DNA of 64,000 nucleotides from a virus (IMGVR_UViG_3300031857_000071:18271-82270), one strand, 5' to 3'. Shown: positions 1 to 64,000, counted from the first letter of the stretch. Made by a program: numbers and translations. Notes: a model not told the origin generated them from the sequence alone.

Positions 1-757
1 TATCAATCTTATTAGAATCTTCCAGTAATATTAGACCCTGTTGATAAAAGTTCCAATCATGGAGTCTTCGTGTGCTTAACATTCCACTAGCAGTTTGTAA
101 GTGGGAAATTATCGAATTTGCTTGTGTGGTGGTTATGTTTGATGCCAAATTTCCAGTGCCATCCAAATAAATTGAAGAATTTAGTGTCGGATAGTCATTT
201 GTAATAATCACTGTATTTGCGGCAATATCATCACCCATGAATAAACTTGTCATGCATCCTAGCAACGGAGTTGAATCTTGAATACCATCGGTGTTATTCA
301 ACAACATCAACAAGTTTTGACCCACCTGTACAGAGGTATCATAGTCTGGATATTCAATCACAGGAGAACCGTTTTCTGGAACGGTAGATTCGGCTCTAGT
401 CACTCCAGCGACATTTGATGTGTGTTGCTTGAATAGATTTATTTCCGATAAAAGTGTGGTTGCTGATGATTGCAGACCTGCTCCATTAGCTGTATCATAT
501 GAAACAATCGTCAGCATTAGGTTGTATAGGTTCTGTGTACTCGATTGAAGTTCATTACATACATTCAATACTGGATTTTTGTAGTAATTTGTTGCTATGA
601 TTGTACCATTGGCCAGGTCACTTTTTTGCCATGGCTCAAGTGATATTGGTTGTGTGTTTAGAAAGTTTTTTGTATCCTGACTCAAGTAAATTGCATCACC
701 GAATTTACTTGTATCGAAACTGAAACTTAATCTGTTAAATACGTTTGCGCCTGACAT
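1..757 (-). CDS. Hypothetical virion/baseplate-module protein. N-terminal part only; the ORF continues past the window start.
   Basis: Open frame on the minus strand. ATG at 755-757 lies directly downstream of the spike ORF in the same operon. No stop codon before the window edge. Confidence 0.35.
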   Translation of the reverse strand, partial: MSGANVFNRLSFSFDTSKFGDAIYLSQDTKNFLNTQPISLEPWQKSDLANGTIIATNYYKNPVLNVCNELQSSTQNLYNLMLTIVSYDTANGAGLQSSATTLLSEINLFKQHTSNVAGVTRAESTVPENGSPVIEYPDYDTSVQVGQNLLMLLNNTDGIQDSTPLLGCMTSLFMGDDIAANTVIITNDYPTLNSSIYLDGTGNLASNITTTQANSIISHLQTASGMLSTRRLHDWNFYQQGLILLEDSNKID

Positions 758-768
758 TCAAATCTCCA

Positions 769-1548
769 TTATAACATTTTACGTAAAGGTGTGGAAGTTG
801 GACCCTTTGGTGCTTTATGTATATGCGAATTGTACTGCATTCTCATAGTCATCATTGTACCTAAAGTGTCTCTCACCATAGCACCTTGTGTAAGTGGTGT
901 CCAAAGGCTTACAGCACCAAAAATTGGTCCGAGTGTGTCGATACCGAGATTGGAACTGAGTTTCATACCTGCCGTTACGTTTTCAACCGCAGAAACTGAT
1001 TGTTTAGAAATGATTGAACCGGAGACGTTCAAATCACTGTTAATATTCACGGCTGATGCCGCTCTGATACTGACTGTACCAAGTTCTCCACCAGCAAAAA
1101 GTGAAATGTCACCACCTGAGGTTATCTCCACTTTTTCACCTGAATTGATTTTTGTTTTTCCGTTTACCTGTTGATATGAGTCACCATTAACTTGACTATA
1201 ACAATCACCAACTACATTAAAAACGGAATCTCCTTGCACCGTGATATTACAAACACCATTGATAAGTACATTATTGTTACTTGCAATAATTTCGTATTTG
1301 TCACCAAGAATTTTAACGATTTGTTGACCGTTCGCTTGTATTTCCGTGAAAGTACCGGTTCTATGTTGAATTCGAACCCTCTCAAATTCTGGTGTGTCAT
1401 CCATTTCTATAAAATGACCTGATTCCGAGCCAATTACTCTATTGAGTGGTGGGGATACATTCCAGTCTGATGGTGGTTCTGTCCAAGAATAATCAGGACC
1501 AGGTTTTTGAGCAATAAATTGCTGTTCGATTTGTGCTTCTGTTGCCAT
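769..1548 (-). CDS. Baseplate central spike beta-helix protein, resembling the gp5 C-terminal needle
   Basis: 259 aa with repetitive V/I-x-G-x short beta-helix-like repeats (VLINGVCNITVQGDSVFNVVGDCYSQVNGDSYQQVNGKTKINSG...). Starts 3 nt after the stop of the OB-fold ORF. Confidence 0.45.
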   Translation of the reverse strand: MATEAQIEQQFIAQKPGPDYSWTEPPSDWNVSPPLNRVIGSESGHFIEMDDTPEFERVRIQHRTGTFTEIQANGQQIVKILGDKYEIIASNNNVLINGVCNITVQGDSVFNVVGDCYSQVNGDSYQQVNGKTKINSGEKVEITSGGDISLFAGGELGTVSIRAASAVNINSDLNVSGSIISKQSVSAVENVTAGMKLSSNLGIDTLGPIFGAVSLWTPLTQGAMVRDTLGTMMTMRMQYNSHIHKAPKGPTSTPLRKML

Positions 1549-1551
1549 AAT

Positions 1552-2568
1552 TTAAATTCTTCCTGAATATGATTTTGGATTAAGAGTTGCTTGTGTTGTT
1601 GCTACGAGAGATTGTGCGCCTGCGACTGTTGATGTTGTTGCACTTACTGTCTTGTTAACATCGTTAATTAAACCTTTAACTTCACCTACAAGCCCACCAG
1701 AACTGGTTGCTATTGATAATGCAGATTTCAATGAGTTGTAAAGTGCCGCCAAACAATCTTGAAACATTTGTAATAATCTTGCAGGTAAACTTAAAATCCA
1801 TGCAATCATTTTTTGCACATATGCAACATATCTTGCAATTTCAAGTATAACATTGTTGATAAAATCTAAAAAATCCCTAATATCTTTCAATATACCCCGA
1901 ATAACTTTGATTGCACCAATGATCTGTGTGACCAATGGAGAACTTGAGGCTCCTGAAGTGATTGCTTCGATTCCTTTTCTTATAGCTTGAAATAAAGTTG
2001 AATTTTTTAGGTCTTCAAGTGCCTGTTTGAATCTTATGTTATTGGCTATATCACAAACGTGCGCCCTCGACTTGTCAGACTTTTCAATTCCGGTACCCTT
2101 ATATGTATTCGATGTAGCTGGCGCTGTTGATTCACCCACACGCACAGGTTTCATTGCTGGTGTGTCGGAGTAAACAACTGGTGTTATCGCATTCGACTCA
2201 TTTAATGAAGAATTTGTATATTTTGCTTTTGCAAAAAAACCTCTACCTTCTACCTCATCCGCTTCTTGTTGCGGTATGGCAGGAAACACACCAAGCATGG
2301 CTGGTGCCTGTGATGAAAGACCATCCATAAAGAAACCAAAAACATAGTCACCTTCCATTGGTGTGGAAAATGTCCTAGAATCATTTACAGGATACAATGG
2401 TGTTGCCCAAGGTAATTCAGATGTTGGAATTTCCTGTAAGTTATCGGTGTGAGAACCAAAAATCCTAACTTTACAACGACCCACGTTCAATGGATCAACA
2501 CGGTCTTCTACGACACCAATCCACCAAACGAAATCGTCGTGTCCGAGTCTATTTTTAAATTCTGTCAT
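1552..2568 (-). CDS. Baseplate hub subunit: gp5-like N-terminal OB-fold domain protein with no lysozyme domain
   Basis: N-terminus WWIGVVEDRVDPLNVGRCKVRIFGSH matches the conserved gp5/VgrG OB-fold motif (vGvVedv.DP...GRvrVRi.G.H). Confidence 0.5.
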   Translation of the reverse strand: MTEFKNRLGHDDFVWWIGVVEDRVDPLNVGRCKVRIFGSHTDNLQEIPTSELPWATPLYPVNDSRTFSTPMEGDYVFGFFMDGLSSQAPAMLGVFPAIPQQEADEVEGRGFFAKAKYTNSSLNESNAITPVVYSDTPAMKPVRVGESTAPATSNTYKGTGIEKSDKSRAHVCDIANNIRFKQALEDLKNSTLFQAIRKGIEAITSGASSSPLVTQIIGAIKVIRGILKDIRDFLDFINNVILEIARYVAYVQKMIAWILSLPARLLQMFQDCLAALYNSLKSALSIATSSGGLVGEVKGLINDVNKTVSATTSTVAGAQSLVATTQATLNPKSYSGRI

Positions 2569-4019
2569 TATACATCACCTTTTATTGCTTTTTGCATGTC
2601 ACCTGAATTGTCATAATTATCAACCGATGCACTGTAACTATCTTTAACAACTTCAAGTATAGTTTCATATTTACCCGCAAAATCAATAATATGGCGAACG
2701 GCTGTAATCATATAAATTCCTGAGTGAAATGGATCTTCTTCACCGGCATCATAACCAGATTCATTCTTACTTCTGCTTGATGGTAAAGACACACCCACTA
2801 ACATACCAACAGTTAAGTTTGGATCACCTGAAACTGAAAGTTTAATTCTAGAATAATGTGAAAGAGAAAGCTGTGCAGTTCTGTTTGGTACATAATCTTC
2901 TACTCTAACATCATTGGCAACATTCCACGGTTCTTCACTGATTCCCAATGCTTTCTTTTGATCGGAATTAGATACTGTAACTTTCAATACTGCATCATAA
3001 TTCTCATTAGCTTTTTTACCAAGTCTATTTTTCAATTCTGGTATTAAAGAGTTTTCATTTAGTTTTTTTGAATTTTGAAAATATGCTGAATAATCAAATT
3101 TTGTGTCTTTGAAGGTTCTTGTTAGAGGATCAATTGAAATCAATCTATTAGCAAAAGCACCGGATATAGTTCCATACAAAGTGTCGAAAGTGTCGAGAAA
3201 CACATATGATTTTATACCAATAAGGTTTCTACCCAACTCCGCACTTTTAATTTCCCAACCAACACCATTTATTTTATTACCAGCACTTCTCGGTATGTAA
3301 ATAAATTGTATGTATGGTTTTTGTGAAAAGAGATTTTGTAATGAGTAAAAATTGAAACCCTCAGCGTTTTCATAAAAAAGAAAATCAGCACCTTTTTTGC
3401 CAATAGGTTTCGCATAATTTGACAACCAATTAATAGCTTCGAATGGCTTCTTATATGGTATTACAAAATCGTAAAGACCATCTGTTTCCTGCATTCTAAT
3501 AAACTTTTTATCAATTTTTAATTTGTCCGAAAGTATGTCGTATATAATTTCTGATATTTTTTTACCTGAATATGATTTGCTAACTTTTGTTTGCTCGGAT
3601 AATAATAATTCTTCTGAGCAAAAATGTAGTGCATATGTTTCTGTTGCACTATTGTTTAATACTCTTTCAGAAACACGATAAATTCTAAAATATTTTTCAG
3701 TTGTTAATTCTTCATTTGATTTTATAGTTTTCTTAAATTTTAATTTAAGATAATCGAATCCTGACATTCCGAGTCTGTCAATTAAACTTATTGAATCGTT
3801 GATTAATATACTTCCGCTTGTTATTCCTTTAAAAATGTCTTCATAATATGATAATTCAACCATCATCATTTTGATGTTTGTGTTATCTTTTGCAGTAATA
3901 ATGTATGCTTCATCAAGACTGTAATCATCAGCCGTAATTAAACCACGGGTTTGTACGACAGGTGCTTCTTTCGGTGCCAAAATTGAATTTTGGCCAGCAA
4001 CTTCAATATTTTGTAACAT
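2568..4019 (-). CDS. Putative baseplate hub/structural protein (gp27-like position)
   Basis: 483-aa ORF start-overlapping the gp5-like ORF in the structural operon. No diagnostic motif seen. Confidence 0.3.
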   Translation of the reverse strand: MLQNIEVAGQNSILAPKEAPVVQTRGLITADDYSLDEAYIITAKDNTNIKMMMVELSYYEDIFKGITSGSILINDSISLIDRLGMSGFDYLKLKFKKTIKSNEELTTEKYFRIYRVSERVLNNSATETYALHFCSEELLLSEQTKVSKSYSGKKISEIIYDILSDKLKIDKKFIRMQETDGLYDFVIPYKKPFEAINWLSNYAKPIGKKGADFLFYENAEGFNFYSLQNLFSQKPYIQFIYIPRSAGNKINGVGWEIKSAELGRNLIGIKSYVFLDTFDTLYGTISGAFANRLISIDPLTRTFKDTKFDYSAYFQNSKKLNENSLIPELKNRLGKKANENYDAVLKVTVSNSDQKKALGISEEPWNVANDVRVEDYVPNRTAQLSLSHYSRIKLSVSGDPNLTVGMLVGVSLPSSRSKNESGYDAGEEDPFHSGIYMITAVRHIIDFAGKYETILEVVKDSYSASVDNYDNSGDMQKAIKGDV

Positions 4020-4669
4020 TATGCAACTTTCATTAATACTTTAAGTTGTTGTTCCATTTCACCTGCATATGTACTATTCAATAACTTAATTTGTCTCCTA
4101 GACTCATTTAATTCTTCTTCGTAATCATATAACGTTACAATATTTTTTGTTGTTGATACAATACATTGTGTTCCGTTTGCAACTGGAGGATCGGGTATAT
4201 CATATGTTACCGTAGATTCTGTGAGCGTATTATATTCGCTTTGTGTTATTGAAACTTCTTTAATAGTTTCTGTTCTGGTATAAACATCAGTTGTTGTTAT
4301 AATTTTTTTATATTCATATACGGTTGTTTGTGTATATTCAAAAGGTGTTTTTCCTGCATCCTCTGCTTCTGTTGCATATTTTGAACCCAGGTATTCCAGG
4401 AAAGATGCATATGGCATTGGCCATTCCCAAACAGGATCTAAAATTTGATTTGAGAATAAAACTATCCAATATTTGAATGGATCACCATAATATTTTTCAG
4501 CAACAATCTCCGGTGTATCACCTTCTTGTATCGCATACTCATAGAATTGCATTGGATTGTTTATCAATTCTTGAACTAATGCCGCACGTGCCAACAAATT
4601 GGTCATCAATATAGGATAACCATTTTGGTCTGGTGTAATTATTTTAGGTAATGTTTTGAAATAGTACAT
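4019..4669 (-). CDS. Hypothetical baseplate-module protein
   Basis: 216-aa ORF coupled by ATGA overlaps on both sides, within the baseplate operon. Confidence 0.3.
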   Translation of the reverse strand: MYYFKTLPKIITPDQNGYPILMTNLLARAALVQELINNPMQFYEYAIQEGDTPEIVAEKYYGDPFKYWIVLFSNQILDPVWEWPMPYASFLEYLGSKYATEAEDAGKTPFEYTQTTVYEYKKIITTTDVYTRTETIKEVSITQSEYNTLTESTVTYDIPDPPVANGTQCIVSTTKNIVTLYDYEEELNESRRQIKLLNSTYAGEMEQQLKVLMKVA

Positions 4670-5805
4670 TAGTATCCCGCTTTAATTCTATTTTTATCGA
4701 TGATAATAGTCTCTTTAAATTGAAGGGTCATCTTTATTTGTACAGGAGAACCATCATTAAAAGTTGACCAACCATTTGGACCGTAATCGACACTTATATT
4801 TTCTAAAACAGTTCCACCAGTGTCGTCACCTATTCTAGGTACATATTCGTTTCGTTTACCTTTGTAAAGGAATTCTATTTTGAAGGGGTAAGGAACTTCC
4901 ATAAACAAACCTTGTGAAAAGTAACCTAGGGGTTTCAGTTCTGGTGCGGCCGCAAATTTAAAATGTTCAATAATTTTTTTTACTTCTTCACTTTCTTCTT
5001 TACTGTAAGGAGTGAATACAAAATCAAACTGAAAAGTTCTAAAGCCAACACCTCTAAACAAAACTTGAAGTTGTGGGTTTATTGCTTGACCCAAACCTCT
5101 TGCGGCAAGGTCACCAAGGTTGTTCATACCAAGTGCTTTTCCTGCCGCATTTGCGAGAGTATATCTGATAAATGGATCTGAACCAGCTTTGTTTGCCAGT
5201 TGTTCAATAGTTTTATCGGCTGAACCATTGAATAGGTCAAGCATTGATGTTCCAGCTTGCGCCAAGAAATATGCTTTACCTAAAGATTCTGTTAAACTAA
5301 TATCATCATAAGATGCACCGTATGTAACATTTACAGTATCCGGAATATAAAGTGCAATAGATGTATCAGGTTTTCTAGGAACATCTGCGGCCGCAATTTG
5401 TCTACTAAGGTTAGTTAAAGATTTTTTAAAATCCTCTGGGGCTTGAGGTAATTCTACCGTAGGTTTACCCTCTAACACATTTTGACCACTTTGAGCGATA
5501 GAACTACCCACGGCACCTGCATATCGAGCCCCTCCTGTAATCACATTAATAGTGTCTGTTACAATTTCCGGTTTGTAGTCGGGATCGGGTCGCATAGATG
5601 TGAATTTAATCACATGACTACGTGTTGCGTCTGATCCCAAATTGCGAGGATATTTTAATCCGGTAAATTCGAATTTATTTCCATACAGTAACTGTAGTGG
5701 ACCATTTATGGTTCCCGGTACTGAAATACCCGCTATTGAGGTTGGGATAGATATTGGCATGGTTTTTGTTATTTTAAGAAGGTAATATACATATTTATAT
5801 GGCAT
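4669..5805 (-). CDS. gp19-fold baseplate/tail-tube protein (gp48-like tube cap candidate)
   Basis: C-terminal region ...GSPVQIKMTLQFKE resembles the conserved C-terminus of the gp19/gp48/gp54 family. Position in the baseplate operon. Confidence 0.4.
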   Translation of the reverse strand: MPYKYVYYLLKITKTMPISIPTSIAGISVPGTINGPLQLLYGNKFEFTGLKYPRNLGSDATRSHVIKFTSMRPDPDYKPEIVTDTINVITGGARYAGAVGSSIAQSGQNVLEGKPTVELPQAPEDFKKSLTNLSRQIAAADVPRKPDTSIALYIPDTVNVTYGASYDDISLTESLGKAYFLAQAGTSMLDLFNGSADKTIEQLANKAGSDPFIRYTLANAAGKALGMNNLGDLAARGLGQAINPQLQVLFRGVGFRTFQFDFVFTPYSKEESEEVKKIIEHFKFAAAPELKPLGYFSQGLFMEVPYPFKIEFLYKGKRNEYVPRIGDDTGGTVLENISVDYGPNGWSTFNDGSPVQIKMTLQFKETIIIDKNRIKAGY

Positions 5806-6236
5806 ACAGCGGCAAATTCACACCAAGAAACCCACAAAAGTATCGTGGAGACCCAAGAAACATCATTTATCGTTCGACATGGGAATGCCGAGTGATGAAT
5901 TGGCTTGACTCGAACGATACCATTCTAGAATGGGGTTCTGAGGAGTTCTCAATACCATATAAATCTCCGGTAGACAACCGTGTTCACCGTTATTTTCCTG
6001 ATTTTTACGTGAAAGTTAAGCAAAAAGATGATACAATCCGAGTGATGATTATTGAAGTAAAACCAGCAAAACAGACTAAACCACCAGAGAAAAAGAAGAA
6101 AGTCACGAAACAATACATCCAAGAAGTGGTTACTTGGGGTATTAATGAAGCAAAATGGAAAGCCGCAACCGAGTTCTGTCTAGACCGTGGATGGGCTTTC
6201 AAAGTATTAACAGAATATGATTTAGGATTAAAATGA
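5799..6236 (+). CDS. PD-(D/E)XK nuclease-fold protein
   Basis: Motif YFPDFYVKV...VMIIEVKP (PD ... E-x-K) is typical of the restriction-endonuclease-like fold. Opposite strand to the flanking structural genes. Confidence 0.35.
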   Translation: MAYSGKFTPRNPQKYRGDPRNIIYRSTWECRVMNWLDSNDTILEWGSEEFSIPYKSPVDNRVHRYFPDFYVKVKQKDDTIRVMIIEVKPAKQTKPPEKKKKVTKQYIQEVVTWGINEAKWKAATEFCLDRGWAFKVLTEYDLGLK

Positions 6237-7996
6237 TTAGATTGCATGTGTTGTCGGTTCCGCATACGGCATCGACAAAAGAGTATACGGTTTGCGCCTT
6301 TACTCAAAAAGTGATTAACTTTTGCAAAATGTACAAAGACATGGGTATGCATGTCATTCATTATGGACGTGATGACTCCGATGTTATCTGTGATGAACAT
6401 GTCACAGTAACAACACGTGCGCTGAATGAGAAGGTTTATGGTATATATGACTGGAAGAATCAAGGCCTAAAATACAATCAACAAGATGAGGTTTTCAAAA
6501 CATTCAACGATAACTGCATCAAAGAAATCGAAAAGCGTAAACAGCCGCACGATATTATTCTGTGTTTCTTTGGGCTGGCGCAGAAACCAGTTTGTGATGC
6601 ACACTCAGATTTGATTTGTGTTGAACCTTCTATTGGTTATCCGTCCTCCTTTGCACCATACAAAGTATATGAATCGTATGCTGTGATGCATGGTCTCCAA
6701 GGTCCAGACAAAGTAGCAACTGCCGAATATAAGTTCTATGATGTTGCGATTCCATCTGGTTTCGACCTGAGTGAATTTGAATACACTGAAAAGAAAGAAG
6801 ATTATTTCTTAATGTGTGGTCGTATGGTGTGGTCTAAAGGTGTTGACATTGCGGCTCAAGTGTGTGAACAACTTGGTGTGAAGTTGGTGTTGGCGGGCAC
6901 CACTTTTGGTCCAACCGATTGTAATGTCGGTGATACATGGCCTGCCCACGTTGAATATGTCGGTTATGCTGACGTTGAGAAACGAAAGAAACTCATGGCT
7001 GGTGCAAAAGGTTTGTTCTGCCCAACAATCTACAATGAGCCGTTTGGCTACGTAGCAATTGAAGCAATGTTATCGGGTACACCAGTCATCACAGTTGATT
7101 GGGGTGCATTCACAGAGACTGTACAGCACGGAGTGACTGGTTTCCGTTGCCGCACGTTTGAACAGTTTGTTTGGGCCGCTAAGAATATTGATACAATTTC
7201 TCCACGTGCATGTCGTGAATGGGCTGAAAAGAACTACAACTTCAATAAAATCGGTTCAATGTACAAAGAATACTTTGAATCGATTATCAACCTTTCCAAG
7301 GGTAGTGGTTGGTACACCAAGAATGATGAAAGAAAAGAACTTGAATGGCTTACCAAGACACAACCCACACAACCAAAGACGTTCAAAGAGATTCTAAACC
7401 AATATAACAGAATCAAAGATGGCAAAGTGCATTTTCTTCAGATTGGTGCCATGGATGGTGTAAAGCACGATGATCTATATCCGTATGTAATGAGTTACGA
7501 TTGGACTGGTGTTTTGGTTGAACCTCTACCAGATATGTTCGATAAACTGGTTGAGAATTATTCACTCAAAGATGGCCTAAAGTTTGAAAATTCCGCTATT
7601 GCTAACTCTGAAATCGTAACGATGTACCGTGTACCATCGGAATTGGTTGGAACTGATGGTATTCCCGATTGGGCTGAAGGTTGTTCTACGATGGTGCCAA
7701 AAACACATATTGAAGACATAGTACCACATATGGTTGAACAAGAAGTTAGGGGCATCACAATCTCTAAATTGTATGAAAAATATGGTAAACATTTCGACTT
7801 TATTCAGGTTGATACAGAGGGCTATGACTATGAAATATTCTTCCAGTTCCTTGAGAATGGATTCACAGCAGAATTGTTAAAGATTGAGATTGCACATATA
7901 ACTTATACAAAAGCGGTGTGGATGCGCTGGAAACTGGAACAAAGCGGTTATAAGACATTCATTGACGGATACGATTTAATAGCCTACCAGTTCTAG
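6233..7996 (+). CDS. Fusion protein: GT-B (group 1/GT4-like) glycosyltransferase plus FkbM-family methyltransferase
   Basis: GT1 motif EPFGYVAIEAMLSGTPVI (E-x7-E) in the N-terminal half. C-terminal half has FLQIGAMDGVKHDD ... FDFIQVDTEGYDYEI (Methyltransf_21/FkbM-like). Confidence 0.55.
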   Translation: MIRLHVLSVPHTASTKEYTVCAFTQKVINFCKMYKDMGMHVIHYGRDDSDVICDEHVTVTTRALNEKVYGIYDWKNQGLKYNQQDEVFKTFNDNCIKEIEKRKQPHDIILCFFGLAQKPVCDAHSDLICVEPSIGYPSSFAPYKVYESYAVMHGLQGPDKVATAEYKFYDVAIPSGFDLSEFEYTEKKEDYFLMCGRMVWSKGVDIAAQVCEQLGVKLVLAGTTFGPTDCNVGDTWPAHVEYVGYADVEKRKKLMAGAKGLFCPTIYNEPFGYVAIEAMLSGTPVITVDWGAFTETVQHGVTGFRCRTFEQFVWAAKNIDTISPRACREWAEKNYNFNKIGSMYKEYFESIINLSKGSGWYTKNDERKELEWLTKTQPTQPKTFKEILNQYNRIKDGKVHFLQIGAMDGVKHDDLYPYVMSYDWTGVLVEPLPDMFDKLVENYSLKDGLKFENSAIANSEIVTMYRVPSELVGTDGIPDWAEGCSTMVPKTHIEDIVPHMVEQEVRGITISKLYEKYGKHFDFIQVDTEGYDYEIFFQFLENGFTAELLKIEIAHITYTKAVWMRWKLEQSGYKTFIDGYDLIAYQF

Positions 7997-8008
7997 TATA
8001 AATACTGG

Positions 8009-8611
8009 ATGGCTTCAACACTCACACAACTCACTCAACAAAAAACGGCTCTGGAACAAGATTTTTTGTCCAGAAAATCCGTCACGTGGTTACAAGACCA
8101 AATGCGTGACCTAAAGGCGCCGATCAAATTGGCGAGAGAAATAGCAAAAGAAAAGAGTAGACAGGGTGGTCAATTTCAGATGGGTGGACTCTACCACTTT
8201 TTCTATGATCCACTGACCAAGGGAGATTTGCCTTACTATGACATATTCCCTCTGGTGATACCACTTAAACGTGATGCCGATGGATTTATAGGGCTAAACC
8301 TGCACTATTTACCACCTAGGTATCGTGCTGTGTTTATGGACAAACTCATGAATTTTGCCATTACAAATGAAAATAATGAGCCTAAACGCCTTCGTGTAAC
8401 TTATGATATTTTGACGGCAACAAAGAACTTCAAAGAGTTTAGGCCTTGTTTGAAGCGTTACCTGAATAGTCAAATTAAATCAAAGATTTTGACGATTCAA
8501 CCACCAGAGTGGGAGGTTGCATTATTTCTTCCCACAGCCGTTTTCAAAGGCGCACCCGTTTCTAAAGTTTATGCTGAATCGGTTGCCAAAGCACAAAGTA
8601 GGACATACTAA
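8009..8611 (+). CDS. Hypothetical protein
   Basis: 200-aa ORF with good coding periodicity and no recognisable motif. Confidence 0.3.
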   Translation: MASTLTQLTQQKTALEQDFLSRKSVTWLQDQMRDLKAPIKLAREIAKEKSRQGGQFQMGGLYHFFYDPLTKGDLPYYDIFPLVIPLKRDADGFIGLNLHYLPPRYRAVFMDKLMNFAITNENNEPKRLRVTYDILTATKNFKEFRPCLKRYLNSQIKSKILTIQPPEWEVALFLPTAVFKGAPVSKVYAESVAKAQSRTY

Positions 8612-9285
8612 TGGCAGGCTCAATCGCAGATTTTAAAGCAAGTTTTAATACAGACTTAGCACGACCAAGTAGGTTTGATGTAAACATTCCAATTCCTATT
8701 GGTCTTCTCCCATACAGAGAAATCGGAAGAACACTTAGAATGCGTTGTGAGAACGCAGAACTTCCAGGTCGTTCAATCTCAACAACAACGATGAAAATTT
8801 ATGGTGTCGAGGAGAAGTTTCCGTATCAAACAACATACAGTGATATCAGCCTCACGTTTATTGTTGGTGATGATATGGCTGAAAAGAAATTCTTTGATGC
8901 ATGGTTGAACTGGATTAATCCAACAATCAATTACAATCTGAAGTATAAAGCAGACTATGCTGTTCCACTCACAGTAAATCAATATGATGTGAGGAATGAA
9001 CTTTCATATTCTGTGACAATGTTGGACACTTTTCCAATTGCAGTAAATCAGCTTGACCTTGATTGGTCCTCAGATGGTCACCATAAACTGACTGTTACGT
9101 TTGCATACACAAGCTGGAGAAACAATTCAGTTGAAGCACTTGGAATGGAACTCTTGGAAACAACTATTGCAGAGTCGTTGGACTTCCCTACTTTTCCTAC
9201 TGGGTTCTTAAGATTACCATCAAACTTAGGAAAAGATTTAATTCCACCTGGAGAAAGTTTGTCACCAGGTGAAAAATTTATATAA
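8611..9285 (+). CDS. gp19-family tail tube / baseplate tube initiator protein (gp54- or gp19-like)
   Basis: ARPSRFDVNIPIP ... RMRCENAELPG ... LDWSSDGHHKLTVTFAYTSWR parallels T4 gp19 (ARPNLFQVEI ... CKATALPAG ... LDWDSNNEIQTFEVTLALDYWE). Confidence 0.5.
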   Translation: MAGSIADFKASFNTDLARPSRFDVNIPIPIGLLPYREIGRTLRMRCENAELPGRSISTTTMKIYGVEEKFPYQTTYSDISLTFIVGDDMAEKKFFDAWLNWINPTINYNLKYKADYAVPLTVNQYDVRNELSYSVTMLDTFPIAVNQLDLDWSSDGHHKLTVTFAYTSWRNNSVEALGMELLETTIAESLDFPTFPTGFLRLPSNLGKDLIPPGESLSPGEKFI

Positions 9286-9304
9286 TAAAATGGAGATATA
9301 AATC

Positions 9305-10030
9305 ATGGCTTTACCAAAAATCGATACACCGATTTATGACTTGGAATTACCATTATCAAAAAAGAAAATTCGTTTCCGTCCTTTTCTAGTGAAAGAGCAA
9401 AAGAATCTTCTAATGGCAATGGAATCTGGAGACAGAGAATCGATTGAACAAAATATAAAACAGGTTCTAAACAACTGTACAGTTACAGAAGGCATTGATA
9501 TCGAAAAACTTCCAGTTATCGATATTGAATATTACTTTCTGCAACTCCGTGCAAGGTCTGTTGGAGAAGTTGTCGAAAACAAATATCGTTGTGATAACAC
9601 GGTTGATGAAAAACCATGTAATAACATCATGGAAACATCACTGAACCTACTTGATATCAAAGTTGAGGGTGTTGTTGAAGGTAATGATGTTATCGAACTT
9701 ACCAACACAATTTCAATCAAACTGAAATATCCAGAATTTTCTGTATTAAATAAACTGTCGAAACTCACAAGCGTTTCTGATATTGCATTTGAAATGATTG
9801 CCGAATCTGTAGAGTATATCTATGATGGTGAACAGTTTTATTATGCAAAAGAAGTTGATTCAAAAGAAATTGTTGAATTCATTGAATCTCTCAATCAACA
9901 ACAGTTTGCAAAGATTGAAGATTTTTTCGCAAATCTTCCGAAGATTGAAAAGAAAATTGAAATGAAGTGTTCACGTTGCGGTTTCGAACACAAACTTGAC
10001 GTTGAAGGACTGGAAAGTTTTTTCGGTTAA
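9305..10030 (+). CDS. Hypothetical structural-module protein
   Basis: 241-aa ORF between the gp19-family gene and the large virion proteins. Confidence 0.3.
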   Translation: MALPKIDTPIYDLELPLSKKKIRFRPFLVKEQKNLLMAMESGDRESIEQNIKQVLNNCTVTEGIDIEKLPVIDIEYYFLQLRARSVGEVVENKYRCDNTVDEKPCNNIMETSLNLLDIKVEGVVEGNDVIELTNTISIKLKYPEFSVLNKLSKLTSVSDIAFEMIAESVEYIYDGEQFYYAKEVDSKEIVEFIESLNQQQFAKIEDFFANLPKIEKKIEMKCSRCGFEHKLDVEGLESFFG

Positions 10031-10080
10031 CATTTGGTCATGATAATTTGAGAAATTATTACAAAACTAATTTCTCTTTG

Positions 10081-10224
10081 ATGCAACACCATAAGTACAG
10101 TCTTACGGAACTTGAGAATATGATACCGTGGGAACGTGATGTATATGTTGGTATGCTTATACAATATATTGAGGAAGAAAATCAGAAGATTAAACAAAAG
10201 ATAAACGAGAGCAAAATTAGATGA
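10081..10224 (+). CDS. Small hypothetical ORF (47 aa) translationally coupled to the downstream gene
   Basis: ATG...TGA overlapping the ATG of 10221 (ATGA). Below the ORF-track size cutoff. Confidence 0.2.
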   Translation: MQHHKYSLTELENMIPWERDVYVGMLIQYIEEENQKIKQKINESKIR

Positions 10225-12260
10225 ACTACTACGATGCCGCCAGAATAAGAAAAAAAGGCTTCGCTAATTTAATGACAGATAAACTGACTTCAGGTCAGGG
10301 TATTTTTTCATCTAGACGAGATGCTTTGTCTGAAATGTCAAAGGCAAATTCTTTGGCTATGAAAGAACGTTTCGATCCAATGAATATTGCCAAGTTTCTC
10401 ACTGGCGGTAGCACTTTAGCACCAGCAATCGTTGGTCGCCTCACAGGCAGAAGCAAAGAAGATATTGGTTACTTTGCAGGTAAAAGACAATACCAATATA
10501 CACCAAGACAGTCGAACTACTGGCAAAAGTTTAATAGTCCAAATATGGGTGGAGGTGGCTCAAAGAAAGCTACACAGATTCTGGAAAAGATGGTCTCATT
10601 TATGGAAAAGACCAGATATGATGATGTGAAAGAGCAAGATACACTTGATTCTTATAATGAACTCAATGAATACATGAGAGCAGAGAACCACAAAGAAGTG
10701 GTGAATGTATTCAAAGAGGCAATTAAGAACAAACGCAAAGTCATGAAACACATGGCTAAAGAAGCAAAGAAACGTGCGGCTTACGAAAATTCTGTGAGTA
10801 AAAGAACACAAGCGGCGGAACGAAAGGCTCCTGCGCCTTCGGCTCCTTCAGCACCAACACCAGTTCCAGTACCCAGACCACCAGCACCGGCTCCTGCACC
10901 GGCTCCTAGACCACCAGCACCGGCACCTGCACCGGCACCTGCACCGGCACCTGCACCAGCACCAGCACCGGCTCCAGCACCGGCTCCAGCACCTAGACCA
11001 CCAGCACCGGCACCTGCACCGGCTCCAGCACCTAGACCACCAGCACCTGCACCGGCACCTGCACCGGCTCCAGCACCTAGACCACCAGCACCGGCTCCTG
11101 CACCGGCTCCTGCACCGGCTCCAGCACCTAGACCACCAGCACCGGCTCCTGCACCCAGACCACCAGCACCGGCACCCGCACCAGCACCTGCACCGGCTAG
11201 ACCACCTACTGCGGCACCTGCACCCCCAGCACCGGCTAGACCACCTACTGCGGCACCTGCACCTCCAGCACCCGCTAGACCACCTACTGCGGCACCTGCA
11301 CCACCAGTATCAATTCCACCGAGTGCCGCAATAGTTGGTGCCTTTGGGGTTGGAACTGTTGGTGCCGCTATTGCTGAAAAAATGGCCAAAAAAGAATCTG
11401 CCGGAGGTAAACCGGATTCTTATTATATGGCCAACATAGTAAGAGGAGGAACCAAAAGTGACACATCCAATTCATTTAGAATAATAAAAGGAAATATTGA
11501 TGTGACAACTGGCCAACCTTATCCAAAAGATTTGACTGATATGACCATAGCTGAAGTAGTTGAACTTGCCAATAGGAGGAGCCAACATTTTGACAAAGCA
11601 GGAGCCGGAGCGGCTATGGGTAAATATCAATTTATGCCACAAACGCTTGCCGGTAGATACGATAGGAAAACAAACACCTTTTTGCCGGGAGTAGCACAAA
11701 AAGTTTTCGGTCCTTGGGCAATGTATCAACCTTTTTCTAAAGAAAATCAAGAGATAATGCAACAGTTTTTGATGCGGGCAAATGCAAGAGCATTAATGAA
11801 AGATAATTTACCAATAACTGATGCAAATTTGTACATGTTACATTTTTCAGGTAATACAAGCATGGTGAGAAAAATGATGGCCGCAAATGATACTGATAGT
11901 ATGTCCACCATATTATCACCTGCTGCCGTCATAGCGAATAAAACAGTAGCGAATATGACTGTTGGTGAGTATAAAAGAAAAATTTTGAATATTTTTGACT
12001 CCAAAGTTATAACCTATCAGCAACTCACAGAAGGTATTAATGTTCCCACACCAACAGGAACACTTGAAGATTATCAGGCTGGAATGAGACTACAACAAGC
12101 TGAAGAAAAAAGGGCTGAAATGAGGTCAAGATTCCGAAGATCCGAAATACTACAACAAAACGGTGTTATGGTCAATCAAAACAACATTACAAATAGACAA
12201 AGAAATGTGAATGTGAATTCGGCACCTTTACAAGAATTAAATCCAAGAATAGGACACTAA
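10221..12260 (+). CDS. Large virion protein with three parts: a conserved N-terminal domain, a roughly 150-aa Pro-Ala repeat linker, and a C-terminal lytic-transglycosylase-like domain. Candidate hub/tape-measure or ejection protein.
   Basis: PAPAPAP/PRPPAPAPA repeats. SLT-like motif E(VVELANRRSQHFDKAGAGAA)MGKYQFMPQT fits E...GLMQxMPxT. The first 90 aa are paralogous to the next gene. Confidence 0.5.
   Translation: MNYYDAARIRKKGFANLMTDKLTSGQGIFSSRRDALSEMSKANSLAMKERFDPMNIAKFLTGGSTLAPAIVGRLTGRSKEDIGYFAGKRQYQYTPRQSNYWQKFNSPNMGGGGSKKATQILEKMVSFMEKTRYDDVKEQDTLDSYNELNEYMRAENHKEVVNVFKEAIKNKRKVMKHMAKEAKKRAAYENSVSKRTQAAERKAPAPSAPSAPTPVPVPRPPAPAPAPAPRPPAPAPAPAPAPAPAPAPAPAPAPAPAPRPPAPAPAPAPAPRPPAPAPAPAPAPAPRPPAPAPAPAPAPAPAPRPPAPAPAPRPPAPAPAPAPAPARPPTAAPAPPAPARPPTAAPAPPAPARPPTAAPAPPVSIPPSAAIVGAFGVGTVGAAIAEKMAKKESAGGKPDSYYMANIVRGGTKSDTSNSFRIIKGNIDVTTGQPYPKDLTDMTIAEVVELANRRSQHFDKAGAGAAMGKYQFMPQTLAGRYDRKTNTFLPGVAQKVFGPWAMYQPFSKENQEIMQQFLMRANARALMKDNLPITDANLYMLHFSGNTSMVRKMMAANDTDSMSTILSPAAVIANKTVANMTVGEYKRKILNIFDSKVITYQQLTEGINVPTPTGTLEDYQAGMRLQQAEEKRAEMRSRFRRSEILQQNGVMVNQNNITNRQRNVNVNSAPLQELNPRIGH
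10840..11300. repeat. Tandem nucleotide repeat (units like ccagcaccggctcctgcaccggct) encoding the (PA)n/PRPPAPAPA linker
   Basis: Directly visible near-identical 6-30 nt units over about 460 bp. The antisense GA-rich ORF 10781-11389 is an artefact of it. Confidence 0.85.
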
Positions 12261-12261
12261 A

Positions 12262-13674
12262 ATGGATTACAGAGTAGCAAGCAATATCAGAGGTAAATCT
12301 CTATCGTCAATGATGGCGGATAGAATCGCATCCGGTGGTTCTATTGGATCATCCATTAGAAGTTCCATCTCCGATAAACTGAAAGCAAGGGCAACCGGTG
12401 TCAAAGAAAAGTTTGATCCAATGAATATTGCACGTGCAATGACGGGTGGCGGTAGACTTGCTCCCGCAATTCTCGGTAGACTCACTGGTCGTTCACAGTC
12501 TGACATAAATTATTTTGCGGGTGATAAGAACAAAAAGGGTAGAAGTTACACACAAATTCCAACCTACATGAACACACCAGGTGAAGGCCTTGGTGGTTCA
12601 GCCGTTGATGTATTAAATAAAATGCTTGCATTCATGGTTAATTCCCGTGCAAGTGACTTAAAGAAAAAAGAAACGGCAAAACAATTTCTCGAAGAACAAA
12701 AGGTTGAAGAACAGCGCAGACAAGATGAATTCTTAGAGTTATTGAAAGTATATACCTCTTTAGGCACATCCACAGTGATAAAAGCCGAAGAAGGTGAAAA
12801 CATGATGGATAAGTTTAAGAGAATGCTGGATGCTCTTGCATATAAATTTCAAAAGATGTTGGATGCAATCAATGTCTTTAAAAATGCTAAAGCATTGGCT
12901 TCTCTTGTTGGTCTTCTAACTAATCCTCTCGGTTTGGCCATAGGTGCAATTATAGCCGCAACTTATGGATTGCAAAAATTAGCCGATAAAACACCAAACT
13001 TCTCCGTTCTTACACCACAAGAAGCACAGAATGTTTTGAACAGTAAAGATCCATTTGCAATTCAGCAAGAAGGTGGATATGATAAACTTGCCAACATAAT
13101 ACGAAATGGACCAGCAGAAGCACAGAAAGCATTGGACGATTTTAAGGCTGGAAGAATAACAGAACCTGAAATCAATAAATTGGGTGGTGTAACAAAACTT
13201 GAAGAAATTGCCAAACAAACCGGACTTGCGGTTCCCGAAAACGTAGCACTTCCAGATAAAGTTCAACCCAGACCTATAAGCCGTGGCCAAAGTCAAATGA
13301 TGTGGGACCAAAGATATGGTAAAGATTACAATCCAGATGGAACAAGAAAACCAACACAAGTTCCAAACACTGGCACATCACCGGCCGCCACGCCCGTACC
13401 TAATACACCACCGCCACCGCCAGCATCAAATCAATCAAGCGCAGAACCGGTTCAACAAACACCTGTTTCTGCAAGAATGAATAATGCTGTAGGTGAAAAT
13501 CAAGATTTGAATTTGATGGTAAATATGGACACACAAACGCCTGTGGCACCTATCATAACAACAAACACAAGTTCTGTTGATTTGCCTGATAGACCTATTC
13601 CTGCTACTGCATTAGTACGTGACAGGACTCCGATTCTTGCTCATGTTCTTAACGCATCTTTAGCACCAGTATAA
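12262..13674 (+). CDS. Virion protein paralogous at its N-terminus to the preceding gene, with a different C-terminal region
   Basis: N-terminus ...KFDPMNIARAMTGGGRLAPAILGRLTGRSQSDINYFAG versus ...RFDPMNIAKFLTGGSTLAPAIVGRLTGRSKEDIGYFAG in the upstream protein. Confidence 0.45.
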   Translation: MDYRVASNIRGKSLSSMMADRIASGGSIGSSIRSSISDKLKARATGVKEKFDPMNIARAMTGGGRLAPAILGRLTGRSQSDINYFAGDKNKKGRSYTQIPTYMNTPGEGLGGSAVDVLNKMLAFMVNSRASDLKKKETAKQFLEEQKVEEQRRQDEFLELLKVYTSLGTSTVIKAEEGENMMDKFKRMLDALAYKFQKMLDAINVFKNAKALASLVGLLTNPLGLAIGAIIAATYGLQKLADKTPNFSVLTPQEAQNVLNSKDPFAIQQEGGYDKLANIIRNGPAEAQKALDDFKAGRITEPEINKLGGVTKLEEIAKQTGLAVPENVALPDKVQPRPISRGQSQMMWDQRYGKDYNPDGTRKPTQVPNTGTSPAATPVPNTPPPPPASNQSSAEPVQQTPVSARMNNAVGENQDLNLMVNMDTQTPVAPIITTNTSSVDLPDRPIPATALVRDRTPILAHVLNASLAPV

Positions 13675-13675
13675 A

Positions 13676-13704
13676 AAAAGCCCGCACAAGGCGGGCTCAA
13701 AACT
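13676..13704. terminator. Bidirectional rho-independent terminator between convergent genes
   Basis: aaaaaGCCCGCacaaGGCGGGCtcaaaac hairpin, A-run on one side and T-rich on the other. Confidence 0.6.
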
Positions 13705-13721
13705 TTCGGTCAAGGAGAGTT

Positions 13722-14603
13722 TTATTCTTCGGCTAGCTTAGAGAAATAAGCCAAATCATCATCATCTTCAGCAATACCGGCATCCGCCATCACTGGCGCA
13801 GGCTTACGTGGCATTGCTTTAGCTTGTTCAACTGTAGTCTTTGCGGCTACTGGTGAACCATCAAGGCCGAGAACTTTATCAAGGCGTGCCTTCAACTCAT
13901 CATAAGACTTGAAGTTTTCTGGTGCAAGGAACTCTTTGAGGGAGTATTCTTTCTTCCAGATTGCTTCTAGCTTCTCATCGTCATCCAACAATGCGGATGG
14001 AGATTCGAATTCAGACTTATCATAGTTCTGATAGCCCTCAACTTTACGAATCTTGAGTTTGAAGTTTGCACCAGCCCACATATCAAAAGGATTAATTGGC
14101 TTTTCATCCTCAAAAGCAGGATTCATTGCTTCGTTAATCTTATCAAAGATTTTTTTTCCGAACTTGTAAAGGAAAACTTTACCTTCGTTCTGAGGATTCT
14201 TAGAATCTTCAACAACGTAGATGTTAGCCATGTAAGACAGGCGGCGCTTTTGCTTACGTGCAACTTCCTTGTTTGCTTCGATGCCAGAGTTCCACAACTG
14301 AGAGTTGTATTCAGAAACTGGATCTTTCTGACCAAGAGTGGTCAGTGAGTTTTCGATGTACCAGCCACCAGGTCCCTGGAAGCCGTGATTGAAAACTTTC
14401 ACCCATGGTAGGGCGTCATCACCATCAACGGAAGGTTGAGGAAGAAAACGAATAACTGCATAACCGTTACCAGCCTTATCGACTTCGGGTTTCCAGAAAT
14501 TATCTTCTTTGGTTGGGGATTCGGTCGTATTGAGTTGCTCAATAGCCTTTGCGAGTTTGTCCAGGTTGCTGGAGTTACGCTTGAGATTTGCGAATGAAGA
14601 CAT
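13722..14603 (-). CDS. 32: Single-stranded DNA-binding protein gp32
   Basis: GNGYAVIRFLPQP, VFNHGFQ, EGKVFLYKFGKKIFDKIN and an acidic C-terminal tail. Colinear with T4 gp32. Confidence 0.85.
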   Translation of the reverse strand: MSSFANLKRNSSNLDKLAKAIEQLNTTESPTKEDNFWKPEVDKAGNGYAVIRFLPQPSVDGDDALPWVKVFNHGFQGPGGWYIENSLTTLGQKDPVSEYNSQLWNSGIEANKEVARKQKRRLSYMANIYVVEDSKNPQNEGKVFLYKFGKKIFDKINEAMNPAFEDEKPINPFDMWAGANFKLKIRKVEGYQNYDKSEFESPSALLDDDEKLEAIWKKEYSLKEFLAPENFKSYDELKARLDKVLGLDGSPVAAKTTVEQAKAMPRKPAPVMADAGIAEDDDDLAYFSKLAEE

Positions 14604-14686
14604 AGTATTTTCCTTGTATAAACGTTGTATTAAATGTATTTCGAATTATCCACATATATCATAATGTATGAAGTATATAGGCGAAA

Positions 14687-15169
14687 TCAAAGATACATCT
14701 TCAGCATTGCGATAGTAGAAACGGCATCTGTGTGAAGTATGCCAATACCACCGGCTTTGTTCCAATCATCGATAACGGATTTAGTGTCATCGATAATGAT
14801 GGAATCTGGAGTAGCATACTTGTATTTCAGGGATTTACCTGGAACAAAGTTTGCTTTGTAGTGAATGTTGTGCTTGTTCAACCACATTTGTTTTTGTGGT
14901 GCAATCATTCCGTGATTTTCAGGTCGTGCAGTTGACGAAAGGATTTCTTTAGGTACATCAAAACTGTTCAAGTAACTCAGGAGTTCAAGTGCATCAGGCA
15001 TGAGGTCAAGTGTACTGAATTCACCATCTTCAATGAACTTTTTGAAGAACCCATTAAATTCTTTATTGCTTCGTGTTTCCTCTGGTGTCGCACGGAACTT
15101 TTCCTTGTAACGTTTAGAGAAATCTGCAATCACGCCATCCATATCAACGTAAACGGTTTGTATTTTCAT
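14687..15169 (-). CDS. HAD-superfamily 5'(3')-deoxyribonucleotidase-like protein
   Basis: N-terminal VYVDMDGVIADF (DxDxV motif), about 160 aa. Confidence 0.5.
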   Translation of the reverse strand: MKIQTVYVDMDGVIADFSKRYKEKFRATPEETRSNKEFNGFFKKFIEDGEFSTLDLMPDALELLSYLNSFDVPKEILSSTARPENHGMIAPQKQMWLNKHNIHYKANFVPGKSLKYKYATPDSIIIDDTKSVIDDWNKAGGIGILHTDAVSTIAMLKMYL

Positions 15170-15774
15170 GTTGTAGTCAGATTTAAGTTTTTCTTAAGTA
15201 TTGCAAGCATCTTGGGTTTATCAAAGTTTAAGAATGGTTTATACTTCTCACAACTCTTGACGAATTCTGGAAAGATAATGTCATCATCAACTTTTTTAAC
15301 CCACATGGGCAAGAAGTTTAATAACTCATTTAAGATAATTAAAGTCTCTTTAGCACACATATCTTGCATATAAAGATTATACAACAACGGGTACTGTTTG
15401 TCAACCACCCTGAGCAATTCTTCCGGATTGTTTACCGAATCGAATAGCCTGTGGAGGTCTTGTTCAAAAACATAGGAGAGGGACTGTTGGGTTTTTTGCC
15501 ACACCTTGTATTCGGACTCCGCATCCTCGGACAGAAGGTCACCCACCCATATTTTTGGATTCACTAGCATATTGGCAACAAAAAAACCAAAGAGTTCATC
15601 ACGCTTGTATTTTCTGGACAGTTTATAGAATTGAAACTTGTCCTTACGGAGCATGAATTGGTCTTTGGTTACATTTGTTTTGCCAGAATACTTCACATAA
15701 TCATACTTTGAAGTGAAATGTAGTTTCAATGCATGAAACAGAGCATACGCTTCAAAACCACCGGCTTCACTCAT
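15166..15774 (-). CDS. 59: gp59 helicase-loader protein (loads the gp41 helicase)
   Basis: KYDYVKYSGKTNVTKDQFMLRKDKFQFYKLSRKYK parallels T4 gp59 KYDVIKYNWCMRVSDAAYQKRRDKYFFQKLSEKYK. Lies upstream of gp32 as in T4. Confidence 0.7.
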   Translation of the reverse strand: MSEAGGFEAYALFHALKLHFTSKYDYVKYSGKTNVTKDQFMLRKDKFQFYKLSRKYKRDELFGFFVANMLVNPKIWVGDLLSEDAESEYKVWQKTQQSLSYVFEQDLHRLFDSVNNPEELLRVVDKQYPLLYNLYMQDMCAKETLIILNELLNFLPMWVKKVDDDIIFPEFVKSCEKYKPFLNFDKPKMLAILKKNLNLTTT

Positions 15775-15992
15775 AATGGCAACTTATTCACTTTCTTAAT
15801 CATATTTGCGGCTTGTGCTTCATCAGAAATTTTGGCTTTGATTGGTGCAGTGAGAAGTGTTGCGGCAATCTCTACTTCAAAACCAGTTTCTTCACAGTGT
15901 AGAATAATAGCATCCATATAGGGTATTCTTTTCTTTTGCACAATTTCTTCAATAATGGCTGAGAACTTTCGTTGTTCTTCCTTAGTGGCCAT
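15771..15992 (-). CDS. Hypothetical protein
   Basis: 73-aa ORF coupled to gp59. Confidence 0.3.
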   Translation of the reverse strand: MATKEEQRKFSAIIEEIVQKKRIPYMDAIILHCEETGFEVEIAATLLTAPIKAKISDEAQAANMIKKVNKLPL

Positions 15993-16207
15993 TATTTCTT
16001 ACCCATTGAATAAGCAATGCAAACAGCATTCGTGGCAGTTTCATACGCACACTTAACGGAGATTGGATCGATACCTTTTTGGATAGCTGATTCAATATTC
16101 TTTGCCATGTTGTTACGATCATTGATGTTGTAAATTGTAAATGCGGCGATAGATGAACACACTGCAAGTGTGATACAAACAATAACCGTGATAACTTCTT
16201 TTTGCAT
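15992..16207 (-). CDS. Small single-pass membrane protein (about 72 aa). Start trimmed to the ATG just after the SleB-like stop.
   Basis: TM segment VITVIVCITLAVCSSIAAFTIY. The track ORF 15992-16273 overlaps the hydrolase gene and probably starts at the internal ATG at 16205-16207. Confidence 0.35.
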   Translation of the reverse strand: MQKEVITVIVCITLAVCSSIAAFTIYNINDRNNMAKNIESAIQKGIDPISVKCAYETATNAVCIAYSMGKK

Positions 16208-16208
16208 T

Positions 16209-16763
16209 TTAGATGACTCCTTTGTTTCTGTCAATTTCGTCTTTGTTGCTTCTGTAGAAGATGTGTCTGCCAATTTGGTCTACCTTTTTTAATTTCCATT
16301 GTGGATTAACATAGTCTGCATGGTAATATGTTGCACCGTTTGTTACATCGGTTTGATGTTCAAAGTTGATGACCATATTAATTGCTAACTGACGAATCTC
16401 ATTATACAACGAGGTGCCTCGAATTGTCAACTGTTTATCGGTACTTTTCTTCTCACAATACCAAGAGAATTGACATACACCACCGGTTTTCTGATACACT
16501 ACTCCGCAAATGTCATTCGCATAATTACCTGTTCTGAGCCTATTAAATGTAACGAAAGCAACGGCTTTCTTGCCATCGAGTGGCTCATTTGCGGCTTCAA
16601 AATAGATATTATCAGCTAGGCAAGTTATTTGTTTCTGTGTCTCCTTATCTAAGGAATGAAAACTTGCCTTGAATGGTAAATTATATAAATCTATATTTAC
16701 CATTGACAGTGATATGATGACTGCGGAAAATAGTATGCTTAAAAGTATTGGTTTACTTTGCAT
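16209..16763 (-). CDS. SleB-family cell wall hydrolase with signal peptide
   Basis: N-terminal hydrophobic signal. C-terminal GATYYHADYVNPQW resembles the SleB/Hydrolase_2 signature. Confidence 0.6.
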   Translation of the reverse strand: MQSKPILLSILFSAVIISLSMVNIDLYNLPFKASFHSLDKETQKQITCLADNIYFEAANEPLDGKKAVAFVTFNRLRTGNYANDICGVVYQKTGGVCQFSWYCEKKSTDKQLTIRGTSLYNEIRQLAINMVINFEHQTDVTNGATYYHADYVNPQWKLKKVDQIGRHIFYRSNKDEIDRNKGVI

Positions 16764-16774
16764 TTTTATTTCCT

Positions 16775-17079
16775 ATGTGTTGAACATGGTGGTTGGTTAT
16801 TCTGTTACGAGGAAACCAACCGAAACCCTAGTCAGCGTTTAGGCTGCCAATGCGAACTTTTCATCGTTTGCGTTTACTTTGATTTAGTTTTTACACCTGC
16901 TCTGGTGAGTTGTCCACTTCTGTACTTGTTGCCCTGTCGAAACCTGGTCATCCCCATCAAAAACACACCCCATTACAGCCCTCAGAGGTTTCTTTCATGT
17001 AAGACATGTGTTTTTGGTGGAGATGGGCGGAATCGAACCGCCGTCCAGAACACTTTTCTAGTTGCTTCATACAACCATA
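16775..17079 (-). ncRNA. ssrA: Circularly permuted (two-piece) tmRNA (ssrA). The acceptor piece is upstream and the coding piece downstream. Tag peptide ANDEKFALAA.
   Basis: Acceptor-piece 3' end ...GGACGGCGGUUCGAUUCCGCCCAUCUCCACCA ends at 17015, with a T-arm and 3' acceptor strand. About 60 nt downstream (5' end at 16955) is GGGGAUGACCAGGUUUCGACAGGG, compare E. coli GGGGCUGAUUCUGGAUUCGACGGG. GGGGAUG pairs with CAUCUCC including a G3-U wobble. Tag ORF GCA AAC GAU GAA AAG UUC GCA UUG GCA GCC UAA at 16839-16871. Confidence 0.8.
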
Positions 17080-17085
17080 GCCTCT

Positions 17086-17114
17086 ATTATAGAGGTTTTT
17101 TATTTAGGTGTCAA
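17086..17114 (-). promoter_or_regulatory. Consensus sigma70-type promoter for the tmRNA precursor
   Basis: Minus strand TTGACA - 17 nt - TATAAT, about 8 nt upstream of the inferred precursor 5' end. Confidence 0.6.
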
Positions 17115-17140
17115 GCGTTTTTGTAGTTTAAATGGTAAAC

Positions 17141-17794
17141 TTATGATTTTGGTTTAATACATTCCACACAGAGTGATTCAACTGCTCTTAGTGGATCATC
17201 GAAACGTAATTTGTCGTTCTGGTGTAAATCATAGTTTCCATCAGCATAGCTTGTTCTTCGAACATTTTCAAATCCAATCGAACTGAGAAGCCAGAGAAGT
17301 GTTTCAAAATCATATGTAGCTTTATGGTCGTGGTCATGCATGGCTGAGTTGAACAAAGAACCGCTTGTTCTCATCAAATGGGCCTTTTCTCTGAATCCTT
17401 CCATCTTCATGTAGGTTTCGAAAAAATGCATCTTTTTTGTTTTATATGCATCAATCCAGAACTCTAAATCTGGAACAATCAGTCTCATTTTTCCTCCAGG
17501 TTTTAATGCTCTGAAACATTCCTGTAGTATGAATAGGCCGTCCAGATAACTAACATGTTCTAAGAAGTGTGACTGATATATTCCCTCTAAAGAGTTGTCT
17601 GCGGCAGGAATGTCTTTAGTTAAATCGAAATTTAGATAGAACTTTCCGCTAGGCAGTTGAACAAAATCTTCATGTGGTCCATTAGGTTGAAAATCAATAT
17701 TCAAGTATGGTTCATCTTTATCGTCCGGACCTGAACCAAGATTGTAGTGAGAAAAACGGTCCGAATATTTTTTATATTTTATTGCATTAGTCAT
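17141..17794 (-). CDS. SAM-dependent methyltransferase
   Basis: LKPGGKMRLIVPD-type motif of class I methyltransferases. Confidence 0.45.
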   Translation of the reverse strand: MTNAIKYKKYSDRFSHYNLGSGPDDKDEPYLNIDFQPNGPHEDFVQLPSGKFYLNFDLTKDIPAADNSLEGIYQSHFLEHVSYLDGLFILQECFRALKPGGKMRLIVPDLEFWIDAYKTKKMHFFETYMKMEGFREKAHLMRTSGSLFNSAMHDHDHKATYDFETLLWLLSSIGFENVRRTSYADGNYDLHQNDKLRFDDPLRAVESLCVECIKPKS

Positions 17795-17795
17795 A

Positions 17796-18461
17796 TCAAT
17801 ACTGTAGTGCTGTCATATATTTAAATTCAGTTAGGTTTGTGATATCACCATAACCACCAACAGGCATGAGATTAAATGCTAAACTATAACGGGACTTGTT
17901 CGTATCATTCTTCGGAACAAAGTGCGGTAGATGAGATGGAAATATGATGAGCCTACCTTTAGATGCAGGTACAGCAAAATGATAGATAGAAAAATCATTT
18001 TGTATTTTATGATTCTTTTTTGGAATCATCTGAAACATTGCAGAAGTACCTGCATTTTTTTCGAATATTAATGCCGAATTTTCATCATATTCATCGTCAA
18101 AATACAACACACCTGAAATAAAACTATTCGGATGCACATGTGTTTTGTGTTCTTGTGAGTTAGTCTTGTTGTTGACCCACGATAACACATCAACCAAACC
18201 TTCAACTTCAAAACCCATAACTTCTGTTGCAAATTTTTTGGCATTTATCAGAATGTTATTTCTAATTGACGAAAGTTTTTCTAAACGAAGCACTTGCTTA
18301 TTCTCGGTATTTTCACCCCATATATCGCATACCTTTTCTCCACTTGGGAGTAGTTCTTCCACTCTATTTGTTTTTAATGAATACAATTCATCCTGAATTT
18401 CTTTGGTGATCTCCAGGTTTTGTATAAAAATTGGTGTTGGGAAAATAGGAATAACATTCAT
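17796..18461 (-). CDS. 2OG-Fe(II) oxygenase-family protein (cyanophage-type 2OG-FeII_Oxy_5-like)
   Basis: HKTHVHPNSFISGVLYF ... HLPHFV motif. Paralogous to the next gene. Confidence 0.5.
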   Translation of the reverse strand: MNVIPIFPTPIFIQNLEITKEIQDELYSLKTNRVEELLPSGEKVCDIWGENTENKQVLRLEKLSSIRNNILINAKKFATEVMGFEVEGLVDVLSWVNNKTNSQEHKTHVHPNSFISGVLYFDDEYDENSALIFEKNAGTSAMFQMIPKKNHKIQNDFSIYHFAVPASKGRLIIFPSHLPHFVPKNDTNKSRYSLAFNLMPVGGYGDITNLTEFKYMTALQY

Positions 18462-19168
18462 TATAAAACATCCCTATAATTAAATTGAGTAAGTTCTTCT
18501 GCTGAACCTAGACCATCTTTTGTTAGCAAATTAAATGCAAGGCTATATCTGTTAAAGGGTGTGGTGTTTAAATCAACTTGATGCACCAAAGTGGCCGGAA
18601 ATAACACCAAAGTTCCCTTGGAAACTTTAACAGTGGCGACTCGCCTAGTACTGAAAGGTGCTTCAGCAATTCCTGATATACATTCTGGAGGTAAATATTT
18701 CGGACGTAAAATAAATTCACTCTCTGAATCTGGATGCATTTTATTCGAAAAATGTAGCGGCATATTTTCCGTGTGTTCATCGAAAAAATATACTCCCGAA
18801 ATTATACTGTTTGGATGACTATGTGGCATGTGTTGATTATTCGGACGTTTTACTGTCACCCATGATAGCACATCTATCATTTCATTGGTGTCGATACCCA
18901 ATAAATCACGTGCAAATTCTTTTCCGGCGTATAGAATTTTTTTCCTCAAATCTTTACAAATGTCATCACGCAAAATCATAACATTTGTGGATACTGCACC
19001 ATAACCAGCAGGTTCTGTTCCTATAGGATGATTTAGTTCCGTATTCGTTAGATAATTTTGTAATTCATTCGATGGTTGATATTCGCCAATTGCAATAGGT
19101 TTAGCTAACACGGGATGCACTATTAAATTCAACATTTCATCATTATTTTCACTCATCATTTTCTCCAT
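18461..19168 (-). CDS. 2OG-Fe(II) oxygenase-family protein, paralog of the preceding gene
   Basis: HMPHSHPNSIISGVYFF ... TLVHQV. ATGA-type overlap with its neighbour. Confidence 0.5.
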   Translation of the reverse strand: MEKMMSENNDEMLNLIVHPVLAKPIAIGEYQPSNELQNYLTNTELNHPIGTEPAGYGAVSTNVMILRDDICKDLRKKILYAGKEFARDLLGIDTNEMIDVLSWVTVKRPNNQHMPHSHPNSIISGVYFFDEHTENMPLHFSNKMHPDSESEFILRPKYLPPECISGIAEAPFSTRRVATVKVSKGTLVLFPATLVHQVDLNTTPFNRYSLAFNLLTKDGLGSAEELTQFNYRDVL

Positions 19169-19174
19169 TTAAAA

Positions 19175-19738
19175 TTAAAAAGCCCAAGTAACAAATGACC
19201 ATCTCTCACCTTTGGTCACAGTTTCAACTCTATGTCGATACATAAAAGCTGAGGGAAAAATTAGAACATCTCCCTTTTTCATGTTTATTTTCAAATCATC
19301 AAACATTATAAATTCACCGCCTTCATAATCATCATTTAGACAACCAACAATAGATAGTAGAGGACTGCCAGAACCTTTTTCGAAAATACTCACAATATTA
19401 TCACTGTGTTCCGACATACTTGTTCCTGTCACATATCTATTTATTCTGAATTCAGATGTGTGTCTTAACTGGATATGAACGGGATGGCGATTCATATAGG
19501 AATTTATCCATTCAATACATTTTTTTGCCAGATAGTCGAGATGTTCACCTTCAAATACCAAATTCAAAAGTTCCTTATCCCTTCTCGTTGAAATATTCAT
19601 TGTTTTATTTGGATCATAACTTGTCCATGCATGTTCAATCCAGTCATCTCTTACGGAGTATTTTTTGATGGCACTGTCGCAAAATTCTTCAGGTAATACA
19701 CCCTTCATCAAATGAATATATTCATAAAGTTGTTTCAT
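19175..19738 (-). CDS. Prolyl-4-hydroxylase-like 2OG-Fe(II) oxygenase
   Basis: HSDNI (HxD) ... GGEF ... H ... RWSFVTWAF (RxS) arrangement. Confidence 0.5.
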   Translation of the reverse strand: MKQLYEYIHLMKGVLPEEFCDSAIKKYSVRDDWIEHAWTSYDPNKTMNISTRRDKELLNLVFEGEHLDYLAKKCIEWINSYMNRHPVHIQLRHTSEFRINRYVTGTSMSEHSDNIVSIFEKGSGSPLLSIVGCLNDDYEGGEFIMFDDLKINMKKGDVLIFPSAFMYRHRVETVTKGERWSFVTWAF

Positions 19739-19819
19739 GTTTCCTCACTAAAAAAATTAAAATCACGAATTATTTATATATAAATAGGAGGGTTAGTTAT
19801 AAAATAACGGAGAAATTAT

Positions 19820-21001
19820 ATGCCATTGACATTATCCACGGACAATCTTACTGCATCGGGACTTAGCCTAAGCGGTTCTGTCCCCACACCTTTCATTCCT
19901 GCACCAGGACCACAGACTTCAACTTATAATAGTACGTATGCAGGTGCCACCAGTAGAATAAGGCTTTTAAGTGCTCCGGTACCGGGAAGTATATATCCCC
20001 AGGCCTTTTTGGAAATTCCTATTCCAACACTTACTGATAATCAGTCTTATCCAGGTATTTCCGCAGGTCGAGTTCAGGGTGGTGACGGTGGAATCAGATT
20101 GATATCTAATTTAAACACATCGAATGATCCTGCCGCCAATCAAAACCGCTCCAACTTTTTAATGGGCGTTTATACTGATACTCCTGCGTCTAATACATAT
20201 CCTTTGCAAGTCGGCCGTAGATTCTCTCCTGGTGTTTCTGGACAGTCATCTTACCTTGGTGGACTTGCCGTTCTTGGTCAGACAACTATGGACTCCACTC
20301 CAATTGGCACAGCCGCCCAACCCGGCGGTGCATACACGCTTGATTTAGTTAGAAACGCACCTGCACCTATTTCTGCTCCAAGTGGAGCGGTGATGAGGAT
20401 GAGCGCCGGTGCACCAGGTGTAACAGCTTATTACGTCACTTTTCAACAAGGCGCAGAAAGAGGCTCAATATTTACTCCAGGATCAACAACAACTTATGCA
20501 ACCAGTTCAGACTATCGATTAAAAGATAATATTACTCCACTTGATTCTGAAGAAGAATTACAAAGAATCAATCAGTTACGTCCCCGTAAATGGAATTGGA
20601 AAACCAACCAAGATCCTGGAGTGGGCTTCATCGCACATGAACTTCAAGAAACATTTGAAGATGCGAATAAACTAGGTATGGTTTCAGGAAGCAAAGATTC
20701 TGTCACACGTAAGGGTAGAATTGTTGACGTTACAACAGGTGAACCAATTCATAGAGTGCCAAAAATAGATGAAACGACTGGTGAAGAAACTATAGAATAC
20801 TTTTACGTAGATGAACCAACTATTGAAGACGCCGCAAATCTGGCTGCCGATGGTAAAGAATGGGTATATCATCACGATGAACCACTCTATCAAGCAATCG
20901 ATACATCTTTCTTAGCTTCATCCACAGTAGCGGCTATTCAGGCTTTAACAAATAGAGTCACATCACTTGAATCTAGAGTTGCGGCACTTGAATCCATATA
21001 A
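19820..21001 (+). CDS. Tail fibre/spike-like structural protein with a C-terminal intramolecular chaperone (peptidase S74-type) domain
   Basis: SDYRLKDNITPL (SDxRxK autocleavage motif) followed by GFIAHELQETF and a C-terminal coiled-coil LTNRVTSLESRVAALESI. Confidence 0.6.
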   Translation: MPLTLSTDNLTASGLSLSGSVPTPFIPAPGPQTSTYNSTYAGATSRIRLLSAPVPGSIYPQAFLEIPIPTLTDNQSYPGISAGRVQGGDGGIRLISNLNTSNDPAANQNRSNFLMGVYTDTPASNTYPLQVGRRFSPGVSGQSSYLGGLAVLGQTTMDSTPIGTAAQPGGAYTLDLVRNAPAPISAPSGAVMRMSAGAPGVTAYYVTFQQGAERGSIFTPGSTTTYATSSDYRLKDNITPLDSEEELQRINQLRPRKWNWKTNQDPGVGFIAHELQETFEDANKLGMVSGSKDSVTRKGRIVDVTTGEPIHRVPKIDETTGEETIEYFYVDEPTIEDAANLAADGKEWVYHHDEPLYQAIDTSFLASSTVAAIQALTNRVTSLESRVAALESI

Positions 21002-21696
21002 CGAATTCTACTTGATTTCCTATCAAATATAATCATAAATTGATCTAAACGAATCATAACCTCAAGAGGGTCCACAAGACCCTCTTCCATTACCTTATTG
21101 AAAAGTCTTTTAGCCGAGTGATTGTCAACGGAATATGCAAAAGGTTCTCCCATGCATGGCCAGTTGCTATTGTGAAACAAAGGCTTATCATCAGAAAGGC
21201 AATGAATTGAATTTCTGGGAACATGTTCCTTTAGAGGTTCCATCAAAATTGCATCGTGTTCTAAAATAATACAAGGTTTACCCATACTCATGCATTTACT
21301 CCATGCCGCCATGTGAGTAAGTATTCTACAAACCTGATTGTGATTTAATCTCGATTTGAGTCTAACTTGATTAGTCCATTCCTGTGACTCATAATAAAGT
21401 GGTGGAAAAACTTCCTTGATTTTTACATTATCATAAGCATGTGGTGACACTTCAGTACGATCTAGAAAGTTGAAAGATTCAATAAGATGCAAACTGTAAC
21501 CAAATCTTTCCGCAGATGAGGTTGCTCTTTTATGCATGGGTCCTTGCAATACAATAACATCCGAAATACCAAAATCACTATAGTTTGGAACAAGATTCAT
21601 CCCTCTTGTATCCAATCTATGAAAAAGTGGTAGATGTGCATTGGGATTATTTCTGTAGTTATCTGTTCTGTATGTCATAATGAAACACCCGGACAA
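20938..21696 (-). CDS. Glycosyltransferase family 25 (LPS-type) protein
   Basis: CRILTHMAAWSKCMSMGKPCIILEHDAIL matches the GT25 core (C.LSH..W......IILEDD). Confidence 0.45.
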   Translation of the reverse strand: MSGCFIMTYRTDNYRNNPNAHLPLFHRLDTRGMNLVPNYSDFGISDVIVLQGPMHKRATSSAERFGYSLHLIESFNFLDRTEVSPHAYDNVKIKEVFPPLYYESQEWTNQVRLKSRLNHNQVCRILTHMAAWSKCMSMGKPCIILEHDAILMEPLKEHVPRNSIHCLSDDKPLFHNSNWPCMGEPFAYSVDNHSAKRLFNKVMEEGLVDPLEVMIRLDQFMIIFDRKSSRIRYMDSSAATLDSSDVTLFVKA

Positions 21697-23048
21697 GTTG
21701 TAATTTCTTTTCGAACTTGTATTGAATCATATTTTGTGCATATTGTTGACACTTTTTCACAATCAAATAACTGTGTTGCATAAAGTTTTGTGTATACGAA
21801 TTCGAATTTAGATGAATCGCAAAAAACATCATTTACATTTTTAATTCCTTCTAACAGACATGCGGTGAACAGTCTTTTCGCCATAGCAGGATCTATGGCA
21901 TACGCATGTTGGCCCATTGGAAAGAAATAATTTTCACTTCCATAATTTAGCATTGCATTGTCTAATTTTTCTTTTTGTGTATTTTCATTTAGATAGTCGA
22001 TAAGATAACAGTAGTCGTTTTTTAAGTTTTTATCACTTATCATTTCTTGTGCAATATAATTGTGTCCAAGATAGTGTAAACAATTATAAAAAGGAAAATG
22101 TGTGTATGGTTGAAGCATAACAGCATCATGTTCCAAAATCACAATTGGTTTATTAATTGTTATGCAATGTGCCCATAATGCCACGTGGCTTAACGTACAA
22201 CCAATCTCAGGATAAGACATTTTCGAATCGACAACTTTGATCCATTTCATATAATCATTATTCTTCAGATGATCTGGTGTTTTTATTTGTTTCCTGTCTG
22301 AGCCATCATATCCATGAAACAATTTATATTTCATTCCGGCTCTCTGGAGTGACTGTATACACAACTCCAACCTTGTATCCGATATGATGTTATCTTTCAG
22401 ACAAATTATATACGCACCTTCAATCTCAGAATTGTAATTGCTGTTTAGATTCACTCCATCATCATGTTTAGTATGAAATTTGTGTTTAACACTTTTTGGT
22501 ATTTTTGAACACCAAATTTGACCAAATTGAGTTACATCAGATAGGCATGTTGTAACTGCCTCTACTACACCCGGAAAGTCTTTTACACCAAAGTCATCAC
22601 CGGCTATGACACCACCTTCTTTCATTTTCGGTAGCCACGCTTGAATGTCTTTCATAACACCCTCGAAAGAATGATCTCCATCTATAAACAAAAAGTCGAT
22701 TGACTTATCTGGATATCTTGATGCTAATGAAGAACTGTCACCAACAATCGGATTGACGATGTGTTTGACCGGCTCAATATTAGCCAGAAATTCTTTTTGA
22801 AGTGTATTGTTCTGAATGGACTCATATGCTTGATGTTCACCTGAACCCATAAAAGAATCTATGGCATCAAACTTGATTTTTTTACCTGAGTTGTTAATCT
22901 CAACTCCCATCATAACTGTGGATTTACCCTTCCAACAACCAATCTCAACAAAATGGGCGCCGTCAGAAGCGGTGTCAACCATTCTTTTGTATAATTTGGT
23001 TTGCTCTACAGTTAACCATCCTTCAATATCCCAATGATAGTATTCCAT
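21675..23048 (-). CDS. Fusion protein: class I SAM methyltransferase (Methyltransf_24-like) N-terminal half plus GT25 glycosyltransferase C-terminal half
   Basis: N-term HFVEIGCWKGKST ... FLFIDGDHSFEGV. C-term GCTLSHVALWAHCITINKPIVILEHDAVM. Confidence 0.5.
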   Translation of the reverse strand: MEYYHWDIEGWLTVEQTKLYKRMVDTASDGAHFVEIGCWKGKSTVMMGVEINNSGKKIKFDAIDSFMGSGEHQAYESIQNNTLQKEFLANIEPVKHIVNPIVGDSSSLASRYPDKSIDFLFIDGDHSFEGVMKDIQAWLPKMKEGGVIAGDDFGVKDFPGVVEAVTTCLSDVTQFGQIWCSKIPKSVKHKFHTKHDDGVNLNSNYNSEIEGAYIICLKDNIISDTRLELCIQSLQRAGMKYKLFHGYDGSDRKQIKTPDHLKNNDYMKWIKVVDSKMSYPEIGCTLSHVALWAHCITINKPIVILEHDAVMLQPYTHFPFYNCLHYLGHNYIAQEMISDKNLKNDYCYLIDYLNENTQKEKLDNAMLNYGSENYFFPMGQHAYAIDPAMAKRLFTACLLEGIKNVNDVFCDSSKFEFVYTKLYATQLFDCEKVSTICTKYDSIQVRKEITTCPGVSL

Positions 23049-23076
23049 AATTACTCCATAATATATTAATCTGTTT

Positions 23077-23736
23077 TTATCTATTATTCTTATAGAAAGA
23101 AATATGTTCTATTAGGTTATGTATATGGTCTTCCGTACTCTCAATAAAAATAAGTGGACTTTCATTCTCAACCGCCATAACAATCACAATCTGGTCAATC
23201 GGAACACCAACATGTTCTTCATACATGCCAGAATATGCAGTACATTGTGCAAAATAGTCCTGTATGTCTTCCTTCTGTTTAATCTTCTTTGAAGTTTTAA
23301 AGTCAATTACAGATAGTACACCGTCCCATTCAGCAATCAAGTCAACACGACCAGCCATACCGATGCGTTCAGACCAGAGTGCCTGTTCAATGTAGTGTAT
23401 ATTATCGATTCTTTGTATCGATGGAATTAATGTGCGGAACATCTCCACAGCATCAGGCATTTCCCGTACCCAATCGATCTTTTCATTCTTTAGATACCGT
23501 TCTGCTAGGTCATGCACACGATTACCACGACCTGTGGCAAGTTTGGAAATACGGTTGGCTTCAACTTCACCAACCCTATTTCTCCACTCCATGATTGCCT
23601 GTTTTTTCATTGCACCAACAACAGTCGTAACCGATGGCAAGCGTTTACCGCTAGGTGAAGTGTAATAGCGTTTGCCGTCTGAGTGTGTTTCCGATTTTAG
23701 GTCAGGAAGGACCATTGGTGAGCAATGTGTAAACAT
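23077..23736 (-). CDS. PD-(D/E)XK nuclease (RecB/Cas4-like fold, no Cys cluster)
   Basis: GRVDLIAEWDGVLSVIDFKTSKK (D ... D-x-K). Confidence 0.4.
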   Translation of the reverse strand: MFTHCSPMVLPDLKSETHSDGKRYYTSPSGKRLPSVTTVVGAMKKQAIMEWRNRVGEVEANRISKLATGRGNRVHDLAERYLKNEKIDWVREMPDAVEMFRTLIPSIQRIDNIHYIEQALWSERIGMAGRVDLIAEWDGVLSVIDFKTSKKIKQKEDIQDYFAQCTAYSGMYEEHVGVPIDQIVIVMAVENESPLIFIESTEDHIHNLIEHISFYKNNR

Positions 23737-23737
23737 A

Positions 23738-23986
23738 TTATTCTAATTCAACCTCAACTTGTTTGAAACGTTTTTCCTGAATCGTTTCTTCTTTCCATAT
23801 TTTTCGTGGATTGCCACACATGATACAACCAGGACGACCACAATCTAGTGCATGGTGTTTAGCCAATTTGTGTGGCTCTTTCACTTCAATTCCATGTGAT
23901 TTTGCAATCTTTACCTGTTTCTTTATAGCCGTTTCATCAGCATGAATACGTTTGCTGTGTTTGATTTTGTCATATTCTGTACTCAT
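23738..23986 (-). CDS. Small Cys-containing hypothetical protein
   Basis: 82 aa, DCGRPGCIMCG motif. Confidence 0.3.
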   Translation of the reverse strand: MSTEYDKIKHSKRIHADETAIKKQVKIAKSHGIEVKEPHKLAKHHALDCGRPGCIMCGNPRKIWKEETIQEKRFKQVEVELE

Positions 23987-24753
23987 TCTGCATCCTCATA
24001 TTTTAGTTTGGCGATAATGTAGTCCTTAACGAGAGAACTACGGACAATATCATCAACAGTAAACTCAATCTTTGTAAATGCTTTCATGTGATATGCAACA
24101 TCAAAGAACTTAAGAATACCTGATACATCATTTTTCTTTTTGTTCAAGTCTGTTTGGCGGTAATCACCACACCAAATAATCTTTGAACGGTAACCAACAC
24201 GGGTCATTACAGTATCAATCTCCTCAAATGTCATGTTCTGCATTTCATCAACAATAATGATTGCATCATCAAATGACATACCACGAATGAATGATGTAGA
24301 AATGAATTCAACAAAACCTTGTTCAGAGAGCCTTTGATATGCATCTTTTCTTCCGAAAAGCGTGTCTGCAATTTGAACATATGGTTGTTGATAAATCTCC
24401 ATCTTCTCCGTTACATCACCAGGTAAATGCCCAATTTCCCTAGATTGTACGGCTGAACGTACAATAATAACTTTCTTAAACGGATTGTTTTTATCGAGAA
24501 CTTCTTCCAGTGCTTTATAGAGAGCACAGAATGTTTTACCGGTACCTGCTACACCGTGAAGTGCTAAGAAATAATCTCCCCTTTTATATGCATCAAAGAA
24601 TATTCTTTGATTCTCTGTTAATGGCTCAAATGTTTTTAGGTGATCTAATTTGATTCTTAGTGTATTGTTTATTACAGGTTGATGTGTATGCGTATATTCA
24701 TCCATACTAATAACATCATTCCTTTTTTGAACTGGAGATTTTCTACTAGCCAT
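23983..24753 (-). CDS. phoH: PhoH-family ATPase
   Basis: Walker A LHGVAGTGKTF, Walker B IIVDEMQN. Size and layout typical of phage phoH. Confidence 0.8.
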   Translation of the reverse strand: MASRKSPVQKRNDVISMDEYTHTHQPVINNTLRIKLDHLKTFEPLTENQRIFFDAYKRGDYFLALHGVAGTGKTFCALYKALEEVLDKNNPFKKVIIVRSAVQSREIGHLPGDVTEKMEIYQQPYVQIADTLFGRKDAYQRLSEQGFVEFISTSFIRGMSFDDAIIIVDEMQNMTFEEIDTVMTRVGYRSKIIWCGDYRQTDLNKKKNDVSGILKFFDVAYHMKAFTKIEFTVDDIVRSSLVKDYIIAKLKYEDAE

Positions 24754-24776
24754 TAATACCTCTTATTGTTAGTTGA

Positions 24777-25058
24777 TTACCATTCTCTGCCCATTTTCGT
24801 TTTGTGTGATTTCGCCAACGTATTTCCTGGAACAGTATCCTTAATTCTCTGAATAACCCCTTTCTCGAATGCTGAATCGTAAGACTTGGTTCCTGGAACG
24901 CTCATACGAGCCGCATCTGAGAACCTAGGCAAATCTTCTGGTGCAAAGTAACGCTCCAGATGTGTGTTATCTTCTTTGAATTTATCGTATTCGGATAGTT
25001 TAAGAACATGTTCTTCAACTTCTCCGGTGTTTGCATTTTTAAATGTGTAAGTAGGCAT
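24777..25058 (-). CDS. Hypothetical protein
   Basis: 93-aa ORF. Confidence 0.3.
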   Translation of the reverse strand: MPTYTFKNANTGEVEEHVLKLSEYDKFKEDNTHLERYFAPEDLPRFSDAARMSVPGTKSYDSAFEKGVIQRIKDTVPGNTLAKSHKTKMGREW

Positions 25059-25657
25059 TATAAGTTAAAAACAATTGAAATTCGTGGATCGGTAGATTGA
25101 TTTGGCATCACTTCGTGATATAGCCATGCAGGCCACATCATCAGTAAACCTGGATATGGTTTGTAATCAAAGTGTTTGTATGCATACCAGTTTGTTGGAT
25201 CTTTCACGTGAAACATGTAATCGAAAAAATCTCTAAATGGTTGATTAGGTGAAAACCTAATGTCGGCGGAACCTGGTGGAGTTTGCAGGTAGAAAATACC
25301 TGAGATAGTACATTGTGAGTGTACGTGTTTTCCGTGTGCAGAGCCTTCTTTGAAGTAATTCAGGAAGAAGTATGGATTAAATTTGATTGGACCTGGGTCA
25401 TAACCTTGTAGTTCCAAAAAGTTGCGACCCTTACCCATAATGAATTGACAGAATTCAGCATAGTCCGGATGCGTAGGCAAATCTAAGTTCATGTTATGCG
25501 TGGTTTTACCATTCGCATAAAAATCTTGATTCGATGGTTGTGTTTCAAAATAGTTCTTTACTTTGGGTAGAAGAACATCAACCCATTCTAGATGGTCTTC
25601 TCGGCCAATCGTAGATGGGAAAAAATTATCAAGTATCATATGGTAAAAATACCTCAA
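25058..25657 (-). CDS. 2OG-Fe(II) oxygenase-like protein
   Basis: GKHVHSQCTISGIFYLQTP ... WPAWLYHEV resembles the cyanophage 2OG-FeII_Oxy_5 pattern. Confidence 0.4.
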   Translation of the reverse strand: MRYFYHMILDNFFPSTIGREDHLEWVDVLLPKVKNYFETQPSNQDFYANGKTTHNMNLDLPTHPDYAEFCQFIMGKGRNFLELQGYDPGPIKFNPYFFLNYFKEGSAHGKHVHSQCTISGIFYLQTPPGSADIRFSPNQPFRDFFDYMFHVKDPTNWYAYKHFDYKPYPGLLMMWPAWLYHEVMPNQSTDPRISIVFNL

Positions 25658-25901
25658 GTTTCTTAAGTTTGGCCTCGATGGCGATATTTAAATCGTTCTC
25701 AGTAATATTTATATCGGTTTCTTCCATCAGAACTTTGATAATTGCTAAAACATCACCAATCTCTGTAATAAGTGACTGTCTATTGGTAACACCTTGCCAT
25801 TCACCCTGCATTCCAAAACGATTGATTTTGGATACTGCTTGAATCACTTCTGCACATTCTTCTTGGAGAACGGCCATTACTGTTTGTGTATTACGCTTCA
25901 T
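25629..25901 (-). CDS. Small MazG-like nucleotide pyrophosphohydrolase domain protein
   Basis: LQEECAEVIQA (EExxE-type) helix. 90 aa. Confidence 0.4.
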   Translation of the reverse strand: MKRNTQTVMAVLQEECAEVIQAVSKINRFGMQGEWQGVTNRQSLITEIGDVLAIIKVLMEETDINITENDLNIAIEAKLKKLEVFLPYDT

Positions 25902-26362
25902 TCAATTCTTTCTTTATATTCTTTGGTTGGTGTATAAGGAAAGGTGATTGGAACACAACTCTCTTTACATGTAAAATATGATTTACCTGTATTACCATCC
26001 TCATCTGTATAATAGTCATAGAAGATAATACCATCAATATCATATGCTTGACCATCAAAACGGTCTGCCTGTTTGAATACGTGAGAACACCGTTTGTTTT
26101 GGAATACACCATCATGTACTTCATTCCATTCCCAATCTTCACCGGTCAAGGGAACAAGTGGTTCAAACATTGCAAGAGTTTTAAACACATTAACGGCATA
26201 TGGTGCAGAAGAACCAGAATGACCTTCATCAGCAAACACTTCAAGCAACTTCAATACATGGTTGCAAATTGCCTCCTGCATTTCATTATCGAATTTACCA
26301 TTCTCATCACACCAGCCTGCGGCTCTGAATTCCATGAGAGCATGATTTTTCAAATTACTCAT
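25898..26362 (-). CDS. Hypothetical protein
   Basis: 154-aa ORF, coupled. Confidence 0.3.
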   Translation of the reverse strand: MSNLKNHALMEFRAAGWCDENGKFDNEMQEAICNHVLKLLEVFADEGHSGSSAPYAVNVFKTLAMFEPLVPLTGEDWEWNEVHDGVFQNKRCSHVFKQADRFDGQAYDIDGIIFYDYYTDEDGNTGKSYFTCKESCVPITFPYTPTKEYKERIE

Positions 26363-26579
26363 TATTTTTTTATCCTTTTACCAAATTCATCTGTTTCTTC
26401 TGCCCAATGTACTACACACCAATCATCAATACAAAGTTCTCTACTAATTTTATCGTGTTTATTCGATTCAACCATTTTACTATACCAATATTTGTAGTAT
26501 GATTCGATGATTTGGTCTTCACTCCATGTTTCTTGTACATGCTGACCAAATTCACCTGGAAAAACTATAGTCCAATACT

Positions 26580-27149
26580 TCATACAGAGTACCAGCTTGG
26601 AGTTGGACGTGAATTGATTTTACCTTGCCATGATGCAAAGCCACGTTTGTTTTTGTTGTAGTAATTATGGTAAGATGCAAGTTCATCACCTGAAACTTTC
26701 ACATCATCAGGCATTGCTGGTGTTGGTGGAGTGAAAGGTTTCTGAGTGATGTTTTTGGGTGCAACTTTTAGTGGTTCTAGCAATTTAGAACATGCATGAA
26801 TTTTACCATAACGATAGGTGTATTCGTCTAGCAGGTGTACCCACATTTTGTATAGCCATGCATAGTTTGCTTCTGATTGGCGGCACCAGATAGCAGACGG
26901 ATGGTTCATGTGTGTTGCTTTGTAAAGCGTGGTGTCACGTGCATCAGTTAGACGCCAGACTTTTGTGTTGCGGTAACGTGCAGGTAAAGAACCATGCACA
27001 TAACGTTTTTCAATTTCTTCGTAGCCATCAATAACACGGTGTGCAGTTGACATGAGTTGTGCATACTCGATAATCATTTTGACAACGTGTTTCGAGATAT
27101 GCATTTCAGCACAAGTTTGTGGGTCAGAATCAAGATAGAAGATGTTCAT
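26580..27149 (-). CDS. Hypothetical conserved protein
   Basis: 189-aa ORF; function not recognised. Confidence 0.3.
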   Translation of the reverse strand: MNIFYLDSDPQTCAEMHISKHVVKMIIEYAQLMSTAHRVIDGYEEIEKRYVHGSLPARYRNTKVWRLTDARDTTLYKATHMNHPSAIWCRQSEANYAWLYKMWVHLLDEYTYRYGKIHACSKLLEPLKVAPKNITQKPFTPPTPAMPDDVKVSGDELASYHNYYNKNKRGFASWQGKINSRPTPSWYSV

Positions 27150-27319
27150 GTTTTCACCAATGGCGGATTACGCCTGCAATAATAAAAAAGTTTGTGATGA
27201 TATACAATAATACAATAAGAGTGCGTATGATGGCAACCTTATCGGCTTTGTGGTCATTGGGATGGGCCTTTTCACCTAGTGCTTTCGCCCATAGTGTCCA
27301 CCAATAATTCAGGTATTCT

Positions 27320-28132
27320 TTAAGTTTGTACCTCATCTACAATGTATCCTTTTTCTTTAAGGTTTTCAACATCCATTTCGAAATATGGATACAATATTGT
27401 AGCAGGTACAACTGGTGTTGTCAATATCATTTCTTGAATATTTTCAGGCCATGTACCTTCCATTTCGGCAAATCTCCATTTGTACAGGAAATTAGCCCAT
27501 GATAGGCCTCGGAATTTATGTGAACGGGATTGTTCTTCATACCGTTCTGATTGTGGTTCTGGTCGTTTTGCAAGGTGTAATGTTGGCTCCCACACACGAC
27601 CATGTGCGAAGTCATTGATTGACGATTTTTCTGGTAGGTGTTTGATTGCTCGAAGAAAATAATCACCTTCACCAAAGCCATAATGAAAACGTTCATCCCA
27701 CATGCCAATCTTCTTTACTGCGTTTGGTGTATATGCACACACCATATCACCAGCATCATCGGCATAGAAATCAAAGTCTTTCATTACCTTCAACAGTTGT
27801 GGAATCCAATCATAGTTCCAAACTGTATCATCTTGCACAGTTACAACAATATCAGCATCAGGTTCATTTAGATTTTTGAAACCATGAATGAGTGCCATGT
27901 TCCACATACGTGCAAGCATGGCAGTTGCAAAGTCTGGAGTTCCACGATTGTGTATCACATTTACATGTGGTGCAAATCGTGGATCAATTGAAAAGTTTGT
28001 GTGATTGTTGATGATGTTAACGTGAATGTCAACACCTTCTGGTAGTAATTTGAAACCTTCAAAGAGTGTGTGAAGGTTCATGTTCAATGCTTCTGCATCT
28101 TGCCATGTTACAACAAATATTTTAATTTTCAT
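27320..28132 (-). CDS. Putative glycosyltransferase-like protein
   Basis: 270 aa with VTVQDD (possible DxD). Assignment is weak. Confidence 0.25.
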   Translation of the reverse strand: MKIKIFVVTWQDAEALNMNLHTLFEGFKLLPEGVDIHVNIINNHTNFSIDPRFAPHVNVIHNRGTPDFATAMLARMWNMALIHGFKNLNEPDADIVVTVQDDTVWNYDWIPQLLKVMKDFDFYADDAGDMVCAYTPNAVKKIGMWDERFHYGFGEGDYFLRAIKHLPEKSSINDFAHGRVWEPTLHLAKRPEPQSERYEEQSRSHKFRGLSWANFLYKWRFAEMEGTWPENIQEMILTTPVVPATILYPYFEMDVENLKEKGYIVDEVQT

Positions 28133-28419
28133 ACAACCATTCTAATCAAACCAACCGAATCAATTGTCACAAGTAACATGTAGTTAGCCAACATGCCAAA
28201 TGATTTCCGAGTATAACTAGCCCAAGCATACATAGCACAACCAGCAATCCAGATAGGATATAGAACAAGTAGTGGAGGACTGGGTACAGTAAGAGCCATG
28301 GTGATCGAACAGCCGATGCTAATAGCCCAAGCCAGCAACTCAATAACAAAGCGAAAACGATTAGAACGCCAATCATCTTTAATCCACTCAAAAATACCTA
28401 TCAATAAATCATTCATCAA
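28129..28419 (-). CDS. Small multi-pass membrane protein
   Basis: 96 aa, two or three hydrophobic segments. Confidence 0.3.
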   Translation of the reverse strand: MMNDLLIGIFEWIKDDWRSNRFRFVIELLAWAISIGCSITMALTVPSPPLLVLYPIWIAGCAMYAWASYTRKSFGMLANYMLLVTIDSVGLIRMVV

Positions 28420-28421
28420 TA

Positions 28422-28730
28422 TTAAAGTTTAGGAATGTCAAACTCAACACCCTTACCTTCCTCTTGTGCTTTGATTGTTGGTGCATCTTTTTTTACCTTA
28501 GGGAAACGTTTTGCAATGTCATCAGCAGTTACTGTGGTCATGGCAAATTGCATGAATTGTGTGTAGCTGTCAGATACGGTCATGGTGCGTGGACCACCCG
28601 CCTCAGTTGCGGAGAAATAGAGAACACAACCACCAGCAACGAGTGGTGCAATCTCAATAATATTGTCCAGATTGACAATAAGTTTGCATTGTTTAGGTGC
28701 AACGGAATTAACTTCAACGAATGTAGCCAT
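28422..28730 (-). CDS. Hypothetical protein
   Basis: 102-aa ORF with RBS AAGAGGT. Confidence 0.3.
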   Translation of the reverse strand: MATFVEVNSVAPKQCKLIVNLDNIIEIAPLVAGGCVLYFSATEAGGPRTMTVSDSYTQFMQFAMTTVTADDIAKRFPKVKKDAPTIKAQEEGKGVEFDIPKL

Positions 28731-28782
28731 AATAACCTCTTAATAAAAAAAATAAAAACCAATCAACATCATAAAACAAAAA

Positions 28783-28815
28783 ACGCCAAAAGTCAAGGCG
28801 TATACCTTTTTCTTT
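28783..28815 (-). terminator. Terminator hairpin overlapping the -35 of a downstream promoter
   Basis: Minus strand ACGCCTTGACTTTTGGCGT + TTTTTGTTTTATGAT. Also reads as TTGACT-N17-TATGAT. Confidence 0.4.
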
Positions 28816-28911
28816 CGGCGTTCTTCGATTTCTTGATATATCTTTACCTGTTCCAGGAATAACTCAAAATTGTCCATAATAAAACCAGAATTGTTTCAGA
28901 TAGTTTATTTA

Positions 28912-29073
28912 GCAGTCACGGTATCAATCTGATTCTTTAAAATTTCAACTGTTGCGGCCAATTCTTCGTTCACACGAATGCCTTCTAAATTCAGTTCTTG
29001 GATTCTATTTTCCAATTGCTTCATTTCGGCAATCATCTTATCAAATTCTTGTTCAATTACATTTTGCATGTTA
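28912..29073 (-). CDS. Small hypothetical coiled-coil protein (54 aa, below track cutoff)
   Basis: ATG..TAA ORF MQNVIEQEFDKMIAEMKQLENRIQELN... in an otherwise unannotated gap. Confidence 0.25.
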
Positions 29074-29172
29074 GTACATTCCTGTATTCTTTGGATTCTT
29101 ACGAATTTCTAATAGAATTTCGTAAAACATTTCCAGTGCTTGTTTAATTAAAGACATGTTTGTCTCCAATAT

Positions 29173-29391
29173 TTAGACAGCCTTGGCGGCTTTTTGCACT
29201 GCGTTTGTTGCTTCTTCTGAAACGTGTGTGGAAATATCAGTGAATGATTTTACGATTTGTTTTGTGAATGCGGTTTGTGCATCAACAAATGCGTTGAGTG
29301 GCTTACGAATCTTTTCATCAGTGATGAAAGCGGATACGAAATACTTTTTGGAACCTTGGACGGTATCGATGAATGTGTCTGTTGCGAACAT
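29173..29391 (-). CDS. Hypothetical protein
   Basis: 72-aa ORF. Confidence 0.3.
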   Translation of the reverse strand: MFATDTFIDTVQGSKKYFVSAFITDEKIRKPLNAFVDAQTAFTKQIVKSFTDISTHVSEEATNAVQKAAKAV

Positions 29392-29507
29392 TGTTTTCTC
29401 CTAAATTTAGCGAGGGTTAATAAAAGCGGTAACCATATTAGCGTTACTACTTAGATTATATAGGAGTTTTTGTTGCAGTGCAACATGTATTTCATAGAAT
29501 ACCAAGT

Positions 29508-29765
29508 CTAAAGTTTCTCAATGTAATTGTATTGTAGATGCCGCTTAGCCTCATTCACCGAATGAGTTTTATGACCATTGATATAGATGACCTTCGGTGA
29601 ATATATCAGAATTTCACCATGAGTCATTTTCAGCCGATAAAAGGTTTTACCCTTAGAATCAACTTCTTTTGTTCTAATATCACGGAAATTCTCAGCGAGA
29701 CCAGCCCACATGATAGTTTCACGAATCTCATCCGAGATTAACATACGAAAATAATTTGCGTTCAT
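29508..29765 (-). CDS. Hypothetical protein
   Basis: 85-aa ORF. Confidence 0.3.
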   Translation of the reverse strand: MNANYFRMLISDEIRETIMWAGLAENFRDIRTKEVDSKGKTFYRLKMTHGEILIYSPKVIYINGHKTHSVNEAKRHLQYNYIEKL

Positions 29766-30056
29766 AATATATTATAACATAATCACATCAAAATGGCAAG
29801 TGTTATTTCACGTTTGTTGCAAAAAAACAACAGTCTGGAACGCTCTAGGAGTGCCTAGGTCACTTGGCACTGTTCACGGCTTCTACAAGGCGCTTCCATT
29901 CGTCCTGATTGAGGAAAAACTCAACCTTAGACTGTATGGCATCTGGAAACTTAGCGCCTTGGTATTTGGTCGTTAGTTTCACATGTTTTAATTCACGTAT
30001 ATCATCTACTTCTAGGAAGTATTGATATTGTTGATATTCATCAGAAATTTGAAATC

Positions 30057-31286
30057 TCATATAAACCCCATTTTACGTTCGGTTGTTTTTTTCATATTTG
30101 TATTCTGTTCAAAGAATACATCGGCAATGGACCATGAAGAACGTTCACGATTCAATTTTGTTCCAACTTTAGTTGCCAATTTTTCTGCCTGTTCTTGATT
30201 CAGTTCATCAAAGTGCAGAATGTCATAGCAACGACCTGGACGGATCAGTGCAGAATCAATGTCACGAATAGATGGCAAGTTTGTGGAGAAAATCAGTTTC
30301 TTGTTTCGTGTAGTCACAAGACCATCACCAACGTTTAGAAACTTGTGCATCATTGTATTACCTTCGGAACGTGCCTTCAGGAACATATCAGCATCTTCTA
30401 GAACAAGAACGTTCTTCTCACCTTCAATGAAGTTGGCGAACACATAATCTTTCTCCAAAACATTTGAATCATAAGACACAATAGCAGATGCTTCAGAGTG
30501 TTGTAGGAGACCACGAATGAATGTGGTTTTACCGGTGCCTGGTGGTCCAATCAACAATAGAATAGATGCAGATGAGTGCATGAAGCCATCATAGAATTCG
30601 GCGAGTGTTTGACCCTCAAGGAAAGGATACATTTCCTCAACTGGCATACGGTCGTGCCGTAGTGGAATTTCAATAGAAGAACCATCAGAGGAATAAATCC
30701 ATTCGATTTGGTTTGTTACAAACTCAAAATCAGTTTCAAATTGCTTTTCGTATTTCTCAACGAAATCTTCATCACCCACAAGTTCAACAGAAACGTGTGT
30801 AGAATGAATGTTGAAGAACAAATAAGAAAAAGAATCATCATCAAAGAAATAACCTGTTCCATTTTCATATTGGAAGCGGCGGATGTCCTGAATCGTGTCA
30901 ATGTAATCCAACCATTCTTTTTTGGTTGCGTACATGCTCAACCGAGTTTGGAATGTTTCGAGTTGACGATCAGAACGTTCATGTAAAATTTTGCTTGTGA
31001 TTAGGTCTGCAATATCATTTGCACCCAAGAAAATTTCACCATTAACATCATTCATCTTTATACCTTCATTTCTCCACCATTGTGGTCTTTTACTACGTCT
31101 GTTTATGTTTCTTCTTGCAATTGCTCTAACTGACATATTTTTAATACCTGCCCATATAACATGTTTCTTTCTGGTTTTCCTTGAACCACTCCGTGATTCG
31201 CTTCTGCCAATTTCGGCAAGCCACTTATCAATTCTTTTTGAAACAGCCGACCCGCTTTTAATAGTTTTAAACCTTCTCCGTCTCAT
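30057..31286 (-). CDS. AAA+ ATPase with a roughly 230-aa N-terminal domain of unknown function
   Basis: Walker A LLLIGPPGTGKTTF, Walker B VLVLEDADMF, arginine-finger region IRPGRCYDILHF. Confidence 0.55.
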   Translation of the reverse strand: MRRRRFKTIKSGSAVSKRIDKWLAEIGRSESRSGSRKTRKKHVIWAGIKNMSVRAIARRNINRRSKRPQWWRNEGIKMNDVNGEIFLGANDIADLITSKILHERSDRQLETFQTRLSMYATKKEWLDYIDTIQDIRRFQYENGTGYFFDDDSFSYLFFNIHSTHVSVELVGDEDFVEKYEKQFETDFEFVTNQIEWIYSSDGSSIEIPLRHDRMPVEEMYPFLEGQTLAEFYDGFMHSSASILLLIGPPGTGKTTFIRGLLQHSEASAIVSYDSNVLEKDYVFANFIEGEKNVLVLEDADMFLKARSEGNTMMHKFLNVGDGLVTTRNKKLIFSTNLPSIRDIDSALIRPGRCYDILHFDELNQEQAEKLATKVGTKLNRERSSWSIADVFFEQNTNMKKTTERKMGFI

Positions 31287-31396
31287 CGAATTCTACCACC
31301 CATGTTGCCCAATCATTCCGTTTGATTTTACTCATGTCAATAGAATTATCTTTGCAAAACTTCCATGCATCAAGATAAAAGTGAAAAAATTCCATA

Positions 31397-31588
31397 TCAT
31401 TTGTCCTTTGCTTTGTATTCGAAATTCCAATACTGACGACCCTCTGGAGTGTACTCTATGTTACCCCGTCTGTCAACAGTTTCAAGCCATCGACAGTCAT
31501 TGTTTGCCACAGTAACAGGAAACCATGCGAACCAATCGTGCCATTGCATTTTACCAGAATAGTCTTTTGGTCCGCATTTAAGTTTCAT
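31397..31588 (-). CDS. Small hypothetical protein
   Basis: 63-aa Trp-rich ORF between the SPFH and AAA genes. Confidence 0.3.
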   Translation of the reverse strand: MKLKCGPKDYSGKMQWHDWFAWFPVTVANNDCRWLETVDRRGNIEYTPEGRQYWNFEYKAKDK

Positions 31589-32401
31589 TTATTTACCTAC
31601 GTTTACGTTAGGATTCGCACCAATCACAAGAGTGTTGCCTTTGAATGATGCAATACCTTGAGCCTGAATCTTAGCGGCTTCTGCAAGTGTCATACGAGTT
31701 TGAGCATCCATGTATTGAATAGCGCCAGCGTTTGAGTTCAAAGCGGCAATACGTTCAGCTTCTTTCTTGGCAGTTTCAACTTCAACAGTCTTTTGCTTGA
31801 ATTCATTCTTTGCACGAACCAAATCATTGGCAGATGCAACAACAGAATCAGCCGGCACAACATTACGAATCATAACTTGGCTGATAGTGATTGAACCGTC
31901 CAGTTTTTCTTCTGAAAGGTTACGGACGATTTCGTCCTTGATAAAGTTCTCCATGTCAGAACGGGCGTCTGCCATGTCCAAGGCCTCATACTTACGTGCG
32001 GCTTTGTAGATAGCATTACGGGCATTTTGCACCACATAGTTGTACATCACATATGTATCACCTTTAAACTCAGCGTGAAAACTCTTGTTCTTTGTGGAGT
32101 ACAATTCAGCAACAGTTTGCGGATTGATGTTGTAAACAACTACAGCATCAAAGTCTTTCATTGTAGAATTATCTTTTGCAACGGGTGTCATATTCTCCAA
32201 TACAACGTTCACATCCTTAATTGGGAACGTAAGCACAGTACCAACCAATGTTTGGTTGAAAGAACCTGGAAGCAATTCACCAGATTGTACCTGTTTATCA
32301 AAGCCAACACGAACACCAACTTCACCAGTTTCAATACGAGTACAAGCGGCAGTCATTGCAACAGCGGCGGCGATAACAGAAATTTTCAGAAAGCGAGACA
32401 T
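31589..32401 (-). CDS. SPFH/band-7 (prohibitin-like) lipoprotein
   Basis: Signal peptide plus lipobox VAMTAAC. GEVGVRVGFDK-type SPFH core and a C-terminal coiled-coil. Confidence 0.55.
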   Translation of the reverse strand: MSRFLKISVIAAAVAMTAACTRIETGEVGVRVGFDKQVQSGELLPGSFNQTLVGTVLTFPIKDVNVVLENMTPVAKDNSTMKDFDAVVVYNINPQTVAELYSTKNKSFHAEFKGDTYVMYNYVVQNARNAIYKAARKYEALDMADARSDMENFIKDEIVRNLSEEKLDGSITISQVMIRNVVPADSVVASANDLVRAKNEFKQKTVEVETAKKEAERIAALNSNAGAIQYMDAQTRMTLAEAAKIQAQGIASFKGNTLVIGANPNVNVGK

Positions 32402-32583
32402 AACAATCCTTTAAAAGAGAACAACAATAGAAATGAGAAACACAGTGGTGATTATAGCACAGACCAGACTATATGCAAGCAGTTTAGTTAGAATCCATTT
32501 TTCTTTACCACTTAGTTGAGTAAACACTTTGATACCAAAAAAGGTAATCAAGAATACAATAACGAATGCAAGAATAATACGTA

Positions 32584-33141
32584 TCATGGAAATTTCCATC
32601 CTTTAGAAGTGTATTTTTCAACACGTTTTTGTGAAAGTGCAAAAGCATTCTTATGCTCATTCTTAATCAGGTGTTTGTTAAGAATAGCATTGTATTGCTT
32701 CTGTGAAATGTGAAGTGAATTGTTTGAAATTTTATACCACGGCATACAATGCACAAAATCAAATGTGCTTCTTGCATCAGCCGTATGAAGTGTAATCACT
32801 TGGAGTTTATTGATAAAGGTTGTGGCATTAGCAGTGACCAATTTACCTTCAATTTGAACCTCAACATACTTTTCATCGGCATCTTGAATGAGATTTTTAT
32901 CCATGCCAGTAACATATTGTTTGAAAGACATGATATCATTTGTATTGTTTAAATACAAATCGTAGTCTTTAGGTGGTTCATTGTGCATTAGTGAAGAAAT
33001 GGCACCACCACTAACAATAGCCTTATCTCTAAGAAAATCCCTAAGGGCTTCTGGAAGTTGATTCAACAAAACGGACATATTTGCAAACAGAGCCTTTTTT
33101 GCATCCAGCACATGTTCTTTGTCAATATCTTTAAGTGTCAT
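32584..33141 (-). CDS. Hypothetical protein
   Basis: 185-aa ORF. Confidence 0.3.
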   Translation of the reverse strand: MTLKDIDKEHVLDAKKALFANMSVLLNQLPEALRDFLRDKAIVSGGAISSLMHNEPPKDYDLYLNNTNDIMSFKQYVTGMDKNLIQDADEKYVEVQIEGKLVTANATTFINKLQVITLHTADARSTFDFVHCMPWYKISNNSLHISQKQYNAILNKHLIKNEHKNAFALSQKRVEKYTSKGWKFP

Positions 33142-33457
33142 TGTAGTGCATTCTCAAAATCTTAACTTGGTCATTTGGTGCAAGATAACACCTTGCATTT
33201 ACAAGTGTGTCTAGTGTGATGTTATCTCGCATCTGTGTGAATTCAACAAGACCATTAGAAATCATGAATTCGGCAAGTTGTGTTGCCATAGAAGTTCTAA
33301 GGTATTGTTTGAATTCATGGTCCGCATACAACATTTTGTGTTCAGGCACACGAATTGTACCACGGACCATCTTACCACCAATTGCAACATCCTTATAAGT
33401 AAACTTGAAGTCCTCATAAGGATTAAAATCCCAATTTAGTGGGGTTTTATAGGACAT
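33131..33457 (-). CDS. Hypothetical protein
   Basis: 108-aa ORF. Confidence 0.3.
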   Translation of the reverse strand: MSYKTPLNWDFNPYEDFKFTYKDVAIGGKMVRGTIRVPEHKMLYADHEFKQYLRTSMATQLAEFMISNGLVEFTQMRDNITLDTLVNARCYLAPNDQVKILRMHYNDT

Positions 33458-33804
33458 TACACAATTTCAGGTGCAATGTCGTTGGTCTCAGTAGCCTTTT
33501 GCTTTTCACGTTTAACTGGTGCAACAGGCGCAACAGGCTGAACACGACCGATGTAGCGACCTTCAGGAGAAAACTCTTGGAAGTTCACCAACTGATATGC
33601 AGTCACTTTGCGACCATCTTTGTGGACACGGACAATACCACCATCTTTGCGGATGTTGTAAATGTTAGTGGACAAACGATAGAGAACACCTTCTTGGTCG
33701 GAACCCTTGAAGCAAGCCTCAATCTCTGCGGGAGAGATAGGTTTGCCAGAGAGCATAACGCAAGCAATTTTTTCGTGACGGTTGATTTTAGTGGTAGTAC
33801 GCAT
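33457..33804 (-). CDS. Hypothetical protein
   Basis: 115-aa ORF. Confidence 0.3.
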   Translation of the reverse strand: MRTTTKINRHEKIACVMLSGKPISPAEIEACFKGSDQEGVLYRLSTNIYNIRKDGGIVRVHKDGRKVTAYQLVNFQEFSPEGRYIGRVQPVAPVAPVKREKQKATETNDIAPEIV

Positions 33805-33894
33805 AATATATCCTTTTCAAAAGAGAATTACCAGATTCAATTGTAACAGAGTGGCAGTCTGGTGGCAACCACTCTGTTGTTAAAATACCACAGT

Positions 33895-35067
33895 TTAGAA
33901 TGGTATTTCTTCATCAGGTGAGGTAGGCATCACAGGTGCGGTGTTTGCCTCCGCCACTTTGATATCAACCTTCGCATACAGGTCAAGGAACGAATCCTTG
34001 GTCTCTTGGTCAAAACGATTCACACACAGTTGAATTGCCTTCTGACGGTCTTTGAAGATTGAATAGGTCTTTGCAATGTGGACCAAACGGCGAGTGGAAA
34101 CAATCTCATCAACACCGCCTTCGGCAAATGTTTTACGAATAACATCAGCCCACTTCACAAGGTTCTCGGCAAACTCATCATCATTCAACAATGGTTTCAG
34201 AATCTTGAGTTCGACTTTGGACTCAGGATATTCCTGTTCCACGGTAATGTTGAAACGTTCAAGGAACGCATCATCAAGAATCTGTGAAAGGTAACGACCT
34301 TCTTCAGAGCCACGACCTTTAGTGTTTGCAGTAGCAACAACGTTGAAGCCACGTTTTGGATAGATGTATTCACCAGACTTTTTGTTGAAGTAAGGTTTGC
34401 CTTCGAGAATACCTTGGAGGCACATCAGTTTGTTAGAACCACGGTCAACTTCGTCAATCAACAGGATTGCACCACGTTTCATGGCAGTCATAACAGGACC
34501 ATCACGGTACACCACGTTACCATCAATCAGTGTAGGACCACCAATCAGGTCAGATTCATCGGTTTCAACGGAGATGTTAACACGGATGCATTCACGTTTG
34601 AGTGTAGCACACACTTGTTCAACCATCAGCGTTTTGCCATTGCCTGACATACCAGTGATAAACACGGGAAAGAATTCCTGTGATAGTACAATCGAGGTCA
34701 GGTCTTTGTAGAAACCAAAGGGCACATAGCCTTGGTACTTTTCGGGAATGGATGTGTCTGCATGGTCTTCGAGTTTCTTTTGACGGAGAACATGGACGGT
34801 TGCAGTTTGTGCCATTTCGACAACAGCAGGTTCTTCCATAACCGTTGCAGTCATGGCAGGACGCACAGCATTAGGTGCATCAGGAAGGAGGTACTGACCA
34901 CGATTCGCACGGAATTCTTGGCGAGTAACAAACCAGAAGGGATACGGGACTGACCGTTCATCAACGACACGTTGAATTTGGTCACGATTCAAAATTGCAT
35001 TCTCACCGAAAATCTCAGTAGCGGCTTGGACGAATGCTTTTGCATTACGATTCATAAAGTTCTCCAT
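33895..35067 (-). CDS. cobS: MoxR/CobS-family AAA+ ATPase (the gene usually annotated cobS in marine T4-like phages)
   Basis: Walker A ITGMSGNGKT, Walker B AILLIDEVDR, AAA_5-like layout, about 390 aa. Confidence 0.55.
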   Translation of the reverse strand: MENFMNRNAKAFVQAATEIFGENAILNRDQIQRVVDERSVPYPFWFVTRQEFRANRGQYLLPDAPNAVRPAMTATVMEEPAVVEMAQTATVHVLRQKKLEDHADTSIPEKYQGYVPFGFYKDLTSIVLSQEFFPVFITGMSGNGKTLMVEQVCATLKRECIRVNISVETDESDLIGGPTLIDGNVVYRDGPVMTAMKRGAILLIDEVDRGSNKLMCLQGILEGKPYFNKKSGEYIYPKRGFNVVATANTKGRGSEEGRYLSQILDDAFLERFNITVEQEYPESKVELKILKPLLNDDEFAENLVKWADVIRKTFAEGGVDEIVSTRRLVHIAKTYSIFKDRQKAIQLCVNRFDQETKDSFLDLYAKVDIKVAEANTAPVMPTSPDEEIPF

Positions 35068-35104
35068 AACAAGGTGTTTCTATTATATCACAGTTTCTGC
35101 CACA

Positions 35105-35135
35105 TGGCAACCATTTTTTGGTAGACATGTTGCAT
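35105..35135 (-). promoter_or_regulatory. Phage early-type promoter upstream of the cobS-like gene
   Basis: Minus strand TTGCCA-N17-TATAAT with TGnTATAAT extension. Same core as the island repeats. Confidence 0.45.
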
Positions 35136-35520
35136 GGAAACAACAATCATGTACCAGTTTATATCCATATTTACCTCTTTCCATTCTTGTTTGTTGCATA
35201 AGTAGGTATGTCCATCCTTCAAATGAGGTTCACCTGGACATCCACCTTAGTTACATTCATCTTATCATCATAACTGGTATAGGTCTTACCAAAACCAGTG
35301 ATGTTTTCTCTAGCACAGGTTTCCAATGCCATCCACACCGCAACACGTTGAGAAGTGAATACAAATTTATTCTGAAGGTCTTTCACATCCATAATGAAAC
35401 CAACACCATTTACAATGGCACGGAACTTCTGAGTGTTATTGAGACCCCAAATGATTTGCTTAGTACGCATTACGAACCTTTCACATTGAATAAGACTCTA
35501 TTATACCACAGGCCAAAAAA

Positions 35521-35560
35521 AAGGCAACCATAAAGATTGCCCTTTGTTGTTTTTTTACAA
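35521..35560. terminator. Bidirectional rho-independent terminator
   Basis: aaaaaaGGCAACCataaagaTTGCCctttgttgttttttt; hairpin flanked by A-run and T-run. Confidence 0.55.
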
Positions 35561-36029
35561 CACTTCACCAATAGCCATCGGAACAGCCAAGGACGTATTC
35601 GTACACACGTTTCCGTCCTTCCGCACCAGTTTGGTACACTTCATCAGGTGTTTTCAAATCAAATGCTTTGTTTGGTGAATCCCACCAGCCATCGACCAAT
35701 TGTGGTGAACCTATCATAGCATACAGATAGCGATTGATATCAGATTTTATAATCACATTTTCAATTTGGCGTTTGCGCCAGCCTTGTGCAGTCATCATTT
35801 AACTCCGAAAAGACTTTTAATCAATATTGCACCAAAACCAGGATCATACGGAAAAGGTTCATCTTTCCATTTGAGTAGTTCATTTGCACATTCTTTAACC
35901 AGAAGTTCAGTGAATACTTCAAACTCTTTTGAGTAGTCAGAAGACCAATCAATCACAGCACCTTCTGGTTTCCATTCCTCAGAACCCCAAAATACAAAGC
36001 CAGCTTTTTCGGCTAAGAATCTAATTCTC

Positions 36030-36497
36030 TCATTCATTTTCCACCCCATCATTCAAATCTTCTTCACGTGTGTGTACATCACATGCGGTGTAAATCCAAC
36101 CACGACCACGCATTTTACCTGGTGCTCCACATTTTTCACAAGTAAATGCACTCATAGATTCCGCCATACGCACCATACCATCGATAGTATCATCACCACC
36201 ATGATAATAGAATCTGAGTGTGCCAAACTTTTCTTTCACTTGGTCAACCACAACCTGCGGCACTTCATCACGAATTTTTTGATCGTATGGATTATCCTTC
36301 AAAAGACGTTCACGTTGGCCATTCTTCCAATCAATGTGGTGTTGCATGTTTGCACAGAGTGCATTAATGATATTGAACCATCCATCACCATGTTCAAAAC
36401 CCCAACACATGGCAGTTTCTCTCATGTCTGCATTACGATTCACAAACATTCTAGGATACTTTTCACAAAGTAGTTTATCTAGTTCTTCACGCATCAC
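36030..36497 (-). CDS. Hypothetical protein with C-terminal zinc-ribbon-like Cys pairs
   Basis: 155 aa, CEKCG ... C. Confidence 0.3.
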   Translation of the reverse strand: MMREELDKLLCEKYPRMFVNRNADMRETAMCWGFEHGDGWFNIINALCANMQHHIDWKNGQRERLLKDNPYDQKIRDEVPQVVVDQVKEKFGTLRFYYHGGDDTIDGMVRMAESMSAFTCEKCGAPGKMRGRGWIYTACDVHTREEDLNDGVENE

Positions 36498-36881
36498 CAG
36501 TCCTTCACATCAGTAATATCAACAGTCGTATCTTTATTATCAAACAAATCAAACTTCACACGAACATTTGCACCAATGCCGGATGAATGGTCAGCTTCAA
36601 CCTCAAAGTGTTTAATGTCTTTGAAGTGTTGTGCAATCTCATACAGTTTTTCAATCTGTTCATGGTTTAAAATAATACTCTTAGCCACAATTAACCTCCG
36701 TAATATTTGATAACGGTATCCAATGCTTCAAGCAAGCGAGTGTTATACACCACATCTTCCGGATGCAGATAACTACCTTTTTTGAATTGTTTCAATTCCT
36801 TTTTGATATATTTCTGGTGGTCTTTCAATGATATCAATGCAAGACGTTCAGCGGTTTCAATATCGATTTCAAGTTTAGCCA

Positions 36882-37355
36882 TTATGTTCTCCAAATTTCT
36901 TTAAAGCCTTCATCTTCGGTTGGTTCATCCCAACCATCAATCATAGATTGAAGTACATCAGATGGTATCACCTTTCCTGGTCTGTTGGCAAGTCTTTTTT
37001 GAAGTTCTTCGGGCTTTGGGATCCGAAAAACCACAGCAATCGCATAATATTCCGGTAACATTCGGAATTTCTTCGCCCTTGATGCAATAGTGGTGGAGGT
37101 TTGGTCCCAAATGATATCCTTACCAGCATCACGTGCGCCATTTACAGCACCAGCCATTCTTGCAACGGCAATAGGCATATATTCTTCAAACACCTCAGTG
37201 TAGGTTTTACCAACAGTTTTAGCCCATTCTTCAACATACGTATCAGTTGAAATATATGCACAATCTTTCATCCAAAACTGTTGGTTTTTTACCCATGTGG
37301 ACTTACCAGAACCTGGTACACCAATCAGCATGTAGAGTTTAGGTTTTTCGTTCAT
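36882..37355 (-). CDS. P-loop kinase-like protein (AAA_33/adenylate-kinase-like)
   Basis: N-terminal YMLIGVPGSGKST Walker A, 157 aa. Confidence 0.45.
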   Translation of the reverse strand: MNEKPKLYMLIGVPGSGKSTWVKNQQFWMKDCAYISTDTYVEEWAKTVGKTYTEVFEEYMPIAVARMAGAVNGARDAGKDIIWDQTSTTIASRAKKFRMLPEYYAIAVVFRIPKPEELQKRLANRPGKVIPSDVLQSMIDGWDEPTEDEGFKEIWRT

Positions 37356-37855
37356 TCAATACCTTTCGACAATCAATCAATAAATCTCTTACTGCATCAT
37401 GGTTAGCGAGTTCGGGATTAAATAGACCACCATTGGACAAATATGCCGTGATTCTATCAATCAGTTCTTGTGCTTTATCGTTCATCAGGTTCTTTCTCAT
37501 AACATGTTAAACACACAGCATCATACCGTGGACCACCCATAGAAGCAATAGCACCTCGGCAATACTTACACATGATAAAAGCACAGGTAGTAACAAAGTC
37601 ACGTTTAGCTTCGTACATCGGATAGAATCCTTCTTCACGTTCTGTATAACCTATTAGCTTACGGTCTTCATTCATCTTGAATTTCCCTCAGTTTTTCTAA
37701 TGCTTCAATCAATGCGGGTATAGTGCGTCTATCGAATTCGAATTTAATAGGTGTACCCAAGAAATCATAATCGTGAATGTGCATTGACACCATCATCAAT
37801 CTATCATCACTCAAAGTGATATACGGAGAACCGTCCGGTTTTTCTAAAATAACTT

Positions 37856-38173
37856 TCATACATTTCCCAATCCAATTCTACTATAACCTAACTTGCTTTT
37901 AATCTCTTTACGGTACGTGTTCTTCTCTGGTTTCCACGCTCTTGGATCAACTGTTTCACCAGTAAGCACATAGCGAAAGTCTGGATCATATATCATGCGG
38001 CCTGATAATTTCCATATTGGTTCACCGTTATATGGAAAAATACAACCACGGCACATACACCAACTCCAGCCACTGTCAGTCATTACATTACCGTTTACAG
38101 TGCCAACGTATTTGACTACGTTGCCTTTGTGCATTTCTTTGATAGCTTCGTGATAGTCAATCATTGTTTTCAT
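37856..38173 (-). CDS. Hypothetical protein
   Basis: 105-aa ORF. Confidence 0.3.
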   Translation of the reverse strand: MKTMIDYHEAIKEMHKGNVVKYVGTVNGNVMTDSGWSWCMCRGCIFPYNGEPIWKLSGRMIYDPDFRYVLTGETVDPRAWKPEKNTYRKEIKSKLGYSRIGLGNV

Positions 38174-38511
38174 CTTGATACACTCACTTTGGCATCAGGG
38201 TCATCCCAACATGCATTACGATACTCATACACGAACTTTTCAAGGTTATTGTATGTACCCCATCCGTTTTCAGGATTGAACGTCATGTAGTGGTAAGGGT
38301 CTGACAATAGAATATTCCATCCTTCATCCAGAAGTTCGGAAATATCTTTCGCATACTCCAGACCGTGCTCATCAGGTCGCCAAAGTACATCATACAATGT
38401 CAGACCATTTGCCAGTTTGACCTGTGCGGCCATTTTACCTAGATTGTGTGTGATGTTTCCAGAATATACAGAAGTTGGTTGCACCACCATCAAATCAACA
38501 TCGAGGCTCAT
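38170..38511 (-). CDS. Hypothetical protein
   Basis: 113-aa ORF. Confidence 0.3.
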   Translation of the reverse strand: MSLDVDLMVVQPTSVYSGNITHNLGKMAAQVKLANGLTLYDVLWRPDEHGLEYAKDISELLDEGWNILLSDPYHYMTFNPENGWGTYNNLEKFVYEYRNACWDDPDAKVSVSR

Positions 38512-38849
38512 CTCACAGTCACCATGAATTCGTTTGGCTTTTTAGTATCTTGAATTGATGCAGTAAAACCAACAGTTTTGAATGCACCATAAATTGTTTT
38601 CTTATTGTTTGCGGTGAGTAAAATCTTTTTACCAACCTTCAAATTCGATTCACGCAAGAATTGAGTTAAGCCATTTGGTGCCCTAGTTTTCATGGCTTTT
38701 GTGGCTTTGATCTTGGCTACCTTGGGTTCTTTGATTGCTTTTGGTTTACCATAGCTTGCAGTATCAATCATGAGTTTACCTTGAATGATGTGCATGTCAA
38801 CGGGTGAATCAAAATAAATGGTTGCGTTGTTAAAAATCACAGAGTGCAT
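38508..38849 (-). CDS. Hypothetical protein
   Basis: 113-aa ORF. Confidence 0.3.
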   Translation of the reverse strand: MHSVIFNNATIYFDSPVDMHIIQGKLMIDTASYGKPKAIKEPKVAKIKATKAMKTRAPNGLTQFLRESNLKVGKKILLTANNKKTIYGAFKTVGFTASIQDTKKPNEFMVTVR

Positions 38850-38860
38850 AATATATCCTA

Positions 38861-39301
38861 TCAGTTGTTACGGGTTTCACGTTTTATATAAAAATCACGA
38901 ATTGCTCTCGCATCATGGAGTGCATTGTGCGGAACTAATGATTCATATTCAATACCAAAGTCTAATTCGAATTTGATATTTGGTAGCAGACCGAGGCGCA
39001 TACCTGGTCCTGTGATAATGGACTCACAGAAGTGTCGAATGTCATCAGGCCAATCGGCAATGATAATCGTTTCACTTTTGTTATTCCACAGATAGTTCGC
39101 CAATTCTTGTTGGAATTGATGATGGGTACATGGAACCAAAAACATATGTGGTGCAACATTCTCACGCACCCAAGGGTCCAATTGGTCTTTGATTTCCAAT
39201 TCTTTATAGAATTCGGGAAATGTAGTGTCCTCTGGTACCAATGCCATAGACATTAGTTTACCACCAAAGCCATTGAATTCAGTATCTAGAAAAAATCTCA
39301 T
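38861..39301 (-). CDS. DEDDh 3'-5' exonuclease (DnaQ/RNase T-like; dexA-like)
   Basis: Exo I FFLDTEFNG, Exo III HNALHDARA. Confidence 0.55.
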   Translation of the reverse strand: MRFFLDTEFNGFGGKLMSMALVPEDTTFPEFYKELEIKDQLDPWVRENVAPHMFLVPCTHHQFQQELANYLWNNKSETIIIADWPDDIRHFCESIITGPGMRLGLLPNIKFELDFGIEYESLVPHNALHDARAIRDFYIKRETRNN

Positions 39302-39727
39302 TTTTTAACTTCAAAATCTCGCCTGATAATTTCAGCAATATCAACATCACCATCCCGTACATATTTGTCGGCAACCTCAGCACACCGTTTCACAATCAAT
39401 TCAGTAAACTTTTCCAGTGTGGATTTCCATTTTGCATGGTCCTTACCCAATGCATACACATCGAGGTGTGATTCTCTTGCAAATTCCATAATTCGTTCGT
39501 TCATAGGTAACTTTTCCCAAATACTTTGTGAATACACATTTTGTTACCAACACCATCCTCACGGTCAGCAATCATGCTCATATCAAATTCTGTTGGATAA
39601 TGACGGAGTAGATGTAGAGCCTGTTTCCGTACACCGGATGGCACACGTGGTGTTTTCTTTGGATCAAGGAGTTCCAATAGGAATTTCTGTGTGTTAATCA
39701 CAGCGTTTGTGCGTTCTACAGGTACAG

Positions 39728-40141
39728 TCATAGTTTTTCCACTACAATTTTATTTCCAAAATCTTCACCAAACGAAATGTTTTCGTGGTACACTTTCACC
39801 AAGCCCTTCCGTGAGAGTCCTTCAATAGCAAGAAACGCACAGAATGCATTCATTCTTTCAGATACTTGTTCAGCATCTTTTGATTGTTCGAGTCCTTCAC
39901 CGGTGGCTAGCATCTCGGAGATGAGTAGGACTTCATCAAGGCGTGAGTTTTCCTCATTATCGGCAATCTTTAGGAGTGTGTCCACATCCGAATCAGATAG
40001 TGCTTTCAGAAAATCACCAGGTCGCATATAACCAGAATCGGATAGGTCCATAGCAAGGGTACGGGTAAGGGGTAGGAAGTCCTTGCATTTTATCACCTTA
40101 TCGTATGAAATGGCAATAGGTCCTTCATCAAAATCATCCAT
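39728..40141 (-). CDS. Hypothetical acidic protein
   Basis: 137-aa ORF. Confidence 0.3.
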   Translation of the reverse strand: MDDFDEGPIAISYDKVIKCKDFLPLTRTLAMDLSDSGYMRPGDFLKALSDSDVDTLLKIADNEENSRLDEVLLISEMLATGEGLEQSKDAEQVSERMNAFCAFLAIEGLSRKGLVKVYHENISFGEDFGNKIVVEKL

Positions 40142-40374
40142 AATATGCTCCTTTTAAAGAATTTTACCAATACCGTGGTAAATCAGGTCATCAAGTTCTT
40201 TTTGATAATCTTTACCTTCCCTACGTTTCTGCCAAATCGCACTGATAATCTCATTCATTTGTTCGGAAGTGGCATAATCACCAATGGACAGATTCCGATA
40301 TTTAACTTCATTCAGCAGGTCATCATCTTCAATTTGGTCCAAATCAACATCAACATCAACAGTAACATAAGCCA

Positions 40375-40782
40375 TTATTCAGTCTCCTTTTCTGTGCAAA
40401 ACTCTTTAAAATAACTCCATGGTCCGGTGAATAGGTGCTCACCTTCCCAGCCAAACACGGTGATACGGTCAGAATAAATGTGGTACTCATATTCTTGACC
40501 ACAATCTTTGGTTGTCACTGGGTAGATATAGAAACCACCAACACCGGTTTTAAAATGTGCAATCATTTGTGCGGCGAGGCAACCCATACCGTTAGCCACT
40601 TTCCGCTTTTCATCAAACGGAATACCATTTACAATCGCATTAAATGAATTCAGAAATTCAGCCAGTTCAGCACCGTGACCGGACGGATAACCATCAAACT
40701 GGCGGTACATATTGATAATCGGTTCAGGTGATTCACCTTCATAATGGTCAGTGTAAACAAAGGTAAGAGAGCGAGTTCCCAT
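40375..40782 (-). CDS. Hypothetical protein
   Basis: 135-aa ORF. Confidence 0.3.
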   Translation of the reverse strand: MGTRSLTFVYTDHYEGESPEPIINMYRQFDGYPSGHGAELAEFLNSFNAIVNGIPFDEKRKVANGMGCLAAQMIAHFKTGVGGFYIYPVTTKDCGQEYEYHIYSDRITVFGWEGEHLFTGPWSYFKEFCTEKETE

Positions 40783-40796
40783 GATATAATTCCTTT

Positions 40797-41201
40797 TCAG
40801 TTTGTTTTAAATGAGTCAAACCATGCGAGTAGAATATCCCTAGCTTCCGAGCGGGATATTGCAAACTCACGTTCCAGATAGGGTGCCGCACCCCACATAT
40901 TAGTTTCACCAGAATCCCGTAGTTCAACGAGATAATCAAAATATTCTTTCATTTCATTTTCCTTATCAAAACCAAGTGCAATATACACACATTCACGCAC
41001 GGCTGTATCTGTAGCCTCACCGAAATCATTGGGAAACCTTCGTGACAGGCTTTCCAATTCATCATATACTTGATTCCAATTCATTTTGAGATTCCGTGCC
41101 ATACGGACAATGGAATGAACGGCATCATTACCAAAATCGGTATACATTGCATAATAGGGTGTAGGAAAATCAACGGGGTTATTTGTATTTGTGGAGTGCA
41201 T
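40797..41201 (-). CDS. Hypothetical protein
   Basis: 134-aa ORF. Confidence 0.3.
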   Translation of the reverse strand: MHSTNTNNPVDFPTPYYAMYTDFGNDAVHSIVRMARNLKMNWNQVYDELESLSRRFPNDFGEATDTAVRECVYIALGFDKENEMKEYFDYLVELRDSGETNMWGAAPYLEREFAISRSEARDILLAWFDSFKTN

Positions 41202-42263
41202 AATGTTCTTTCAATATGGATAAGCCGAGAAAGTCTTTGCGTCCTTCATTAGACAATATGATGCACGGTTCATCCATCCGTCATTCTTCCGATGTGCCCG
41301 TGGTCCACGGAAACGGATTTTGTATTTACCAGGGTAAACAGAACGAAACTCATTCAGAAGATGAATTGGTATGTTAGTGAACACTGCGGCAGTATTCATC
41401 CGAGAATAGAATCGAAAAATATTAGACATTATGCCATCCATGGTTCATCAAAAGTATATGCATCAGATGCCAGATTCATCTCCTGAATTACAATAGAGAT
41501 ATGATATTCAGCATCAGTCCGAGAATAAAAGGTTTCTACAAGGGTTCCAGAATAGAATACCTCATAGAGTCCATCATCATTTTCAATAATATCAAACATT
41601 ATTCGTCCTCATCAACAGTAGCAAAGAGTTTAGCACCTTCGTCCATAAAGACAGAGAATGCCATCATAGTCTTTTCAGAATAGATCATTCTCCCATGCTT
41701 TTGAATGTCCTGAAGTAACTCCAAGAAACCAATTCCAAGAAAATTACGTTCTTTATCCAAGATAGAAATTGCAGTAGTGATTTTCATAGTAACTCCGTCA
41801 TTAAACCTTATAAACCTTTTCTTCAACAACGGGATAAACTGCCCTGAATGTAATCTTAGAACAATCAGAATAACGTTTCTTCAAGAAATTCCGAATTGCG
41901 GATACAGACTTAAAATAACCAGTAGCTTCAATCCACTGTCCTTCAAAATAAACCGAATACTGTTTCATAGTCATCCTTTGTTATCAATCAATAGAGAGAA
42001 TTATACACGTTCCAAGGAGAAAGGCAAGTAACCAAAAAGTTCTCCATCCTTCCGGTCAACTATTCACCGTTTGTAGTGAACCGGACGCTCATAACGACCT
42101 TCAGAGTCCCGATAAAGAGAGACATAATGACCGTATTTACTTCCATCATCAAAAGTATATGAGAAGGTAGAATCATAGGAGAGTGGAGGGAAGTTTAGTG
42201 CCCAAGATTCCAATAATCCTTCAGATTCAAGAGCAGAATTGAGGGTGGGAAAGAAGTTTTGTT

Positions 42264-42413
42264 TCATACGAATAAATCTCCATAATATTCTTCATCAAAA
42301 GCATCAAAATCCTTTTGTATCCATTCAATAGTATAACCATTAGAAGAATACTCAGAAGCCATTTTCTCCAATTCAGCGAGAGCCATAGAAGGAGAAAGTT
42401 TCTGATTAGCCAT
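42264..42413 (-). CDS. Small hypothetical protein. The track ORF 42264-42575 is trimmed to an internal Met.
   Basis: MANQKLSPSMALAELEKMASEYSSNGYTIEWIQKDFDAFDEEYYGDLFV. The upstream part of the track ORF is low-complexity and lies in the non-coding repeat region. Confidence 0.3.
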   Translation of the reverse strand: MANQKLSPSMALAELEKMASEYSSNGYTIEWIQKDFDAFDEEYYGDLFV

Positions 42414-42621
42414 TAGAGAGAGGTTGGAGCAATGCATAAAGTTATTAGAATCTTTATGTGCGGAGACCTGAATGAATTGGCGGGTGTTTGTGTTTGTCTG
42501 TGTCATGGATGGTATTATAGCGGAGATGGTAGGAATGGCAATAGGGTGGATGGAGGTGTTGCTCAAATACAACATGGAACATGGAATCTTTATAGGAAGA
42601 ACCAGTATGCAATATAGTGCA

Positions 42622-42641
42622 TGTGGATAACCTGTGGATAA
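42622..42641. promoter_or_regulatory. Two tandem perfect DnaA-box 9-mers (TTATCCACA on the minus strand) 11 bp apart
   Basis: Plus strand tgtggataacctgtggataa. Confidence 0.4.
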
Positions 42642-42964
42642 CTTTTTGGAATGTGCATGGAATGTGTAGCGGGACCTTAATTACTGACCAGTCAGTCAGT
42701 ATGTCGCTGGATGTGTCGCTGGCCATCGGCAGTGTGAAGTTCTTATTTAGTCTTAGTTGCTGGCTGTGAGCGCCTGAAATTTTCTCAGAGTGTCTCAGAG
42801 TACCACAGCACGTTCCAGTGGGTTCCAGCACGTTCCAGCATGTCCCTTGACGGTGTGGTAGAGTACCATTCAGAGCAGTGCAGAGGTGCTGGAGTGTGTT
42901 TGGGTGCTTCACGCATCCAGCGGGCAGCCTCTACGTCCATCCCCAGTGTGCTGTTCGAACCATG

Positions 42965-43010
42965 TGTCTATTATAACCGAAAAAACGCCACCTGGCAACC
43001 ACCAGGCGGC
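42965..43010 (-). terminator. Rho-independent terminator whose 3' arm and T-run overlap an early promoter
   Basis: Minus strand GCCGCCTGGTGGTTGCCAGGTGGC + GTTTTTTCGG. Also TTGCCA-N17-TATAAT. Confidence 0.5.
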
Positions 43011-43032
43011 TCACTGTTGTTTCTTTACAACA

Positions 43033-43260
43033 TCATTCTTCCTCAGAGAATCCTTCAGAGAGGACTATCTGGTCCTCATAGTAGTTCCGTTCCTCCTCCA
43101 TGCACAGGTTACCCTCTACCTCGAACACCAGGTCCGTGGCAGTCTTTTCATCACACCCAGTGGTGGACTTCACAAATGCAATAATGTCCTCGAATGCATC
43201 GCCATTGGAGATGCAGGTTTCAATATCCATCAGCAGGTCTTTCATCTTACTCATCATCTT
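43033..43260 (-). CDS. Small acidic hypothetical protein. The start is trimmed to avoid overlap with the upstream gene.
   Basis: MSKMKDLLMDIETCISNGDAFEDIIAFVKSTTGCDEKTATDLVFEVEGNLCMEEERNYYEDQIVLSEGFSEEE. GC-rich codons. Confidence 0.35.
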   Translation of the reverse strand, partial: KMMSKMKDLLMDIETCISNGDAFEDIIAFVKSTTGCDEKTATDLVFEVEGNLCMEEERNYYEDQIVLSEGFSEEE

Positions 43261-43726
43261 CCTCCTGTTCGGCTTCCCAATCGGCCATCTGGTCGGAGAT
43301 ACAGAATTCCTCATCCAATTCGGTCGGGAGAGTGTCTGCCACCTCTGCCGCATTCATGTCCGAGTATTCATAATAATCATCGAAGCCGTCTTCATACAGT
43401 CCAGCAAAGGCCATACCGGGTTCATAGTACATCGCCTTGACCTCGAAACCCATTTCTTCCATCGCACGGTACGCCTCTGTGGGTGGTGCCCAAGCGGAGT
43501 CGAAGGAGATTTTCAGGGTGTTTGGATTGGGTCGAATGTAGCCATTGTCACCACCGACATCCCATTTGGTGCCCCAGTTGGACACGCACCAATCATAATC
43601 CCATTCACCCTCATAGGGTACCAATGTTTCCAGCAGTTTACCATCAGTGAAACCAGCCACCGCCTTGTCAATCATGGCTGGGTCATCATGTTTCAGTGTG
43701 AGAGAATTAGAGCACCAATTTGGCAT
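43247..43726 (-). CDS. Hypothetical protein with an acidic C-terminal tail
   Basis: 159 aa, N-terminus MPNWCSNSLTLKHDDPAMIDK. GC-rich codon usage. Confidence 0.4.
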   Translation of the reverse strand: MPNWCSNSLTLKHDDPAMIDKAVAGFTDGKLLETLVPYEGEWDYDWCVSNWGTKWDVGGDNGYIRPNPNTLKISFDSAWAPPTEAYRAMEEMGFEVKAMYYEPGMAFAGLYEDGFDDYYEYSDMNAAEVADTLPTELDEEFCISDQMADWEAEQEEDDE

Positions 43727-43742
43727 GTTTCGTCCTTTGTTG

Positions 43743-43798
43743 AATGAATGATTGTATTATACAGGTTCTGGTTGGTTTGGCAACCATTACTTGACCGG
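43743..43798 (-). promoter_or_regulatory. Repeat cassette R1: inverted repeat TTGACC-N5-GGTCAA plus early promoter TTGCCA-N17-TATAAT
   Basis: Plus strand attatacaggttctggttggtttggcaaccattacttgaccggattggtcaac, upstream of the gene starting at 43726. Confidence 0.55.
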
Positions 43799-43921
43799 AT
43801 TGGTCAACTTCTTGTGGGTCACACCTTTCCGATAGGTGATATCGGGAATGCGGTGCGTCCTGTCTTTGAGCCAGTTTACCATGTAGGTCCATCGGGTGTC
43901 CATATTATTCTCCTTCATTAA

Positions 43922-44803
43922 TTAACCACAGATTGTGTATTCTGCCAAATCTTTCCACTTGGCACCAGCCGACTTGCGGATTTTGGTGGTCTGGATCAGT
44001 GTACGGAGTGACAGTTCTTTAACGTCATCTTGGAGGTTGTCAATCAGGTCCAGTGCATCGGACTTTTCTGTCTTTGAATACTCTGGCATAAATTCTGGCT
44101 GAGCCACAATGTAACGCATACGCTCCACCTTTTGCTCGGTCGTCATGGTCAGGTCAACCGCCATCGAACGGGTGATGATGGCTTGGTCCATCGAATCGGA
44201 GGACAGGTTGGAGATGAACACCACACGGCCTTTGAATTCGAAGGATTGTGGCAACTCGTCATCCTTCATGTCGGCACGCCATGAAATCACACGGCGAGAG
44301 TAGGAGTCCAAAGCACCTTTGAGCAGGTTCAGAGAGACCGGATCCTTTAGCACCGAGTCGCAATCATCAAAAACGACCACGCCGTCCTTGTTTTCGTACA
44401 GTGTACGGTAGAGGCCCTTAGGTGTAGAATAACCTTTAATGACACGGTAGGATTTTGAGGTGTTGAGTTTACCACCGACCTCGAATTCATCAAGGAGGGT
44501 AACGTCCCGCATACCGGCATCATTCAGTGCCTTGGTGACGGTGTGGGACTTTCCCAAGCCACCGGGACCAGAAACCACCACCGATGCTTGGTCGCCTTTG
44601 ACCAACATGTTGACCATGTCAGACACAAAGCCGAACCGCTGGTTGATGGTGAAGCGGGACTCCTTGACATTGATGGAAACACCACCGGGAGCGCCTGTAG
44701 CCTTTTTGATGACATAATCCATGTGCGCCTTGTTGGTGCGCTTCACCACCTTGCCATTGATGTTGGCAACGTACTTACCATTAATGAACTTGACTTCAAT
44801 CAT
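43922..44803 (-). CDS. P-loop NTPase, possibly AAA+/helicase-loader-like
   Basis: Walker A SGPGGLGKSHTV, Walker B GVVVFDDCD, 293 aa. Confidence 0.45.
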   Translation of the reverse strand: MIEVKFINGKYVANINGKVVKRTNKAHMDYVIKKATGAPGGVSINVKESRFTINQRFGFVSDMVNMLVKGDQASVVVSGPGGLGKSHTVTKALNDAGMRDVTLLDEFEVGGKLNTSKSYRVIKGYSTPKGLYRTLYENKDGVVVFDDCDSVLKDPVSLNLLKGALDSYSRRVISWRADMKDDELPQSFEFKGRVVFISNLSSDSMDQAIITRSMAVDLTMTTEQKVERMRYIVAQPEFMPEYSKTEKSDALDLIDNLQDDVKELSLRTLIQTTKIRKSAGAKWKDLAEYTICG

Positions 44804-44873
44804 ATAAACCTTTCAATTGTCAATACCATGTTGAAAAACACCACCGGGAGAGATGCTTTTTAATATGGTATCG

Positions 44874-44927
44874 ATTATACCAGAACCAGCAGGTTCTGGC
44901 AACCAATACTTGACCGGACAGGTCAAC
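44874..44927 (-). promoter_or_regulatory. Repeat cassette R2
   Basis: attataccagaaccagcaggttctggcaaccaatacttgaccggacaggtcaac. Reads on the minus strand as TTGACC-TGTCC-GGTCAA ... TTGCCA-N17-TGGTATAAT. Confidence 0.55.
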
Positions 44928-45201
44928 CTTTCGTCACAATGACGGGACCAGGTTTCCGTGCGGCTTTGCGAGCCTTCACGCCAACGGGGTTGGCCTTGTC
45001 CATAAGGCGAGCCAGTGTGGCTTGCGCCTTGCGGATGGACTCTTGGCGCTTTGCTTCCTTAGCGGTCGCCTTGGCCTGTACAGCCCGTTCCTTTTCGACC
45101 TTCACAGCCTCAGCCAATTCCTTGACGGAGACCTTAGCCTGTGCCAAAGCCGTACGGGCGGCGGCCAAAGCCACCTGGAGTTCTGTTTTTGCTTTCATCA
45201 T
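44923..45201 (-). CDS. Ala/Lys-rich histone H1-like / AlgP-like basic coiled-coil protein
   Basis: 92 aa, AKxxAxKAxxA periodic repeats. GC-rich codons. Confidence 0.45.
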   Translation of the reverse strand: MMKAKTELQVALAAARTALAQAKVSVKELAEAVKVEKERAVQAKATAKEAKRQESIRKAQATLARLMDKANPVGVKARKAARKPGPVIVTKG

Positions 45202-45225
45202 TCACCTTTCACATTAAAAACACAA

Positions 45226-45278
45226 TTATACCACCTGGCTACCATTTTGGCAACCAATACTTGACCGGACTGGTCAAC
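45226..45278 (-). promoter_or_regulatory. Repeat cassette R3
   Basis: attataccacctggctaccattttggcaaccaatacttgaccggactggtcaac. Confidence 0.55.
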
Positions 45279-45555
45279 AATCGGGGTCGAAGGACTCCCA
45301 CTCTTGGGCTTCGTCCGGTTGACCGTCATCCTCTGGCTCCATCTCGGAGTCGGTGAGACCTTCCACGAAAATGCCGTCCTCGGTCAAGGAGTCCACGTAG
45401 TCGTTGAAACCACAACGGAATGCTACTGGATCAACCTCACGCAGGACGTGGGAAGCGGAGTAGGTCATACCGCACAGTTCCACCGGACCCTCACAATCGT
45501 CCAGCATTTCCTCATACATTTCCAAGGCGGTTCGTTCGGATATCACTTGTTGCAT
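45274..45555 (-). CDS. Small acidic hypothetical protein
   Basis: 93 aa, high GC. Confidence 0.35.
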   Translation of the reverse strand: MQQVISERTALEMYEEMLDDCEGPVELCGMTYSASHVLREVDPVAFRCGFNDYVDSLTEDGIFVEGLTDSEMEPEDDGQPDEAQEWESFDPDC

Positions 45556-45586
45556 GTTCTTTCCTTTTCTTTCACAATATGGATTG

Positions 45587-45640
45587 GATTATACAGGTTT
45601 CGGTAGGTTTGTCAACCAATACTTGACCGGATTGGTCAGG
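45587..45640 (-). promoter_or_regulatory. Repeat cassette R4 (here the -35 is TTGACA)
   Basis: ggattatacaggtttcggtaggtttgtcaaccaatacttgaccggattggtcag. Confidence 0.55.
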
Positions 45641-45845
45641 TATCAAATTCGCAGGACTGGTTCAGGAACAGGTCCAGTTCCAATCCTTCGTTCAAAATAG
45701 CGGCAACTTCCATTGCCTCTTCCTCGGTATCGAACCGGTCGATGGACTCTCCGGAACGGACAGAATCGGACAATTGGGTCCAGCGGACCACACGGAAGTC
45801 CATGGTTTTGTCGTGGTATTCGGTGGTGTAGGTTTTGTTCATCAT
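45636..45845 (-). CDS. Small hypothetical protein. The N-terminal extension of the track ORF is rejected.
   Basis: MMNKTYTTEYHDKTMDFRVVRWTQLSD... The upstream 85 codons of track ORF 45636-46103 are read-through of repeat cassettes R5/R6. Confidence 0.3.
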   Translation of the reverse strand: MMNKTYTTEYHDKTMDFRVVRWTQLSDSVRSGESIDRFDTEEEAMEVAAILNEGLELDLFLNQSCEFDT

Positions 45846-45850
45846 GTCGT

Positions 45851-45915
45851 GGATTATACAGGTACCAGCAGGTTTGGCAACCATGCTGGCAATACTTGAC
45901 CAAAATGGTGGGTCA
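45851..45915 (-). promoter_or_regulatory. Repeat cassette R5 (inverted-repeat spacer about 9)
   Basis: ggattatacaggtaccagcaggtttggcaaccatgctggcaatacttgaccaaaatggtgggtca. Confidence 0.5.
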
Positions 45916-45967
45916 TTAATATGGCACCCAGCCTCCACGTCCACCCCAGTCCTGCTTTCGAATAGGT

Positions 45968-46072
45968 CCATTATACCAGAACCAGCCGGTTTGGCAAGTA
46001 ACCAAAAAGTACTCCATCCTTCCGGTGGGTCATTCCAACGGATGGTTGCCATTTCCGCTGGTTCTGGTATAC
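45968..46072. promoter_or_regulatory. Repeat cassette R6: divergent promoter pair. The minus-strand promoter is CTTGCCA-N17-TATAAT and the plus-strand promoter is TTGCCA-N16-TATACT driving gene 46089.
   Basis: cattataccagaaccagccggtttggcaag ... ggttgccatttccgctggttctggtatact, then RBS AAGGAAA and ATG at 46089. Confidence 0.5.
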
Positions 46073-46088
46073 TCCATTCCATAGTGAA

Positions 46089-46850
46089 TTGAAAAGGAAA
46101 CAAAAAATGAAATTACTCTCCACTGGCAACCCTAAGGTCCTCAAGGGCATGGCTCAAGGCTACAATACCTACATCCTGCACCTCGCACCAGCCAACCTGT
46201 CCGGCTTTGAGACCTGCGCCAAGCGGACCGCTGGTTGCACGGCGGCATGCCTGAACCTCGCTGGACGTGGTGGTATGTTCAAAAAAGGCGAGACCACCAA
46301 CGTTATCCAAAAGGCTAGAATCCGCAAAACCCAAATGTTTTTTGAGGCTCGCACCGGTTTTATGGAATGGCTTGTTGCCGATATTGAATTGGCCATTAAA
46401 CAATCCGCCAAAATCAATATGGTCCCAGTGATTCGCCTTAATGGTACATCGGACCTGGCATTCGAAAAGTATGCCGCCATCCGTAATGGTGTAGAATATA
46501 AAAACATTTTCATGGCATTCCCTGAAATTCAATTCTACGATTATACCAAGATTCTCGGCCGTAAAATTGCCGATTATCCCAATTATCACCTGACATTCTC
46601 CGCAGCCGATGGTAATGATTCGGACGTTGAAAAGGCTATTGCCCAAGGTTATAATGTAGCCGTGGTTTTTGGTATTAAGAAAACCCTCCCAATGCCTGCC
46701 GATTATCTCAATATGCCAGTTTTTAATGGTGACGAATCGGACCTCCGTTTTCTGGATCCAAAAGGTTCGGTTATTGGCTTATATGCCAAAGGCAAAGCCA
46801 AAAAAGATAATACTGGCTTTGTGAAATTCATTCAATTGGTCGCCGCTTAA
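46089..46850 (+). CDS. Hypothetical conserved phage protein (KxLSTGNPKxxKG N-terminal motif, Cys cluster CxxxxxxCxxxC)
   Basis: 253-aa ORF with good RBS. GC-rich codons. Confidence 0.4.
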   Translation: MKRKQKMKLLSTGNPKVLKGMAQGYNTYILHLAPANLSGFETCAKRTAGCTAACLNLAGRGGMFKKGETTNVIQKARIRKTQMFFEARTGFMEWLVADIELAIKQSAKINMVPVIRLNGTSDLAFEKYAAIRNGVEYKNIFMAFPEIQFYDYTKILGRKIADYPNYHLTFSAADGNDSDVEKAIAQGYNVAVVFGIKKTLPMPADYLNMPVFNGDESDLRFLDPKGSVIGLYAKGKAKKDNTGFVKFIQLVAA

Positions 46851-46865
46851 TATAAAGGAAACATT

Positions 46866-47087
46866 ATGTCCAAAATCAAATTACCATTCGAATGCATGGT
46901 TGGAACCGAGAATGAGGTTATTACCAATCCATTTTCTGGTCAATCCATTACATTATCTCCAGAGGCAGTTGCCGTATATGATACCATTATGGGTTGCCAA
47001 TTAATCGGGGATTATAAGAGAATGCAAAAGGGGCTGGATTGGTTCCGGCGCCACTTCCCAGAGGCTTACATGGTGCTCCTGGATTGA
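46866..47087 (+). CDS. Hypothetical protein
   Basis: 73-aa ORF, RBS AAAGGAAACA. Confidence 0.35.
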   Translation: MSKIKLPFECMVGTENEVITNPFSGQSITLSPEAVAVYDTIMGCQLIGDYKRMQKGLDWFRRHFPEAYMVLLD

Positions 47088-47150
47088 CCCACCACTCCGG
47101 TCAAGTATTCCAAGCATGGTTGCCAAAACCGGGCCCTTCCGCCATAATCC
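47084..47150 (+). promoter_or_regulatory. Repeat cassette R7 in plus orientation (TTGACC-N9-GGTCAA, TTGCCA-N17-CATAAT)
   Basis: Plus strand ggtcaagtattccaagcatggttgccaaaaccgggcccttccgccataatcc. Confidence 0.5.
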
Positions 47151-47179
47151 AACCATGTTGAATTTGAAAGGAAACAAAA

Positions 47180-47379
47180 TGACAGGTCAAGACCTCTCCA
47201 AGGCACTGGTTGCCGCCATCCAGAACCGCCAAGCCGTGCGTGGTTACAACCAGCAGGATGCCAATGCCTACACCGTTGGATACCTTGAGTCCCTCATTGG
47301 TACCTTGTGCAACCTCTCGCCTAAGGTCAAAAAAGAGGTTTTGAGCACCTTGGTATACGTAACCAATAATAAGGAGTAA
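47180..47379 (+). CDS. Hypothetical protein. The track ORF 47116-47379 is trimmed to the ATG after RBS AAAGGAAACAAA.
   Basis: MTGQDLSKALVAAIQNRQAVRGYNQQDANAYTVGYLESLIGTLCNLSPKVKKEVLSTLVYVTNNKE. Confidence 0.35.
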
Positions 47380-47382
47380 ATT

Positions 47383-47601
47383 ATGACTGATTTTGAAACC
47401 AAGTGCTATGGCATGAGCCAAGCCGATATCCGGAGCCAGTATATGGAGGGCTTGACCGCTCGCCTCTCCGGCTTGGAAATGGTGGTGATGGGCATCCTGT
47501 CCGATTGTCAGGAACTACAGGCTATGGGTCGGAATGAGGCAGTCCGTAAGCAATTGAACGTGGCTAAATTTATATTGTCGGAAATGATGGAGGGTAAGTA
47601 A
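47383..47601 (+). CDS. Hypothetical protein
   Basis: 72-aa ORF coupled to the upstream gene. Confidence 0.35.
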   Translation: MTDFETKCYGMSQADIRSQYMEGLTARLSGLEMVVMGILSDCQELQAMGRNEAVRKQLNVAKFILSEMMEGK

Positions 47602-47602
47602 T

Positions 47603-47707
47603 ATGTTTTCAGAAAATAAGTGGGAAGACCTTGCATTCAAGGTGGTGGCGGTGCTAGGCTTGGTGGTGGTGTTGCTGGACCTGCTATATTGGCGGGCAGG
47701 CTAAAGG
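47603..47707 (+). CDS. Small hydrophobic peptide (34 aa)
   Basis: RBS GGAGGG 8 nt upstream. MFSENKWEDLAFKVVAVLGLVVVLLDLLYWRAG. Confidence 0.3.
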
Positions 47708-47728
47708 TTGGGGACCAGTTGGTCGGAG

Positions 47729-47752
47729 GGACGCTTAGGCGTCCTTTTTTTG
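47729..47752 (+). terminator. Rho-independent terminator ending the plus-strand island operon
   Basis: GGACGCttagGCGTCC followed by TTTTTTT. Confidence 0.6.
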
Positions 47753-47928
47753 TGCTTAAAAATACCAGAGACAGTGCCTTAAAGGTAATACTATGTAAGT
47801 AATTTTGTGCTATGGCCCAAACTCTTTTTTCCCTATTTTTATTTTCTGGGGCCCCTAGCACGTTTTCGAATTTTTCACTTTCACATACCTTCGGAATTTT
47901 CTCCGGACCCCTCCACGTTTTTTCGAAT

Positions 47929-48165
47929 TTAGTATTCTCTCAGTCTCTTTATGGACTTCGGCTTTACTATGAGTATTCTACTCTTGGTTTTCGGGAATGG
48001 AAGGTCGAGGTGTACGGAAACTCTCGGTCCTTCTTCCATAGAGATTTCGGTGTCGTTTCCTACTGTACCGATAAATGGAACGCCTTCGTGCTTTCCATAT
48101 ACTCTATCACCCATCTCGAATGTCGGTTTGTATCTGTTCTCTCTGAAGTATTCAGCTAGGGTCAC
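47929..48165 (-). CDS. Hypothetical protein
   Basis: 78-aa ORF. Confidence 0.3.
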   Translation of the reverse strand: MTLAEYFRENRYKPTFEMGDRVYGKHEGVPFIGTVGNDTEISMEEGPRVSVHLDLPFPKTKSRILIVKPKSIKRLREY

Positions 48166-48342
48166 TTTCGTTCTCCTCTAGTCTCGCAGAATCAAATGCG
48201 GCTCTCAGCCAGAGTTTCAGGTACTCTTGGGTTTTATGGTCGTTTGTTTTATTCCCTGGAAAGGAGGAAAAAAATCGCTCTGACCGGAAGGAAAAACCCT
48301 CTAGTTCGTGAAACCAGTCCTCAAAGTTTTCGTATTCGTATC

Positions 48343-48603
48343 TCATTGGTGTTCAGAGATAAGTGTCTGGATTTTCTTCTTTACTTGGGATTTACAGAAG
48401 TCCATCATATCCTTATCGTATGTTGTGTATGTTCTATCTCTAAGGTCAGCTTCGTCCACGGCTTTCTCTGCTTCTCTCAGGGTGAGTTCAATAACTCTCT
48501 GTACAAAGCCATACTCTACTTCTTTTGAGGTATAGACTCTGTTTTCTTTCAGATAATCTACATTCGCTTTCTCGGCTATCTCAATCGTCTTTTCTGAAAT
48601 CAT
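48343..48603 (-). CDS. Hypothetical protein
   Basis: 86-aa ORF. Confidence 0.3.
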   Translation of the reverse strand: MISEKTIEIAEKANVDYLKENRVYTSKEVEYGFVQRVIELTLREAEKAVDEADLRDRTYTTYDKDMMDFCKSQVKKKIQTLISEHQ

Positions 48604-48809
48604 TTCTTTCCTTTGATTGTTGTTACCACATTACCAAATGTGACCATTGAGAGCCATACGACAGCACACCATGTTTCAAACTGGTACGGTATCGATAGTG
48701 AGAAAAGTGTGTTGAGTGACCAGATAGTAGCAATCGGTCCAAGAATAATTGCGGCGATACCAAGTGCAAGCCAACCAAAAATCGTAAATGTGTTCATTAA
48801 TCTATCCAT
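48600..48809 (-). CDS. Small membrane protein
   Basis: 69 aa, two hydrophobic helices. Confidence 0.3.
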   Translation of the reverse strand: MDRLMNTFTIFGWLALGIAAIILGPIATIWSLNTLFSLSIPYQFETWCAVVWLSMVTFGNVVTTIKGKK

Positions 48810-49192
48810 TCTAAAATTTCAAAATATTCTTCGACACGTTCCTTTGCATGTTCAAAGGATGTCGCAAGGACTTCTAGTGAAAGTATATCATCTTCGAGGT
48901 GCATTGTAAATGGACAATCGTTTGCTTTTTTGGAAGATATAGTATCACCAATATCAACTCTACCGTTTACAGTATAGAACTTACCGTTTTTAACTCTGTC
49001 AAGTACATCATACGTCTCCGTATGTATAGACACAACAGCATCGAACCATTTCTCGGCTTGTTGTTGTGTCTCAAATCTTGGTGAGAGTTCAGTTCCGGAA
49101 CTTGGATTAACCCAGAACCAAACCGGATCTTTCATATCCGTTTGTCTATACTTTATCAGAGCCGCTTTAAACTGCTTCTTCTGGAGTGTCAT
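48797..49192 (-). CDS. Hypothetical protein
   Basis: 131-aa ORF. Confidence 0.3.
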   Translation of the reverse strand: MTLQKKQFKAALIKYRQTDMKDPVWFWVNPSSGTELSPRFETQQQAEKWFDAVVSIHTETYDVLDRVKNGKFYTVNGRVDIGDTISSKKANDCPFTMHLEDDILSLEVLATSFEHAKERVEEYFEILEWID

Positions 49193-49743
49193 GGTTTCTT
49201 CGAAAAGAAAAGCTGGATTGAGATTCTAGGCTGTGCTGACGTTGATGTTGGTGTTGTACAATGCCATTCTCTCTCGGTTGAGTATACCGCAGTGTTGTAT
49301 TGTGGGCAGTAGAATTGACCCTGTTTCGGATTATAGCCATATTCGTCTACACCCTTGTTTTCTTCTGTCCATGCAAACCAACCACCCCAATTAGAATCCC
49401 ATTCTTTGTTGAGATAGATTGACATAGCATCATAGTCTGCATAGTCTGGATGCCAGTTTACACAAGACGTTTGATAACCAACGTAAAAGATGGCCGCAGA
49501 AGAATGTGGAAGATAATCCAACTTACTCCGGTTCACTAACTCATAGTAAATTGGATTCTTCCATTCATCAGCCAATGCACGTGAAAGAATTGTTCCTGAC
49601 GTAGCATACTTCAGGACATCTACCCACTTTGTTTGGTTTGATGCCCAAACATCACCCATCTTTGTTTCTTCGTTCCACGCAAGGAGTCTTTCAATAAACT
49701 CCTCAGAGAGAACATCTGTCAAAATTTTAATCATATCATGCAA
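49189..49743 (-). CDS. Hypothetical protein, possibly a divergent 2OG-Fe(II) oxygenase
   Basis: 184 aa; C-terminal PRISIQLFF resembles an RxS terminal strand. Weak. Confidence 0.25.
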   Translation of the reverse strand: MHDMIKILTDVLSEEFIERLLAWNEETKMGDVWASNQTKWVDVLKYATSGTILSRALADEWKNPIYYELVNRSKLDYLPHSSAAIFYVGYQTSCVNWHPDYADYDAMSIYLNKEWDSNWGGWFAWTEENKGVDEYGYNPKQGQFYCPQYNTAVYSTEREWHCTTPTSTSAQPRISIQLFFSKKP

Positions 49744-51934
49744 TTAAGTTAATGAAGCGGTTCAACACGATACGATTAGAAACACGATTGCTTGTGTACT
49801 TTGAGAAAGCAGAAACAAGCCCACGGGTCGTTGTTGAAGAAACTTCGAATTCATCATCTTCGTCAGTGTCCAGTTTGTCTGAACGGAGGAAGTAATATTC
49901 ATCGTATCCAACGTTATTTAGATACGTGAAGTTGTTCTTGCGGAAGTCTGCCACACGTTTTTCAGTTCCAGTCTGTTCAGCTTTCGGTGTGTAGAGATCC
50001 AGTGCATGGCGAACATCACGTAATCTTGCAACATAGAAACCAACCACGTTTGCATCTGTGCGTTGCTTCAACAGTTTGAGAAGTGCTGTCGTTTGGGAAA
50101 CACCACGACCACCATAACCATGGCCCTCAATAACTTCAACGGATGCTTTCGTTACTGTGTCACGGAAGAAACTCCGCATTTTCCAGTTAGAATCAGCATT
50201 CGATGTTTCATAACGTTCACCATCAATGGCTTCAATACGACCATACAGTGAAGAACCTTCACCATCAGTCAGGAACACAGTATTCACAATTTGAAGTTTA
50301 TTCTGTGTTTTGAATTGAGGAATCAGTTTGAATGCGGCAACTACGGCTTCATTCAGTGGAGTACCACCGAGTTCCAGAATTTCTGGAGGTTCCATGTTTG
50401 CACAAGTACCACGGCGACCAGTACCATAATCAAGGAGGTAGGATGCCATCTTAGAGAATTCATTTGCACTCATCTTATGAGAAAGAATATTGAGCAAAGA
50501 GAAATCATGGATAATCAAATCACCAACTTTCAACTTTTGTGGCTTCTTGTTTTGTTGCGTGAACATTTTTCCTGTTGTGAATGCATATACTTCGTAAGGA
50601 ATGTTTACCTTCTTGCAGAACATCACAAGGTTCAAAAGTTGCTTCACTGTCGGATTCATGTGGTCACACATAGAACCAGACCAATCGATGAACATGACCA
50701 GACCGTGAGACTTACCATTCGGCACTTTAGTGAGTCGAGCAAAAATGTCATCCGTAAATTTGAATTCATGGATCTTTGACATGTTGAGTTCACCTGTCTT
50801 TGAAATCTTCGCACGTGTTTGCTGTTCGGCATTCTTACGCATTTCGAATTCTTTGACAAGATAAGAAACGACCTTGTTTGATTCGTTCCGAAACTTGCTG
50901 AAATTTTGACGCATCTTGTCGGTATGAAACCATTCGGAACGAATTGGATCAGAATTGTGTCGTTCAACTTCGGAAATCAAAGTTTTGTGGTCAACAATGA
51001 TGTTTTCTAGAATCAGTTCGGGAATGTTAGAATACATAACATCTTTCCGCTTTTCACCAGAATACAATTCCTTTTCCTTTTCACGGAAAGAATTGTCAGT
51101 CTCTGATTCGATCTTAGTGTCGTCTGAACCAGCAGAACCTGTTCCACCAGTTTCAAGTGGAGATTCACCGTCTTTTTCTTCGGCTAGTTCTTCTTGACCT
51201 GAGGAACCAACGGTAAGGTCACCTTCTTTAGGATCACCTTCTTTTGGTTTTGTTTCGGACTTCTTTTGGTCTTCACCTTCACTGAGATCAAAATCCATGG
51301 AAACAGAAACATCAGATTTTTCACCAGGTTCTTCGTTTCCTCGTGTATTTCCAATTTGCGGTTGAATTTTTGGCTTCTCTGCTTGTTCTTTCATAAACTT
51401 TTGAATTTTCATGGCAATGGCCAGAGTTTCTTCAAACGTTTCAGCATCTTCAACTTCACGTACAAGTGTATATTCTTCGGAAGTGAAATCGATACCTTGA
51501 GCCGCACCACCTTTTGTGTAAAGATTGACACGGTCAATGAAATTCATGGAATTTAGGTCTTTACCTTCAGTACCAAAGAAATCCATTTCCATGAGTTCAC
51601 GATAACCTTTGACAAAGGAAATACGGATACCAGGAAATCTACGTTTGATTTTCTTTTCGATACGTGCATCTTCGCACACATTAAGAATTGAACGATTGAC
51701 TTTGAGGTCAACGACAGAATCGTGCCAACCTTTTTCAGGCGTTTCTAGTGCATGGCCAACTTCGTGACCGAGTAGAAGGTCAATAACTTCGTTGGAAAGA
51801 TTGCCGTTCAGAACAGGAACGGTGAGAACACGGTTTTTGATATCGAAAAATGCTGTCGGAACCTGACGTTGTTCTACAATCAGGTTTTCCGTAGCCATGA
51901 GGCGTGCAAGATTTGATTTTGATTCAACTAGCAT
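49736..51934 (-). CDS. VWA-domain protein with an N-terminal HExxH metallopeptidase-like motif and an acidic central region (CobT-like / vWA-MoxR-associated)
   Basis: LLLGHEVGHAL near the N-terminus. MIDAS motif MFIDWSGSM in the C-terminal half. Central D/E/K-rich segment. Confidence 0.5.
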   Translation of the reverse strand: MLVESKSNLARLMATENLIVEQRQVPTAFFDIKNRVLTVPVLNGNLSNEVIDLLLGHEVGHALETPEKGWHDSVVDLKVNRSILNVCEDARIEKKIKRRFPGIRISFVKGYRELMEMDFFGTEGKDLNSMNFIDRVNLYTKGGAAQGIDFTSEEYTLVREVEDAETFEETLAIAMKIQKFMKEQAEKPKIQPQIGNTRGNEEPGEKSDVSVSMDFDLSEGEDQKKSETKPKEGDPKEGDLTVGSSGQEELAEEKDGESPLETGGTGSAGSDDTKIESETDNSFREKEKELYSGEKRKDVMYSNIPELILENIIVDHKTLISEVERHNSDPIRSEWFHTDKMRQNFSKFRNESNKVVSYLVKEFEMRKNAEQQTRAKISKTGELNMSKIHEFKFTDDIFARLTKVPNGKSHGLVMFIDWSGSMCDHMNPTVKQLLNLVMFCKKVNIPYEVYAFTTGKMFTQQNKKPQKLKVGDLIIHDFSLLNILSHKMSANEFSKMASYLLDYGTGRRGTCANMEPPEILELGGTPLNEAVVAAFKLIPQFKTQNKLQIVNTVFLTDGEGSSLYGRIEAIDGERYETSNADSNWKMRSFFRDTVTKASVEVIEGHGYGGRGVSQTTALLKLLKQRTDANVVGFYVARLRDVRHALDLYTPKAEQTGTEKRVADFRKNNFTYLNNVGYDEYYFLRSDKLDTDEDDEFEVSSTTTRGLVSAFSKYTSNRVSNRIVLNRFINLIA

Positions 51935-52015
51935 GTGTTTCCTTGTGTGTTTGTAGTATGTATTATATCATACTGACAGGAAATGTCAAGTCATGTGTTG
52001 TTTTTTTGAGACAAA

Positions 52016-52384
52016 TCACTCTTTTTTAGTGATAATTAGTGTTCCGGCTTCGGAAACTTCAAGATTTAGTGTGTCACCTTCTCTCCAGCCGACTTCGGCA
52101 ATCATTTCCGGTGGAAAAGTCAGAATTCCGTCTCCGGATCCGTCTCCGGCGTCTTCGATGTACATTGGGCCATAAACTTTTGGCTTAGGATTTACCCATT
52201 GATGCACAACATCGGTTAATTCTTCCCACGGTTGTCGTTTTCCGACTAATTCCTTATCTAAAGCAAAATAAATGTCGTTTGCCAACTCAGGATCACTTTG
52301 AATTATCGCTTTTGCGAGTCTTTGCGTATCAGTGGACATGGTCGCAACCTGAAAAAACAATTTTCTTCTGTTTTTCTGCGACAA
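52016..52384 (-). CDS. Hypothetical protein with a possible C-terminal AbrB/MazE-like swapped-hairpin domain
   Basis: PPEMIAEVGWREGDTLNLEVSEAGTLIITKK. Confidence 0.3.
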   Translation of the reverse strand: MSQKNRRKLFFQVATMSTDTQRLAKAIIQSDPELANDIYFALDKELVGKRQPWEELTDVVHQWVNPKPKVYGPMYIEDAGDGSGDGILTFPPEMIAEVGWREGDTLNLEVSEAGTLIITKKE

Positions 52385-52598
52385 TCATTTCAACATGCAT
52401 TAATGTCTCCATAACTTCTTCATAACTCATTTTTTCCAACTCCTCGGAGATTTGTTGGACTTCACTTTCATTAAGCATAATTTTCCTTTTGGCGGTGCTT
52501 AGGTTGACGAATGTACTTGGTCTCAATCCTGTGTCTTTGTGCAGGTTTGATAGGAGTACGACAAACTGGTTTTGGTATCTTAATTAAAATTTTCATTT

Positions 52599-52934
52599 TT
52601 ATCTCCGCATTTTTGCCATGTCTTGTGCTTCCTCCACAGAAAATACAGGAACAGCATTGGACTTGTGGAGAGTGCCAATACCTAGAATTTTGTCACCGGT
52701 GTAAACTTGTTTAGGTTTAACCGTTGCGTTACCCATCATTTCAGGATTTAATGAGGGTACATTTTGTACCCCTCGAACAGGAGTGGAAAAACCATAAGTC
52801 CAAGGCTGAATATCACGTTTCACCTTTTTAGCAGTAGGAGTTTGGTGTTTAGCCAACCACTCTGCATACTCCTCTCGCTCTTTTTTAGGCTTGAGTTTAG
52901 GTTTAGACTTTTCTTGTCTCACATAAAACATCAT
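52599..52934 (-). CDS. Hypothetical basic protein
   Basis: 111-aa ORF. Confidence 0.3.
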   Translation of the reverse strand: MMFYVRQEKSKPKLKPKKEREEYAEWLAKHQTPTAKKVKRDIQPWTYGFSTPVRGVQNVPSLNPEMMGNATVKPKQVYTGDKILGIGTLHKSNAVPVFSVEEAQDMAKMRR

Positions 52935-53208
52935 AATATATCTCCAAAACGAATAACACTATTATACTCGTTCCACCGATAAAAGTCAAGTGGGTGTGTT
53001 GTATTTTTACAACTTACTGTATCGTTTTTCTATAAACCCATAATCATCATCTTCATGTTGACGCTGGCGCATTCTACGTAATTCCGCCGCTTCTTTTTTA
53101 CGCTTTTTGTTTCTGTTGAATTCTTTCGTTGAGTTATATTCATTAGAATATTCTTCTTCGAAAGGACGAAACTTAGGAACAAATTTTCCCACTTCTTTTT
53201 CTCCGTAG

Positions 53209-53631
53209 TTATAGTACATCAGGAATGTTATCATGGATAAACTTATATGTCAATCCCTTAACACCCAAATCTTTCTTAAAAATTCCAATAACAACATCCG
53301 CTTCACGTGGTTCGAGAGATTCCAATAAAACCATGAGAATTTCTTCTGCACGTTTTGTGGTCAATTTCTCGGCGGTTTCATTACCAACACGGAACATGTA
53401 AAGGCGTTTAAGTTCAGTATCAAGTGAGGCATAAGAGATTCCAGGTTTTGTATCTGGTTTTTTATATCTCGCTGGATAATCTTTAAACTTCCATTCCATC
53501 TCCGGTCGATATGCCAACTGGAGTACCAATTTTACTGTTGGTGTCCAATTGTTGGCAAGTACATTAATCTTATCTTGTTTCGAATTTGCTTTTGCGAATT
53601 CATCAAACACTTCATAAACATTTTTTCTCAT
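53209..53631 (-). CDS. Hypothetical protein
   Basis: 140-aa ORF; ATGA overlap with rnh. Confidence 0.3.
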   Translation of the reverse strand: MRKNVYEVFDEFAKANSKQDKINVLANNWTPTVKLVLQLAYRPEMEWKFKDYPARYKKPDTKPGISYASLDTELKRLYMFRVGNETAEKLTTKRAEEILMVLLESLEPREADVVIGIFKKDLGVKGLTYKFIHDNIPDVL

Positions 53632-54482
53632 TAAAATTCCTCAATTACTTCCATTAGGTTTTTCAGCTTCTTGTCCATGAAGTAATTAATCAACTTGGAA
53701 CGTGGAGCCGGCTTTGTGTTATTATATGTATCAATAATCGAATTTTTAATATCGCTAGGAATTTGTCTTAGGTCAATTAATGTTTGATTTCTTGAAAAAC
53801 CGATACGTGCATTCTCATCTTCCCAATCAGAATAGTTTTCATTCATCATTTTCTCAAGACGATTTTTATTGATAGGTGTTTGACGTAGGTCACGCACAAA
53901 ACAATCAGCAGGAGACAGAACATTAGGTATGCCATCACCTTTATCACCTTTGATGATTTTCTCTTTCAATTCAGCCAAAGCATCTTCGGACTTAATATAC
54001 TTTTTCTGTGCAGGATTGTATTGCTTAACATTCTTGTACATTTGAAGTTGTAGAAAGTCACCATCGCTGGATAGAATGAGGATTTTGTTGTCACCACCAG
54101 CATAGATTGGTGTAAGTGTGCCGATAATGTCATCGGCTTCTGCACCATCAACATCAATAACTTTGTATGGAAAGTTTTCTTTGAGTTCTTGCTTTAGATT
54201 GCCAAGAATGTCAAAAATGAGGTGCCAATCGAGGTCGGACTTTTCACGTGCCTTTTTACGACCAGCTTTGTAGAATGGAAAGAATTCTTTGCGCCAATAT
54301 TTTTTATTGTCACAACAAAGCACAACTTCACCATACTCTTGGCGAAATTGCTTAACGTGGCCACGGATGATATTGAGTACCAAGTGTCGCACTAAACCTT
54401 CTTCAAGTTTCACGTTTTTTTGACCAGCAATTTGTGCCATCAAGCCAGATAGCAAAACCTGGTTCAAATCAATGAGAATCAT
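53631..54482 (-). CDS. rnh: RNase H (5'-3' exonuclease, FEN family)
   Basis: Colinear with T4 RNase H: LIDLNQVLLS..., VVLCCDNKKYWRK, GRKKAREKSDLDW, IDVDGAEADDII, ILILSSDGDFLQL, KGDKGDGIP. Confidence 0.85.
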   Translation of the reverse strand: MILIDLNQVLLSGLMAQIAGQKNVKLEEGLVRHLVLNIIRGHVKQFRQEYGEVVLCCDNKKYWRKEFFPFYKAGRKKAREKSDLDWHLIFDILGNLKQELKENFPYKVIDVDGAEADDIIGTLTPIYAGGDNKILILSSDGDFLQLQMYKNVKQYNPAQKKYIKSEDALAELKEKIIKGDKGDGIPNVLSPADCFVRDLRQTPINKNRLEKMMNENYSDWEDENARIGFSRNQTLIDLRQIPSDIKNSIIDTYNNTKPAPRSKLINYFMDKKLKNLMEVIEEF

Positions 54483-54490
54483 TTTATACC

Positions 54491-55585
54491 TTATTTAATT
54501 ACTCGTAGAAGGATTATATCAGAATTTATACGACCTGTCAAGGCCTGTTCAACGGCATTAATATCCGAAAGAACTTTCCTAAGTGCAACTTTACCAGCTT
54601 TTAGTGTTGCGGGTAAAACAACTTCGGGTTTACGAATAGTTTTTTGAATGGAAGTTTCTTCGTTGAAATTAATGAGTGTTGTACCCTTAACATTCAATCC
54701 ACCGGAATCGGTGGCATTGTAACAACCGAGTTTGCGGGTTTTAGTGTTAAAGACCCACAACTGTGTAGCACCGAGGATATCAACAGGATTAATAGAAGCG
54801 GCCTTATATTCATTATCTTCCTTTTTGAATTGTAACTTTTCGATAATTTTATCTACAGGCTTGGCCTTCTTCTTCCTAGGCGCACGTGTGAGTTTTGCAG
54901 TATGTGCAATTTTTGCACAATCGTCAATGATGCGTTTTAGAAGTGAAGCATAGTCTTTCAATTCTTTTTTAGTCAGGAATGAATAACCTTCGACAAGTTG
55001 TTCGTCTTTGCCTTTAATAGCTTCTTCTATTTCTTCCAGTTTCTTTTCATACACGGGAATAATATGTTTCGTATGGGCACCTTTGATATCCAAGGTTTTC
55101 ATCAAATCATATGGATCAAAAACATCCTTGAATTCACGAACAGAGAAACAATCATCAATCGCACCTTCGATTTCACCGATATAGTCACGGGTTTTTTCAG
55201 CCACACGTTCTTGTATGGAAACAACAACCTTCGGTTCCGTTTCTTCAATTTCTTTTTTAATCGGAGATTTATTTTTCAAGTCTTCAATGAATGTGGTAAT
55301 CCATTGTTCGTTTTTCTCCGAAAGTGGTGCACCACGGAGTTTCATACGGCAAACGAAACCTAAATTTTGAAAATCGTCATCTGAAACCTTTTCGATCAAC
55401 TCGATTTCGGCTTTTGATGTGCCAATTTCTTTGAGATAAGAAAGTGTGAACTTTTTACTTTCTTTTGAATCGGAATGATAGTTGTACCAATTCAATGCGG
55501 TTGACAGTGAACTTTCGCCTTTTTTCCAAGACGGTTCACCGCCAGCCAGTGCTTTTTCGAATTCTTTAACTGATGCGTGTCTCAT
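54491..55585 (-). CDS. Hypothetical protein (364 aa) in the position occupied by dsbA and gene 33 in T4
   Basis: Long ORF coupled to rnh. No motif recognised. Confidence 0.35.
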   Translation of the reverse strand: MRHASVKEFEKALAGGEPSWKKGESSLSTALNWYNYHSDSKESKKFTLSYLKEIGTSKAEIELIEKVSDDDFQNLGFVCRMKLRGAPLSEKNEQWITTFIEDLKNKSPIKKEIEETEPKVVVSIQERVAEKTRDYIGEIEGAIDDCFSVREFKDVFDPYDLMKTLDIKGAHTKHIIPVYEKKLEEIEEAIKGKDEQLVEGYSFLTKKELKDYASLLKRIIDDCAKIAHTAKLTRAPRKKKAKPVDKIIEKLQFKKEDNEYKAASINPVDILGATQLWVFNTKTRKLGCYNATDSGGLNVKGTTLINFNEETSIQKTIRKPEVVLPATLKAGKVALRKVLSDINAVEQALTGRINSDIILLRVIK

Positions 55586-55847
55586 GTGTAGTAACAGCCT
55601 TAACAGAGTCGGTTCGGAAAGAACGCCAACCGTTACTTTCCATATCCCATACTGCTAGTGTATCAGGATTCTCTGCTCTTGGCAAACTCTCGGTCAAAAG
55701 TTGTTGCCCCTCTACAACAGGTTTTTGTGGTAGATATTCTGGTAGAAGTGTGCATTTCATTTCACGTTCCGTACCATCAATTTTAGTAAATACAACTGTA
55801 GAAACAGTATTGGACAAAATTTGTTTCAATTCATACTTATCAAACAT
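55566..55847 (-). CDS. Hypothetical protein
   Basis: 93-aa ORF. Confidence 0.3.
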   Translation of the reverse strand: MFDKYELKQILSNTVSTVVFTKIDGTEREMKCTLLPEYLPQKPVVEGQQLLTESLPRAENPDTLAVWDMESNGWRSFRTDSVKAVTTHETRIS

Positions 55848-56214
55848 CGTTCATTTCCTTTTCATAATATTCAATATACTCTGCCGTTCTTTCACTGAGT
55901 GCATCAAATGCCGCAGTTACGAACTCGTTAGAGGTTGTGGTAGTTTTAGCGACCATTCCCAAGAATCCATTATCTAACATATTTGTGATATAGTCAATAG
56001 GTGAAATCAAGATTGCCTGAAATTTTTCTGGCATTTTTGGTGGATCTTCTGGAAAGATAATAATATCATATAAATCACCATTTGAATTACCTGATATTTT
56101 CTCACCAGGGTCTTTATACTGAAATCCACAAATTTCCAAATCTCCATCATCATTTCGATAGAAATTTATACCATCAAATGGTTCAGTCTTTAATGCTTGC
56201 CAAGATTCGCTCAT
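55840..56214 (-). CDS. Hypothetical acidic protein
   Basis: 124-aa ORF. Confidence 0.3.
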   Translation of the reverse strand: MSESWQALKTEPFDGINFYRNDDGDLEICGFQYKDPGEKISGNSNGDLYDIIIFPEDPPKMPEKFQAILISPIDYITNMLDNGFLGMVAKTTTTSNEFVTAAFDALSERTAEYIEYYEKEMNDV

Positions 56215-56620
56215 TGAATGCCTTTATGTGGGTCTTTCGAACTTTTACCATAATCCATGCGTTATAATAATCTTCTGATTCTAATACGCATCTATCAAAT
56301 TGTTCTTTTGCTTCAAGATAACCACATTCACCTTTAGATTTACATAGGTGTATTATTTCTCTTTTAAATGAATGTGTACCATGTCGTTCCACATCACATT
56401 GTAATTCCGCATTTGAACCATAATAAGTTAACCAATCGGAAAATGATTTAACTTTTTTCCTTTTACCTTTAATTACTTTTGTTCTAACGGAATAGAAAAA
56501 CTTTTTACCTATGTATTTTTTACCTGTTGTTAAATGTGTTATTACATACACGAAACCATAATTGTCACCAATGTCTTGTTCTGTGAAATCTTTATCTTTA
56601 TAAATCCAATTTATTTCCAT
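56183..56620 (-). CDS. GIY-YIG endonuclease (seg-like homing endonuclease, short form)
   Basis: YGFVYVITHLTTGKKYIGKK GIY-YIG motif near the N-terminus. Confidence 0.55.
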   Translation of the reverse strand: MEINWIYKDKDFTEQDIGDNYGFVYVITHLTTGKKYIGKKFFYSVRTKVIKGKRKKVKSFSDWLTYYGSNAELQCDVERHGTHSFKREIIHLCKSKGECGYLEAKEQFDRCVLESEDYYNAWIMVKVRKTHIKAFNERILASIKD

Positions 56621-56796
56621 TCCTCGTTCTCATCAAAGTCCTCATCATCTATATATTCTTCGTTGAGGACTTCAATTCTTTCACCACAGAAGGGGCAAAA
56701 GGACGGGGATTCATCAGATACATAATCTTCTTCAAAAGCAACTTCAAAAGTTGATTCGCAATTTTCACATTCTGCTGTTATTAATTTTTCTGACAT
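56611..56796 (-). CDS. Small zinc-ribbon protein
   Basis: CENCES ... CPFCGE. Confidence 0.3.
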   Translation of the reverse strand: MSEKLITAECENCESTFEVAFEEDYVSDESPSFCPFCGERIEVLNEEYIDDEDFDENEEWK

Positions 56797-56805
56797 AGTT
56801 TCTCC

Positions 56806-57792
56806 TTAATTCGCCCAAACATCACCCCAGTTTCCTGTTGTGGCGCCTTTGGCATAGTCTGTTGCACGATTTTCAAAGAAATTTGTGTGTGTAGGTGCAT
56901 TAATCATTTCTTCAACCCATGGAAGTGGATTTTTCTTAACCTTCATAATACCCTTTAACCCAAGTGAGATAAGTCGGCGGTCAGTGATGTAACGGATATA
57001 TTTTTTAACATCCTCCGAATTCAAACCTTCCATAGCACCCATAGAGAATGCTAGGTCAATAAACTTGTCTTCAAGTTGAACCATCTTCTCTGCGATAGTA
57101 TAAATTCTACCCTTGAGTTCATCATTCCAAATTTCTTTGTTTTCTTCTATGTAGGTACGGAATAATTTAATCATTCCTTCGGCGTGCATCGTTTCGTCAA
57201 CAATAGACCAAGTAACAATCTGACCCATACCTTTCATCTTACCTGTACGTGGGAAGTTTAACAACATAATGAATGAAGAAAACAACTGCATACCTTCAGT
57301 GAATGCGGAGAATACTGCAATGTGTTCTGCTGTGGATTCTTTCGTTGAATTATGTGAAGAAATATCCATGACATAATCATGTTTATCTCTCATTTCCTGA
57401 TAGTCTAGGAATTGGTTATATGTTGTTTCTGGAAGACCGAGAGTTTCAATCAAGTGTGAATAAGCGGCAATATGAAGTGCCTCACGTGCGGCAAAACCGG
57501 ACAACATCATACGCACTTCTGGTTGTGGGAAATATGGCAGATAATTCCGTACATAACCACCAGCAACGTCAATATCACCTTGTGTGAAGAAACGGAAGAT
57601 GTGTGTTAAGAATTGTTTTTCTTCATCGGATAATTTATTCTTCCAATCCTTCACATCTTCTGACATTGGAACTTCTGTATGAAGCCAATGTGATTGTTCG
57701 TGTTTGAGCCATGCATCATATGCCCAAGGGTAGTTAAACGGTTTGAAATGATTTCTTTCATCTCTTAAACTTGTTGCATTCTTTTTAACCAT
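56806..57792 (-). CDS. nrdB: Ribonucleotide reductase class I beta subunit
   Basis: Ferritin-like fold with REALH and EGMQ-type iron ligand motifs; 328 aa. Confidence 0.85.
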   Translation of the reverse strand: MVKKNATSLRDERNHFKPFNYPWAYDAWLKHEQSHWLHTEVPMSEDVKDWKNKLSDEEKQFLTHIFRFFTQGDIDVAGGYVRNYLPYFPQPEVRMMLSGFAAREALHIAAYSHLIETLGLPETTYNQFLDYQEMRDKHDYVMDISSHNSTKESTAEHIAVFSAFTEGMQLFSSFIMLLNFPRTGKMKGMGQIVTWSIVDETMHAEGMIKLFRTYIEENKEIWNDELKGRIYTIAEKMVQLEDKFIDLAFSMGAMEGLNSEDVKKYIRYITDRRLISLGLKGIMKVKKNPLPWVEEMINAPTHTNFFENRATDYAKGATTGNWGDVWAN

Positions 57793-58072
57793 TAATCCAC
57801 TCCGTCAGTTGTTGCTTTGATTTCACACCAGTCATTCTTTTAACTTCTATGTTACCATCTTTCATAACAAGTGTTGGAACTGAACGAATGCCATATTCTA
57901 CAGCAAGATCAGAATGCACATCGATATCAACAACTTCAACAGGAACACCAGCATTGATTTCTTCTAGTGTCGTTGCCATTACTTTGCAGGGTTGGCACCA
58001 AGATGCCGTAAATCTTAAAATTCTTTTCATACTATTAGCACCATGAGGTTTTGGCTTCACCGTAATATTCAC
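57785..58072 (-). CDS. Thioredoxin/glutaredoxin-like redoxin (nrdC-like)
   Basis: WCQPCK active-site motif, 95 aa, overlaps the nrdB start. Confidence 0.6.
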   Translation of the reverse strand: MNITVKPKPHGANSMKRILRFTASWCQPCKVMATTLEEINAGVPVEVVDIDVHSDLAVEYGIRSVPTLVMKDGNIEVKRMTGVKSKQQLTEWING

Positions 58073-58469
58073 GTGCGAAACCGTTTGTTATTAACATTTG
58101 TCTTAAACTTTTACCATCGAGTATAACATCACCCAATACACGACCACCATACTTGTCCCAATCCATCAAAATGATTTGACGTTTTTGTGCCGCATTGATT
58201 TGCGCTTTGGTAAATGCAGTTGCCGCTTGGCCACGTGCATCTTCACTTGGGCATTTTGCACGATGACCCTTCTCAGGTGTATCAACACCGAAAACACGTA
58301 CACTGAGTTCCTTTTTCAAAGGATCGGGCAACCAGTTTGCTTGGAATGCTACTGTATCACCATCCACAACTCTTGTCAATACCGCATCATAAATTACACC
58401 ACTTTTTTCTTTTTGAGCAAATGCTGGTACTATACAAAGTGCTAGTATTATTGTTATTATTTTTTTCAT
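58035..58469 (-). CDS. Secreted staphylococcal-nuclease (SNase)-like thermonuclease
   Basis: Signal peptide, then VRVFGVDTPEKGH and YGGRVLGDV motifs. Confidence 0.6.
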   Translation of the reverse strand: MKKIITIILALCIVPAFAQKEKSGVIYDAVLTRVVDGDTVAFQANWLPDPLKKELSVRVFGVDTPEKGHRAKCPSEDARGQAATAFTKAQINAAQKRQIILMDWDKYGGRVLGDVILDGKSLRQMLITNGFAREYYGEAKTSWC

Positions 58470-59104
58470 TTTTCTTTTCTTTCGTACATATAAGTGTCTG
58501 TATCACCGAGAGACCACTTAGCTTCAGTTTCAACAGACCATCTTTTGGTTGATACTTTAAAATCCGGATATTTTAATTCTCTAGGATTACTAGAGGGTTC
58601 AAACACAATCATTCTATTATTCGGTTGACATGCAAATTGTCCATTATCACATTTAATAAAATTATATGATTTGTGGTCCTCAACATCCTCAGAGAAGCCA
58701 GTATCTATAGTATTAAAATCTGAATGTGCAGAATCTACAGTAAACATATATTCACCATACATCCAACCACCATTTTTCAATTTAAATTTGCATTTCATGG
58801 ATTGAAGTTGGGCTTTCTTCAATACTGTAATGTCGTAACTTAAACTGTCCCACAGTTGTAGATAATCTAAGGGTAATGGTTCACCTTCAATTGGTTTCCA
58901 ACAGTATGCACTGATCGGTAACTTATCATAAAGCGCACCATATTCATTCAAATAAGATTCGATCCTAAAGGCTTGTCCCCTCAGAGATTTAATACTTATC
59001 CACCAACAAGGAACGAATTCACCGAATCCTTCTTCGAAATCATAAAGAAACTCTTTACGAATGAAACATTTAACAGCAGGTAAATTTGCAATTATGTGTG
59101 ACAT
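58466..59104 (-). CDS. Hypothetical protein
   Basis: 212-aa ORF. Confidence 0.3.
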   Translation of the reverse strand: MSHIIANLPAVKCFIRKEFLYDFEEGFGEFVPCWWISIKSLRGQAFRIESYLNEYGALYDKLPISAYCWKPIEGEPLPLDYLQLWDSLSYDITVLKKAQLQSMKCKFKLKNGGWMYGEYMFTVDSAHSDFNTIDTGFSEDVEDHKSYNFIKCDNGQFACQPNNRMIVFEPSSNPRELKYPDFKVSTKRWSVETEAKWSLGDTDTYMYERKEK

Positions 59105-59721
59105 GTTTTTCCAGACGCTAATACAATTTTACAGATATGTTCAAGGCGTTCAATGTGTTCATAAGCACGCCATGGACTTGTATCAATAGCAACAACACCA
59201 TGACCCTTAATTCCTACAATATCATAAGCAATGTTACCATAGTCATCCAATTTTAGATTTTCAAAGCATTGATCTGCCAACTCTTGACTAATAGGAGGAA
59301 CATCTCCTACGTTAGGAGCAACTTTGGTGTAGCGATTAAGTTCCGGGAACGCATCACTAATTGTGCTGAGGTCAATACCGGCGTGCATTGCCGCAATACA
59401 GTATGTTGGGTGTACGTGTACTACTACTCGCACATCATTGCTGTGTTGACCCATGCATCTTTGTAATCCAAAGTGTAATGGTATTTCTCCACTAGGCTTC
59501 AGTTTAGCACTGATATCGGAGTAATGTTCTTCTTGCCACAGCAAACCATGTATGCTAATTTTTTTAAACTGATCCGGTTGTAGCGTCTGTTTACGAACGC
59601 CACTTGGTGTAATATAGAAATGGTCACGGTCGTGATGGCGAATACTTACATTTCCATCACGACTTGTAATCCAATTTCGTTTGTATGCATCCACCATAAT
59701 ATCACATATAGTTTCTAGCAT
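59092..59721 (-). CDS. Class II aldolase/adducin-family protein (FucA/MtnB/AraD-like)
   Basis: RDGNVSIRH ... ITPSG ... GEIPLHFG ... VVHVHPTY (HxH zinc ligands). Confidence 0.55.
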   Translation of the reverse strand: MLETICDIMVDAYKRNWITSRDGNVSIRHHDRDHFYITPSGVRKQTLQPDQFKKISIHGLLWQEEHYSDISAKLKPSGEIPLHFGLQRCMGQHSNDVRVVVHVHPTYCIAAMHAGIDLSTISDAFPELNRYTKVAPNVGDVPPISQELADQCFENLKLDDYGNIAYDIVGIKGHGVVAIDTSPWRAYEHIERLEHICKIVLASGKTCHT

Positions 59722-59726
59722 ACAAT

Positions 59727-61538
59727 TTAACCCTCGCAGGCGATACAGTCATTACCTTCTGCAATTGCAGTCATGTCAATTTCTTTGATTACGTCACGTT
59801 CAATTCTCTTGGAGACTTTATCAGCCTTTGCCAATTTTTCTGAACGGCAGTAATAAAGGGTTTTCACACCTTTTTTCCATGCTAAGAAGTGAATGGCATG
59901 GATGTATTTGATGTGGGAATCTGGACGGAAGAACACGTTTAAAGATTGTGCTTGGTCAATATAAACTTGACGGTCTGCCGCATGTTCAATCACCCAACGT
60001 TGGTCAATTTCCATGGAAGTTTTGAAAACTTCTTTAGTGTTCTCATCCATCCAGTCTAGGTGTTGTACAGAACCATCATTAGCAATAATAGAAGACCAAA
60101 TTTGCTGATATTCATCTTCACCTTTTGGTGTCAATGCTGAATCATTTGGATCCAAATATTTCATGATGACTTTATCAAGCCAACGGTTCTTATTTAAAAA
60201 TGCGCCCGATAGAGTGTCCTGACGGTAAGCGTTAGCACGATAAGGCTCAATGCTAGGGCTAGTATTTCCCATAATGATAGACGAAGAAGCATTTGGAGCA
60301 ATAGCCATAACATGACTGAAACGCTTGCCAGTGCCCACGGCATCGGGTGCTTCACCACGTTCAGTGCCGAGTTGAAGATTCGCCTCATCTAGTTTCTCCC
60401 TAATGTTTTTAAAAATCTTATTGTTTAATACTTTTGCCATTACTCCTTCGAACGCAACGTTGTTTTTCTGTAGAAATGCGTGAAAGCCCAAAGCACCAAC
60501 ACCGATGCTCCGCTCACGGCTAGCACTGTATCTCGCTCTTGATATGCTATCAGGAGCATTATTAATGAAGAACTGCAAGACGTTATCGAGCATCTCAGCC
60601 ACGTCCCGAAGAAAAGTTGGGTGATCTTTCCAATCATCATAATACTCCAAATTTACAGAAGATAAACAACAAACGGCAGTGCGTTCTTCATTTGTAGGAA
60701 GAATGATTTCAGAACAAAGATTTGATTGGTGTACTTTCAGACCTTTGTCTTTTAGCCATTGTGGTAATGCACGGTTCGAGGTATCGATGTAATGAATATA
60801 TGGTTCACCCGTGTGCATACGTAGTTCAAGAATTTGTTGCCATAGGTGTTTAGCTGAAACAGTTTCACGCACTTCACCTGAGTGTGGATCAACAAGTTTC
60901 CAATCATCGTTTGCGGTAGGATCAACCATACACTTCTCAATGATTTGCATGAAATCATCAGTGATGTTAATTCCATGGTGTAGATTTAAACAACGGACGT
61001 TTGGATCACCCGTTGGCTTCCGCATCTCTAGAAAGGGAATAAGGTCAGGATGACTAATATCAAGGTAGGCAGCATAAGAGCCACGGCGAGTGCGTCCTTG
61101 ACGATACGCAAGACTAGAGGCATCGTAAATTTTGAGGTGAGGCATAACGCCAGTACTCTTATCATCCGCAGAGCGTATCCCAAAGCCGATGCCAACACCG
61201 CCACCAAACATAGACAGCCAATTAGTTTCAGAAAGATTATCAACTAGACCCTCCGCAGTATCTTCAACATAGTTAAGAAAGCATGAAATAGGTAGCCCAC
61301 GCTTAGAACGGCCGTAAGAAAGAATTGGAGTGCTATAGCTAAGCCAATGATTAGAGGCGTAATTATACAAACGCTGAGAATGCTCCGGATTAGAACCAAA
61401 AGATGATGATACATATGCAAACCTTTGTTGTGGTGATGTTTCATCATCACGCATATACGACTCTTTCAATCGCTTTATACCCAATTCATCAAATAGCTTA
61501 TCTTTCTCCAAGTCTATTTTGATACCCATATATTCCAT
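59727..61538 (-). CDS. nrdA: Ribonucleotide reductase class I alpha subunit, compact form without an ATP-cone
   Basis: Active-site SCFLN, glycyl-radical-free class I pattern, C-terminal CIACEG redox tail; 603 aa. Confidence 0.8.
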   Translation of the reverse strand: MEYMGIKIDLEKDKLFDELGIKRLKESYMRDDETSPQQRFAYVSSSFGSNPEHSQRLYNYASNHWLSYSTPILSYGRSKRGLPISCFLNYVEDTAEGLVDNLSETNWLSMFGGGVGIGFGIRSADDKSTGVMPHLKIYDASSLAYRQGRTRRGSYAAYLDISHPDLIPFLEMRKPTGDPNVRCLNLHHGINITDDFMQIIEKCMVDPTANDDWKLVDPHSGEVRETVSAKHLWQQILELRMHTGEPYIHYIDTSNRALPQWLKDKGLKVHQSNLCSEIILPTNEERTAVCCLSSVNLEYYDDWKDHPTFLRDVAEMLDNVLQFFINNAPDSISRARYSASRERSIGVGALGFHAFLQKNNVAFEGVMAKVLNNKIFKNIREKLDEANLQLGTERGEAPDAVGTGKRFSHVMAIAPNASSSIIMGNTSPSIEPYRANAYRQDTLSGAFLNKNRWLDKVIMKYLDPNDSALTPKGEDEYQQIWSSIIANDGSVQHLDWMDENTKEVFKTSMEIDQRWVIEHAADRQVYIDQAQSLNVFFRPDSHIKYIHAIHFLAWKKGVKTLYYCRSEKLAKADKVSKRIERDVIKEIDMTAIAEGNDCIACEG

Positions 61539-61542
61539 ATTT

Positions 61543-61902
61543 TTACCCTTTTATAATTGCTTTAATGTTAGGTGGTGTCCAGCCTTCTGGCTTCAACACT
61601 TTGCCGTCTTCACGTTTGATAACTTTTCCATTCGAGGAGATTTTACTTAGGTTACTTCTGGCCACTTCATCCCATACTTCTTGTTGTGGAATCTGTAGCG
61701 TGTGTTCAAGACCTTCAATAACCCACTTGAGATCCGCACACGCATCAGCAATTTCGATATTGTCTCTATTGCCAAATGCAACCATCAATTCTTTAAATTC
61801 TTCAATAATTAAATCGATGTACAATTCGGATTGTTTACCATAGTCGGTCTCTTTTTGGTCACATGCGTCCATGAAAATTTTTACATCATTTTTGGTGTCC
61901 AT
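61543..61902 (-). CDS. mazG: MazG-like nucleoside triphosphate pyrophosphohydrolase
   Basis: EEFKELMVA and EIADACADLKW helices; 119 aa. Confidence 0.55.
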   Translation of the reverse strand: MDTKNDVKIFMDACDQKETDYGKQSELYIDLIIEEFKELMVAFGNRDNIEIADACADLKWVIEGLEHTLQIPQQEVWDEVARSNLSKISSNGKVIKREDGKVLKPEGWTPPNIKAIIKG

Positions 61903-61912
61903 TTTTTCTTCC

Positions 61913-62929
61913 TTAGTTCCATGTTTTTAGCCAAGTATCATTTTCAACATAGTGTTTAACTACTTGTTTTAGTTTTTCATCAATTTCAGTTTCATCAACC
62001 CAACCAAGTTCTTTCATTCTTTCACCACACACTGAATAGCGGTTGTCATGTCCAGGCCTAACTGAATGTGAGTTGGTCAATTCATATTTTAACTCTTTAC
62101 CAAGTATGTTGGCAATCTTCTTTGCCATTTCCAAATTATCAATCTCATGCTGTGCCGTAATGTTGTATTTTGGGCAAGTAATACCTGTATCATCGCTAGA
62201 AGTTAGTTCGGAATTTACCAAGAAAATTAATGCTTTACCAACTTCACTTGCGTAGATGTATTTTCTGCTTCCAGGTTTGCCATTTTTATCAGTATGAATA
62301 ATTAATGTTTCATCATTCAGAATTTTCCTAATACACAATGGAATAAATTTTTCAGGATGTTGCCTCTCACCAAAAACATTCATTGTATGTGTGATACACA
62401 TCGGCAAATTGTATGTGTTGTTGAAGGCTATACACAATTCTTCTCCACCAGCCTTTGTTGCACTATATGGATTTCTAGCATTGTATCTAGAGTATTCATT
62501 AAATGTAATTTCAGATTTTGCTGGACCAAATACCTCATCGGTGCTGAAATAGAAAAACTTCTTTAGATTTTTTTGTGTTCTCGCAAAATTTAAAATATTG
62601 CATGTACCCACAACATTATCTAGAACAAAATTCATTGGGTTATCAATACTTCTATCAACGTGACTGCTGGCCGCAATATGGAAGATGTAATCAACTTCAC
62701 CCAACTGTTTATTCAGTAATGGTCCTATTTCAGACCTTAGGTCATGGTGAATTATTTTGATTCTATGATTTTCAGGATTATCTTTAACAATATCATAAAG
62801 TCGATTCAAATTTCCGGTGAAATTGAGTCTCTCAAGAGTGATAATTTCCCAGTCAGTTTTATCCAAAATTTCTTTGACGAAATGATGTGCAATAAAGCCT
62901 GTAGCACCAGTAATCAATACTTTATTCAC
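61913..62929 (-). CDS. NAD-dependent sugar-nucleotide 4,6-dehydratase/epimerase (RmlB-like dTDP-glucose 4,6-dehydratase)
   Basis: GATGFIAHH Rossmann motif; catalytic YSATK (YxxxK). Confidence 0.65.
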   Translation of the reverse strand: MNKVLITGATGFIAHHFVKEILDKTDWEIITLERLNFTGNLNRLYDIVKDNPENHRIKIIHHDLRSEIGPLLNKQLGEVDYIFHIAASSHVDRSIDNPMNFVLDNVVGTCNILNFARTQKNLKKFFYFSTDEVFGPAKSEITFNEYSRYNARNPYSATKAGGEELCIAFNNTYNLPMCITHTMNVFGERQHPEKFIPLCIRKILNDETLIIHTDKNGKPGSRKYIYASEVGKALIFLVNSELTSSDDTGITCPKYNITAQHEIDNLEMAKKIANILGKELKYELTNSHSVRPGHDNRYSVCGERMKELGWVDETEIDEKLKQVVKHYVENDTWLKTWN

Positions 62930-63596
62930 TGATGTATTCCTTAATCATTGGGAAAATTGGTTGAATCGCATCTGCACATGCTAGTGCAATATCACGATGT
63001 TCTTTTTGTGTTCCGTTATCGGATCGGAGTTGTATGTAGTGGACCCAGGAACGGAGAGTTCCGTTCATGTACATGCGGGATTTTGTGTTACCCTCTGGTA
63101 ATACGGCACGTGCTTGTTCCTTTGCAATGCCTTTATCTAAAGCCCATGTGTAAACATCTTTTGTGCGCTTCAACAAATCGTTTTGTAGATTTTCCCATTG
63201 ATATGCAAGCTGGCGCTGTTCGTCTGTAGTCAAATCCATTTCAATTGAATTTTGACGATTCTTCGTGTCTTGCAATCTTGCATCACGGAGTTCAAATCCC
63301 AGATCATCTGCACGTGCATATCGCTGTGAGAATTCTTGAAAGGAGAATGAACGATGGCGGAGAATCTGCCTTGCAATGTCACGGGTAGTATCAATCTGCA
63401 AACACACGGAGACCATCTCCAATGGAGACCAATGCTGGTGCTTAATTAGATAACGCACCAACTTTTCCGCAGTTTCGGTGTTGTTTTGGTTTGATGGATT
63501 GGAAACACGTGCGGCAAATGCCACCTGCTCCAACAAATTCATGCCATCGGGACTTTGTGAATAATTAATTAATTTAACGTTCATACTTTCTTCCAT
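62922..63596 (-). CDS. thyX: Flavin-dependent thymidylate synthase ThyX
   Basis: ThyX signature RHRSFSFQEFSQRY (RHR-x7-S). Confidence 0.85.
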   Translation of the reverse strand: MEESMNVKLINYSQSPDGMNLLEQVAFAARVSNPSNQNNTETAEKLVRYLIKHQHWSPLEMVSVCLQIDTTRDIARQILRHRSFSFQEFSQRYARADDLGFELRDARLQDTKNRQNSIEMDLTTDEQRQLAYQWENLQNDLLKRTKDVYTWALDKGIAKEQARAVLPEGNTKSRMYMNGTLRSWVHYIQLRSDNGTQKEHRDIALACADAIQPIFPMIKEYISE

Positions 63597-64000
63597 TGAA
63601 TAAATTCCATCTTTGCTCTCAAATTCACAAAGGTGTTTTTGTTAATAATATCAACAATCTCATCACTGGTAAAACCAGATAGAATCATATCATTAATATC
63701 TTTCTCTTGCATCATCTCCGGCCAAATACAAATTGCAAAATGATTTTCAATCGCCTTGTCCATTAATTTACATATGTCTTTGTTTCTTGGTTCATTATCA
63801 AATACCAGAGTCAATTTGTCCCTTGGTATATAATTGACTGCGTTTGCTAAGTTAGCATCGGCAGTAGCAACGGCATTAGGAAGAAAAAGTGAATCAATCG
63901 GACCTTCAGTAACATAAATTTTTTCTTCTAAATTTACTCTGTCAAGTCCGAAAATCTTAATACTTTCTTCGGCTAATTTAATTGTGATGTAGCGTATCTT
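63581..64000 (-). CDS. DNA primase, C-terminal TOPRIM portion. The 5' part of the gene lies beyond the window end.
   Basis: Continuous minus-strand frame to the window edge: ...YVTEGPIDSLFLPNAVA ... LTLVFDNEPRN (TOPRIM E and DxD/E motifs). The track ORF starts at an internal TTG. Confidence 0.45.
   Translation of the reverse strand, partial: KIRYITIKLAEESIKIFGLDRVNLEEKIYVTEGPIDSLFLPNAVATADANLANAVNYIPRDKLTLVFDNEPRNKDICKLMDKAIENHFAICIWPEMMQEKDINDMILSGFTSDEIVDIINKNTFVNLRAKMEFIQWKKV

Follow-up and report, generated by a model that had tools for sequence, protein, structure and literature searches.

A probable early-gene hyperplastic region built of promoter-hairpin cassettes in an uncultured T4-like freshwater myovirus

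We analyzed 64,000 nucleotides of viral DNA (IMGVR_UViG_3300031857_000071:18271-82270, hereafter the window), in which a GC-rich island of mostly small genes occupies 42.6-47.8 kb. A leftward and a rightward unit diverge from an opposed promoter pair at ~46.0 kb, in agreement with the divergent transcription from about 46050 proposed in a preliminary description of this DNA. The features, from left to right, are as follows:

42542-42922, minus: non-coding, GC-rich sequence with iteron-like short direct repeats (CTGGAAC three times; CTCTGAGA, CAGCGACA and TTCCATG twice each), transcribed from promoter 42970; two perfect tandem DnaA boxes (TTATCCACA) at 42622-42630 and 42633-42641
42923-42969, minus: copy B of a conserved promoter-proximal G-rich motif (..GGTTCGAACAGCACACTGGGGATGGACGTAGAGGCTGCC)
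42970-43010, minus: composite terminator/promoter, conserved in relatives
43033-43257, minus: small acidic protein, 74 aa, final gene of the leftward unit; 74-84% amino-acid identity in relatives
43247-43726, minus: 159-aa acidic protein, MPNWCSN..., phrog_20518
43756-43807, minus: cassette 1; hairpin TTGACCaatccGGTCAA 43791-43807, promoter 43756-43783
43787-43903, minus: 38-aa ORF, now running through the cassette 1 hairpin at its 3' end
43922-44803, minus: P-loop NTPase, 293 aa, T4 NrdC.10 family by similarity, phrog_1250
44804-44873, minus: conserved structured 70-nt 5'UTR downstream of cassette 2
44874-44926, minus: cassette 2; hairpin 44910-44926, its 5' arm containing the TGA stop of the Ala/Lys-rich gene; promoter 44874-44902
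44923-45201, minus: Ala/Lys-rich protein, 92 aa
45225-45277, minus: cassette 3; hairpin 45261-45277, promoter 45225-45253
45274-45555, minus: acidic protein, 93 aa, phrog_9294; TGA stop within the hairpin arm
45588-45638, minus: cassette 4; hairpin 45624-45638, promoter 45588-45615 (TTGACA)
45636-45848, minus: 70-aa protein
45853-45915, minus: cassette 5; variant hairpin TGACC-N9-GGTCA 45897-45915, promoter 45853-45880
45923-45969, minus: copy A of the conserved G-rich motif (GGACCTATTCGAAAGCAGGACTGGGGTGGACGTGGAGGCTGGGTGCC), no ORF inside
45970-46073: divergent promoter pair, 45970-45997 (minus) and 46046-46073 (plus)
46107-46850, plus: GP88-family protein (PF17338), 247 aa, opening the rightward unit
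46866-47087, plus: 73-aa protein; TGA stop 47085-47087 within the hairpin arm
47084-47148, plus: cassette 7; hairpin TTGACC-N9-GGTCAA 47084-47104, promoter 47120-47148
47179-47379, plus: 66-aa gene, absent in the related contig L018
47383-47601, plus: 72-aa gene
47603-47704, plus: 33-aa gene
47725-47748, plus: strong intrinsic terminator closing the rightward unit and the GC-rich island

At the left end, 42987-43010 (minus strand) combines a 10-bp G+C-rich hairpin with a T-run (fold -24.9 kcal/mol, z = -4.0), forming a strong intrinsic terminator that closes the leftward unit and whose loop and 3' arm hold the -35 TTGCCA of promoter 42970-42998. The GP88-family protein passes the Pfam gathering threshold (126 bits against PF17338, cut-off 24.4; profile positions 2-227 of 230) and has invariant cysteines at Cys37, Cys44 and Cys48; it may, tentatively, be radical-SAM-like, the marks of that superfamily being a CxxxCxxC cluster motif and a partial TIM-barrel fold. 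The P-loop protein matches phrog_1250 (E = 1e-62) and is 30% identical over 97% of its length to nrdC.10 of Aeromonas phages 31 and 44RR, and judged by this full-length similarity it is a member of the T4 NrdC.10 family. Searches of PADLOC, NCBIfam and PDB sequences for the host-takeover or anti-defence roles suggested earlier returned no match. The genome carries T4-type genes for a baseplate hub/lysozyme, a tail-tube cap, RNR, an exonuclease and CobS/CobT-like proteins. The nearest cultured relatives of the phage are cyanomyoviruses and pelagimyophages.

Sliding-window GC and codon-position plots bear out the sharp jump previously claimed at ~43.0-47.8 kb. In 400-nt windows GC is 0.35-0.43 up to ~42.4 kb and 0.46-0.55 across 42.6-46.4 kb, dips to 0.41-0.43 at 46.4-47.2 kb, returns to ~0.49 until 47.8 kb and is ~0.40 thereafter. 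The 42.6-47.8 kb segment is at about 48-52% GC overall, against a window background of about 38-40%, which had been put too low at ~35%. Third codon positions carry nearly all of the rise: GC3 is 0.47-0.73 in 12 island genes vs. 0.32 ± 0.06 in 43 backbone ORFs, a deviation of the kind used to define genomic islands, and GC1 and GC2 show no difference between the two sets.

A TTG(C/A)CA-N16/17-TATAAT promoter is present at all seven cassette positions (7/7) of the preliminary description, and these cassettes align with one another over about 75-90 nt that comprise the hairpin, -35, spacer, -10 and the beginning of the 5'UTR. Minus-strand cassette promoters end at 43756, 44874, 45225, 45588, 45853 and 45970, and plus-strand ones begin at 46046 and 47120. 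Promoters 45970 and 46046 are inverted copies of each other (85% complementary). With three extra promoters of the same family, at 42000, 42514 and 42970, the total reaches 11 in 5.2 kb (42.0-47.15 kb), each scoring 10-12 of 12 against the consensus, compared with ~10 good ones across the other 59 kb of the window. The promoter scan returned 24 promoter-like sites vs. 10.0 ± 3.9 in shuffles, and CCGGTCAAGTATT occurs 7 times at up to two mismatches (1.2 expected; 0 of 100 shuffles reach 7). Blocks of at least 33 bp are identical between adjacent cassette copies.

Nine of these promoters are island-type copies, seven of which have an SD and start codon just downstream (42000, 43756, 44874, 45225, 45588, 46046 and 47120). 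The exceptions are 45970, which heads a non-coding motif, and 45853, which begins the 70-aa ORF, whose mRNA is probably leaderless because the ATG lies 7 nt past the -10. The earlier view that every cassette directly precedes a small gene fails for promoter 45970, which precedes none, and two of the driven genes, for the 293-aa P-loop protein and the 247-aa GP88-family protein, are not small. The TTGCCA-N17-TATAAT promoter type also serves backbone genes, including the cobS-like gene for which it had been described, although the real site there is 35082-35110 rather than 35105-35135.

The island lies between the same flanking genes in the related metagenomic contigs L016/L020, L018/L017, L013 and L005/L009, with 75-94% amino-acid identity and a GC content of 45-51% vs. 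~39%, and L080 also has it at the same locus with the same genes and GC. Nucleotide identity to relatives is 76-88% in the island and 73-83% in the flanks, and so is not lower in the island. Within this conserved frame the module shuffling proposed earlier is visible as single-gene gains and losses with junctions inside cassettes. The 43247 gene together with cassette 43756 is an insertion limited to the strain group of the window, and the 38-aa ORF at 43787-43903 has a different C-terminus in relatives without it. The Ala/Lys-rich gene and one cassette form a 351-bp unit that the window shares with L018 and that L016 and L005 lack. At the junction, L005 combines window cassettes 45225 and 44874 into a hybrid that crosses over within their shared 33-bp block. 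Additional cassette genes occur in L016, L018 and L005. Counting against the cassette model, the indel of the 47179 gene lies at the boundary between genes and is not flanked by cassettes on both sides.

We consider it likely that the segment is an early-gene hyperplastic region with divergent transcription in an uncultured T4-like freshwater myovirus, vertically inherited, with genes exchanged at the cassettes. Host sigma70 RNA polymerase would transcribe from ~46.0 kb leftward to the 42987-43010 terminator and rightward to the 47725-47748 terminator, and most genes in both units are separate cassettes, each ordered as a short hairpin (usually with the upstream TGA), 7-15 nt, TTGCCA-N16/17-(TG)nTATAAT, a short 5'UTR with SD, and the ORF. 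The promoters would act early and the hairpins would terminate. As the comparison with relatives shows, homologous recombination uses the repeated sequence (about 75-90 nt) as a substrate, and promoter-gene-hairpin units are gained or deleted with their neighbours undisturbed. By the comparisons above, the phage clade has kept the whole island by vertical descent, and its GC3 richness is an old property of the module rather than a recent import; the cassette model leaves the cause of this richness unexplained, which counts against it.

Quite possibly, though tentatively, selection or biased gene conversion actively keeps the GC3 richness in place, in which case it is no relic of transfer. Selection may favor escape from AT-targeting silencers or nucleases, or efficient immediate-early expression, and biased conversion may operate if the region is a recombination hot-spot. 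Blocks of 46-52% GC lie at or beside the equivalent promoter/motif in L049, L087, L144, L060, L038, L115 and L127 (backbones 33-41%), and the GP88-like gene of L087 has a GC3 of 0.61 vs. 0.2-0.35 in its neighbours. Such persistence across lineages, at amino-acid identities that should leave synonymous sites saturated, points to a force still at work, although this comparison drew on partial loci and some low-GC orthologues have backbone-like GC3 (0.40-0.42 in the L134/L060 P-loop genes, 0.42 in the L010 GP88 gene). A somewhat unlikely origin of the same composition is that, before the sampled clade diverged, a GC-richer related phage (45-48% GC) supplied a homologous early module that replaced the resident one entirely, in an ancient exchange mediated by conserved promoter/motif sequences. 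Homologous modules in contigs of 44-48% GC do have GC3 values near those of the island (0.55-0.65), the island boundaries are terminator/promoter elements, and each end of the leftward block has its own copy of promoter plus motif (42970, 45970), but no close donor was found (best cross-clade identities 35-66%), and for L010 or L115 the island and the backbone give no clearly discordant identities.

The duplicated motif is a conserved G-rich non-coding sequence, TTCGAA…GGGGTGGACG, headed by promoter 45970, with its second copy after promoter 42970. The consensus TTCGAA-N7-10-GGGG(N)TGGACG-NN-GAG..TG lies at about +5 to +45 of a strong sigma70 promoter, in a stretch of 51% G and 18% C without a conserved ORF or conserved fold; copy B has no Rfam match and folds no better than shuffled sequence. 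At least 50 distinct IMG/VR contigs have the motif behind a strong promoter, with a GP88-family gene divergent from it in 19 of 21 loci. It is often followed by a non-coding tract of over 600 nt that carries iterons and arrays of DnaA boxes, as copy B illustrates. When 42542-42922 is aligned with L016, L018 and L013, the repeat types are retained and many indels are not multiples of three. The motif may be a previously undescribed, widespread promoter-proximal element, around which the island may be built.

T4 oriF/oriG R-loops, ColE1 RNA II and mitochondrial CSBII are transcription-primed origins. Like them, the motif pairs a strong promoter with a G-rich non-template tract within ~20-45 nt, and copy B resembles them further in the iteron-like repeats and DnaA boxes downstream; copy A instead precedes genes, and sequence similarity is absent. 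The likeness is one of analogy only. It is unlikely, on present evidence, that replication starts at the motif by transcription priming (an R-loop type origin) or that the motif is some other new early control site, beside a GC3-rich module maintained rather than imported; an origin, if true, would concern a very abundant phage family.

Turning to the stem-loops, the island hairpin is TTGACC-N5-GGTCAA and the backbone hairpin TGTTGT...ACAACA, with the 3' end of the hairpin 7-15 nt ahead of the -35. The 36 nt upstream of 19 promoters fold at a mean of -7.1 kcal/mol vs. -3.8 for random 36-mers (p = 2e-6, Mann-Whitney), and those upstream of island promoters alone at -8.9 vs. -5.5 kcal/mol (p = 9e-4). 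Cassette hairpins are short (5-6 bp stem) and without a clear U-tract, three island hairpins pass a lenient terminator scan, and the TGA stop of the upstream gene, read directly from the sequence, usually lies inside the 5' arm. Such hairpins could be weak terminators, attenuators or 3'-end stabilisers, and would let each gene's own promoter set its expression level. Some relatives have lost the 5' arm and kept CCGGTCAAGTATT, which hints that part of the conserved cassette sequence may act as DNA rather than RNA structure. It is nevertheless improbable that the inverted repeat serves a protein, as operator or activator site, instead of forming an RNA hairpin or terminator: CCGGTCAAGTATT is indeed better conserved than the 5' arm, and some copies retain it without any hairpin, but the loop has either 5 or 9 nt and the -35 lies either 7 or 15 nt away, at least four unrelated hairpin sequences take the same position by other promoters, and the arm contains the stop codon.

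A recently acquired foreign island with its cargo placed under native phage promoters, as the preliminary description had it, is very improbable: the GC3 jump is sharp (0.6 vs. 0.32, bounded within a few hundred bases) and the backbone shares the promoter type, but the island has the same position and composition in every close relative, none of L016/L020, L018/L017, L013, L005/L009 and L080 lacking it or having it elsewhere, its nucleotide identity is not below that of the flanks, there is no integrase or other mobility gene, tRNA or flanking direct repeat at boundaries that are instead terminators, and the genes are family-typical (1304 T4-like records for the NrdC.10 P-loop; GP88 tied to the same motif in distant lineages). 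Relatives with the same genes at the same composition are what that description had itself set against its reading. Its "native" promoters also fail to match the backbone in their hairpins, and since the two hairpins differ the cassettes belong to the island; nor does the cargo look foreign, the P-loop gene being a T4 NrdC.10 homologue and GC-rich blocks recurring at the equivalent place in other lineages.

The closest known counterparts of the cassettes are the PeSL (promoter-early stem-loop) cassettes of the T4-type phages RB49/phi1, T4/PST and KVP40/nt-1 (Arbiol et al. 2010, PMC2839356; Comeau et al. 2014, PMC4122927), and the earlier suggestion that the window cassettes are PeSL-like is supported by their organization, a hairpin and sigma70-type promoter followed by SD and ATG, clustered where a T4-type genome has a variable early region. 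In both systems the stem-loop lies directly upstream of a sigma70-like -35/N17/-10 with SD and ATG behind it (judged against a -35, 16-18 nt spacer and -10, the nine island-type copies score 10-12 of 12 for consensus), copies cluster in a hyperplastic early region, and close relatives differ by single-ORF indels or replacements with junctions in the repeats, here the Ala/Lys-rich unit, the 43247 unit and the extra genes. The stems differ, being TTGACC/GGTCAA (backbone TGTTGT/ACAACA) in the window and G-run/C-run or A3-4G3/C3T3-4 in PeSL, as does the -35, TTGCCA here. The interval from hairpin to -35 holds only GTATTGG, with no obvious counterpart of the extended AT-rich, UP-like tract described for RB49/phi1. 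The host genome also differs, as an uncultured freshwater lineage closer to cyanomyoviruses with a GC3-rich region. Terminator activity of the stem-loop and mini-circles formed by recombination between neighbouring cassettes, which belong to the description of PeSL, would be predictions for the window cassettes. The T4 nrdC-tk hyperplastic region (nrdC.1-nrdC.11) likewise has a NrdC.10-family P-loop gene among small early ORFs, which is the sole recognisably shared gene, at 30% amino-acid identity. Finally, the units are reminiscent of integron gene cassettes in being single ORFs with an imperfect inverted repeat right after the stop codon and a presence that varies between relatives, but there is no integrase or attC/attI, each unit has its own promoter, and exchange appears to be homologous.

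The window is part of the genome of a T4-type myovirus and encodes a baseplate hub/lysozyme, a tail-tube cap, a tail protein and both the large and small subunits of ribonucleotide reductase, as well as an exonuclease, a CobS-like AAA+ protein and a CobT-like "peptidase" whose best cultured matches are cyanomyoviruses and pelagimyophages (~36% amino acid identity). Nucleotide searches of 50,697 phage records with the island, its flank and the G-rich motif described below returned nothing useful and no nucleotide-level match. Contigs 99-100% identical to the island were found in freshwater samples, and the phage is common in metagenomes; samples with contigs matching the window identically include ERZ18651058 and JGI 3300008116. 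We additionally found a two-piece (permuted) tmRNA at 16781-17128 (-) with tag ANDEKFALAA (Rfam beta_tmRNA, 155 bits; tmRNA_permuted, 132 bits) and its own promoter (TTGACA-N17-TATAAT, 17086-17114, -); its 3' piece allowed no host inference, as the 25-mer matches many phyla.

The GC-rich block comprises two predicted transcription units and a non-coding tract just past the left terminator. Promoters 45970-45997 (-) and 46046-46073 (+) are inverted copies of each other and are predicted to fire divergently, in agreement with the divergent transcription earlier proposed from about 46050.

Predicted transcription units and non-coding tract of the island (window coordinates)
Leftward unit (-), start: motif copy A (45923-45969, non-coding), then 70-aa ORF, then 93-aa ORF
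Leftward unit (-), middle: Ala/Lys-rich 92-aa ORF, then P-loop NTPase (43922-44803), then 38-aa ORF
Leftward unit (-), end: 159-aa MPNWCSN protein, then 74-aa ORF, then terminator 42987-43010
42987-43010: left terminator, strong (10-bp stem plus T-run, z = -4.0), embedded physically in promoter 42970
42542-42969: non-coding iteron/DnaA-box tract, predicted to be transcribed from promoter 42970
Rightward unit (+): GP88 (PF17338 family, 46107-46850), then 73-aa ORF, then 66-, 72- and 33-aa ORFs, then strong terminator 47725-47748

The 70-aa ORF starts 7 nt past the -10 of promoter 45853 (45846-45852, -), a spacing shared by relatives, and its mRNA is probably leaderless. The 5'UTR of the P-loop gene (44804-44873, -) is 70 nt long and conserved in related contigs L005 and L018, with a short UTR instead in L016; it may form a long-range stem (CCAU..AUGG) enclosing an A5-stem-U5 hairpin, with a fold z-score of only -0.3, and may serve in attenuation or in the control of translation.

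The preliminary description had placed seven hairpin-promoter cassettes in the island, and indeed TTG(C/A)CA-N16/17-TATAAT is present at 7/7 of these positions, with copies that align over ~75-90 nt from the hairpin through the -10 and into the 5'UTR. The box CCGGTCAAGTATT (≤2 mismatches) occurs 7 times vs. 1.2 expected, a count reached in 0/100 shuffles, and further promoters of the same family lie at 42000, 42514 and 42970, for a total of 11 in 5.2 kb. The proposal that a cassette always precedes a small gene holds only in part, since promoter 45970 drives no gene and the P-loop protein and GP88 span 293 and 247 aa; likewise, the promoter ascribed to the cobS-like gene exists, at 35082-35110 rather than 35105-35135.

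Hairpins precede most genes of the island units (TTGACC-N5-GGTCAA in four copies, TGACC-N9-GGTCA in two), 7-15 nt from the -35, and direct reading of the sequence places the upstream gene's TGA stop inside the hairpin 5' arm in four cases. Minimum free energies upstream of promoters average -7.1 kcal/mol vs. -3.8 for random 36-mers (p = 2e-6), and -8.9 vs. -5.5 within the island alone (p = 9e-4). An unrelated stem, TGTTGT-(A/T-rich loop)-ACAACA, sits 7-17 nt upstream of the -35 at backbone promoters 29771, 35082, 35500, 42514, 42970 and 52961 (-), and further promoters carry yet other stems of neither type. That unrelated sequences form a hairpin at one position argues that structure, not a single binding sequence, is conserved, and the second hairpin family at backbone promoters indicates a promoter-early stem-loop (PeSL)-like layout that is genome-wide, with at least two stem families. 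The stems are, however, short with weak U-tracts, and only three pass a lenient terminator scan; the cassettes match no Rfam family at the gathering threshold or at permissive E-values.

Our analysis confirms the compositional jump that first drew attention to the island. Over 400-nt windows, GC stays at 0.35-0.43 as far as ~42.4 kb, rises to 0.46-0.55 over 42.6-46.4 kb, dips to 0.41-0.43 within and just past the GP88 gene, and returns to ~0.49 until 47.8 kb before falling to ~0.40; the background measures 38-40%, not the ~35% initially estimated, and outside the island all 1-kb bins of the 64-kb window are ≤0.48. GC3 is 0.47-0.73 in 12 island ORFs vs. 0.32 ± 0.06 in 43 backbone ORFs, with GC1 and GC2 indistinguishable, so the shift is almost purely synonymous. 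Two other local rises were observed, one to 48% inside a 679-aa ORF at 10221-12260 (bin 11000-12000) and one to 45% in the cobS-like gene (bin 34000-35000).

Two scans of IMG/VR, one by exact pattern and one anchored on proteins, recovered relatives (L016/L020, L018/L017, L013, L005/L009 and L080) that carry this island with the same genes on either side. Related contigs include IMGVR_UViG_3300044695_004134, 3300028392_000053 and 3300010157_000062. Island identity to relatives is 75-94% at the amino acid and 76-88% at the nucleotide level, not lower than the flanks (73-83%), and their island GC is 45-51% vs. ~39%, an elevation as in the window. Because relatives share the island at this locus with the same GC, it is neither an indel nor a recent import; the preliminary description had itself named such sharing as an outcome that would refute this part of its reading.

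Within this conserved frame, single genes come and go. The Ala/Lys-rich gene and one cassette form a 351-bp unit missing in L016 and L005, and at the L005 junction the two cassettes that flank this unit in the window are fused into a hybrid, crossed over within the 33-bp block they have in common. The 159-aa gene and cassette 43756 occur only in the window's strain group, where the insertion altered the C-terminal end of the 38-aa ORF, whose reading frame now continues across the hairpin. Gene 47179 is absent in L018, and L016, L018 and L005 each carry additional cassette-bounded small genes. In L150 (JGI 3300008116), 99.3-100% identical to the window, the P-loop gene has lost 81 nt in frame (window 44242-44317), and a 69-nt deletion between two TTGACCG repeats (window 45259-45327) takes out the cassette 45225 hairpin together with the end of the 93-aa gene; both losses may represent either genuine microdiversity or an artefact of assembly.

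The GC3-rich composition may be a maintained bias, through selection or biased conversion at a recombination hot-spot. In several lineages with backbones of 33-41% GC, blocks of 46-52% GC adjoin or overlap the equivalent promoter/motif, such as in L087, whose GP88-like gene has a GC3 of 0.61 beside neighbours at 0.2-0.35, although orthologues from some low-GC relatives have backbone-like GC3. It may also reflect ancient replacement of the module from a GC-richer relative. A recent foreign island, the "native promoters, foreign cargo" of the preliminary description, is rejected: relatives carry the same island at the same composition, the island cassettes carry a hairpin family of their own, the P-loop protein is homologous to T4 NrdC.10 (phrog_1250, E = 1e-62; 1304 matching phage records, mostly T4-like), and GP88 and the 73-, 72- and 159-aa proteins adjoin the same motif in many other contigs.

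This motif is a ~47-nt conserved stretch after promoters 45970 and 42970, TTCGAA-N9-GGGG(A)TGGACGT(G/A)GAGGCTG. Scanning IMG/VR with a degenerate pattern yielded at least 120 loci and 108 distinct hits, 58 of which are preceded by a sigma70 promoter, with 7-11 nt (one outlier, 24 nt) between the end of the -10 and TTCGAA; the number of distinct viral contigs in which the motif follows a strong promoter is at least 50 (loci L033-L147). Conservation extends beyond the positions imposed by the scan pattern (TGGACG-NN-GAG-NN-TG), and over the 30 nt that begin with GGGG, G makes up 51% and C 18%. In 19/21 loci a GP88 homologue is encoded divergently, 130-3180 nt upstream of the motif (mostly 400-1050 nt). 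Many loci have >600 nt without ORFs beyond the motif, and about a third have arrays of DnaA boxes there. In the intergenic gap past the right-hand terminator, two degenerate direct repeats, AAATTCGAAAA(AA)CGTG..GGGG..CC, at 47852-47870 and 47908-47927 (-), resemble the motif without a recognisable promoter.

In the window, motif copy B (42923-42969) is followed by ~380 nt of non-coding sequence (42542-42922) with pairs and triplets of 7-10-nt iteron-like direct repeats and two perfect tandem DnaA boxes (42622-42630 and 42633-42641, -), 11 bp apart. The repeat types recur in variable numbers in L016, L018 and L013, with DnaA boxes in the first two and none in L013. Since DnaA boxes with ≤1 mismatch are at chance level window-wide (24 vs. 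25 expected), only the perfect tandem pair and its conservation in relatives are meaningful, and the tract is a candidate origin or regulatory region.

The motif itself may be an origin primed by transcription, a site of promoter-proximal regulation or an unstructured regulatory RNA. There is no support for a structured small RNA, as RNAalifold found no consensus structure across 47 copies and single folds were no better than shuffles; covarying arms around TTCGAA, suspected by eye, were not confirmed, and a conserved small ORF is rejected, with a non-conserved ATG and frame shifts between subfamilies. The motif matched no Rfam family, again at either stringency, and a literature search with its sequence returned irrelevant matches only. 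GP88 has at least 8000 metagenomic homologues; its fold search suggests an enzyme-like barrel, so that a role in initiating replication is not favoured. A literature search for PF17338/GP88 found no functional study, PDB sequence searches with GP88, the P-loop protein and the 159-aa protein gave nothing below E = 0.05, and PADLOC and NCBIfam returned no matches for the 10 island proteins submitted, those of 66 aa and longer.

Two potential testable questions deserve follow-up: the persistence of a GC3-rich early module in lineages whose backbones are AT-rich, and the conserved, promoter-proximal G-rich element with its links to GP88 and DnaA boxes. Each is relevant to how infection and replication begin in these phages.

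Hairpin-promoter units, their regional concentration and gene-unit indels with junctions in repeats support the PeSL-like interpretation, which our sequence comparisons extend to a new, highly abundant, uncultured freshwater phage lineage. The promoters would be early and dependent on host RNA polymerase, and the hairpins would either weaken read-through or stabilise the 3' ends of transcripts, leaving each gene to be expressed from its own promoter. The phage's system for homologous recombination could act on the 33-90 bp repeats, removing or adding [promoter - gene - hairpin] units. Until now, PeSL-mediated modular shuffling has been described for three cultured pairs of T4-type phages that infect enterobacteria and vibrios (PMC2839356, PMC4122927), and clean single-gene gain and loss at cassette junctions in natural relatives supports the view of a mechanism general to T4-like phages. 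The indel pattern described for those PeSLs matches the single-gene gain and loss among the window's relatives, and the architecture is the same, although the stems and the -35 differ.
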